DNA of 60,012 nucleotides, the filler included, from Dugesia japonica (Eukaryota): assembly GCA_001938525.1 (NCBI GenBank). It is 5 parts of 5 records of this genome, joined end to end, with 100 filler letters (N's around TTAATTAATTAA, not from the genome) between each part and the next. Parts side by side here need not be neighbours in the genome. Positions count along the whole stretch, not along the records: positions 1 to 10,493 come from MQRL01613364.1; 4 more parts are not named here. One strand, written 5' to 3'. Within the stretch, counting starts at the first letter, position 1. Every line of letters begins with the position of its first letter. The notes beneath the pieces were generated by a model, which had not been told where the DNA came from, ran no database searches, and worked only from the letters and a program-made list of their open reading frames with translations. The translations under genes and the position numbers were made by a program. Below, in pieces: positions 1 through 60,012 of this stretch.

Positions 1-1055
1 ACCAAAATTATGAATCGCTATAGGCAAAATAATAATAGAAGCTGTTAATATCACTACTTTTATTTTTTTTGTATTATAAATAAAGAAAGCAGGAACTACA
101 ACAATTTATTTAAATAAAAAGATTACCTCAGTAGTGTTAACTGCATATAAATCCACAAATGATAATCATCCAATTTTGATAACTAGTACACCCTCTACTC
201 AATGAAATTCTGCTGATTTTAGAAATTTTTCATCGGTATGCCCACACAAAATGTAGATAATCAATTGAATTTTCCAACTCTACCACAGAAACCGATAGGA
301 CTTGCAAATAGCAGTGGGAATGGCATGGTAGTAAAATCTCAAATTATATTACTCCATTATTTTTGTAAGCACGGATAAATAAACCCAAATAGTGTGTCCA
401 CTCAATTTGGATTTTCTTTACATGACGTCATGCACACTAACATGATCGACATTGGCACACCGGCTGTCAAGGGTGCAGTACCAGGCAACGTCAACGCGAA
501 AAATTTTTAAAATAATTAAGTATAAGAAATTGTTTGTATTTTTGATTGAATTTGGTATTAATGATAATGATATCTTTATGAATTTCCAGTCTTACTGTTG
601 CTATTAAAATTATCGTTAATATTATAGTGATGATGACACCCGCATGGAGGTGATTTTCTTGTTTCATCATTTAACCACTCGACTAATCCATATTGCCATT
701 CGGATTTTATGGAATTTAGCATTCTGTATTATAAAGTAATAATTGAAAGTGGAGACAGGGTTTTCCATCGTCAAGGTGAATACCAGTTTGACACCGAGTT
801 ATAAAAAGTAGTTATTGATAAGTTTGTTTCATTACCTATTACTATGACAATATTTGTTGATAATACTATTGACTGCCATAGAAAACTCAATAATTCCCTG
901 ACACTGGTTCACGGCCTCAGTTGTAACGCCCATGTGTATTACTTCCCGTCGGGATATGATTCTCATATTGCCACGGAAGGACGGAGAAATTATCTACGTT
1001 AGGGGGGTTAAATATTGACATTATCATGGNNNNNNNNNNCTCCACTTTTTAGCTA

Positions 1056-1238
1056 ATGACAGCCGAATTATATCAAATCTTGCGTTGGATAAAGAAGCAA
1101 CGACAAACTAGCCGGTCCCGACAATTGCTGGCCCATCTACTGACGAAAGGAAATATTGAGCATCCAGACGAAACAGATCTGAGTTGCTTTGTAGAAATGT
1201 TTCCCTTGACAACGAACACCGATTTAGACGCAGAATGA
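1056..1238 (+). CDS. Element A ORF1, 60 aa orphan (EHPDETDLxCFxEMFPLT)
   Basis: Homologue at 7144-7338(-) with synonymous changes. Acceptor TTTTAG ends at 1052, ATG 3 nt later, AATAAA at 1265. Confidence 0.7.
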   Translation: MTAELYQILRWIKKQRQTSRSRQLLAHLLTKGNIEHPDETDLSCFVEMFPLTTNTDLDAE

Positions 1239-1355
1239 TCCCTGTTGTTGTAGTATTATCATGAAATAAATTACATGCGCAGTCTCGTTGATATTTTTAC
1301 GATTGCTTATGAAAATTTTGTGATACTCTAATAATTCTCATACTTTAATTAGGAA

Positions 1356-1712
1356 ATGGAATCTATTTGGGAACGCACAGTGGATCGTCGTACTCGTAGG
1401 ATAATCTTCAGGCGGCACCATAATTCCCACAACCGGGATGCCGGCGTCTTGGTCGACCGATCAAACCTACCCCCAGTAGACTCAATCGTGGCTAGCATCC
1501 AGGATTTTAGCGAGCGTCATCAATGCCGAACTTGGACCGGCCCTGTACATTCTTTGGTCACCTCTTTCCAGTACCGGCCTGTGATGCCACCCTCAGCTCC
1601 CGCCGTGCAGGCTTTTATTTCTAACCTGCTCTGGGGGATAAGGGAGCCTTCGGGTAGTGAAAACTCCGAGAATACTGCACCTGTGTTGAATCCATCTACT
1701 ACGTCTCAGTGA
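1356..1712 (+). CDS. Element A ORF2, 118 aa orphan (MESIWERTVDRRTRRII...)
   Basis: Homologue at ~6678-7012(-). Acceptor ends at 1352. AATAAA at 1757 is followed by a GT-rich tract. Confidence 0.7.
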   Translation: MESIWERTVDRRTRRIIFRRHHNSHNRDAGVLVDRSNLPPVDSIVASIQDFSERHQCRTWTGPVHSLVTSFQYRPVMPPSAPAVQAFISNLLWGIREPSGSENSENTAPVLNPSTTSQ

Positions 1713-1935
1713 GGAGGGGGTGCAATCGGGGGAACTTATCTTGATAACCTGTTTAAAATAAATGTTTTGTGTAATTTCTTAAAGGATTTGTTCTTGTGTT
1801 TGTTTGTTGTTTTTATGAGTTGGTAAGACAACTCAGGTAGTCTAGTACTTAAATAACTACACCGGTAATTATTGTTTTTTGTTGGAATTTAAAATCATAA
1901 AGACTAGGGCTGAGTTACACATAATTTTCTTTTAG

Positions 1936-2303
1936 TGCATTCCTCCTTAAACCGTCAACTGGCCCTTAATAAGCGGATGAGAGAATCCAGCGAGGACATC
2001 GAAATGTCATGGGACTTATATCAGCTGGCGAAACGACGATTCGAGGCCGAAATAGCCATTGCCAATGCGAAAGTAAAACGCTACAAGAAAAAGGGCATTA
2101 ATGTACGCCAAGAGATGGAAGCTGCGCACAACCAAGAGAGACTGTGGAAGGCACAGGTCGAGTCATTCGCCGAGATCACCGTGAAAATAAACTGGTTAAG
2201 GATATCTTGTGTCTTAAAGAAAAGTCGTACCTTGAACCCCTCATGGTTGATAAGGATACGCAGACAAATTCCACCCGATGTACCTAGACCTTCTGTCCTA
2301 TAA
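1936..2303 (+). CDS. Element A ORF3, basic coiled-coil-like orphan. Exon begins TG after the acceptor
   Basis: Homologue at ~6100-6476(-) (WDLYxLAKRRxExEIAxAN...QVESFAEI). Acceptor TTTTCTTTTAG, AATAAA at 2303. Confidence 0.7.
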
Positions 2304-2423
2304 ATAAAATTTGAATATGTATTAGTCTTTGTCGTCATACATATTACCTACATTTCAATTAAATAAATCCAAAACTGATAATATTCTTTATCTTTTCTCC
2401 GTTGTTAATATGTAATTATTTAG

Positions 2424-2805
2424 TGCCACGGATCCATCTTCCCAGCAGCATCCGAAGGTGCCATCGTATTATGCGACGACTTCTGATCGAAAGGCACTTA
2501 AACGTAAGACAGACAGGGCCCTTCTCAAACATCTTGCACAGCGGGACAAGCTTATAAAGAAATTGGACTTCATCGTTAAAAAACAAAACGATTTAGCGAT
2601 ACAAACTAATGCGCTAGAGACTGAAAACAAGCAGCCGCTGATGAGGAAGATCGATTTTTTAAAGCAGTATATCGCTGATCTTTCCCGTCAGATTGGCAAT
2701 CCAACTTGGGTCCAATGGGAAGAAAACGACGATATCGCCGTTTTTAACTTTTCCGCGACCGATCCGGTTCAATAGTTAGATCCAGGAGCACTGGATTTAT
2801 TGTAA
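2424..2805 (+). pseudogene. Element A ORF4, basic coiled-coil orphan with a 1-nt frameshift (~2500) and a premature TAG (2773)
   Basis: (A)TG-PRIHLPSSIRRCHRIMRRLLIERHL aligns with the open copy B (MPRITFPNSIRRYHRIMRRLLLE.HL). B reads QWLYLEALDLM where A reads Q*LDPGALDLL. AATAAA at 2825. Confidence 0.7.
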
Positions 2806-3062
2806 ATATTTCTTCGGTTTATGAAATAAAGGTATATAATTAATATGGTGTTTTCTTTCTTCTGCTGATAATAATAGGGAAAAGAACGAATCTGAATACA
2901 AAGGTTTATGGGTGAGTACCTCCCATTAAGCGCGATGTCAACCACCGTAAACTGAATACCTACCCTGAAGACGGTAGGTTAAATTCTTGAACGGTTTCCC
3001 CTGAGGGCTGTCTTTCCCCAGCCGCATTTTTATCACCATCCGACTCAGGTGCAACCCCAACA

Positions 3063-3065
3063 ATA

Positions 3066-3115
<50 letters not shown>

Positions 3116-3165
3116 NNNNNNNNNNNNNNNNNNNNNNNNNNNNNNNNNNNNNNNNNNNNNNNNNN

Positions 3166-3210
<45 letters not shown>
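3063..3210. repeat. (AAT)n microsatellite with internal N gap
   Basis: Direct reading. Confidence 0.95.
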
Positions 3211-3211
<1 letters not shown>

Positions 3212-4099
3212 TGTTATGTGACTTTTGAGTACTCATCGGATTATCAACTTCAAAATTCAACACCATAGTACAATTTATTTCAAATAAAAACTATAAACAT
3301 AAATTTGCTTTTTGGATTTTTTTTAAATATTATTATTATTGTATTATTATATTATTATTATAAAGCTTTTAATTATGCTTTGTTAATTTCATCATTATGT
3401 CTGTTTAGTGAATTTGGAAAACTCATCGAATCATTAAAATCAGAATTCAACTCCATAAATTTATTAAAATAAAAACTATAACAACACTAATTGTATTTTT
3501 AAATAAATTAAATTCCTGTTTTAAATTGGTGATCGTTTCTTAAGATTTTTTAAAAATCTATTTAAAGTTATTTGATTTTTTGAATCAGATTTTAAAATAA
3601 ATTTTCAATTTATTTATTAAAACTTTTTATGAAAACATTGGATTTTTTATTCAGATTTTTATAACAGATTTTCAATTTATTTATTAAAATTTAATGTCAG
3701 AATTTACAACAATTACCAATTCATCATTTAATTTTACATTTCAACTTAAATCTTTATCAAAAAAGATTTCGAGAAAAACGATCACTAACCATACCGAAAT
3801 TTCAACTCGCTTTAAACATACTCACAATGTTGTTGTATTATAAGTTTTAATGTAAGTTTACTTTATTTACGGAACAAATTTTACTACAATCTGATTGGCT
3901 GGTCAATCAAATTTCAGATTATCAAGTAAGATTTCATTATTTTGTCACAGTTTTTACCTGTAGCAGCAGAAAATCAAAGCCCTAAAATTTTACTAAGTAG
4001 TTATGCAGATAACTACAGGTCACTTTGTATATTTTACGTGAAATTAGGAAAGATTTTGATGCACTTGAACAACAAGCAAAAAACACGTTGTCAAATACT

Positions 4100-4710
4100 G
4101 AATATAGAATTTCCAGAAGGATAATAAGAAGTAAAAGATAGGGGAATTACGAAAATCCATCTGAACCTGATGAGTCAGACGAACTCTCTTCAAGAGATAA
4201 ATTTAGGATAAAATCATTTATTTCTATATTAGATGAACTAAAATCAAATTTATTAAAAAGAGCTTCTGTTTATGATTATGTATTGAAAATATTTTTCTTC
4301 CTTTCCGATCTTTCATTATAAAAAGTAAAACTTCAAAAATGTGTTGAGCTGTTAATGCAACAATTTACAGCAGATGTCAACCAAAATCTTATTGAAGAAC
4401 TATTTCATTTCCACAAACGTGAGACAAACGCATACAGACTTGTATCAAATAATATTCATAGAAAATATTCAAGTGGCTTTCTCCAATGTGGAATCAATCT
4501 TACATCTGTTTCTCAGTTTAATAGTCACTAATTGTACTGGAGAAAGGTCATTTTCAAGATTTAATAATATCAGAAACAGAGTGACGACAACGAAGTTGTT
4601 TTCATTGAGTATTTTGTGTATCTAAAATGAGACCTTCAGAGAACTAGATTTTGATGAACTTATAGAATAATTCCGCGTGAAAAAGTTTTGAAAGAAATTG
4701 TTCTAATCTT
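4100..4710 (+). pseudogene. hAT transposase C-terminal (dimerisation domain) remnant
   Basis: FSNVESILHLFLSLIVTNCTGERSFSRF resembles the hATC motif. Contains stops and frameshifts. Confidence 0.75.
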
Positions 4711-5619
4711 TTTCGTTTTAAATGTATACTTGGATTGAATCAGTATCTGGATTTTGTTTGAATAAAGTTCATTTTTGGTTTATGACTTAAAATCTATCAT
4801 AATTTATACTTTAAATGCATAATATTATGAAATAAATTTATCTGAATTGAATTTGGTTTAATCTTCAATGTGATAGATTTGATAGAAAATATGATAATTT
4901 TTATTGCGTATTTTATTTTCGTAGTCAAAGATATTCATTAATTGAATTTTATTTTTTTGTAAATGTTGTGTGTTATGTTTCATTAGTTCTTGTTACAAAT
5001 ACTATTTATATTGCTGAGAATAAATGTTCAAATCAGTGTTCTCGACTTTTTTTTATTAATTATCCGTGAAACATTTTTATAAAGGTTAGTACCAATCATA
5101 ACTTGTTTCATTTAACATATTGATATATATCACAGTAATAATGAATTTTACTATCTCTCATGAAATTTACATTCTTAAAAATGGAAAGTGAAAAAACCTC
5201 ATAAGTGGAATAACCTAGCGCCTCTTCATCTACATGCAGCCCTGCCAGTATTTAATGCTATCTTAAATACATGTTAAAATAACGTATGTCCAGCATGCAA
5301 CACATAAGGCATAGTAACGTACACAGATTTGTCACATGATGCATACATTTAACAGAATTTAAGTAGAGGTGTTGGGGTTCCACCTAGGTTGCACGAAGAA
5401 AAACGTGGCTGGTGGAAAAACAGCCCTAAGGGGACCCTTTCAAGAATTAAATCTAACGTCCCTAGGTTAGGTATTCAGCTTATGGTGGTTGACCTCTTAC
5501 TTAATGGGAGGTGCATGCTCATAGGCCTTTGGATTTGGGTTCGATATTTTCCCTCTTATTCCAAATAAAACACGAGAAAAAAGAAAACTAAACTAGACAC
5601 ATTTTATTTTATATAATAA

Positions 5620-6002
5620 TTACATCAGATCCAATGCCTCCAGATATAACCACTGATCTAGGTCGGTTACCAAGAAATTGAAGGCGGCGACATCATCGTT
5701 GCCGTTCCATTGAACCCAGGTAGGGTTTCCTAATTGTCGTGAGAAATCGGATAAATATTGCTTGAGGAAATCAAATTTCCTTTGCAGCAACAATTTATTT
5801 TCATTCTCTAATGCTTTTGTCTGCGCCGCTAAGTTGTTCTGTTTTTTCACAACCTGATCAAGTTTTTTGATGAGGCGATCTCGTTGGTCTAAATGCTTGA
5901 TAAGAGCTCTATCGGTTTTCCGCTTTAAATGGNGTTCTAATAGGAGGCGGCGCATTATGCGATGGTATCTGCGTATACTATTAGGAAAAGTGATGCGAGG
6001 CA
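5620..6002 (-). CDS. Element B ORF4 (open, ~127 aa, basic coiled-coil)
   Basis: Homologue of 2424-2805. Acceptor CTTTTAG|TG CCT, with AATAAA downstream. Confidence 0.72.
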
Positions 6003-6099
6003 CTAAAAGATATTAAGTTAGTAAATAGGCAGTTTAGCAAAAACTATCAAATAATACACCAATAACTGAATTCACAAGAATGATTAAATGATACATTTA

Positions 6100-6476
6100 T
6101 TTAAGAAAACGAGTGGGGTCATTTCCGAAGGGTTTGAGTACTTTTCTCAATCATCAACGGCTCGAGACGTATCCTCTCCTTGAGAATTAAGACATCCCCA
6201 ACCAATTTATTCTCTCAGTCATGACTGGACCGGAAATTTCTGCAAAGGACTCAACCTGTTTTTTCCACACTCGCTCCTGCATGTGAGAGGCTTTGGCTTC
6301 CTTTTTAAAGGCGATACACTTTTTCTTGTACCGAAGTACCTTACTGTTTGCGGTGGCAATTTCTGTCTCACAGCGTCGCTTTGCAAGACGATAAAGGTCC
6401 CAAGTTATTTCTTGGTCCTTGCTGGTGTTCCTTATCATTTTGGTGGGAGCTGACGGACGGTTTAGAGAGGAATGCA
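6100..6476 (-). pseudogene. Element B ORF3 (stop at 6187 truncates it relative to A)
   Basis: Acceptor TTTTGTAG|TG CAT TCC has the same phase as in A, and the protein is similar. Confidence 0.65.
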
Positions 6477-6677
6477 CTACAAAATAATAAGTATTTTTAT
6501 TCAAAATATCATCATCAGAGTTACCGAAGCACACGTAACCCTTCTTATTACTTTATCACGAACAAAAATTCGTATAATACTGAGCTTAATTTGGAAAGAA
6601 AGGAGGTCGGTTCGATTGAGACAACTACTTAATAATATCAACAAGAACATAAACATTAGACGACAACAATATAAACA

Positions 6678-7012
6678 TTAGTAGTCAGGGGTCGTGTCCG
6701 CTGCAGGAACGGTGTTTTCTGAATGCTCCGCACCGGAGGGTTCTCTAGCGTTCCAGAGCATGTTATTGATGAAGTCTTGCACCACTGGGGAATGCGCCAG
6801 AGGTTGATAATGAAAAGGGGTAGCGTGGTTACGCTCTGGCCCGTTCCACTGTCAAAAATTCAATCGCTCACCGAAGCTTTGGATGCGAGCTACTGCAGCT
6901 TCAATGGGTGGTAAGTTTGACCTATCGGAAAGGATACCCGCGTCACAACTATGCGGATTCTAATGATACGGCGGGTTCGTCTGTCAATGGTTCTTTCCCA
7001 AATAGACTCCAT
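6678..7012 (-). pseudogene. Element B ORF2 (frameshift and internal stop)
   Basis: MESIWERTIDRRTRRII, then in a shifted frame DAGILSDRSNLPPIEAAVARIQSF...VQDFINNMLWNAREPSGAEHSENT, matching ORF2 of A. Confidence 0.7.
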
Positions 7013-7143
7013 CTTACAGGTACTGAATAAAAAAACAGGGTTTAATTATCAAAAGTAAGACAGATAAACAATGTCATCAATCAAAACTACACAACCATCC
7101 AAGCAAATTTTTATTTTACGAAATTAACAACATGAGCGAAGGT

Positions 7144-7338
7144 TTAGCAAGATTCGTTTCCCACATCTAAATTCACCGTATTTGTCAGGGGAAACATTTC
7201 GGCGAAACAGGCTAAATCTGTTTCGTCGGGGTGTTCCACATACTCTCGTGATAGGATATGAGTAAGTAGTTGTCTCAATCGAACCGACCGCCTTTCTTTC
7301 CAAATTAAGCTCAGAGTAAGGGTAAGTTCCTCTGACAT
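7144..7338 (-). CDS. Element B ORF1, 64 aa
   Basis: Homologue of 1056-1238. Acceptor TTCTTTAG|ATA ATG, with AATAAA downstream. Confidence 0.7.
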   Translation of the reverse strand: MSEELTLTLSLIWKERRSVRLRQLLTHILSREYVEHPDETDLACFAEMFPLTNTVNLDVGNESC

Positions 7339-9899
7339 TATCTAAAGAACAAGTCATCAGCATTTTAAAAAAACAAAATGGCACGCAGGTTACTTTATGC
7401 CGGTAATAAATAATATAACTGTCATAATTTCTAGTAATGTATTAATTGAGGTAATAGTATCTAATGATCTCGGAACTCATTTAGTAAAGGGTTAATATCA
7501 TTATAGCGTCAGGATTAGTAAGAATTCTCATAACACGAGCGGGTTGAAAAGCGTTTTCCTGCTACCGGGGAACGTTAGGAGTATTTTTTGGACCCTACTC
7601 AGGTTGATCGCAGTGATGAATTTACTTTCTCCAAGAAGGCTTTCATCCATTTATTTTCATAATTACAGATATTATATTCTCGTCCCCTAATGAGACGAAA
7701 ACCATTGCATCAATAACCAGAAAATTAGATCTTTAACCACGATAGTGAAACTTGGAAATAACCCAAAGGGGAAGCAATCTGTTGACAAATCTATTCGGGA
7801 TGATTTAAATAATGATCATAATACATTATAGCAACAATATCTAAATATTCCTAAAAATAGCTCAATTAATTATATTACCGATATTGATTATCAAAAAAAA
7901 TTTGCTTGACACAAATAAAGGGTATATTAATTATAACAAACAAATGCATACACACTCCTTAACAACAAAAAAATATTCTCACGATCAACTTAGCAGGATA
8001 ATTTCTTACAATAAGAGTGATATTGATGATTGGAAGTTGACGGTGGTGTTTCACCGGGACGTGGTTGACGAAGAAAACCAGGTAAATTCTACTCAAATGT
8101 GACGATGAGAAACGTGTTCCGTACCCGTATGAAATAGCGAAAGTTGACAATCACACCATAATATCCTTTTAGATGAGAATATTGGAAGAAGTTCTCAGTA
8201 ACCTCTAGAATGAATAATCGCACTACTATTTCTGTCAAGGAGATTATCACTATGAATTTCCATTTTCCTAATCGCAGTTACATCGAAATACTTTCCATCG
8301 TAATTGATGGCTTCATTTTTTTGTCTTTTACAGAATTAGTTAATTGTCAAAGTATTTAATAGAGAACTAAAATAATAAATTCCGGTGTGATTAAATGATT
8401 GTGTGGGGATGACTCAGTACATCCACACACCTACTCGTAATCGGTTTTGCCAAAAACACTATCGATTTGTTGATGAAAAGATTGCTAATAAGAGCAATCA
8501 TTATGATATTTTATTAAAGATTGTCCTGAAAATCCGTTGGCACGTTGTATGTATTTATAATGGTGGTATTAACGACTATGGCAAAAGCTATTAATAGTAA
8601 CAAGGGAAAGTCATTATTAGCAAGAAACATGATTCCTCTTCCCCAAAAATTAGTATATTGATTTTGTATTGTTTGGGTCAGTTTGGGGTTCAATATCATT
8701 ATTAATTCGCTAAACATATAAAAAATTTGATTATCAACAAAATGAACTAAAACATGATTAACCATAATATATATTATCGACAATAAATTTCCATTTTGCT
8801 TATAATAATCGATACACAAATAATCATAAAAATTGATACTCACTGATTTAAGTTATGGATAACTGCAACGGTTCGATTCCTGAATTATCGGTTGACAACA
8901 GCGATTTGCTTTACTTTGTTCCTTTTCTACCTTTAGGTTTAAAATTAGTCTTGGATAGAACAACGATAAATCACTTTATTCAACTGATAGGGCAATACAA
9001 GTAAAAGTAATGCGCGATAACTTGTTACAACTTTCTCTGAAATTTATAAGTTTACAAAATTGATAGATTGATTCACGATTTTAACCAATAAAGTGTTGAA
9101 AATTCTGGTGAGTGTTTTTGTTGGTTTTGTTGTTATTTTTGCTGAATTCTGGGGGGTTAAATTGCTGTTCCGATGCAACTTGGCATAGTTGTTATTGGCT
9201 GGTTATTTTTTACTTCCAAATGTCTTGCTTTGATTAGTGATGCTCCTAATTTTTCGATTTTTTTGCAGAGTCTTAGAACTCTCATTGGTGTCTATTTTCA
9301 GAACGCCATGTGATCATTGTGACTTAGTTTTATGTTTATTTTCAGGTTCTTATTGACCCAATTTTCAAACCCTTGTGGTGGTTCTTTTGATGGTTGCGAA
9401 GTTTTCAGGCTATGAAATTTAAATGTCTTTTAACATTTTTTTCTCGAATTTTCATTCCTTGGGTCTCTGTGATTACCCAGAACCAAGTTATTCGTAAAAA
9501 ACTGATTTTTGATTAATTTAACTTTATTTTCATTTTTGAAATTAATTCTGATTTTGGATAATTAAATATTTTTTCAATGATATTTTCCTTGTCTTTTATT
9601 ATTAATTTCACTATTTCTTTTGATTACTATAATTAACATGGGTTAGATTGGTTTACCCGAGAACTGCTTATCAATTACTTGATATTTTAATCTTTTATTT
9701 GATCACTTTTTCCAAATTTAGCCGCACTGGTTACTCGGAACTGATACTTGAGGAGTTGAATTTTTTTTCTCTTTTTGGGTCCTTCGTTTGGTTTTCCTTT
9801 TAAAAGGAGTGTTTCACCCCAATAGAGGGATAGTATGAGTAATAGCAGGCACATATTAGGTGAACCCCTCACCGTGACGTAATGAAATTTAATCCTAAT

Positions 9900-10493
9900 G
9901 CATTTAGTTGGGAAGTTTAAAAATGATATCATATTAAGTAATATGACGAAATGGGATTAAGTGGCTATGGATTTTCTCTGTGTATTTAGTTGGGAAAATT
10001 TTTGCACACAAATTATGCAATAAGATTAATTTCATTGTCGAGATTTTTACATAATGGGATTAAGTGGCTTTACATTTTCCTGTGGTTTTAGTTAGGCAAA
10101 TTTTTCAAAGTTTATTTTGCCGCAAAGTGGCTATATATTTCATTAAAGTTTTAGTTGGGAAAATTCTTTAGGCTTATTAGCAATAATGTGGTATCTAACT
10201 TTTCCTGTATATTTCATTGGGAATTTATTCAGTAAAGTGGAATAAGGTCAATTTTTTATTGGTTCATGGGAATTTAGTCTAAAATTTTCTCGATGAGGTT
10301 GAATAAGATCAATTTTTGGTTGGTTCCGGTGAATTCAGTCAGATATTTACTCGGTAATGGTCAGTTTGGGCAAACTTGGTCAATTTTAAGTAATTTATAG
10401 GCGATTTGGTTGAAAATTTAATCAGTAATGGTCAATTTGAGTAATTTTTGATTGGTTTAGGTAGTTTTTGTCTTACGTTTCATCGGTGAGGTC
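9900..10493. repeat. Degenerate tandem repeats (GTGGCT..ATTTTC..TTTAGTTGGGAAA and GGTCAATTTT..TTGGTT units)
   Basis: Recurring motifs read by eye. Period not computed. Confidence 0.5.
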
Positions 10494-10593
10494 NNNNNNN
10501 NNNNNNNNNNNNNNNNNNNNNNNNNNNNNNNNNNNNNTTAATTAATTAANNNNNNNNNNNNNNNNNNNNNNNNNNNNNNNNNNNNNNNNNNNN
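10494..10593. other. Artificial contig spacer N44-TTAATTAATTAA-N44 (also 21169-21268, 31030-31129, 45772-45871)
   Basis: The identical 100-nt structure occurs four times, and the core has stops in all six frames. Confidence 0.95.
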
Positions 10594-11530
10594 TTATGAT
10601 TTTACGGAATATCTAATTTGTGAATGATTTCGCAGAATATGTAATTTGTTTATTGTTCTGCAAAATATGCAATTTGTTAATGATTCTACAAAATATGTAA
10701 TTTGCTAATGATTTCACAGAATATGTTATTTGTTAATGATTTCACTGAATATGTTATTTGTTAATGATTCCACAGAATATGTTATTTGTTAATGATTCTA
10801 CAGAATATGTAATGTAATAATGATTCCACAGAATATGTAGTTAGGTTAGTGATTTCTCAGAATATGTAATTTGTTATTGATAACATAGAATATGTAGTTT
10901 GTTAACGACTTTGCAGAATATTTAATTTGTTAAGGATTTTAAAAAATATCTAATTTGTTAATGATTCCATAGAATATCTAATTTGTTAATGATTTCACAG
11001 TATAATTTATTTGGTAATGACTCCACACAATTTGTAATTTGTTTATGATTCCATAGAATATGTTGTTTGTTAATTATTCTTTAGAATATGTGATTTGTTA
11101 ATGATTCCACAGAATATGTAATTTGTTAATGGTTCCACAGAATATGTAATTTGTTAATGGTTCCACAGAATATGTAATTTTTCAATGATTCCTCATAATA
11201 TGTAATTTGTTATTGATTTAACAGAAGATTTATTTTGTTAATGATTCTACAGAATATGTTATTTGTTAATGATTCCACAGAAAAATAAATTTGTAAATGA
11301 TTCCATAGATTATGTATTTTGTTTATGATTCCACAGAAAAATAAAATTGGTTAATGAGTAGGGGGATAGTAGCACACGGGCCCCACTCACATAGCGCTGG
11401 GTGGAGGGGGTGTTTCCGAGCCCCGGGGGGGGGTTCCGCCCAGCGCTATGTGAGTGGGGCCCGTGTGCTACTATTCCCCTACTTTAATGATTCCATAGAT
11501 TATGTATTTTGTTCATGATTCCACTGAATA
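10594..11530. repeat. 28-bp minisatellite, consensus GATTCCACAGAATATGTAATTTGTTAAT, roughly 30 copies
   Basis: For example, units start at 11103, 11131 and 11159. Confidence 0.95.
11357..11483. mobile_element. 127-bp GC-rich mini element with ~49-bp TIRs (AGTAGGGG...CCCCTACT) and 6-bp TSD TTAATG; Polinton-type ends
   Basis: Near-perfect inverted repeat. TTAATG at 11351-11356 and 11484-11489. Confidence 0.85.
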
Positions 11531-11919
11531 ATTTTTTTTAGTTTTCATTTAATAAAATTAACCGTATAATAACTAACACTTTTATTTTTTTTATTATGTC
11601 TTCATATACTTTTCAAAAGTATACTAATTAACTAAAATTTATTGTATTTCATGGGTTTTTTATTTATTAAAGTGTTCCTTCGAGCCATTGAATAATTTTT
11701 AAAGCGACTCTTCCTTGGTACTTTTTTAAAGTTTAGGAACGCTGATTTAAAAACCAATCAATGGGTACGTTCAACAATAAATCTCGCAATAATTCTTGTA
11801 ATTGTAAGAATATTCATTTATTAAAGTAATATTTTAATGTTTGCATTCTACTAGTTACTTTAGCAAAATATTGTTTAATATATTTTAATAGTTTGTGAAA
11901 AATATAACAATTATCTTAC

Positions 11920-12918
11920 CAATGCAAATTAATCGTTTTTCTATTTCTTTATATCTACAAACGCATTCATCTACATACCATTGTAGATGAGTTTCATATC
12001 TAGCTTTAATGCAGAAATTTAATTTACAATTAATTTTAGACGATGAACAATAATAAGTACGACTGTATAAAATTTCTTTTTTGAAACAATTTACAATCGG
12101 ACTCATAGTTATGTCAATTGTCCAATAAATATTATTTAATCTACATTTTGGAGAGTGTTTTTCAACAATAATACAATTGTTTCTACAATATTTTTTGATC
12201 TTTACATGTACTGGTTTGTAGCATGGACACCGAAATCTGTTTTCTTCTATTCTTTCTATACATATGCAGTTGATTGCAGTGGTTATTTTGCTCGTTATTA
12301 TGCACCATCCATCAGGAGTTGTTTCTCTTTCATTCATTGTAAAGTTTAAAGTTTTGTGACATCCAGAAACAATTGAAACGGATTCATCGATTCTTTTATG
12401 ACAGACATTTTTTGGTTTATCGATTTTAAAAGTAACTTTTCTTATTTTAATATAGATGTTCTTGAAACATGATTTTTTAACAAATGATTTACGACAACGA
12501 CATATTTTGTATTGTTTTTTAATAACAACTGGTGTACATTGCTTTGTTCTGTAATCGAGTTGTAATGTATATGTTGTGATAAGTTGATAATATCCTCGTC
12601 TTTTCTTACATGGCCCGATTTCAGTCCAAACAGAATTTTTTTTACGACCACAACATACCTTGTGCCGTTTAAATACTTGTTTGACACATTGACAACCTTG
12701 TCGTTTCAGACAGAACATTTCAATTGTTTGAGTATTTTGTATACATTTCCCGTATCTCCTTTCACAAATTCGACCGTCNCAATTAATTGGTGTATAAGTA
12801 ATTGATCTTTTTTCAGGACAACGATGTCTCACTAAATAATAGTTATACATGATGTTAATCAATCTACCATGTTCTTTGTCACACTTTTGTTCTTTACGTG
12901 GTCGCAAATGGCTACAAT
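11920..12918 (-). CDS. Exon (999 bp, phase 1-1) of a large Lys/Arg- and Cys-rich repeat protein
   Basis: Open frame with repeated CxC/CP motifs. TTTCAG acceptor and GTAAGA donor; length divisible by 3. Confidence 0.85.
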
Positions 12919-12964
12919 CTGAAATTATTTACTTATAATGTTAATAACTTTAAATAACGCAAAC

Positions 12965-13228
12965 CATTAAATAAACCAAAATCTGTAAAATTATGTAGTC
13001 TGTAGCATTCACAATCTTTGATAGCAGTATAATAATACACTATTTTAAAGGAAAATGGACTTGTATTTATTCGATCTTGAAGTTTCAAATGAGAACAATC
13101 AACTGTAAATCTCGATTCTCTGCGAACTGAATAACATTTGAAATTTACAAGCTGGAAATTTGTTGTATTAACAACTCTAGTATTGTGGTTTACACAACGT
13201 TTAGAAATGATTGGTTTTTGGCAGCATT
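12965..13228 (-). CDS. Exon (264 bp, phase 1-1) of the same Cys-rich gene, missed by the ORF track
   Basis: CCQKPIISKRCVNHNTRVVNTTNFQLVNFKCYSVRRESRFTVDCSHL...KDCECYRL. TTTAG acceptor and a 46-bp GT..AG intron to the next exon. Confidence 0.8.
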
Positions 13229-13589
13229 CTAAATTAAAATGTAAAGACTATGAAAATTCAATTTTATTAATTAATCAAATAAAATTATAATACAAATTTA
13301 TTTCTGGTGTTATCACGACAAAATAAGTATTTGAAATACAGAAGTAGTGTCTTTAATGACCGATAAAGAGATTACAAACCAATACTAAATATATTATTTT
13401 CTAGTAAAAATTCCTCAAAGCTTTAAATTTGGTTTAAAACAAAATGTTGAACATATCCATACTTTATTTGTTGTCTTTACTTAGATAAACAGCGTTTAAT
13501 TAATACAAATTTGTTAGTTAAATTACATATTTTAATTAAGTAATTGTATTTCTAAGTGCTTAATAATGTGCTAGATTGAATAACGCAAA

Positions 13590-14760
13590 TACTTGGGGGT
13601 CCTATAAGTCTTTTTGTATTTTTATTCAATAAATACATATTAAATAAAAGAAGAAAAAATAAATATTATGTCTCAAAATAAAGACCATTTGGATTAATGG
13701 TTTGAATCCATCCATCGCCAAGTTGCTGGATCCAGCGTTTATACCAGTCTTTGATTTTGGAGCTGAAAATTTCTTGGCACCTCTTTTGTACCTCATCCAA
13801 ATTATTGAAATATCGTTCTCGCAGAAAATGTGTCATAGACCGGAAAAGAAGATTGCCTGGTGGCGCGAGATTTATGCTGTATGTTGAATGTGGTAAAAGT
13901 TCAAAGGCATCCAGCTCCTTTATTTTTTACATTGTTTTCCTGGCAGTGTGCGGTTTAGCGTTATCGTGCTGTATAAGTATTCTCATTTGGTTTATTAATG
14001 CTGGATAATTTTGCTTTAATTTTGTGTACATCTCATCCAGTTGAGAGCAGTAAAAGTCTGCGTCAATGGCCACATTGTTTTCAAGAAGTTCGAAGTGAAT
14101 TACACCTTCAAAATTCCACCAAATGCACAGTACTACTTTTTAAGAGAACCGATCTCTCTTTGGCACCTAATTTAGTAATTGCCTAGGGCCAAGCCATTGA
14201 TTATGTCTTTTAGGGTTATCTAAGTAGACCCAATTTCTATCCAAAGTCACAATCAGGTGTATAAAACGAGCATCAGAAGAATTTAAAATCAGGTTTTGAC
14301 ATGTTTTCAAACGTTGTTTTATTTGATTTTCTGTCAATTCGTGTGGAATTTGTTGACAGCATCTGTTCACCTTGCCCATTGAACGAAGATGTCTAAAAAC
14401 TGATATCTTTGAAATACCGAGTTCATGAGATAATCTTCGATTGGTGGTCGATGAATTAATCTCCGTTCGAAAAATACATTCGAAATCCGTTGTTATAGAT
14501 CTGCCGGGTCGTGCTTGATCTTGAAGGTGATCCTGACCCAGATTAAATTTTTTGAACCAATTTTGAGCAACAGGAATAAAAACAAAGTCTTCACTTTCTA
14601 CCTAAAATATTTTCTAAGCCGCTTGAATTGCATTGACGTTTTATTCCAATAATGTAAATACATAACTAAATAAATAAAACCTTTCAAATAAATGGTAATT
14701 TAACAAATCAAAACAAATAACGAAACTAGTCATAATTGTACATTACAAAATGAGTTTATA
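13590..14760 (-). mobile_element. Mariner transposon remnant within an intron
   Basis: WFKKF..QDQARPGR, IPHELT (WVPHEL-like), IVTLDRNWV, LIQHDNAKPH and a decayed YSPDLAP. Boundaries approximate. Confidence 0.85.
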
Positions 14761-14854
14761 TATTACAATTAATGCGTTCATTGAGTAAATTTATACATTC
14801 ATTAATTTAATCAGTAAGAGTGTGCACATAAATTTAACAATAAATTTATTAGAT

Positions 14855-15365
14855 CAAAGTTTTTTAACCTGTGGTCTGCCGACTTCAATTTAAAATTTCA
14901 TTCGTAAAATTCAAAATATTTGATTAGATTAAAATCACAGGGAGAACGCTGGTATTGAAATCTAACCATTGATTGTAAAATGAATTGTGAAAGCTATAGA
15001 TCCATTAGCTAATGTAATCTTTGCGAAGTTAGACTCTCCACAGTAGTGAAGTAAAAACAAAAAATCAAAATTGTTTGAACTTTGAGCTTGATATGCACGT
15101 TGCTTTGTTGAAAACAAACTTTCAATTCAAATAATTAATTACGGAAATGAAGCAATAGCTTTGACATTAATAAATGTGTATGTATTTTAAAAACTAATCA
15201 ATAAATTATTGAATGACCATTAAAATTAAATAATAAAATTAAATATTTTATAATAATTGATGTCTTTGAAATTTCCTTTTTCGTTTTACATATTGAAAGA
15301 GGGGGTCCGTGACTCCCAAAAAATTATAACAAAGGCCCATTTAACAAAAAGGTTAAGAAACATTG
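14855..15365. mobile_element. Non-autonomous hAT (Charlie-like) element
   Basis: TIRs CAAAGTTTTTTAACCT / AGGTTAAGAAACATTG. 8-bp TSD TATTAGAT / CATTAGAT. Confidence 0.7.
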
Positions 15366-16910
15366 CATTAGATAGTATACTCATTCTATGCAAAAATTTA
15401 GTTAAAATTTAAAAGTTATTTTATACTTTATTTAGTAATTATATATAATTTGAAAATGTGTGTTGGTCATTCCAGAATAAATGTTTTACAATGAAAGCTG
15501 AACCATCGAATAATCGGTGATATTGTAATGTAATATATAGCATACAATAATTTAACATTAGAAGTCAAAATAAAAAAATAAAATTTGACAAAAAAGGTGG
15601 TTTTCAATGAAATTTTTAACTGATTTTCTTGTTGTTTTTTAATTTGATAATTTCTTTAAAAATATATTAAAAATATAAATTTTTTGTTTTTAAATATAAA
15701 CTTTTTTATTTACTACTTTTTAAAATAGGTTATATTGTGCTAATATATATCAAATATAAAACATAATTAATTCAAAATATTCTAAAAGAAAGAAAATTAC
15801 AGAAATAAACTCCCCTATGAAATAATTAAAATTATAATAACCCTATTGTTTTCATAATTTCATTAAATATGAAATAAGACTTGATTTTTTTTTCAATACC
15901 TTATTGGTAAACTCAGTCATTAATATTTTAAATTTTAGGTCAAAGAGAGGACCATTTGAGTCACAAATAACAAAACGCTGCATAAACTTTTTCGGAATTA
16001 TATAAAACGTCCCATCTTAACAAACAGATTCACAATTTAGAATGTCATCGACCATATAAGGAAATAATTATTATTTAATAATTTTAGCCAATAAAAAGTG
16101 ATTGATTTAATATTAAGATTTAATCAATACTATTCAATTATAATTATCTTATCAAGTATGTGTGAGGATGTACCTAACATGTTGGCAGCAGTAAATACCG
16201 ATTCTATTACAGATAGGTTATTGCCGAAAATGATAAGATATTTGTAGATAAAAAAAGTGTGACGCTATTTCACGATTTGTAGACTGACAAACTTCATCAA
16301 ATATTTTACTGTTTGTTTTTGAACTTTTTTTAGGCTATTTTAAGCTTGTTTCTTAAGTTCATCAGCTGTAATTCATGTTTTTAAGGTTCATGATTATGAT
16401 TGATTTTTATATTATCCAAATTTTATTTTTTGATTTTAGAGAGAAATACAAAGCTGGCACATTACGCTAATTTAGTAGATTGGTGATTTTATCTGATAAG
16501 ATAAAAAGGAATCAGACTTCAAATGTTTTGATTATTTCCTGTGTCCGTCGATTAAATTGTATGAGGTGGAACTAGTTCTTTCTGTTTTTTTAAAAAAACT
16601 AATCTTACCAAAATAAAATGTTAATTAAAAATAAATTAAACATTACTTCTAATTTATTTAATATTTAAAATGAAAAACAAAATCGCATCAACCTATTTAC
16701 AAAAGATGATTTTTAGTAAAAGCAGAAATTAAAATATTAATCAAAAGTTTTATCAAGCTCTTCAAAATTTGTACCATTTATATCCCTCAAATTTTGGTAA
16801 ACGTCATTACGTTTAAATAAGTATATTTTTAGAAAATACATGGAAATAAAGTTTTTATAAACTTTAATAAAACATAAGAATATTAATGACGATTTATTAT
16901 TTATTATTAA

Positions 16911-17108
16911 CCCTTATCCGGTCAGGTTCTTTTAGCTACATAAAAGGTTTGCATGTGTCCGACTGACAAAATTTAGAACTTTGCCTAACATAGCGCATGT
17001 TTGTAGGTGAATTTGTGTGTACAGGTAAAGAAAATAATAAATTAATTCTAATTGAATATTGGTATCTAATAGAATGGGTCCAACAGATGCACTTCAACTG
17101 GATAAGGA
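16911..17108. mobile_element. piggyBac-type MITE
   Basis: TTAA-CCCTTATCCGGT ... ACTGGATAAGGA-TTAA. Confidence 0.7.
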
Positions 17109-17357
17109 TTAATTTATTCTTAATTAACAGGGGAAATTATTTTCAGGGTCAAACTATGCCCAAACCCTGATATTATTTGTAAGCTAACAATAATTCCAGT
17201 AATTTATCAACAATTTATTAGCATATTGATGATTTAAAAAATGTTTAAAAAAATGTTATCTTGTGTTATAAGTGCTATTATAAGATATCCACAATTTTAT
17301 TTGCATTTGTGATATTAATTTTAATTATTCATTAGAATTATTAAATTAATTTCTTAC

Positions 17358-17732
17358 TATAATGAAGAATTTCTTTTCTCACAAATCTATCAACACATCG
17401 ACAATTTGAAACAATTTTTCTAAAATATGATCTGGAAAAATCGCATTCATTAATTTTTTTATCTTTAAATGTTTCATATTTTGGACAGAATATTGGTGTA
17501 AATGTTATTTGTGGTCGCTTAGGAACACAAATGTGACCGGATAATTCATAACCAATGTGAGTGGTTCTCCACATTTCAGTAATACATTTGGTGACATCAC
17601 TTATTTTCTTTTGGATATATTCTTTTATCACTTTTACACAACGACATTGCACTGATTTATAGGAAATTATTCTGTACCTGATAACTCTTCCTTTACAATC
17701 ACCAATCACTCTTTTCACAGGTTTTGGACATT
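17358..17732 (-). CDS. Exon (375 bp, phase 1-1) of the same Cys-rich gene
   Basis: CPKPVKRVIGDCKGR...CRCV...FCPK...CRCV. TTAAG acceptor and GTAAGA donor. Confidence 0.82.
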
Positions 17733-17756
17733 CTTAAATTATTAATTAATTAATTA

Positions 17757-17757
17757 A

Positions 17758-17814
<57 letters not shown>

Positions 17815-17873
17815 NNNNNNNNNNNNNNNNNNNNNNNNNNNNNNNNNNNNNNNNNNNNNNNNNNNNNNNNNNN

Positions 17874-17940
<67 letters not shown>
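17757..17940. repeat. (ATT)n microsatellite with gap
   Basis: Direct reading. Confidence 0.95.
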
Positions 17941-17944
<4 letters not shown>

Positions 17945-17999
17945 TCTAATTATGGAATAATTACCATTCCGTATGCCTGGAAAATGCATTTTATTTCTA

Positions 18000-18140
18000 A
18001 TTATAATTTGGTATTTCCTGAAGAAACTGAAGTGAATCTTCACCAAAAAGGAAATAATTTATATTCTTTAAAAAATACAAAGGAATATAAAATGATCAAA
18101 GCTGATCAAGGACAGAGTATTGTTGTATGGTTGCAGTATG
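18000..18140 (+). pseudogene. Penelope-like reverse transcriptase fragment
   Basis: NL....LYSLKN..EYKMIKADQGQSIVVW resembles the PLE KADKG..VV motif. Confidence 0.5.
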
Positions 18141-19849
18141 TAGATATTGGTGCTCTGCATCCCAGACAACCAAGCAGATTTATAGCAAATTTAGAAATTA
18201 GATTCGTTTAAAATTTTTATTTTTGTTTTAATTAGCTTATTTTTTGAAATTGTTTTTAAATTTGATTTGTGAATGGAAAGATACATTTTTCATCCAACAA
18301 ATTTGTAATCTTGAGACGAGGAATAAGATTTCTGACATTTCTAACTAGTTAAACATCAAGTCAAATTTAACAGAAAAACTATTAAAGATTGTTAAATTAA
18401 AAATAATGTAGTGGTCAATTAAAAAGATATTAATTTGAAATTAAATCTCCAAAGTGACTTAAGTTGATTAAGTTAGCTATGAGGAGTTATAACACTGATC
18501 CGCTAAACATGGGAAATAAGAATAGTGGCAGAAAAAGTAAAAAGATAATTTAAGCGAAATGGAACATCAAAAGCCTAGAAGCCCAACAACATAATGACAT
18601 TTGAATATTAACTATTAAAATTTATTAGTAAATTTATTAGTAAATAATTTTTGCATACTGAATTTTGTGTGATGGACTATAAATTTAAAGTGTTTTAACA
18701 TGAATTATGCAAATATGAGAAATTTAAATGAATTTTTTGCAAATAATAATATCACAACTTTAAATGATTTATATGCAAATAATATGGAAGTTTCATTTTA
18801 AATTTAAAGTTAATGTAATGTTTTCTTTTGAATTTATCTTAGTTAATTTCAATGTAATTAGTTTAATAATGATTTAAGAATTCTATTTTGATAATTTTGA
18901 TTTCGATTTAATAATTTACTATTTTAACAAGTTTAATTTGATTTAATTTATTGACTTAGAATTTTATTTTAATGTAAAAGTTTAAAATAAGTTTCAAACT
19001 TGGAAACTTTAATTAAATTGCAATATTTTAAATGAGCCAATAACAAATAATTTGACAATATAGTAATGATTTTAAAGTTATTTGAAATTTAAGTTAAATA
19101 AATGTCAAAATATCATACTTTAAAATTTAACTCCTAATAAATAAGACCCTGATCCAATCAAGTCAATGTAAATTAGTGAATTTATTTTTTTTTGAATTTA
19201 TTATTTAGTAATCAAATGAAGAAACCACTCAAATCCTGCAGTAATTTCACTAAGATTGTATATAATGTGAAAAAATATTTTTATTATGATTGGTCTTTTA
19301 AATATTTTTCGATATTATTATTATTGTAAATAATTTTTGGAGGAAGACACTAATNNAGACACTAATAATTAATCTGAATGTCCGCATGACTAGCTTATTA
19401 TCTAAGGGAGCAGCAACCTATCCTGAGGAGCAATTAGATTTTAATGTTAGCATTGCCCGGAGAGCAGTCAATGTTAATATCATCCGGAAATCAACTAATA
19501 TTTTGCCTGAGTGCAAATAGATTTTAATAATAATATCCGGGGAAAATTCACTTTACTATTTAAAATTTTGTTTAACTTAAACAGAAAAAGCTTTCCTACA
19601 GATTTTCTATGATTAAAAAAATTATTAATTTTACTTAATTTAAACAAGAGTCATGAAATTCACTTAATTTAAACAAAAAGTTGAATTTCCGAGGGTTACG
19701 TAATAGTTGCATAACGTTAATTTGATGGGTTTATCGAAGCACATAAATTACTTAATAAACTACATAAATTTATATTACAATTTGTCTTCATTACGCAATT
19801 TACTAAACTGTTATTGCTTGGCGAAGGGAAGGATGAGGTTTGGTACAGT

Positions 19850-20560
19850 GCGCTTTTATCTATTTATTATCATCTTTATTTTAATCAAAATTTTACAAAA
19901 TATATTGGCATATAAGTTCAGGTGATGAAAATAAGTTTGCAAAATCAGAATTTTGTAATATGAAAATAAAAATTCTAAAAAGATTCAATACAAATTAAAG
20001 CAAGAGATTGAAAAAAGGTGATGTTATTATAATAGTTGATATGTTTCAGGAGGCCGACCAGGATATGGACTATAATAATTTATTTACAAACATATCGAAA
20101 CATTGTAATGTGACCGTAATAATTCATTTTTCAAAATCTATTTCATCAAGGAAGTATTCATCGATCGCGTAATTTAAGTGTATAATACGTGATTATTTTT
20201 AAAATTCCGAGAAAATAAAACAGTTTTTTACCTAGACAGGCGTAGCCTAATAACATACAATTTCTCAAAAATTCATTTCAAGATGCAACAGTAAGTCCGA
20301 ATGGTTATCCTTTTCTCGAACTTAAATAAAATGTTTAACATTTAAAAAGTTATTTACGCGAGATTATCATAAATGTTGTTCAGCTTAATTTAAATGTAAG
20401 TAACGCTCAAAAGAAAGCATTACAAAGACAAAAAGATCATTATTATTGCTTGTAAATACCAATAATAACCGATTAATGAGAAAGATAATGTGTAAACAAA
20501 GTGGTGGCTTTATAGCTGCATTAGTATTAATTGCATTAAACACATTAAACCATTTGTGGT
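19850..20560 (+). pseudogene. Polinton fragment: decayed packaging ATPase followed by a small basic gene with QSGGF
   Basis: GDVIIIVDMFQEA..NLFT.ISKH.NVTV, QNLFHQG, HRSRNL..YVIIFKIPR, then MCKQSGGFIAALV. Confidence 0.7.
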
Positions 20561-21268
20561 TTACATACAATACCTAATTTTGATTTTGCAAAGGGCAAAC
20601 TCAAGACGATATGGTTGGATGCATTTTAACTAATTAACATTTGTGTATAACTGTATGTGGTATGTATATATTTTTGAAATTAGTACAGCGCATAGTACTT
20701 TGATCTTTGTATATAAAAACAATTATAAAACTTAAGGAAATTATGGTTTACTCAAGAAATCTATGTGTATGGTTTATTGAAACTGATAATTCATCATCAA
20801 ATGCAACAAATATATTTCAGATACATATTTTAACATCCTTTCGAAATATTGTTTATTAATATTGAAATTATTGATTAATTAATTATTTTAGTAATTATTA
20901 AATAATTATGGGATATAATCATAATTTATTTTTCAAAAACCATTACATTCCAAACCAAAATGTTCGTCTAAACTTTGTAAAAATGTTATGAATAATAATA
21001 ATTAGGTTTATATTATATATGTTTATGTTAAATTTAATATAAATCTAATTAAATAATTATCTTAATTCTTGAAAGTTTTCTGTAAATAATTATTATTTTA
21101 TTATTAATTATTTTCTAATGATTAAAGTTAAGAAAAATATAAACTTACTTAGGTCTACACTTGTTTCTNNNNNNNNNNNNNNNNNNNNNNNNNNNNNNNN
21201 NNNNNNNNNNNNTTAATTAATTAANNNNNNNNNNNNNNNNNNNNNNNNNNNNNNNNNNNNNNNNNNNN

Positions 21269-21720
21269 ATCAATAATTTTCTTTGTAGCATATCCTGTAG
21301 CAGCACCAACTGCACCGGTTGCAGCCGCTTTACCCAACAAACATAGAATTTGTAAAAGTGCAGCCCACACAAATCTATTTCTATTTTGTACATAATAAAC
21401 TTTTTTTTGCCCTTCTTTTTGATTTCATTTTGTATAGAAAAATATATTTCATTCGTTTCTTTGGTGCAAAATTCATTGCTTTTGCCATATCTACAAGAGC
21501 TTCTTGATACTTTTTCAATCGATATTTTCTACTACTCCAACTAACCTAGACTCGACTCAAAACAATTTGTTGCAAAACACTAATGAAATCATTCAATACA
21601 AATGACAGCATTAAATGCATGATTTGCCATAGAGAATTTGATGGAGCCTTTAAAATTACCTTAAAGTATTGAATACTTCGTGAAAATCGTCTCAAACTAC
21701 CAGCAAAACCACTATTTTGT
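21269..21720 (-). pseudogene. Polinton small basic protein (putative core/pX-like) with FVWAALL..LLGKAAATGAVGAA tail
   Basis: Highly similar to 52690-53150 and adjacent to the ATPase. Confidence 0.6.
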
Positions 21721-21783
21721 TTAATGACAACTTTTTAAAATAGATTCATTTCTTGTTTTGTTTTTAATAAGTATTATTTTTGT

Positions 21784-22417
21784 TTATACCAAAGGTTTGT
21801 AAACTGTTATTCCTCCCAAATTGAATATATCGGTTTTTACTTGTTTATCATTAGGACATTGTTGCTTAAAATCAATAAATAAATATCCATGTGCCTTTGT
21901 AGTAACATCGCAAATTGCATCTGATAAAAAGTCTGTATTGTGAGGAAAGGCTTGAAGAGAAAAATAATCAATCACAGTTTGATCTCGTGGATTTTTGAAT
22001 AAAACCAAATAATGCACATGCAAATTACGTGTACGATGCATGTTAGATGACAGTTACATTACCATGACGAGCAGTTTTTGTAAAGAAATTATTTAAATCA
22101 GCCTGCTTATTTGCCTCTTGAAACAAGTCATTAATTACAATAACATCCCAAGTATTTAATCACTTTAACCAATCATCATCGAATCCATCAATTATTGTAA
22201 TCTTTCTCAACTTGCAAAATACACCATTAGTCAAGCCAGCTACCACCTCTATAAATTTATTTTATTATTTTACAATTTCACAATGAACTTTGAAAAAAAA
22301 TGAACTGGAACGTCAATCAATCGTTCGAACATTTAAAAATCACCATTTTCATTTGCTGGATAAACCGATTATTGCAAATACCGAAGACAATGTAGAAATT
22401 GAAAAATCAGAAAACAT
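21784..22417 (-). pseudogene. A32/FtsK-like packaging ATPase
   Basis: HRTRNLHVHYLVLFKNPRDQ..HGYLFIDF..KTDIF, with a degenerate Walker A near 22350 and Walker B-like VIVINDLFQEA. Confidence 0.85.
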
Positions 22418-22431
22418 GTATCTAATAAAAA

Positions 22432-22680
22432 TATGAGTAGAGGCAATCTCGAGAAAATGAGGCAAGCAATGAAATAGTTGGATGATGATTTAGAGTTTAA
22501 AGAATCTTTACATATCTGGTCAAAAAATAACAATTGTGGATGTTATAGATAGAAAATTAGAAAATATGCCGAAATCTATAGTGTCGACTTGAAATTGCTC
22601 AGAATGGTTTTACACAAAATAACTATGATGATGACATGGTTCTATTGTGAAATATCAAACAAACAATGTATAAATATCAA
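22432..22680 (+). pseudogene. Conserved small Polinton gene, divergently oriented from the ATPase
   Basis: Aligns with 54082-54340 (MRQxMKQLDxDLxF..KxLYxxGxKITIxDVI.RKL). Confidence 0.55.
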
Positions 22681-24099
22681 TAAATGTCTAATGATGATCT
22701 CTTTTATAATATAAATATAAAAATATAAATTTGATGTTTGTTTTCTTTTATTATTTAAAAAATTTGTGGTTGATTATAACATGATAATATTAATTATTTG
22801 TAACAATATTGATAATATATAATAACAAAAATTAATATTAATAGTAATAATAATATTAATAATAATAATAATAATCATAATAATAATAATAATAAATTAT
22901 TAAATTTCAAATATTTTTAAAGTTCAAAAAATTACCTGAACTTTATATCTAATCACTAACAAATATGATGTCATCATTGGATTTTCATTATGAACAAATA
23001 ATTTTATTATTGGCAAAGTTCACCATTTGAACTTTGTTAATATTTGAAGTAATTTGTTCATTATTTTCATCATTATTATTTAACTTAATTTTAAGAATAC
23101 ACAAATTCGAATTTAGAAAAAGCTATTTTTTATTATTTCATACAAAATTTTTAATTTTAAATTTATATTTACAGCGAAATGAATAACGCTGAAATTAGAC
23201 ATTTATTGTCAACAATGAATGATGACACTTGAAAAGGGTATGTTTTTTTAAATGTACATTAACATTTTTATAGTTTTTTTTACCAGATAAACCAAAACAA
23301 ATAATTTGGAAGCGGGAGAATTAGGAACAATGAATTATGAAGTTGAAAAAAGTAATTTTTTTTATTAAATTTATTATTTTAAAAAATATTTATTAATAGG
23401 AAAATTAATATGGAAATTGACGAAGGCATGTCCACAACGTATGGAGATAAAGTAAGAATTTATTATTATTTTTTAATGTATAAATTTATTATTTTGTTAT
23501 TATTATTTTGAAGTTAATATTTAATATAAATTTAATATTTTTTTTAATTAACATAATGAAAATTTTTTGTTTATTAAAACTACTGTAAACGAAATAATAT
23601 TCATTTTTGTATTCATTGTAATATAAATATAAAAGTTATGTTTTAACTATTTCAATTATATAGCTTTAATTACTAGCAGTAATAATAATAATAATAATAA
23701 TCAAAATAATAACATTAATTATAAAAAAAATTAGAAATATTATTAAGAACTATGATTTATTTTATTATATTTATAACAGATTTATATTTTCATATTCAAT
23801 TGAATTATAAAATTAATATTATAATAATAATAAAAATTATAATAATAATAAAATTAATAATAATAGTGATAATGACAGCATTACTAATTTTGAAAATATA
23901 TATTAAATAAGTTTTTATAAGTTTTTTATTATTCTATTGACTAACATTATTAAATCATCAGATATTTTCAAAACACACTGAAATCAAATGATGAATACTG
24001 GAAAAAGTTAATATTTAATAATTTTAATGATTTGCATAAATCTTTTGTGATTTCAAGTTTTGTTTGATTTTATACAAAAATAATATTTATGATGATTGA

Positions 24100-24100
<1 letters not shown>

Positions 24101-24168
<68 letters not shown>

Positions 24169-24458
24169 NNNNNNNNNNNNNNNNNNNNNNNNNNNNNNNN
24201 NNNNNNNNNNNNNNNNNNNNNNNNNNNNNNNNNNNNNNNNNNNNNNNNNNNNNNNNNNNNNNNNNNNNNNNNNNNNNNNNNNNNNNNNNNNNNNNNNNNN
24301 NNNNNNNNNNNNNNNNNNNNNNNNNNNNNNNNNNNNNNNNNNNNNNNNNNNNNNNNNNNNNNNNNNNNNNNNNNNNNNNNNNNNNNNNNNNNNNNNNNNN
24401 NNNNNNNNNNNNNNNNNNNNNNNNNNNNNNNNNNNNNNNNNNNNNNNNNNNNNNNNNA
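24101..24458. repeat. (AAT)n microsatellite running into an N gap
   Basis: Direct reading. Confidence 0.9.
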
Positions 24459-24849
24459 TATTCGTTTTTAAGTTATATATCAATCTTATCGAATTATTAT
24501 AATTAATTAATATTCAAATTGTTTAATAATTTATTTGTATAATAAAGTATAACAAAACATAAAGATTATAATAATTTAAATAAAGGGCTCTATCATGTAA
24601 CGTTTAATAGTTCATCTATTAAACATACTAATCTGCCATATTCAATAAATAGTATTTTTAGTAATAAACAAAAAGAGAATTTCAGTATAAAAAGGTTGCT
24701 TGATTCATCATCATCAAATTATGAATAACAACTACCATTTAAAATTAATAAGATGAATACTTTTATTATAGACAGTTTGATTGATTCACCTTTTCATTAC
24801 ATATAAACTAATTGATAATGATCATCAATCTGCTAAGAAAAATATACAA

Positions 24850-27800
24850 GAAAGAAAATGAAAAAATCAATCAATGGAAGATATTAGGGACAAGAAGAGG
24901 ATATGAATCACAGTAATAACCAATGATTTTATAGAAAATCGGATTTTAATGGAGCCTACATTAGTCTATCGTTCAAGGTAGAAGATCACGAAATGAAAAA
25001 TGTTTACGTTTCTAAATATATCAGATATTAGGTGGAAAGCAAGGTTTTGAAATTTGAAAATTGTAAAGTGTAATTTGGCATACATGCTGAGTTTGAGAAG
25101 GATAATGGAGAGGAAAGTGTAGAAATTAAGTAATGGTCATGATCCTATAAGGCAATGGAATATTCTTCAAATTTCTTGGAAAGACTAACATAAAAAGCAA
25201 ATGAAGAAATATCGATATATTTGCAGCTCAGTAGCGAATAGAAAATTAGACGCATACGAGAGTTGCAGTTTATTTTGGTGAAATTTTCATCAGTAATATA
25301 TCTCTCAGGCCGGTCATATATTCAGAGTCCGATATCACTAGTTCGAAGCAAAGCACTTGTATTTGTGTATAATACATATAATAAATGCTTCATTTATAGC
25401 ATCTTGGCAGTGCTCAAGTACAATTTAGTTGGGGATAATCGTTATCGGCCGCAAAAATACAAGAGTTTTTTAAATGAATTGATCTATGATGAGCAGAGGA
25501 TACCAATGAAACTCATCAATATTCCAGAATTTGAGAGAAAAAATAATTTGTGGATAACAATATTCAAATATAACGAAACAGTTGATTTAAATGATTTGGA
25601 GATTTTATACAAAAATCCATATGTTGATTTAGTTTTTCACAGCAAAACCCTTAATCTACTAGTATTGAAAAATGAGCAAACTTTCTATTATACGGTTGTA
25701 AATTTGGATAGGTTATTAAATATACAGGTGGAGTCAATACAATGTTGAATTCAAAGAAAATGGTGCTAAAAATGTTTGCACGGATTTTATTCTCAGTCTA
25801 CATTTGATCGATATCTAGCCTGGTACACCAAAATAACTGACAAAACGACATTGTAAACAATGCCTGAAGAGAAGGAGTTGAAATTTAAAGATTACGAAAA
25901 GACAATAATACATGCATTTGTGATTTACGTGGATATTGAAGCAGTTCTAATTCCTGATGAGGCTGGTCTTGTAAAACATGTGACAATAACCTTGGAACCT
26001 TTGTTAATATCATTAATGGATATGACGAAAACACATAAATAATATTTTTCTCTGGCTCAAATTGTATGGTCGACTTTTTAAAATGCATTCCCCAGTTGGT
26101 TTAAAATCTTTTGGCACCCTGGAAATATTTTCAAAATGTACACATTGTTATATGTGCGGGAAGTATGGTAAAAGGCTTGATTGAGATCACGATCGTCTTT
26201 CCAGAAAATAACTTGGAGCTACATGTAATCTATACAACTTATCCAGGAAGATTAGAATTCAGTTGCATGTTGTGTTTTATAATTTTAATCACATAATAAA
26301 ATATGCACTCAATCAATTCAAACATTGGGATCTCACTCCGATCGCTCAAACAACAGAACAATTCCTGGCGTTATGTGCACATATCGGTGATAATGTCACA
26401 ATCAGGGTTATAGATCCATACCAGTTTCTGAGCAGTTCACTTTCATCATTTACTGCAACTCTTGAAAGCTGTCCAATAACAACATCTAAATTTATAGAAA
26501 GACATCAGTGAAAAGGCATATTCCCTTAAAAATTTGCAACGTCATATGAGATGATACTAAATCAAAATTCACTACTTCCACAATGGCCAGAAATAACGAA
26601 TCAAGAATATGAAATGGCGAAAGTGGCGTAGATAGAAGCTGGAAGCAATAATTTGATGGAATATATATTGCATTACATGAAGCCGGACTTATATTTATTA
26701 GCCGATGTATTTCAAACATTTCGTCAAAAATCACTTGAGGAGCATGGACCAGGGCTACTTCAATTCGTCTTATTACCAGGATTGAGTTGATCTAGTGTTC
26801 TGAAATCAATGGACAGACCAATAGAATTGCTCCAAGACCTAGAAATGCATCGCCTTTTGAATCGGGAATTCATGGGGAAATGACGTTTGTAAATATGCAT
26901 TACTTAAAGGCAGATAAAAATATTTTACTGCTTTATATTGATATTAATAATCTATATGATTGGGCATTAACACAGCCTTTACCATATATATACTTTGAAT
27001 TTATACTGGTGGATCAAATTAAAAAAACATCAGTAAATGTTATCTGATAATAGCGACGACGTGATTGAATATTTGCTGGAAATTGATCTTGAAATACCTT
27101 TGGAACACCATGATAGATTAGAAAAATTACCATTGGCTACGTAACATAAATGTCCACCCGGTTCAAAAGCGAAGAGCTTTTGATGACGCATAATCCGAAA
27201 TGTCATTATGTTATTTAGTGGAAACTTTCGAAATTGTATATAAAGCTAGAGGCTCATGTAATGTCTTTTCATAAAATTAAAAATTTCAAAGAGATGGAAA
27301 TATTCTCCAGTTACATAAATGAAAATTCGCCAAGAAAAGCAGCGTCTAGGACAAAATTTGGTAAAGATTTGTAAAAGTTATTAAACAATGCCCTTTATGG
27401 AAAGACGGTGGAGAATCTAAAAAAGCGAATGAATCTTTGGCTGCGCAACAACGAGAAGATTTTGTAATTTATAAGAGCAAAGTTACATTTAAAAAGACGT
27501 TGGATATCGCAGGTGGTTTGAAAGCTGTCTTGTTGGATAAAGACAATATTTATCTGGATCATCCAAGTTATATTGGTCAGGTGGTACTGGATTTGAAAAA
27601 ATATAGGATGTACCAGCTCCAATATGAAGAGTTAGAAGTGTATCGCTAGCGGTTCAAGTGTTCAATTAATATTATTGCTGGTGATACAGATAGTTTTTCT
27701 TTTCATGTACAGGAGTAGACAAAAACCGGCTTTTATCAGAAATGAAATCCGATGCTCTGCTGGATACAAATAATAATCCAAAGATCATCCGCTATACTCC

Positions 27801-28088
27801 AACGAAGTGGCCAACAAGATCGGTCTATTCAAAGATGAAAGACAAGGAAAAGATTATACTGAGTGAAAATTGTTACGGCTAAAATGCTACAGCTTGATTA
27901 AAGCCGATTCCAGCACAATGATGAAAGCAAAGGGTCTAAGCGTTCTGCAAACTAACTTCAGGTCAATAAATCAACAGATTTATACAGGTGAAAGCAGAAA
28001 ACACGCTTTATCATGTTTGAAAGATAAGCGCTATTGGACCGAGAAAAATGAGAGTGTGGCCTATGGCCATTATACAACTATTAATTAA
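24850..28088 (+). pseudogene. Protein-primed B-family DNA polymerase (pPolB), many stops and frameshifts
   Basis: GRSYI..NKCFIYSILA; FVIYVDIEA; RDHD (endoVII-like insert); KGIFP; LADVFQTFR; YIDINNLY..ALTQPLP; KLLNNALYGKTVEN; GDTDSF; IGLFKDE. Confidence 0.93.
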
Positions 28089-30239
28089 ATAAATATTTTT
28101 TAAATAAAATCCAAATATAATCGTTATGTTTAATAAATACTGCAGCGGATTTCCAACGATGATTATGAAGATGAAGAAGAGTTGATTTCCAATGATGATG
28201 AATAATTTATTTTTGACATTGATTTTTATTTTTCATTGATAATAATAAATATTTTTGAATCAATTGTTTTGCTTTTATTTGTTGACATTTTATATACATG
28301 TATTTCCATAATTTTCAAAAAAATACCTTTGAATACTAATAATGTATATTTCAATAATATTCAATAAGAAAAACAATTTTAAAAAAATAATTAATTTATT
28401 AATGATATCAATAAGTAATGTCTTTTTTTATTTAAACAAAAATTTGAAAGTCATAATAATTGTATAGAAAAAATAATATTTTTTGAATAATTGTTAAATA
28501 ATTTTTTTAAAAAATATATCAATAAAAATGAAAGCATTTGATAAAAAATTGAATTATTTATAAAATGATGTAATTTAAAAAAATTTAATAATAAACTCAT
28601 TAGTATCCAAATTCAACTTAATTTTTTTTATAAACTTCACCAAAAACTAATAATTGATAATTAATGTGTGAAAGGTCGCGTTAGAAGTATGAAATGCCTA
28701 ATTATTATGTGAACATTTTATAGTTTATATTAAGTTGTGAAAGTTCAGACTTTAGTTGTGAAAATTCAAGGTGTTAAAAAAATCCAAGCCTATGAAAAAA
28801 ACATTTTTTATAATAATATTATTTAAAAAATAACATATCAATAAAAAAAATGATCGTTATTTTAATTAAGGTCAAAGGTCTGAAATTCAAAACTATAAAA
28901 TATATTTTAATAAAAAATAATGTTTGAAATTTTACACGTGAATAAAAATATATATTATTTGTATTTTGCTGCCAAAGGTGCGAAAATTCACACATATAAA
29001 CAACATTTTTAAAATAATAATATTAATAATAATAATNATTTCATGTAATATTGGTCCATGCACAACTGCTTACAACAAAAAAACAATTAAAATCCATTGT
29101 TTACACTTAATTGTGTAATTTACACGAATAAAAATAAAAAGATTATTTTTTCAGGTCAGATAAAGTGTGAAAATCCACACCCAGGGTGTCAATTTCAATG
29201 TTTATCGAAAAAGTTCACACCTTAATGATAACCTCACTCCCTGTTCTAGACAGCACGTATCCCCTACTTATTTGAATTCTTTAAATTATATTTTATTTTC
29301 TTTTATTATATAATCGTTTAATTTCCCAAATATAAAGTACAATTATAATATTCATATAAATAAGCATATAAAATCAGTCGCTTTCCATTTCATTTTCTCC
29401 CTATTTCGCTCTCGATTTTCTGTTTCACCTATTTTCTTTATATATTATTTACTCGATTTATTATTTAGTTTACTATATCTACTTCTTTCTTTTATTTATT
29501 TCTCTTTTGATATAATTAATTTATTTTCTCTATTTTGTTTATTCATTAACACTTGTTTACTTTCCTACTTCCGATTTTACTCAAATTCCCCCGTGATAAT
29601 AGTCCATATAGTTTATTGCTTTAATTATTTATTGGTTATATTTTAATCAATCACAATTTCGGTTCTCGTTTTATTATTTTCATTTAATTATTTCCTGATT
29701 CTTGCTTAGTTATTACGTTTTAGATCTCAATTTTATCTATTTACCCTTTTACTTTGTATTTCCTTGCAGGGCCGTTCCAGTCCAACAGAATTATAATTTA
29801 TGTGTTTAGGGGCGAAAAGCTCACATTAGATAAGTTCTTATGTGGTAATAGAAGAAGTTATGTAAAAGTTAATCCCCTACTAGTAAATTTAATCCGATTT
29901 TATTGGATTATGTAATTACGATAAGACGATTTTCATTATTATATTTTTTAAACCTATATTAAAAATAGAAACAATCGGTTATTAATTATCTAATATTTAG
30001 CTCATAAGACTTTGGTTTTTCAATAACTATTTAGAAAAATTAGCACAGTCATAGTGGACTTAGTGATTACATAATCCTTAAATAAATGGTCATTATGATT
30101 AAATAATTATTAATCGATAATTTCACCCAATAGAAATTGAGTTATATAAATATTAATATTGAAATGCTAGTATTTCGATATTATTTATATTATGAAATAG
30201 AGTTTGTAGTAGTAAAATATATGACTTTTCAAACTATTA

Positions 30240-30962
30240 GTAGTGATTTTCAAAATGCATTACCACTTGAAGATTTACCTAACATAGTGGAAGCGGTAAG
30301 CACACATCTGACACGACACAAAATAATCCCAAGTGGTGATCCAATCAATGTAAAACCGTATATACAACCAATAGGCTCAGAGTCTAAAACTGAAGAAGCT
30401 ATCTAAAACCTTTTCGAGAATAATATTATCCATAAATGCAACTCTCCATTTAATACTTCACTGATNNNNNNNNNNNNNNNNNNNNNNNNNNNNNNNNNNN
30501 NNNNNNNNNNNNNNNNNNNNNNNNNNNNNNNNNNNNNNNNNNNNNNNNNNNNNNNNNNNNNNNNNNNNNNNNNNNNNNNNNNNNNNNNNNNNNNNNNNNN
30601 NNNNAGTTCAATAGATTTGGGAAATGCAAACTATCAGGTAGAGCTCGAGAAGAATCTCAAGAAAAAAGGCGTTTTCAACGAAGCATAGACAATATTGTTT
30701 AAATAGAATGCCATTTGGCATCGCAGCAGCACCAGGGACATTTCAAAATATGATAACAAAAGTGTTAAACAGAATCAATGGAGTCATGGTTTATCTTGAT
30801 GACATCCTGATATTTACGAACAATAAAGATCAACACTATGAAGTAACTGAAAGAGTATTGACAGAAATATTGAAGGCTGGTCTAAGAATTAATCCAAAAA
30901 AGTGTCCGTTTCTTCAAAGCGAAATCAAGTTTCTTGGACACATAATTATCAGGGATGGTGTT
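30240..30962 (+). pseudogene. Gypsy/Ty3 reverse transcriptase fragment
   Basis: HKII..GDPINVKPY; SIDL; MPFGIAAAPGTFQ; VYLDDILIF; KFLGHII. Confidence 0.92.
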
Positions 30963-31029
30963 TGTAAGTAGTTTCCTCAGAATCGTTTATTTTGTTATTT
31001 GTTTCCATAAAATTAACACTTGAGTTGTA
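30963..31029. mobile_element. Start of a repeated TG-initiated element (TGTAAGTAGTTTCCTCAGAATC), probably an LTR; second copy at 45683-45771
   Basis: 22-nt identity starting at TG at both sites. Both copies run into spacers. Confidence 0.6.
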
Positions 31030-31804
31030 NNNNNNNNNNNNNNNNNNNNNNNNNNNNNNNNNNNNNNNNNNNNTTAATTAATTAANNNNNNNNNNNNNNN
31101 NNNNNNNNNNNNNNNNNNNNNNNNNNNNNTGTTAAATGTCTATTTTCTCTTGCAAAAATAGATGGAATACTTAAATTACATACCTTGTATAATTCTTCAT
31201 TATTCTTGCAAATCTCGATTTCCTTTATCATTTCTTTTTGCTTCGTCGATAAATTGTTTAACGTCATAATAATTTTTCGANNNNNNNNNNNNNNNNNNNN
31301 NNNNNNNNNNNNNNNNNNNNNNNNNNNNNNNNGTGTATTCTTTGTTTACATGATTGGTTGTTTTTTTATGTGATACTGGTTGTTCTTTGTTTGAATACAT
31401 TTATGATTGGTTATATTCACATATCTTATTTTATTGGTTAATAAAATAATATAAAATGTAAATATTGTAATAAATTCATTATTTTTATAAGAAATTTGTG
31501 AAGAAAAACTAATTGATTTTGAAGATAACCAACAAGAAGTTTCTCAAGNNNNNNNNNNNNNNNNNNNNNNNNNNNNNNNNNNNNNNNNNNNNNNNNNNNN
31601 NNNNNNNNNNNNNNNNNNNNNNNNNNNNNNNNNNNNNNNNNNNNNNNNNNNNNNNNNNNNNNNNNNNNNNNNNNNNNNNNNNNNNNNNNNNNNNNNNNNN
31701 NNNNNNNNNNNNNNNNNNNNNNNNNNNNNNNNNNNNNNNNNNNNNNNNNNNNNNNNTATTATTTTCTTATTATTATTTTAGAACTGTTTATTGATATACT
31801 TGAC

Positions 31805-32014
31805 ATGCATTATCCAACAATCAAAGATGAAATCAAATACTGTGCACCCGAATTGGTTTGGATAAAAATAAAGGAAATAACTGGAGTTGATATCAATGAT
31901 GTCATGAACATTTTTTACAAATATCATGACAATGAATACAATGATTGCGAAGAAACAAGAACTATTTTACAAAGAAAATTTATTGATACAATTTATGGTT
32001 ATAGTCATAAGTAA
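31805..32014 (+). CDS. Orphan ORF or terminal exon near the Polinton-like end
   Basis: Open frame, upstream TTTTAG acceptor (~31782) and downstream AATAAA. No recognised motif. Confidence 0.35.
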   Translation: MHYPTIKDEIKYCAPELVWIKIKEITGVDINDVMNIFYKYHDNEYNDCEETRTILQRKFIDTIYGYSHK

Positions 32015-32259
32015 AAGACAATGATTGCATTTTAATTGAATTTGATGTTATATTGATGTTAAATAAAAATTTTAATCTTGACTTTGTTTTTTAATATTTG
32101 TTTTCTTTAAATAATGTGTAAAAAAAATTTTTAAAAAAATTTAAAAATAAAAAAAAATTTTTAAAAAAAAATTTTAAAAAAAATATTTTGAAAAAAAAAT
32201 CTTTGATTAAAAATTTACTTCCTGTGGGGGTCTACTCAGAAAATTTTTTGAAAAAAAGT

Positions 32260-32427
32260 ATGAGTCATGATCTAGAAAGTTTTTCTTTGTTAGGGGGGTC
32301 TTTGTTTTGACTTGGAATATTTTTCAAAAAATATGTATGACTCATCCGATGAGTCATGGTCTTTGTTCTAACCACCTATGATTCATCAGGANGACTCATT
32401 TCTTTGTTTAAAAAATGATGACTCATA
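32260..32427. promoter_or_regulatory. Cluster of ATGA(C/G)TCAT AP-1-type sites
   Basis: Four perfect copies (~32260, 32337, 32349, 32418) and two near-perfect copies. Confidence 0.6.
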
Positions 32428-32539
32428 CAAATTTTTCATAATCATTATTTAATTTAATTTAGCTACTTACTATTTATAAGTAGTTTATAAGCGACTAATA
32501 TTTCTTAGTGATCTAGTGCGCTACTATCTACCTACTAAG

Positions 32540-33110
32540 CACAATCAATAATATTCTTAGTGTCACTCAGAAAAAAGCATGGGTAAATCAAGATTTAATA
32601 ATTTCATGAATAAACATGATGTTTCCTCTGTTTGATGTCAGTCCAGGCAAATGTATTGTATGGGATTCTTGCCGTGCTCATATTTCGGAAAGGGTAAAAG
32701 AGCACTGCTGAAGAAGAAACATTAAAATGGTGGTAATACCAGGTGGATTAATAATCACTATTTGCAAGCGGGTGATATTGGAATTTTTAAAGAATTAAAG
32801 GATAAAATTTCTGGCCTTATTTACACTTGGAAAAACTCGGAAGAAATAGTATTTACCAGAGGTGAAAATCATAAAGCTTGGTAAGAACCTTGTCAATCAT
32901 TGGGTTAATAATGACTGGGGTTGTGTGTCTACTCCAAACGTTATCAATTCGATTAAATCTGCAGAGTTTGCAGAAAATTTTAATGATTGGCCTATATCTA
33001 AGCATGATATTTATGGTGAAAGATTCAAAAATAAATAAGAGATTTTTTTACAACTGATTCCAGTTTCAATACAGGATGATTTTGAAGTTGAAACTGACTT
33101 GTTGATGAAT
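32540..33110 (+). pseudogene. pogo-like DDE transposase remnant
   Basis: IVWDSCRAHIS..VVIPGGL..YLQAGDIGIFKELK. Confidence 0.8.
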
Positions 33111-34430
33111 AATTAAATTTCTTATTTATTGATGGAATTGTTTTAATTTTTAAATCCAAATAGTATGACAAAATTTAATGAAAATTCAAAAAAGAACGTT
33201 TTTTGGTCATACTATTTAATAGTATGAGTCATATTAGTTGGAGTAATCCGTTAGTATAGTAGATATAATATCAGTGATGCACAATAGTTAATTTCCCCTT
33301 AATTATGGCAGTTTTGCAATTATTTTAATATTTTTATGACACTTTTGGAATAATTTTAATATAAGCATTTTTTGGAAATACTTCTAAAAAAAATTCAAAT
33401 CGAGATAAATCAAAATATAATGGTATATAATAAAAAAATTAAAACAAGCGTATTTTTATGATCTTGTAATTATTTTGTGAATTCATGTTTTAAAAAAGAA
33501 ATCCAATTTAATATTATGAATAAATATATTTAATTTCTAATAATTTGGCATGATAACAATATCAGAAAAAAAACAATCGAAATAACTGATTTTTAAAACT
33601 ATTTTTATAAATNNNNNNNNNNNNNNNNNNNNNNNNNNNNNNNNNNNNAAAATTTCCGAACAGATATTTAAAAATTTTACAATCGAATTATTTATTCATA
33701 AAATCATCACCATGTCTAAAATTAGTAAAGTATTTAATGAAAAGTTTAACCAACTCATGTAAAACAGTACTTTATTTGAACTAGGTATCAAATATAAAAT
33801 TAAATTTCGAAATGTTAAGAATGAATTTAACACTGTTGTTAATATATTATTTTAGAAATTGTATAAAATTTATTTAAATGAGAAAATAATTAAATTGCTT
33901 CTATATTTTANNNNNNNNNNNNNNNNNNNNNNNNNNNNNNNNNNNNNNTGAGAATAGTGAAATTGACGAAACTATTGTAAACATTTATTTCAGTTTTGTT
34001 AAATATTAAAACAAATAAACATCATTCATTACTACTTGGCACATTTTTTTATTCCTAACTAACAAATTTTATTCAATCGTTAGAAAAAAACAAACATTTA
34101 ACCATGCAGAATAAATTATAAAGAAACTTTAAAATTTTTTATAAATCTGATTACATAAATTGATGGTTAATGCTTTTCAGTCTGTCAAGGGCAGTCAGTA
34201 TAAATCGATATAATTTCTACCTTTTTCTAACCAGTATATTTAAACAATTTTGAAGGACTACACATTTGACATACAATATTATGAATTATATGTGACTATT
34301 CTAAATATAATATCTGTACTCTGTTTAATAAGACACACCATAAAAGTAACCAATGAGAATTATAATTTGTCTGATTGAATTTCAGCCAAACATGTATTTT
34401 TGAATTTTATTTCAAATTCAATCAAAATAG

Positions 34431-34698
34431 CTTATGCCGACTGATCTTCAAGCCAGCTCATCATCATCTTCCTCTATATGCAAACAAAACTCTTTGGATG
34501 ACTCGTATGGATTTGAGAAATCCAAGATGGAAGTTAGTTTATCGAAAGAATTAATGCAAACCCATTTGAATGGAACTAAAAACTCTCTTTATTGTTGTAC
34601 TCCAATTGGATTAAAGTGTTGTTATGATGAAGAAGGTAAAAATAGAGTTCATTCGGATCTTTGTCGACTTGTGTGTTCAAATTATAGTTGTGATCAAA
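34431..34698 (+). CDS. Probable host internal exon, Ser/Cys-rich, product unknown
   Basis: Open frame with higher GC than its flanks, AATAG acceptor and GTAAGA donor at 34699. Confidence 0.5.
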
Positions 34699-35420
34699 GT
34701 AAGAATATCTTTTATTGATTTGTCATTTAAATTTAAAATATGAATTAAAATATTTTATTTGTATTCTAATAATAGTTAAATTTTGTATGTTTTATAAAAT
34801 GCAAATTTTTTTTTTGAAGATAATTTTTTACCAGAAAATAATTTTAAAATTCATTATTAGCTTTTGATTTTTTTTCTTAAATTTTTAAGATTTTCAAAAT
34901 TGAGAATATGGTAAACAGTTCATGCTATTTAATTATATAAGCAAGTTATTAAATGAATTTTCGGTCTAATTATGGTTATTTAACATGTTGACTGTCGCAA
35001 TGGGTATTTATAAATAATCAGCTATAAATGTAAATAATGTTGGCAGTCAACCTGTTTACACGACTAAAAGTTTCCAGGTAATTACTTTACGAAAAATATA
35101 TTTGATAAAAAATAAAATGTCTTAATAAAGATTAAATGTTTAATTTTGGCAGTTATGCAGTTGCAATTTGCGATTGCGATTTACAGTCTTGAACATGATA
35201 TTGAAAATAAATCAAAAAGTCGAAATAAAGTATTTTAATTTTCATTTCTTGGGAATTAATTAAAAAATAAAATTAGAATAATTACTGTTGATGATACCTA
35301 CCTTTAAGTTCGATATTTTTTTTCAAAATCTCATTGTTTTTCTGAAAGATAATAATCAATAATCAACCACTGGTTGTTAGTTGTTACTGAATATTAAAAA
35401 GATTTGTTTTTAACCGTGGT

Positions 35421-35598
35421 CATGGGCGTAGCGGGGGTGGGGGAGTCTATTATGCTCCGGGCCAAATTTATCCCAAGGCAAACAAGATTCTCTGCGTCCA
35501 AAGAAAAATTTAATGCTTAATATTTTTCGGGTTTTCGAGGAGTGGGGGCGCCAAAACGATATTGTGCCTCGGGTGTAAGTTACGGTCGCTACGCACTG
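35421..35598. mobile_element. hAT-type MITE
   Basis: TIRs CATGGGCGTAGCG / CGCTACGCACTG. 8-bp TSD ACCGTGGT / ACCGTGAT. Confidence 0.75.
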
Positions 35599-37610
35599 AC
35601 CGTGATTATATTAGGTTTAACATGAGCAATATAAAAACAATTTAATGTCTTGCTCTCCTAATTTCTCAGATATTATTCCAAACAATTTTCGTTTCCTTTC
35701 CGATTAATCAAAATGTATCATAAAATATAAGCACTGAACAAAACCAGAACTCTACAGGGGTCGGAAAATATTCGATCCGTGGCGTTTTTATTTTTATTTT
35801 TGACAACAAACTGTTTATTTGGCACTTTAACTCCGAGATTCGATGTCAAACCATTTTACCATTAATAAATAACGCATTCAAAACCAAATGTATGAACATA
35901 ATCGAATGGAAAGTATAATTTATATGCTATTTTAGTTACTTTACCAATAAAATATTCTTTATATCAAGTTATGGTCTGCTGACCTTCGAAACTGTTGGAA
36001 ACCACCGTCATACGCAAATTGAATGTAATGTAACTAAAATGGCAACAAGTTGATTAAAATAGTGAAATTTGTTGTGCACATAAGAATATAAGAAATTGTG
36101 GAATAATTTTAAAATATACTTAATAAGAAAATTAAATTATCATAAAAATTAAAAATCCAGTGGTGTATATATGTTTATTTGTGCACGCGTGCGTTTTGCT
36201 CGAAATTTTAAATTCTAAACCAAAACTAATGATGTAAATTTATATTTTTTTTAATGAAAATTTTTAAAGATTAAAACTTTGAAAAAATTTGAAAGAAAAG
36301 TATACAAAAATTTGTCAACTTCAATGTTGATAATTTTAAAAATGAGCATAAAAAATCTACAAATTTTGAAAATAATGGTCAAATTAAGAGACCACGTGGA
36401 AAGTAGCTAATGTCGAAGAATATCAATAAATGATGGTGTATATGATCAAGCAACTGCCCGAAGAAATTGATGTGCTAATGTTATGGGGAAATAAAAACGG
36501 ACATTAGGTCAGTTGAACAACAGGAAGAAAGAAAGCAGGCGGAAGGCACTGATTTCCAGCAAAATAACATCTCTTGTGCGAACAAACAAAACAAAAATGT
36601 AATGCCTAAAAGGTGAGTGGTTGGTGGGAACCTTTTTAGCAGACCTCATTTATATGCCACATCGATGGTAAATATATAACTTTTTATCTTTACTTTTGTA
36701 AAAATATAATTATGCATACATAAAATTTAATTCAAAAAGAATTCTGCAAATGTATTTTATCTACGCGCATTCTTTGATCATGGGATGGCTTGCCGCTCAT
36801 AATAAAACTACCTAGTCATCAAAATTATTTAAATAAATATAAATATTCAGTTTGAAAATGTTTAATAAATTTAATCAAATAAAGAATTAATCCTACAGCG
36901 CTTAATGAAGCATGTGTGAATTAACCGAATCTTTTCTTTTGAATCACTTTTTTCAGCGAAGTAACATCATTAAAATATAATTATTGAAAATCACGAGCAA
37001 AAATAACGGTTACATAATATACTCTTGAACAACCATCTACATCAACTATTTCCATTGGAGTTTTTAAACTAAATGAAAGACTAACGAGAGAAATAAAAAA
37101 TTGCTCATTGTATAGTCAAGAAATTTAATATAAGCTTCTGTAATATTGTTATTTACAGATTATTCTTGATACAATCAATTTTAATTAAAGGAAAATGAGA
37201 TTGATGCAATTGGGTCAATAATTTGTATACCGTATCGAATTAGTGTGTGCAAATTGTATATGGGTACTTCAATTTTAATTCATCGCAAACAAATTATTAG
37301 CTCTTCAATTTCATTTTACCGCATTATTTATTTACTTGACTATTAAGTTTGATTTTATTTATTTTTATCTATGATGTTATATCCGGTTTAATAATAAAAT
37401 ATTCTCTTTGTTCGATTCGGGCCACCACAGTAGTGGTCGATATGTACTTTAGTTTTTATAATAAAAAATATTTGTTTAATTTGTTATCCTAAATGTTTTA
37501 TAACTTTCATTTGATTGCGGTGAATTAAAATATCAATGCTTTTGTGAAGACGACAAATTGTATAATAATTTTTAATAAATAATAATTAATAATAATAACA
37601 GTTATAATAA

Positions 37611-37695
37611 TTCATTTAATATAAAAGCTTTGATCAAAATTTTGGTTTTTTTATTGATATTAGATAACAATTCGATATTTCGGCCTTGTCTTCGT
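37611..37695 (-). mobile_element. Penelope-like terminal repeat fragment (truncated hammerhead)
   Basis: Closely matches 48848-48931. Confidence 0.65.
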
Positions 37696-40299
37696 AATAA
37701 TAATAATAAAAACTCAAATAAGTGTACTTTAACTTTTTAAAATTGATTAATTTTAAACAATAATGTGTGAAACATCAATTTCGAATTTCTCATTTAAGCA
37801 ATTAGTGTTTTATGAGGAATGTTATTTCAAATTGAATTTATAGCATAATTTCCTTTAAATTTTCTTTGTAAGATTAGCATAATTTATTCTGAATAAAATT
37901 TAACAGTGTGTCAAATTCTAGAAAATGTTGGTAAAGCAATAAGTGGAATTAGAATTTAATTTCTTGTTTTCTTGTTGTGTGCATACTTGATTGAGCAGTA
38001 CTGATGTAAAATATCTAAAATTTGAATCGGAATTTTAACAATAAAAAATTTTATTATTTTTTTTTACAAGAAATGTTTTTGGAAATAAATTTATATTTTT
38101 AATATCTACGCATTGTACTAAAATGGTTGTAATATGAAATTAAAGTTATTCTATGTGCATCTGACCAATTGGTAAAACAAATGCACTCAGTTATTCGTTA
38201 TTCATATTTCAGTTTTTTAAAAAATATACTTGTTTTTAAAATCGCTAAAAAAAATACCGTAATTTTCTAATATCTACTTACACAACTAATCATATTTTGA
38301 GATTTAACCAATTTGGTTCTGGCACTTGTTGCGCAAAAATATTTATGAAAACTTTTTTAAAATTTTTTGTCAATAATATTTGTTGCTAGCATTTCTTGTA
38401 CGACTATGTCACTAAGAAAATAAAATATGTAGTGCATAACTTTTTTAAAATATCCTTAAAAAGGCGGTAGATTCAAAAAGGGTTCAACTAATATAATTTC
38501 ATAACTATCATTTATATGATGAAAATATTTTCCTTTTATCTAATAAAAATTTATATAAATTAACAAACTTTTCTGGAAAATATTTGCATTTCGAAATATT
38601 TGTAAGTCTTTAATAAAATGTATGAATATAAAATATTAAAAACTTTTGCTTACTTTTTGAATTACAAATATATTTAGTATTTTGGAAGATTATTTATTTT
38701 GCACTTGTTACTAATTTTATGCAGATAACATATACATATAGACAATATATTATTCCATATAGGCATTATATTAATATAACATAATATAACAAAGCCGACC
38801 ATTGTATATCTTTCTATTTTAAAGCAAATTCATAATTTTCTCCCGGGATTCCGGGATTATAAAGTCTTTGATCCCGAAATCCTGGAATTGCAATCTTTAG
38901 TTTTTATGGAAAACAAGCAAATTATAAACTTCAAAATATTTCTTTTGCACTTTTAAGATATGAATTGAATTTTCAGATCCAATTGATAATTTAACTGTTT
39001 TATGAAAAGAAAGGAAATTGTATTTCAAATTTATTTAATTCATTCAAATTTAAATTGACAGTAAAAACCTTGATCCGATTGCGATAATTTATCGAACACT
39101 AAAAATACTTAATATATCATGTTTTTAATTGCAAGTTTATTGATGTTCAATAAATTGTTTTAATCATGAAGTTTTTATTACTTAATGACATTTATTGAAT
39201 TGATAACAATAATTTATAAATACAATGATTTATGAGATAGCAAATGTTAGAAATAATTAAGATAATGAAATCAATATACATAATTATTTCTCAATTTAAA
39301 AATTTGTTCATGTGCTCGTATCCAATTCCAAATTTGACATAATATTTTACATCTCGTATATTTCATTAAATAGAATATAGTGAATATTTTATATTTTAAA
39401 ATCTCTTGGAAAAAATTGATAAAAAATTCGATTTATTTTACGAAATAAAGTCATTGCAAAATATTACATACAAATTTGATCTTTATTTAAAGTTAATTAC
39501 TTTCGATTCTGATTANTTGGATCACATTGGAACCAAATGATTTTCGTTCAATTAAGCGGCTGGTCTAATTATTTGGAGTTTAAGAAAAGATATTTTAGAA
39601 ATAAATCTGTATTTGATAAATAGATATAATTTTTTTTTGAATAGTCTTTTTTTGAATAATTTCTTTATACAAGAATAATTATTATTAGTTAATACAATAT
39701 TATCAGAGTTCTGCATACAAAATTAAATGACAAACATTAATACATTGAACTCTGCATAAAGAAAACATAAGTAGGACCAGCTATTTTGTTTGATATAAGC
39801 GTAGTTTTTCTTTAAGCAGAATATTTTGTTTTGAAATTTGCCAATTACACAATTCTGAATAGAAAAATCCTCATTAAATGTGTTTTTTATTTAAGAGTGT
39901 TGCTTTTAAACAATGTTTACTGTACGATAATTCCATTCTTGTAAAAAAGATTTTGTATTTATATCAATGTTTAAATATATTTCAACATATTAAAAATATC
40001 ATTGAAATATTTATTAAAAATTTATAAAAATACTTCTAGAAATATTATTAGAAACCTTTTAAATATTACTTTAAATACTTATCAAAATTTAAATAAGGAT
40101 TCATTGTAAGGAATTGATGAAAGAATGTTTTAAGTTAATTGAGTTAATTCACAAATAAATTAAATGTTAATGATTATGAAATTCAAGTATGTTTTTAAAT
40201 ATTAGATTAGTGTCACAGACGGCTTAAAAATATATTTTACGTTGCAATAAAGTAAAACAGATAGTACAATGCAACGAATGATTGTATATGATTGAACAT

Positions 40300-41220
40300 C
40301 AAAACTGAGACTGTTTCTATTTTTAAAGCTGTATAGGGGCATTCCCATGATAATGATCAGTAATATCGATTTTCAAATTCACTAAAAAAGAGAAAATTTT
40401 TATTTGATTTGAAAATGAAATGCAAAAGAATGTTGGGAATTTTGGCCGAAAAAGGGTACAGGTTTAAAAACTAAAGACAGCTAACAAATATTTTGGTACA
40501 ATTAAGAGAGCAAAAATATGGACCTTCAAAAAATAGTTAGGATGAGTTAGAGCAGTGGTGCGTAGACAATACTAAATGACCAGATTCGAATGACACTGCA
40601 TTTGTAGTTTCATATTATGCTCATCATGAGGATAAATCTAGTGAAAAAGATGAAGCTAAAAAATTTGGAATATTCATTTCAACTAAACGTTTGTTAGAAA
40701 CCTGTGCAATGTCAAAAGTAATTCATGCTGATGCCACCTTAAAACTTGTTTGGGAGGTATGCCCGTTAAGTTTTTTGGCTCAACAAATGAGTTGTCATTT
40801 CCATCCATTTGGTAAGGTAGTTCAGAAAATCTTTTACTGATGATTTTGGCACTGATAAAGTTCTAATCATGTTTTGAGCACATATAAGGCCTGCTGTCAC
40901 AAAGAAATAGAATCGTTGGTCGAAAAAACATCTTGTGCTGAAATGATCAGCGATACTGAATATTTACAGTCTCATCACCTGATATACTCTAGCGAGCATT
41001 ACAAATATTTATAAATAAATGGACATCAAAAGAAGATGCATTTTTGAAATATATGAAGCTTCAATGGTTTATCTCATAGAAATTGGTATGAAAGTGAGTA
41101 TATTGAATTCTTTCCACAAACAATGCTTTAGAGGCATTTAATTTAGTAATTAAAAAAGAAGCCACCTTTAGAGAGATATTAACTCTTGCTCGATTTTTTA
41201 ATTTAATAGTCGACGACTCA
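40300..41220 (+). pseudogene. MULE transposase remnant
   Basis: FISTKRLL, VIHADAT.KLVW, HFHPFG, STNNALEAFNLVIKKE. Confidence 0.8.
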
Positions 41221-43049
41221 TGGGTTGACAAGAGAGTATAAAAATGATCTACCTACTTTCGAAAGTTTTCACCGAAACGGAACTTCTTCACAAANCGCTG
41301 ATTGCATTGTGCTAAACAAATGATAATTCGCAGGAGCCGTATCCGAATTATACGATGGATGAATAAAAACTTCCCAGTTTATTCCTAAGTAATTCTTAAC
41401 AACCGATTGAACATGTGGTATATTATTATCATGTTGAAAAATTGTCTTTGCATGTCTATTCTCCCATTCTGATCTTTATTTCAGTCAGAGCTCTCTTCAA
41501 ACGATTTAATTGCAATCGATAGTATTCACAAATTATGGTTTCCGATANTTTAGCAGTTCATAATAGATGACACCTTTTTGATTCCATCAGAATATTTTTA
41601 GCTCGATATTTTGTTTATTTCAATTTAATGAATGAAATCCAGATATAGCATTTAAAATTGAAAAATAATTTTAACATTGCTATGCTGTTTTCAACAATAT
41701 GAGGAGTGACATTATCAATAATCAACAGTGCAGTTTGCTTTTGACATTTCATTTTTTCATCATATTTGTTCGTCAAATTTTAAAAAATAGACGTCATCCA
41801 ATTTTTACGATTCCAGGTCTTTTTAGCAGAATGAAAACCGATAAATTTAAAACAATGAAGAAATTTGTTTTTATCAGATTAGTAATGCTTTTAAATTTTT
41901 TAAACATATTGCACAACAATTTTACTATCGATTGTTCTTCACTTTTTTTTATATTATTGACATTATTATCTGCAAATATTTAGTCTCATTTGTCGGAGCA
42001 CGACAAAATCAGTTTTACTAAATGTGAATCTTGATTTATCCAAATTAAGATGGATTCTAAATAAACCTTATCACTTTTACCTTAAAAAGTTTTTAAACCT
42101 ATTATCCAAATGTTTAAATATTTTTGCGAAACCCTTTACTTCTTTTAATCAGCCCAATTAAAATCCTATGCAAATGTCAATGCTTTTTGAATTCTAATTG
42201 TCTTGTCTTTTTCGATTAACACAAAAAATTATTCTGAGGAGCTTCAATATTATTTTCTTAAATTCTTGTTTTTTATTGCTTGACTTTTTGTTTCATATTT
42301 GGAATTTCATATTTTGGAATTTGACTCTTGCATTTTAATTATCTTAAAATAGATTTACTTTCTTCAAACGATGATTCTTTTCGAGATCTACGATTCAACA
42401 TGCTTTCCTTTAGATTTTTACCTTGATTTAATACGAATATTAATATTTGACAATACTTTAAAATTTATTGAATTTGTTTTACAAAATGTTATAAATTATT
42501 AGAAATTTTAAACAATTTGAAACATAAAAAATTCGATAAAATATCTAATTAATTATTAATATTTTATATTTTTAGTCCGCTAATAGCGTATCTCATTGGA
42601 TTTTCTTTACCTTTGTCGATTAATAGTCAGCCATTGAAGAGATTTCCCCTTTTGTTAATAGTAATATACATCTGTACTCGATTATCTACGTTTTGAGAGA
42701 CGTTTCACTTTAATAAAATTTAATTTAAAATCTTGATATTTTCATAAAGAAATCAATAAATATTTCTAATTTATCAGTTTCTAAAATCGTAATCACATGG
42801 AACGCCAGTTATAATGCTCACTTTTATAAAGTTTATTCGGATATACTTAATTTAATTGTTTATTTAATTATTTTTTAATATGAATTATATTGTATATAAC
42901 AGAGTCAAAATATTTCCACTCAACCTAGATAGACTGTAATTATATTTTTATAACTTTACGTTTCAAAGTAAATATTTTATTATATCTCGTTAGGATTAAG
43001 AATTTCAAAAGACAAAATCTACTACTATTGAACAGATTTTTTTGAATTG

Positions 43050-44760
43050 TAATTAAATAAATGATTGCGAGTTGTATAAATCTATTTAATTAGGTAAAGA
43101 TAATTCAGCAGTGTTTATTCGCAGTATCGTTTTGTATTTAGAGCTTCCATTTCACAAACCATCGTACGCAAAATCAAATTAGTATGCACTTACACTTTTG
43201 ATAAAGATCATGGCTTTGTTGAGAAAACTTATAAAAAATTTATGTCGGTTGGTACCACATCGTCATCACTTGTGATTTGAAAGATGCTTAATAAATACTA
43301 TAATTGAAAATCAGAAGTTCAAATTGAATATAAAAGATAAGAAAATACGAATATTGATTTTTTACTTAGTGGAGAAACAGAGAAATAGTTGGCAGTGAAA
43401 AATAGTTGTTTTAGTTTCGTCGTAATGAAAATAAGTATCTGTAATTTGTTACGTCGTGGGTTCAAATATTTGTCACATTTAATTCAAGGTATGATAGTTA
43501 ATTAGTTTTAGTTCAATTCTAAATGGTATATTTCAACAATATTGATCTTGTAATCATTAAAATATCTGTTACTGTAGTGTAATCTGCTGGACTCAATCGT
43601 TTCGATTGAATTTCAATATCTTCAATCTTAATTTAAGTATTTTCAAACTTTATTCAAATATTTTATTAATATTTTTTATTTTTATGTAATATATGCAGTT
43701 TTTAATTCTTAGTCGAATTGTATCAAAATATTTCTGAAATATTATCATTATATATTATTTCGTAAATGAAGAAGACGGTGTATTTGTAATTTTTTATTCT
43801 GAGTCGAATTTTTTGATACCATGACTCATCATAGTAATAAACATAGTGAAAATTATACTGATTTGTAACATTAATATTCCTCGAGAGTAGCCAGATTTTA
43901 ATAAATTAATTTAATTTATCGGGTTTTAATGAGATTGTTTAAGGTTTTAAAGATTTCTTGTTGAATTTTATAGGGTATTATGGAGTTTTCTATCGTTTTA
44001 ATAAGTATATGAAATTTTAATTATCATCCCATTGTTTTACATGGCATTTTGAAAACTTTGTCGACTTCTAGTAATTTTTAGATAATTTTCATATAGTTCT
44101 AGTAAATTTTTGATAAACATTTTACTTGTCTGATAAAACCACCAAAACCTCTATAATACCCTATAAAATTCAACAAAAATCTTTAAAACTCTTTAAATCT
44201 CTTGATTATCAAAAACCACTGTAGTGTAATCTGCTGGACTCAATCATGTTGTTGAAAGCCGTCTTTTATTATAGTGATAATTTGGTTGAAGTAAGAAGAA
44301 TTGTTAATGGATTAAGCGATGATGGAATTTTAATTAAAATGGCTAAGTAATCGATAAATAATGCTCATTTATTTGAAAATCTCGATGACATTAAGAAAAT
44401 TTACAATTGCTTTATTGAAATACTGTATAACTTTGAAAGTTCAGAATTCAACATTGAAACATGATTTGCTGCTCTAAGTAATCTAAAACTTGATTCTAAT
44501 CTATGTAATTTACAGGATTATATATCGACAAGATTACAGAAAAATGATATAGTTAATATAGTAAAATTCTCAAACCAAGCAATAAACTCATTTCTATATG
44601 TCAATATTTATAAATGCCAACCTACTTGTTTTGCTGTTGATAGAATCTTTTCCATGTTGAAGAACTTACTCGCAGAAGATAGGAGTTTTTTTTGCCAGAA
44701 AATATGTGTATGTATTTCCTATTTTATTATAACAATAGTGTGAAGAATATATTGAGTGTT
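43050..44760 (+). pseudogene. Decayed hAT-like transposase interrupted by an insertion
   Basis: C-terminal CQPTCFAVDRIFSMLKNLLAEDRSF resembles PTS..VERSFS. The rest is weak. Confidence 0.45.
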
Positions 44761-45871
44761 TTTGATAGAGATAAATCATAAATAATATTTTTGATTATTA
44801 AATTTTTAAATGCTACTTTTAAATCTCACTAGTTATGACCCACTAGCAGACTTCGGAAATAGGATGTTTGAATTGACAATAATAAAGAAAGAACGTACTA
44901 AACTAGAGTTGTTACAGTTTTTCAGAACTGTAGGAATGGTATGAAAGTAGACTGAAGAGGATAATATGATCTTTCAATGAACTACCTCGAGTATTAATAA
45001 TTTGTGTTAATGAAACTTTTTGAATTTATATATAAACAAATTTTTATGCGGTTTTGAACATTACCAATATTATTTTCGCGTACTTCACATTGATCTCTCG
45101 TGGAGCACAGGTTTAAAACCGATAATGCAATCAAAAAAATTTTTGAAATTTAAATTCCTAAATATAAATTTGGTTTTATGATTAATTTGTTTTAATGATT
45201 CTAAATTTTAGTTTAATTGATAATAATAAACTGTACAGTATGGCTTTAAATTTTGGCATTCAGATTTGATTATTCGCAGAATTTACTACACAACTATTAA
45301 TATTTTTGACTGATAAAATTTTTAAATCTTGTAAATAAATATGTTTACAATAAAAATCTGATTTATTACAAAATTTATTTTATTCATGTTTTTCTAATAA
45401 TTAAAAATTATTTAAGTTATACCTTGTTTTTCATAAAATAGGACCCGGTCTTATTTTACTTTTCCCTCATAAAATTGACGTAAGTCTTATTTTATTTGAT
45501 AAAATATCATGAGGTTTTCCCATTGGGTTCCTCGACGGTGTCTATTTTCTACTCATTTGAATAGCTTTTTAACTTATCTACAATTTTTATTGGTATTAAT
45601 CAAATTATAGATTAGTAAGATATTAGGATTATTAAAATGAAATGTAGTCAATAAAAGTTTATTACTTTTTTGGAATAGGACTTGTAAGTAGTTTCCTCAG
45701 AATCTTCTATTTTGTTATTTTGTTGTTACTATCATCTCTCGTCTTTTGTCTGCAGGTATCCATATTTTTCCNNNNNNNNNNNNNNNNNNNNNNNNNNNNN
45801 NNNNNNNNNNNNNNNTTAATTAATTAANNNNNNNNNNNNNNNNNNNNNNNNNNNNNNNNNNNNNNNNNNNN

Positions 45872-48280
45872 AAATATTCGCATAAATAATTCATCTACTG
45901 TGACCATCGAGCTCCCGCAGATATCTACTGAACTATGACCCAATTTGGTTATACACATCTAGTTGTTTGTTAATGAACTATTTTACATTGGACCAACGTT
46001 TCTTGTTAAAGTTGTTCGAGCTACGTCGATTTTCTCTGATTTTTGCACTTCGAACTATGAATAATCAGCTTGAGATNNNNNNNNNNNNNNNNNNNNNNNN
46101 NNNNNNNNNNNNNNNNNNNNNNNNNNTAAAGTTGTTCGAGCTACGTCGATTTTCTCTGATTTTTGCACTTCGAACTATGAATAATCAGCTTGAGATGCTC
46201 AGATAGATTAATTGCAATTCAATCGATTTTAACCTTGCAGTCAATTTTCTTCGTTTCTTCTCGTTACAGGAGGATCAAAACATCACGATTTCTCTATTGA
46301 ATCGATTCACACTAAATCCATTTATTATTTGACAATCATCTAGATTAACCCAACTTTCTCCGATGGTGTGCACTACACATTGCTCATAGTATCTCAATTA
46401 TTTCTTACTAGTCGATTATTCTCAATCAATTCGTTCATTTACGATTATTGAATTTAATTTGATCTTTTCCGATTGTGGATAAGTGAATCGGTTTCGTCAC
46501 TTTATTGTTATTCTCATCAACTCTATTCTCTCCGTCTATTATCAATTTCTTCACTTCACTATTGTTCATGTCAACTTTATTTTCTCTGATTATTGGCAAA
46601 TCAATCGATTTCTTCACTTTGCTGTTGTTCATATCAACTCTATTTTCTCCGATTGTTGGCACTAGGTAAGACTCATAACATTTCAATGATTACTAACGAA
46701 GGAACACGATTCATCACAGTCGGGACACTCGGCATCATTTGATTTTATATAATTAGTTTAAAATTAATGTATTCGAATGTATCAATAATTAAGTTTTTAN
46801 NNNNNNNNNNNNNNNNNNNNNNNNNNNNNNNNNNNNNNNNNNNNNNNNNNNNNNNNNNNNCCGTTAAATTTGTATCGTTGAAATAATTAGTCAAATTGAC
46901 GATTATCTAATTTTATCAAAAAGTAATTTTAAAATTAAAATTGAAAAAGTGTTGCTTTTTCTTCGAGTAGCCTTGTTTTATTGAGACTGTTGGGAAGGAA
47001 AAAACTGGCTCTCGATTAGCCAACCAATCACATATCACTTTGTGGAAATCTGATTACCCGATTGGAGGAGTTGGTGAGTATTCCTCTCTTCATAATGTTT
47101 TAACAATTTTTGTACACACCAACTTTTTGCACTGAATTTTATTTTTGAGTCACCTCATGTGACCTCTGATGAATAATTTCAGTTGCTATCGATGTTCCTT
47201 GTCTGAACTTCTGGTGAATAATCAGTTTCNNNNNNNNNNNNNNNNNNNNNNNNNNNNNNNNNNNNNNNNNNNNAAGATGACTGGACCAAATTAATTAATT
47301 CTATAATAATATTAAACGCTAATTAGCGTTATTTATAATAAATAAAACGGGTAGTAGAGACCCTTTTAATATATTATTGTATTATTGTAGATTATTTTTA
47401 TTATTTAATTTTTCATTCTCTTTCAGCTTATATAAATTCTACTTCTGTATGATGAAATGTGGGTCCTCTACGCTAAATAGCAAGTTTGGTGTATTTTTAG
47501 TTTCTTTAAAATAAACCTAATGGTGGTTTGAAAAAACTCATTTTCTTTAGCTAAAATTGCTCCATTGCGATTCCAGAGCAATCTGTTGTCAAGATATAAT
47601 CTCTATTTGGTTTGGTGTATTCTAACAATGTTGCTTTTGATAAGATATTTTTAGTGTTTTCGAAAGCTTCTATTGTTTAACTTCTTCAATTGATTTTTAA
47701 GTTCTTTTTTATTCTGTTGAAATTGTTTAGTGGATCAAGGATTTTTCTGCATTTTGGGATGTAGAAATGGTTTAGTCCCGAGTGATTTAATGTGTCCNNN
47801 NNNNNNNNNNNNNNNNNNNNNNNNNNNNNNNNNNNNNNNNNNNNNNNNNNNNNNNNNNNNNNNNNNNNNNNNNNNNNNNNNNNNNNNNNNNNNNNNNNNN
47901 NNNTTTTTGTGGGCCTTGCAATTAAAATATCGTCTAGGTAAGATATGGAATTTCGGTTTTCTTTTAGTATTTGGTCCATGAATCTTTGAAATGTAGAAGC
48001 TGCATTTATGAGTCCAAAAGGCCTCGTGTTATACTCATATTTATTTTTTCCATGTTTTCTTTCATGATTTGGATGTGATGGTATGTGTTTTGCAAATCTA
48101 TTTTTGTAAAATAATTGGCTCCATTTATTTTGTTAATTGTGTCTTTGATAATTGTAAATGGGTAATTGTCTGGTACCGTTATTTTATTTAACATTCTGTA
48201 GTCACCGCAAATTTTCTATTCTCCGTTTGCTTTTTGTTTGAACATTAATGCTGATGACTAGTTTGACTTTGATCGTTTTA
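45872..48280 (-). mobile_element. Gypsy pol remnant (RT, RNase H, integrase pieces) with downstream low-complexity repeats
   Basis: CGDYRMLNKITVPDNYP..YFTKIDL; SYLDDILIA; TTDA. Many gaps. Confidence 0.85.
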
Positions 48281-48904
48281 CGATATTGTATTAATATTTT
48301 TGTATATTATATTTTTTTAACAACTTAATTTTAATTATTTTCAATTTAATTTACATTAAAAAAAATATTTTAAGATACGCTTTAAACTGAAATGACAAGA
48401 AATTCAGTACGCTTTATAAAAGAATCTCACAAATAGTATAGTGTATTCAGTATTAGATCGTCAAAAGTAAACTCGAAATCAGCCTACTATTTCTTAGATC
48501 AAATGGCTTGACGCACTTGATTGTTGGTTTGTTTGAGTTGTGAAAAACCCTCGCATATCGAAATTATGGTCACGGTTAAATTCATGTTAACTGATATACT
48601 GGAGTCGTCCGATCTATGCTGTCCAGCTGAATCATTTGATTTAGTATTGGGGTTTCTACGGCTTACATTAATGTAAATAGACATTTTTATCACAGGGTAT
48701 TAGCACATGTTGTTCCTTTTGTTGAAATAATTTCATTAATCTAGAAGGTCTTGATTTTGAAACGTACTCCGCTGAATATTAAGATTATTATTAATATTTA
48801 TATTGATATTGAAATGGATATTATTACAGTAATATATTTTTATTGAATTCATTTAATATAAAAGCTTTGATCAAAATTTTGGGATTTTTTTGATATTTGA
48901 TAAT

Positions 48905-48940
48905 AATTCGATATTTCGACTTAGTCTTCGTCAGGAATTG
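48905..48940 (-). ncRNA. Minimal type I hammerhead ribozyme (Penelope type)
   Basis: CAATTC-CTGACGA-A-GAC TAA GTC-GAAA-TA-TC-GAATT: stem I, core, stem II, palindromic stem III, AUC cleavage triplet. Confidence 0.65.
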
Positions 48941-48960
48941 ACTTTTTTCAATTCCTGAGT

Positions 48961-48997
48961 CAATTCCTGACGAAGACAAGGTAGAAATATTGAATTG
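48961..48997 (+). ncRNA. Minimal hammerhead ribozyme, second copy (stem II mismatch)
   Basis: CAATTC-CTGACGA-A-GAC AAG GTA-GAAA-TA-TT-GAATTG. Confidence 0.55.
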
Positions 48998-49202
48998 TTA
49001 AAAAAACTAAAACTTTGATCAAAGCTTTTATATTAAATGAATTCTATAAAAGCGATCAATGGTTATGTCCAACAATTACTCTTGAAATAATTGCAATTGT
49101 AAAATATATTTTTATATAAAATAATTTGTTCGTCTTTTATAGGTAACAATATCATTCCCATTTAAATAGACCATTAAAAATATTTTTTACATTATTATTT
49201 AG

Positions 49203-49364
49203 GGAGACAGTGGAAGTGGATTGGCTTGCCAATACAATGGAATATGGACAATTGCAGGAGTGGTTTCAGCAGCACACAGTAAAGAGCCCGGCCAATTTCC
49301 TGCAATTTTTACAAGAGTATCATCATTCCGACAATGGATATTAAATACTGTTTATAAAAATTAA
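49203..49364 (+). CDS. Terminal exon of a trypsin-like (S1) serine protease, missed by the ORF track
   Basis: TTTAG|GDSGSGLACQYNGIWTIAGVVSAAHSKEPGQFPAIFTRVSSFRQWILNTVYKN*. Confidence 0.9.
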   Translation, partial: GDSGSGLACQYNGIWTIAGVVSAAHSKEPGQFPAIFTRVSSFRQWILNTVYKN

Positions 49365-49978
49365 TTTGTTTACTTGATGTTGACGAACGAAAATCAATTG
49401 ATGTTAAAATAGTATTTTATTGAAATTAAATATGATTAGTAAATTGAAAATAAAAAATTGTTTTGAATAAATAAATTGATTATTCTTTATAGAAGAATGT
49501 TAAGGTTTTAACGTAAACTTTCTCTATTATTTACAACTTTTAATTTGTATGATCTTTTTTAGATTTTATTCTTTATAAAAATCTTATTATTTATTTGTTT
49601 TTTTATACTTTATTTTTAAAGTTATACTATTGAAATTAGCTGGATTCAGAATTAAACTTTCACATTATTTTACAAATAGCGACGACGAGAAAACACTCCA
49701 CTGAANGTTTTAGCTTAAATTATAGCTACCAATGACTTGCAATTCAGAGTTTTTATTACTTTTCTTGAGTAAAGAAAATTGCTGATAGCTCGAGGTTTTG
49801 AAGTTCTTAAATTACATGAATCCATTTGCCAAATAATTATGAAATATGCTACTAAAATTCAAAACATCATAGTGTATTAATAGAGGTGGTTAGGCAGTTA
49901 CGGGCTCAGATAATTGACAGGTCACTTCACACTTCATTAATTTTTAATTAACTGGGAACATTAATTGATAATGAATTA

Positions 49979-50137
49979 ATGAAGCGTGGGCGTCACTAAC
50001 TGTTGATATCATTAAATTAATGAAGCGCGAACACCACTTTCAGAAAGGGATTATTAAGATAATTAATATATGAACCATGAGAGTCACTTCTGGAAACTAT
50101 TATAAGACATTAGATAAATGAACCGTGAGCATCACTT
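49979..50137. repeat. Four spaced copies of a ~20-bp motif, ATGAA(G/C)C..G....(T/C)CACT
   Basis: Starts at 49979, 50020, 50070 and 50118. Confidence 0.6.
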
Positions 50138-50479
50138 TATTATTACACAAAAATTAATTTTTCTTACACATAATGTAATTGACTTTACAAGATATAGATC
50201 ATTCACATAAAATAATGAATCATTAGTAATTGCTTTAAGGTCATTAGAAATACGAGCGGGATCAACTTTGCAATTACCAATAAATCCACCTGACGCCAAA
50301 GTCTCAAAAACTCATTTGTTTGTTGTGCACTTTTTGATAAACTATCGATAGATTTCAACATGACATACATGTAATAGAATGGTTGGAGGATATTATTCAC
50401 ATCTATTATACATAATTCTTTATTTAAATAGTCGGCATTGTTATCCTGAAAGGCTTTATAATCAATAAAAACACAGACA

Positions 50480-51550
50480 TTTCAAATATTTATTGATAAT
50501 CACATTAACGTTGTTTATACTGACTTTTAAGCCATTCAATACAATATTGATCACATAGAAATGTCAATGGATTCTGATACATGATTTGATTGTATTCGAC
50601 ACGTTGTTACATACGCTCCAATTTTTTTACCAGTAATGGTGGATAAAACATGNCCATTGGATCAAATACACGAATAATATCTGGTTTGACATGAATAGCA
50701 ATTCAAAGCTCACCATCCAAATTCAAGGTATGCGTATTGATTATCCGTTTTGTAAGAAATCCGGAAATTGTTCCATTGAATCATCTGCTGCCCAAATCAC
50801 GTTTTAATATTGTTTCAATCTGAAAAGTATTATTAATCCATAAATTTTATTTATAATAGCAATTCATACTTTATGCTATTCAATATACTTATACATGTAT
50901 GTATTGTTTATATAACCACTACTCTATTCTTGGTGATTTGAATTTCCGAATAAAATACTCCATATGCGCACATTGTCACATTACATTTTTTATCTCAATA
51001 TTTACCTTTTCTTAAATTTCCTTTATTCTAGCCATTTCTTCCTAAATAGTATTAAACTTTAATTTTAAAGATATTGATGGAATATTTTCTAGAATCAGCT
51101 GCTCATCAGATTCAATAACTGAAACTATTGGCTTCTTATTTTTGGTATTGATTAAATTGAATCCAAAGTTTTTAGCATCTGATAACGATTTAAACTTCAT
51201 TTCTACTTGACAATCTGTTTTTAATATTACTTTCTTTTCCTCGGAAAATATAAACCAATTATATTTATTGGTAGGGACAGTACTGTTAAGTTGAAGACTA
51301 CCATCTACAATACTTAATTGAAATTTATCTTCAATTTCCATCACTTCTCTTATTTTATATTAAATTTTTGAATCTTTCCGTATAGTCTGCGGACAATAAT
51401 TGAAAACAAATTCTGTCATGGCAACTTCCCAATGTTCGTTTTTAAAATTGATGGCATTCTCATAGTTGTCCAAATAATTATCATTATCGCATTATTATCA
51501 GGTCGAGTTCTTGGACAGCTGTTGCTTGGTAAATTATATAGAAACTCATT
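50480..51550 (-). pseudogene. Polinton minor capsid (penton-like) gene remnant
   Basis: N-terminal EF.Y.LPSNSCP...PDNNA is typical of this gene, which directly follows the integrase. Confidence 0.6.
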
Positions 51551-51569
51551 ATTGGATTTGAGATGCTTG

Positions 51570-52600
51570 ACTCCACGTAGGCTTTGAATACCCATGCCAT
51601 TCAACTAGGTATTGTTTATATTGTTTTTTACCTTTCATTTTGAGAATTGATTTAATTCGATATATATACTTGGTTTTTCCGGCAACACTTACAATTCTTG
51701 CTCATAAAATTTACCTTGAATAATATTATCATCTTCATTATGTATTACATACATGACCGGTGTTTGTCTGGTGTTTATTGCTGAGATTTAATATTAATAT
51801 CAATTAATATCAATTTAATATCAAAGTTTTCGATAAATGGCGTTGAGCTAATTCGAGAAATTCGTACATGTTGACCAATTTTATATTTTGGTTTCAGCTT
51901 ATTATTGATGAAATACTGCCTCAAATGATTATCATCATATGTAACATCGACTGGTCTTTTTACTCGATGTTCAGAATGATTATATGCATAAATCAATTTA
52001 GATAAAATGTATACACTTTTTGTTGCCTTGTTTTCTAAAAAACTTGTTTAATCGAGTGCGCTAAGTTTGATTAAATTGCTCATTTAAAGCTGCCTAGTAT
52101 TGAGAAAATAATGAATAGTGTAATATTACATGTTGCTTTAGTAATGATTTGACTTGGGTAATGTAGAATTCTTTACTTAAATCAGTTTGAATAGCTCTTG
52201 GCTGTACATTTTTTAGCATATCTGTTAAAGCCAACAACATGTCATTGCCAGATTTACGTTTTACTGGAACTGCTCGAGCATACTGACTAAATACATCAAC
52301 ACATGTCAAAGTATAAATGTAATCACTATTTATGCTTGCCTATGGAATCATTTACATGAAATCTAATTGCCATAGTCTATTAACTCTTGTTACAATGTAT
52401 ATATAAGTTGGAAACCGTTGGTTTATTCAGACTGTATGATAGTTGATTGCTTAACCACTTCTTTGTCTCTTTTACCGAAACATTTGCAGCATTTGCAAGC
52501 TTTGAAATATCAGCGTATTCAATCGAGTCTTTTGGATTGTATGATAAATGTTCCACCATATTTATCGTGTTTTTTACTTGACTTTGAAATACAACAACGA
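51570..52600 (-). pseudogene. Retroviral-like (rve) integrase with C-terminal chromodomain-like region
   Basis: YTLTCVDVFSQYARAVP; IQTDLSKEF; YNHSEHR..PVDVT; KYKIGQHVRIS; IQGKFYEQEL; QYLVEWHGY. Confidence 0.9.
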
Positions 52601-52689
52601 ATATTCACTAAAATGTTTGGTATATCGGAAGAGGATGGTGCTACACCTCTTTAATTCGAGATCTGGAAAAAATCAAACTTGATTCTTTA

Positions 52690-53150
52690 TACAGAATCAA
52701 TTATTTTCTTTGTAATATATCTCGTAGCAGCTCCAACTGCTCCGGTTGCTGCAGCTTTACCCAACAGACTTAAAATTAGTAAAAGTGCAGCCCAAACAAA
52801 TCCATTTCCATGCTGTGGTGAACCGTAATATACTTGATTATTTCCTTTTTTCTTCTATCATTTTGTATTGAAAATGTTTTTCAAGTATTCGTTTCTTTGC
52901 TGCTAAATTTATTGCTTTAGTTATATCACAAGAGCTTCTTGGTACTTTTTTAATCGATATTTCTTACCAGAATCTACATCCACTCTGCCCAAAACAATTT
53001 GTTGCAAAGCACTAATGAAATCAATAAATACAAATTCTGGCATCTAATGTATCATTTGCCATCGAGAATTTGATGGAGCTTTTAAAATCGCTTTAAAGTA
53101 TGGTATGCTTTGTAAACATTATCTCAAACGATGAGTTGATTTACCACCAC
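52690..53150 (-). pseudogene. Polinton small basic protein (QHGNGFVWAALL...GAVGAA)
   Basis: Homologue of 21269-21720. Confidence 0.6.
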
Positions 53151-53305
53151 TCTTTTTTTNNNNNNNNNNNNNNNNNNNNNNNNNNNNNNNNNNNNNNNNN
53201 NNNNNNNNNNNNNNNNACATTTATTATTTGTTTTGCATTGTTTTGTAGTAACATTTTTTATGTAAATAGCAATAATTGATTTTGCTTATATGAAGCATGT
53301 GAGAG

Positions 53306-53340
53306 TATAAAAGCCGGTAACTGTTATCTACAAACATTCA
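53306..53340 (+). promoter_or_regulatory. TATA box (TATAAAAG) with an initiator-like CATTCA ~30 nt downstream
   Basis: TATAAAAG at 53306-53313, CATTCA at 53335-53340, ATG at 53345. Confidence 0.55.
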
Positions 53341-53344
53341 AATA

Positions 53345-53796
53345 ATGCTATCAAATATTAATTACAGGGCTCACGCAGTTAATTATAAATCTCATCTTCT
53401 ACGATTCAATACTTGGAAAAAGCCTCAGCACTGTGTACTAAAGATGGATGATTTTACGATAATTATATTTGAATCGGGTAAATGTCGAATCATGTGTTGT
53501 AAAAACCAATCATGAATAAAGAAATTACATCCAAAAATTTCAAATTCTAAATAGACTGTATTCAATCAATTACAGTGACATGCAATCTCGGAAAACCAGT
53601 AAATTTATATAGAGTAAGTGGCAAATATGATTATTGGTTTGAACCTGAATTATTTTCTGCATTACGTATCAATAAATATAAACCGTTATGTGCTAATGAT
53701 TTTGCTAGTGGGAAAGTTGCAATCCTTAGACTAAAGTCACTTGATTATCATGAGATTATAAATGAAATTACAAAATATATATTGAAAATTGTTTAA
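53345..53796 (+). pseudogene. Intronless, divergent TATA-binding-protein-like gene (~150 codons; frameshift ~53503, stop 53548)
   Basis: Repeat 1 LSNINY..FTIIIFESGKCRIM. Repeat 2 IQSITVTCNLGKPVNL..FEPELFSAL..KP..FASGKVAI, versus TBP IQNMVGSCDVKFPIRL..YEPELFPGL..KP..FVSGKVVL. Confidence 0.8.
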
Positions 53797-54691
53797 ATCA
53801 ATCAAATTATTATTTCCCACATGTATACATTTCTATTTTTTATTATTTATGATGGATTTTTCATTATTAAAAAACAATGAACAATCATTCTCAAATGCAC
53901 CCAAAGTCATGAAAAAACCTAATTCAAACAGTGTGTATTCACAACAAAAACAGCAAATTCATAATTTGGTCGTGCGAAAATATAATACTTATCGTTTCCA
54001 CTTGTTGGATGAACTGATTATTGTACATCTTGAAGATTGTGTAGAAATTGAAAAAACCAAACATTTTTATATAATAAAGAATATGGGTGGTTGTAATTAA
54101 GATAGAATGAGACAGACAATGAAACAGTTGGATGTGGATTTAGATTTCGACAAAAAATATATTGATTCAATACAAAAGCATCTTTACTTGCCAGGTATTA
54201 AAATAACAATTTTGGATGTTATTGGTAGAAAATTGAAAACTCTGTCTCAAATTTGCTTTGAATGGTTTGCAGCAAATGAATAATCATATTAGTGCCCCTT
54301 TGTGGGATATTAAGCAGATAATGTATAACTATCAATGAAAATGTATATGTAATTACTTTAAATAAAATTTTGGTTTTCAATGTGAAATTTATTATTGATT
54401 GTAAATGATTTTGTTTATATAAAGCATGTGAGAGAATATGAAAATTGAAAAAGTAAAATCAGAATTGCTTTTAAATGTAATTTGATTTTGCTTTGAATTC
54501 ATATTTATTTTATTTAATAATATATTATTGTAAAACATAAACATGTTAAAAGAAAAATTATTGATTATTAAATTAATATATTATTATTATCGTACCTGAG
54601 GAATTTAATTGTTATAAAACAAATTTTTTTAAAAAAACATTGTTTCTTGTCATTCATTATTATTGATTATTATAGTGTCATTATTATTATA

Positions 54692-54697
<6 letters not shown>

Positions 54698-54747
<50 letters not shown>

Positions 54748-54752
54748 ATTAT
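54698..54752. repeat. (ATT)n microsatellite
   Basis: Direct reading. Confidence 0.9.
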
Positions 54753-55284
54753 TATATCTTTTTCATTAAACACTGATTTTATTGATTTTCTTTTACTTGA
54801 TTATTATTATTGACCTGATGAAATAAAATCAATGATGATCATATACTTTTTATATGTTATCACTGATAACGTAATAATTATAAAAGTTTTTAACTAAGAA
54901 ATAATCAATTTATTCAACATCATTATGATTTAAAATTGATAACATTTAACCGATAATATTTTTTCAGTTCAGTTTAATTAAATTAGTTACTTGTAATGAT
55001 GTAAGTTTTATTGTTTTATTTTTCAAAAAATCTTTATTTTAATTTAGATTGAACATATGCAAATTGTTTATGGAAAATAAATGCCAAAATATTAGTATTT
55101 GCAAATTAACTTAGACTCCTAATACAGTGAAAGTGGAAATGACAGTGTCACAATGCTATGATTATATTAATGTATATTTAGTTGATAATAAAAATCGATA
55201 AGGACTTAATAGCTGTTTTTTTGAATAAAGAAGTGGTTTGCTTAGATCGACCAAGTTATATTGGACAAATGGTTCTTGATTTGT

Positions 55285-55641
55285 TGTTAACAAAAATTAT
55301 TTGATAAATAAAGAAATTAACTTCATGTAATAAAGTTGAAAGATTTAATTGAAAATATTTTGTTAAATATTAAATTTTGTAAAATGATTAATTTTTTAAA
55401 TTTAATTGAAAATATTTTGTTAAATATTTAATTTTGTAAAATGATTAATTTTTTAAATTTATCATTTTTTAAATATTTTAAAATGATTTCGGTCAGAATA
55501 AAATAAAAAGGTTAGCTAGTTTAAAATTTTGTTTAAAAAACAAATTGATAGTTTGTGTTTTGTTTTGGTTGTGAATTAATCTTAGAATGAAAAGTGTTCC
55601 TTTTTTTAATGCAAAGATGTATGTTACAGATTCATCTAACA
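55285..55641 (+). mobile_element. Gypsy 5' LTR (TGTTA...TAACA) followed by PBS TGGCGGCAGCGG
   Basis: Inverted termini, PBS at 55642 and an internal tandem duplication. Interrupts the pPolB fragment. Confidence 0.75.
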
Positions 55642-56015
55642 TGGCGGCAGCGGTAAAAACCCAGGGAATTACCAAGAGATTAATGCCGGAGATATTTTGC
55701 CAAGGTAATGATTTGGAGAAATTTATAAAGCGATGCGGAAGACACTTTGAAGCAAAAGAAATGGTTGACAGGAAAGATCAAGAAAGTTTGATAATAAGTA
55801 TGCTTGACGAAGACTTAATAGAGGCATATCGGAAAACTCTAAAGAAAGTTGATGGATATCAAGGAAGATTACGATTAGCCTTTGGAAGCAAAAGAGATAT
55901 TATAAAAGACTTTCAAAATCTTATAGAAGTATAGAAGTATACATAGAAGTATACTCCAAGAAAGTGAAAGATTATTTTGAAAAAAATTGAAAACTAATTT
56001 GAAAAAATTGAAGAC
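55641..56015 (+). pseudogene. Gypsy gag N-terminal fragment
   Basis: MPEIFCQGNDLEKFIKRCGRHFE... directly after the PBS. Truncated. Confidence 0.6.
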
Positions 56016-56049
56016 CATTTTTTTATGGGGGGTATGCCTTTTTTGGTAT

Positions 56050-57400
56050 CACTAAATACGTTGGTCCAGTGCTGCACTATCTACTTATTACTTCTTCTAA
56101 TAAAAAATTAATAGTTGAGAAAAAAAATTTTCATTCCAGCATTTATAAAAGTTTGTAAAAATGTTAACCAAAATACTGATTTCAATAACTATTTATATGC
56201 AGGAATATTTGAATTTACAACAATTATTAATGAAAGAATTTCAGCAAACAGATTATCAATTCGAGATTTTGGTCGTCATGTTGATGCAGAAAATTAGTAT
56301 TATTTTTTAAGTAATTATATCAAGACTTGACTCAGTACGACACTGGATACCGAAAAAACACAACTTAAAAGTTGATCTTGATAGTGTATGTACTACGACG
56401 GATGGTACCTGGGTTATGACGAACATGTAGATTGAAAAACAATTTTGTCTAACCCATGCCATCCAACAAGCTATGGTTGACATATTGTATAAAACAGCAG
56501 TTGTGGACTCGATAAATGATTATTTTGAATCTGATGAAGATAGTAATGATGAGATTGCTGGTGAATATAATGAAAAGCACTTAGACGGATTGGGAATTTT
56601 GCAGACCTCACTAAATTCAAATAAACTCACAAATAATTTGATTCAATTGATAAACAAAATAAGAAATGTTGTAAAGCTGGTCCAACAATCAAATTTATGT
56701 AAAACTGACTATGAAAAAATTTTCATTAATCTGAGATTAGAAGATCAAATGGAACAGTTTACTTTTTAAGTTAGAACGTGTTTATAGAATAAAAAATTCA
56801 ATTCAAAAAGCCCTGGTTGACCATAATTATGCAATCAGTCTTAGAGAATCTGAATTACAATTTATATTATCAACAGTTTCGTTTTTGTTACCAATGGAAT
56901 TTGCTGAAGATGCTCTGTCGCGGAGAGAGGCTAATCTTTTATCAGCTGATATTACCCTTGCATTTTATTATATAAGATTTGAGTGTACATTAATTAAGTA
57001 ACAATATTAAGAGCCACTTAATTCGAATAATAAAGGAAAGACGCGGAAATTTATCCAATCTCATTCAACATCTTCATAAAGAAGATCCAGCCCAAAACAA
57101 TTTGGGATCAGATATCTTATCTGATTGGCTAACTAAAACAGCTTTGGTAAATTTAATTGTGCATTAATTCTGCAACTTTCATCCGTCCCAACTGAAACTT
57201 CATTATAACCAACTACAAGTGACAAGGATGAAGGAACCATAATGTGTGAAGACGAACCTATGAGCTTGGTATTACGGGAAAAGATGGACATGGTCATGAA
57301 TAATGACATGAAAATAACAACAGCATCAAATAAATCGAAACGCTAACGATTTGGTGATCAGAAAATAAATTTCTCTATTTGAGGAAGATGGCACACGTAG
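56050..57400 (+). pseudogene. hAT transposase remnant
   Basis: TTDG..VM...QFCLTHAIQQAMVDILYK; INKIRNVVK; KWNS-like. Confidence 0.8.
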
Positions 57401-60012
57401 TACTGACTTGTTTGAATATTATTGTTGTTGTACGTGGTTTTTTAAAAACGTTTTTAAAAATATTATTGAGTGTTTAATTATTTTTTAATTGGATTGGAAA
57501 ATTTTGTAATTAAGAATCATTTTTGTTTTAATTGTACAGTTGAGAATAAATTCGAAGAAATAATAGGGCATTTAAATTTTCCTTACAACCGGTATTCAAA
57601 TTTAGGTCCGGCATTTTATTCCAATATACATGCTTCAAGAAATATTTCAAATTTTAAACAAATATCTTTAGACAAAAATATTAGACATCAATTTCTAAAT
57701 TCAAATAAATTACACATATACATATTTGCATGCATACGTACCATAACTTTTATTAAATTAACAAATTTATCTGTAATCTCTATTTCATAGACCTTTAAAA
57801 TGGTGCATTTTGTTTATACTTAATGGTTTTTGTTCCAACTTTTAAGTAAGTCAAAACCTCCTATGAAAAGCATTAATATTTTTGTTTGAAGAAAGAAATA
57901 GCTAAAATCTCGGTATTAGTTTTTGGTATACCTGTATTGTATGCCCTAATTGCATTAAAGTTGGATAAAATCAAAATTGAATGCACATATTTGCAGTATT
58001 TAAAATAATCCAGATTTAACTTTACAAATACTTTATTTATATTTGGCTTAAAAATTTATTAAACTTAATGTTTTTTTAAAATTATTAAAATAAAATTATA
58101 TACAGTAAACTCCGTATAAAAGCAACACTATTATTGAGAAAAAATACGGTTAAGGAGAATTTTTCGGTTCAGCTTTGTGTAATTGGAAATTTTCACAAAC
58201 AAAATACTCTGCTTAAAGAGAATCTCAGCTTATATAGAACAAAAATTATCAGCCCAACTGATCTTCTATTAAAAATTTTAACAAAGTTAATTAAACAAAA
58301 TTAAAGTTGTTAGCTATCAAAATATTTACATTCTATAATCAATCTCTTCTTAAATGAATGACACTGACAATACTATATCAATGTAAAATGTTGGTTTTTA
58401 TATAAAATCTCATTTTCTAGATCTGAGAGAATTAATAAACATGCCAATGAACTTAGACGCCCAAATTAAAGAAGCTAGTCNNNNNNNNNNNNNNNNNNNN
58501 NNNNNNNNNNNNNNNNNNNNNNNNNNNNNNNNNAAGATATGCTTGAATTTCAAAGAATTGAATATAGTGACACAAAGATAAGCATTCCAATTGCGAATGT
58601 TGATGAAATTTTGGACAAATAACTGATTTATGCTCACACGTTAAATTAGGTGTGTGAGCAGTTTTGAAAAGCAAGTTAAAAATTTTGTGTGATTGGTGAT
58701 ATTTTAAAATCTTTTTTTTAAAGGAGAGATTTAAATTGTTGATGAAAAATTTAAATAACAAATATTTGGTTTATTGATAAATTAAATTATTTTGAGTAAA
58801 CCGAAATTTGGCTAATTAAATAAATAAAAGTTTCAATTTTAAATTTCAAAATAACGATTGAATAATAAAGCAAAATTTTATAATAAATAAAATTTTTAAC
58901 GTGAAAGAAATTTTCGTCTTAAATTTTAAATAAATAAATAAAATGTTTTAAATAAATTAAAGTAAATGAAAACACGGGATTTTAATTTGTTTGAATAAAC
59001 AAATAGTCTTAAGCATAGTTTGTATTTTGAAATAAATTTTAGGAAGTTGAATTTTGATTTTGATTATCCGAGTTCTCAAAACTCATCTAACAAGTTGATT
59101 TAGCAGCCACAGAGTATTGTTCAGCAGAAGTGAGCTATTTTGGTATTGTTTAGTCGATCTGTAATTTGATACAAAAAACAAACTCGTTAAAGAAAGGTAC
59201 AAAGTTATTTAAGAAAAAGATGGTCTATATGGAGGAATGATGATAAAACTTTTTATGCTAATTTTTTAGAGATTCATGAAATACTGTATAATTTTGTTTA
59301 AAGTGAACATCAACCACAAGAAGCTACTTATGAAACAAAATCACTTATTAAGAATTTAGACCATTTTGAGATAACATTAATGTACTTTGTTTGGAAAGAA
59401 TTTTTGAAATTTTGATTTTGTCAATAAATCCCACAGAAGCCGGGTACGGGGTTGAGTGTTATCACCATTTTCATTGCCCACTTCCAATATGCACATTATA
59501 AATTTGGACTGTTTGAAAGTACGGGAAAATATTTTACACACTGCTTGTACCTATATCATTTTATACATCAAAATATATTATTGTAAAAGGTATATCTTTA
59601 ATTTATTTATATAGGGCACTTACACATATTACATTATTTATAATTTTGAGTTAAAGATATATACTATATAATATCGTATTAACATGTACAGGGTAAAATC
59701 AAACACCCGTAAACTCATAGACATACAATCGAACAATAGTTATAGAACAAACGAACCATAAAATAACTTGTTGAGTAGAAATACCCAGAAAATGGATAAA
59801 AAAATGATCATGGTAATTAATTTTTATTCTATTTATTTTAAAAGTTATACTGCCGACATAGAATAGGTACATCTAACTATGAACTTTTGACAGCTTACTA
59901 CTTATTTTACGCTCATCTATTTTAAACTTCATTGACCTCAAAGACTAACTCCTCCTCGGCTAAAAGTGAAAATAAATGTCTAGGAACATGCGATGATGCT
60001 AACATGTTATAT

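Follow-up and report, generated by a model that had tools for sequence, protein, structure and literature searches.

A putative splice-assembled A|UG start codon in an array of small orphan ORFs at the end of a high-copy planarian mobile element

One end of a mobile element occurs twice in the window, the 60,012-nucleotide stretch of Dugesia japonica DNA analysed here, and carries in each copy an array of small orphan ORFs, two of which open with a bare TG after an acceptor AG. We propose, as the probable reading of the sequence, that a single A-ending, non-coding leader is joined in cis to alternative last exons, each with a poly(A) site of its own, and that the junction A|UG would start ORF3 and ORF4.

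Two inverted copies of one element end

The window consists of AT-rich eukaryotic DNA, with a GC content mostly of 15–35%, and contains microsatellites and transposon debris. The element end is present in two inverted copies, copy 1 on the plus strand (positions ~1040–3062) and copy 2 on the minus strand (~7440–5370), whose best-aligned parts are 68% identical. Each copy holds four ORFs, each with an acceptor AG (predicted from sequence) on its 5' side and a poly(A) hexamer on its 3' side, the latter being located for all eight ORFs either in the interval between the stop and the next acceptor or no further than 120 nt past the final stop. Both copies are decayed, the frame of copy 1 ORF4 being lost near 2497–2500 and that of copy 2 ORF2 after ~20 codons, and all copy-to-copy figures given below are comparisons between these two decayed copies.

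CCCAACA (TGTTGGG on the other strand) marks a common end base of both copies, beyond which the flanks are unrelated. This end is formed by a conserved non-coding terminal block, which in copy 1 (2870–3062, +) ends in CCCAACA and is followed by an (AAT)n run, and in copy 2 (5370–5560, −) has the same end point beside a different flank. RNA structure tests of the terminal block and of the ORF3 frame switch described below gave nothing unusual (z values of −0.25, −1.01, −1.49 and 0.03 across these tests). Upstream of the copy 1 array, a low-copy part (72–1029, +) with decayed frames at 238–507 and 637–999 probably belongs to the same element, and a contig of depth 5.58 appears, from equal depth values, to span from position 72 over the N gap. 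No alignment was found between 1–1030 and 7340–10500. A 60-nt inverted duplicate (95%) of the 5' part of ORF1 was observed in the ORF2–ORF3 spacer of copy 2 (6580–6639 / 7255–7314).

Positions 1–3060 were matched by 2,665 of the 10,231,477 contigs of DNA run X1, with a summed depth, which is not a copy number, of 21–86 at 1–1020, 108–9,915 over 1021–2958 and 51,735 in the last 100 bases. The element end is a large, interspersed, multi-copy repeat family. Across the final 300 bases the X1 depth climbs from 1,304 through 9,915 to 51,735, and the jump in the last bin (2959–3060) may reflect the presence of numerous short relatives that are non-autonomous, or of a short terminal repeat common to other subfamilies.

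ORF1 and ORF2 carry their own ATG

On the plus strand, copy 1 ORF1 (1051–1238) has its acceptor AG at 1051–1052 and its own ATG at 1056, encodes a 60-aa orphan and is followed by AATAAA at 1265, and copy 1 ORF2 (1351–1712) has its acceptor AG at 1351–1352, its own ATG at 1356, a 118-aa orphan product and AATAAA at 1757. Their minus-strand counterparts are copy 2 ORF1 (7144–7343), with the junction at 7341, its own ATG at 7338 and AATAAA at 7115, and copy 2 ORF2 (6678–7014), whose frame is soon lost. The junctions read AG|CTA ATG (1053) and AG|GAA ATG (1353) for ORF1 and ORF2 of copy 1, and AG|ATA ATG (7341) and AG|ATG (7012) for those of copy 2. When re-read, they bore out the first-pass annotation, which had placed an ATG 0–3 nt past an AG for both ORFs in both copies. 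ORF1 and ORF2 are open in phase 0, and their phase 1 is not conserved (18/71 and 14/8 codons); a shared upstream exon should therefore carry no AUG, or be non-coding. The same annotation had called translation of the array strictly splice-dependent, which is overstated for these two ORFs with their own start codon. About ten RNA reads of run X3 match the conserved core of ORF1 only (1163–1208), with unlike flanks, which suggests that a distant ORF1 relative is transcribed.

ORF3 and ORF4 open with TG after the acceptor

Copy 1 ORF3 (1934–2303, +) has its acceptor AG at 1934–1935, followed by TG at 1936–1937 in phase 1, and encodes a helical basic orphan, with poly(A) hexamers at 2303 and 2358. 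Copy 1 ORF4 (2422–2775, +) has its acceptor AG at 2422–2423, TG at 2424–2425 in phase 1, a break at ~2497–2500 and AATAAA at 2825. On the minus strand, copy 2 ORF3 (6187–6478) opens with TG at 6476–6475 in phase 1 and runs for 95 codons, with AATAAA at 6101 past its tail frame, and copy 2 ORF4 (5620–6004) opens with TG at 6002–6001 in phase 1 and has 126 codons open (one N), with AATAAA at 5608. The ORF3 junction reads TAG|TG CAT TCC in both copies (1936 and 6476), and that of ORF4 reads TAG|TG CCA CGG in copy 1 (2424) and TAG|TG CCT CGC in copy 2 (6002). With all eight ORF junctions re-read, the reported TAG|TG and a frame one base short of a codon stand for ORF3 and ORF4 in both copies.

Elsewhere in the window, TG follows an acceptor-like AG at only 20 of 333 sites, and TG occupies codon positions 2–3 in 44 of the 590 codons of these ORFs. 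Judged from these sequence counts, the TG at the ORF3 and ORF4 junctions is real and well above chance. Identity between the copies changes at the same point, from 18/45 before the junction to 29/45 after it in ORF3 and from 19/45 to 31/45 in ORF4, two ORFs that are unrelated to each other by blastp. A third acceptor-like AG|TG was noted at 628 (+), 9 nt 5' of a 121-codon frame (637–999) with one internal stop; its own TG frame closes after 7 codons, and the site is only a lead.

The 3' part of ORF3 continues in another frame than its head. This tail (2183–2266, +; 6214–6131, −, in copy 2), in the −1 frame relative to the head, is conserved in both copies, its 28 codons showing 14 synonymous and 9 non-synonymous differences in the tail frame, as against 2 and 22 when they are read in the frame of ORF3. 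The frame switch showed neither a slippery heptamer nor an acceptor common to both copies nor any unusual structure, and the tail may be reached by a frameshift, by splicing or through an overlapping exon. Both copies keep an AATAAA at this point (2186 and 6211), and within the coding part the X1 depth peaks in the tail bin (9,720).

Translation of ORF3 and ORF4 would begin at or before the junction

Between the two copies, the 15 codons from TG to the shared internal ATG of ORF4 comprise 2 identical, 9 synonymous and 4 non-synonymous codons, and the 12 codons before the internal ATG of ORF3 comprise 4 identical, 4 synonymous and 4 non-synonymous ones. Third positions account for 17 of the 28 differences in the two ORFs together (p = 0.003), for 10 of 15 in ORF4 alone (p = 0.009) and for 7 of 13 in ORF3 alone (p = 0.10). 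Moreover, the first six ORF3 residues are identical between copies, with silent changes. By this measure, purifying selection acts on the stretch of codons from TG to the internal ATG. Unspliced, the ORF3 and ORF4 frames meet stops 8, 26, 21 and 4 codons upstream, with no in-frame ATG between. Selection on the 5' codons and the lack of an upstream in-frame ATG together imply that translation would begin at or before the junction.

Silent sites are saturated between the copies, fourfold-degenerate sites being kept in 15 of 62 cases and G in 2 of 12. Given this saturation and the lack of relationship between ORF3 and ORF4, a TG at all four junctions is improbable under an arbitrary phase-1 coding exon, with a probability of ~3e-4, or near 1e-3 by our own estimate if one or two other noticeable patterns (e.g. 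AT|G) are allowed for. The pattern argues for a start codon NUG assembled at the junction; the TG statistic favours NUG, and not A specifically.

Proposed mechanism and candidate leader exon

According to our proposal, a single transcription unit near the element end would have the four ORFs as its alternative last exons. An upstream promoter would produce a short non-coding leader exon ending in A, which would be cis-spliced to one of several acceptors; we infer the splicing, the single shared donor, its base A and the use of the site at 8843 as the donor. Since every downstream exon is equipped with a poly(A) signal, each mRNA would carry a single ORF, with the junction A|UG as the start codon of ORF3 or ORF4, and with the own AUG of ORF1 or ORF2 0–3 nt past the junction.

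A candidate non-coding leader exon (8838–9186, −) lies upstream of copy 2, with a donor A|GTGAGT at 8843, TATAAA at 9048 and TCAGT at 8987. Located 1.5 kb upstream of copy 2 ORF1, this donor is the sole GT[AG]AGT of the element strand from 5370 to 11389. It has A at −1, a departure from the G that usually ends the exon before a donor, and the previous ATG is 343 nt back, the longest ATG-free gap in 7400–10450. A phase-1 stop lies one codon before the donor, and joining this leader to TG would place A at −3 of the AUG. Among 5000 shuffles of the region, such a site appeared in 185, 64 and 5 for 100, 150 and 300 ATG-free nt, respectively, the 300-nt threshold having been picked after seeing 343. 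A precedes 9 of the 32 GTRAGT sites of the whole window, an AATAAA (8980) falls within the candidate leader, and between 8843 and ORF1 there are weaker donor-like sites preceded by other bases.

The region 7440–8850 has no alignable partner in copy 1, so the 8843 donor may lie in DNA foreign to the element. No GT[AG]AGT was found 5' of copy 1 ORF1 within the window, as expected if the donor lies upstream of base 1. The first-pass annotation had envisaged a conserved A|GT donor upstream of the array; one candidate, the A|GTGAGT of copy 2, came to light, in a stretch without an alignable partner in copy 1. As for the shared exon ending in A that was to give ATG to ORF3 and ORF4, it is favoured by this A-ending donor and by the probable assembly of NUG at the junction, while the base A and one common donor remain inferred. 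Just past 8843, an acceptor-like AG is followed 10 nt later by the ATG of a 61-codon ORF with a hydrophobic stretch (8709–8517, −) and with a poly(A) hexamer AATAAA (8515) on its stop; the layout is that of ORF1 and ORF2, and this ORF is possibly a further last exon.

Alternative readings of the junctions

A near-cognate start would account equally well for the invariant TG and for selection on the 5' codons; in this reading, GUG or CUG is formed at the junction with a G-ending donor, or read in the unspliced TA-GTG, and ORF3 and ORF4 are weakly initiated at a non-AUG codon. Most donors end in G, and a genomic GTG is already in frame at all four ORF3 and ORF4 sites. However, the sole full-consensus donor found (8843) ends in A, non-AUG starts are uncommon for independent ORFs, and for the unspliced form the base at −3 is T or G and ORF1 and ORF2 also begin 0–3 nt past an AG, pointing to splicing of the whole array; we consider such a start unlikely. 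Quite unlikely, too, is that a phase-1 coding exon, shared or private, brings the AUG, with TG as the remainder of an ordinary codon. HTLV-1 tax likewise receives its AUG from an upstream coding exon. ORF3 and ORF4 are both in phase 1, and the arrangement is common: among the four iERV subclades named in the accessible text of bioRxiv 10.1101/2023.08.03.551782, three, e.g. ZAM/idefix, have env spliced either to a Gag peptide or to a short peptide. The first-pass annotation had named this exon as the alternative to its own proposal; it explains the fixed TG poorly: it needs a chance TG twice and a third-position G kept twice (hence the ~3e-4, less extreme if the codon is TTG), it throws ORF1 and ORF2 out of frame if shared, and the candidate donor at 8843 has a phase-1 stop one codon back.

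A polycistronic unit resolved by spliced-leader trans-splicing would fit the spacing of the array, in which same-strand ORFs with acceptors follow one another less than 300 nt apart, with ~115–225 nt from stop to acceptor and a poly(A) hexamer between, below the flatworm operon threshold of 300 nt given in the available part of PMC12582326. The flatworm spliced leader ends in AUG, as stated in the part of PMC9851317 at hand, and an AUG-ending leader is in frame with ORF1 and ORF2. At the ORF3 and ORF4 junctions, as had been pointed out earlier, the same leader is out of frame and opens only 4, 4, 20 and 15 codons in phase 0, so these two ORFs have neither a leader AUG in frame nor an AUG of their own, one of which each gene of such an operon should have. 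To our knowledge, no spliced leader ends in A, and trans-splicing appears very improbable. The same low probability is given to a start at the internal ATGs, with AG|TG as a coincidence or relic. The internal ATG of ORF4, 47 nt in, is aligned in both copies, and the 5' segment of ORF3 alone is not significant (7/13, p = 0.10). Against this reading, the 5' segment of ORF4 is under coding selection (10/15, p = 0.009), the first six residues of ORF3 are identical with silent changes, and the internal ATGs of ORF3 are misaligned between the copies (offsets 41 and 38). Selection on the codons that precede them hence disfavours these ATGs, which the first-pass annotation had set against an A|TG start.

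Products, database searches and RNA reads

The predicted products are soluble orphans of 60–126 aa without env homology. Models of ORF3 and ORF4, built from two-sequence alignments, are plain long helices, and ORF4 shows a basic stretch followed by a hydrophobic heptad series or long coiled coil, a pattern without a database match that we presume, by eye, to be bZIP-like. The ORF products are probably small nuclear regulators. All Pfam matches of the 5 cassette proteins and 9 further frames were below the curated cut-offs, ORF1 having been searched in Pfam only. Protein searches confirmed 0 of 1 candidate for ORF4 and 0 of 3 for ORF2, and the ORF3 profile gave 0 matches against 1.84 billion representatives. 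ESM Atlas returned nothing usable for ORF3; for ORF4 it gave bacterial leads, all below 0.9, and the ORF4 model had 0 matches at E ≤ 0.001 when compared with viral models by Foldseek. Pattern matches were confirmed in 0 of 219 cases in viral contigs and in 0 of 438 in metagenome contigs, with 0 matches in a further search of metagenome contigs; Rfam gave one chance match, and no tRNA gene was found. Three RNA runs with the same species label, 6–25% of each being compared with copy 1 only, gave 7, 23 and 10 reads, all less than 90% alike and without spliced joints, with 10 of 451 loose ends listed.

Class of the element

The terminus of both copies, at the one end examined, fits the LTR att consensus TGTTRNR/YNYAACA, as given in the accessible part of PMC3601003, and the Ginger-type terminus TGTNR is likewise matched. 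A high-copy integrase-type (TG...CA) mobile element is the best explanation, and we lean towards a Gypsy-like LTR retroelement. If so, the ORF array would probably be antisense to the genomic RNA, since introns and internal poly(A) sites are harmless, or easiest to keep, on that strand, and the antisense array would sit inside or just behind the 5' LTR. Up to position 20,000, neither copy was found to have a second terminal block or a matching target duplication, copy 1 leaving the window and copy 2 meeting an N gap at 10494. Near the terminal block there was no CA-TGG common to both copies that could serve as a primer-binding site; a purine run lies 5' of the block in both, without TG after it. 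The readable part of the element gave no Pfam match to gag or pol at the curated cut-off in the proteins and frames mentioned above, and neither gag, pol, a second LTR, a primer-binding site nor a target duplication was found linked to either copy.

Ginger DNA transposons resemble the element in their TGTNR termini and may keep coding-strand introns, but they measure 2.6–7 kb, encode one transposase and use CCGG/CCGT or RTATAY targets, according to the available text of PMC2836005. The flanks of the two insertions, the only ones compared, end in GAGG and TTAT, neither of which fits these targets, and no transposase was seen in the readable part of the element, which comprises one end.

Other features were observed elsewhere in the window. 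In very AT-rich DNA at ~11360–11480, a 28-nt tandem array is broken by a GC-rich, near-perfect inverted repeat identified by eye, with arms and a spacer of ~40 nt each. A large host gene rich in cysteine, in which CxC motifs recur, is represented by exons at 11885–13247 and 17341–17733 (−); these had no Pfam match above cut-off, and the longest exon had no homologue found. Segments at 4356–4625, 14167–14601, 25242–25748, 30642–30971 and 47686–48132 are presumably, by their motifs, remnants of hAT, mariner, Polinton-type polymerase and Gypsy reverse transcriptase-like sequences; 25242–25748, the sole remnant scanned in Pfam, gave no match.

Discussion

A split start codon in a retroelement is already known; new here is the proposed use of A|UG in an array of several genes. 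In the springer subclade of Drosophila errantiviruses, env is spliced to an AU dinucleotide, which yields the split start AU|G, as described in the accessible text of bioRxiv 10.1101/2023.08.03.551782. There, as proposed for the present array, a non-coding leader contributes to the start codon of a retroelement ORF that lies past an acceptor. Unlike springer, with AU|G and one env gene for an F-type envelope, the present junctions are N|UG, read as A|UG, and serve two unrelated orphan ORFs, within an array of at least four ORFs that have a poly(A) signal each and no env homology.

The extra ORFs of plant Gypsy elements (Grande, RIRE2, Retand), treated together with HTLV antisense transcription in PMC7264820, offer another likeness, being orphan accessory ORFs that selection maintains in most copies; they are often antisense and driven by a promoter of their own, and a role as nuclear regulators is suspected. 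They differ in lying between pol and the 3' LTR and in numbering usually one or two, and the available part of that account describes neither a split start codon nor an array of alternative last exons. The giant Gypsy elements of dugesiid planarians named Burro are LTR elements of very large size and high copy number, which carry accessory ORFs and reside in AT-rich genomes; their likeness to the present element is one of description only, and small spliced ORFs near the termini are not named in the accessible text of PMC6431247. Burro is recognised by its dugesiid host genome and by a gag-pol polyprotein of giant size that includes MATH, BIR and env-like domains.

The organisation proposed here recalls the adenovirus major late unit, in which many acceptors share one non-coding leader and alternative poly(A) sites are used. 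That unit, in contrast, belongs to a DNA virus, its ORFs mostly have their own AUG, and there is no homology. No described array of this kind was found in the literature searched, a coverage that excludes most subscription papers and repeat-database annotations, and the accessible parts of PMC8532177, PMC11410931, PMC13238120, PMC10309623 and PMC12582326 added nothing direct on such arrays.

More tentatively, and as a possibility that we regard as doubtful in its full extent, the array may be an antisense, adenovirus-late-like unit in the multi-kilobase LTR or terminal region of a high-copy animal retroelement, with the 8843 leader, four to six orphan last exons, and an A supplied to at least two starts (perhaps to a third, at 628). 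If this were true, the splice choice of the host would select and license single regulators, such as a bZIP-like coiled-coil protein, and one leader exon would serve as promoter module and also as start-codon donor to several accessory genes unrelated to one another. ATG-based annotation would miss genes of this kind, and unspliced or read-through RNA could not yield their full proteins. The split-AUG device of Drosophila env would then reach beyond a single gene to an array of several, and four orphan proteins maintained by purifying selection would be added.
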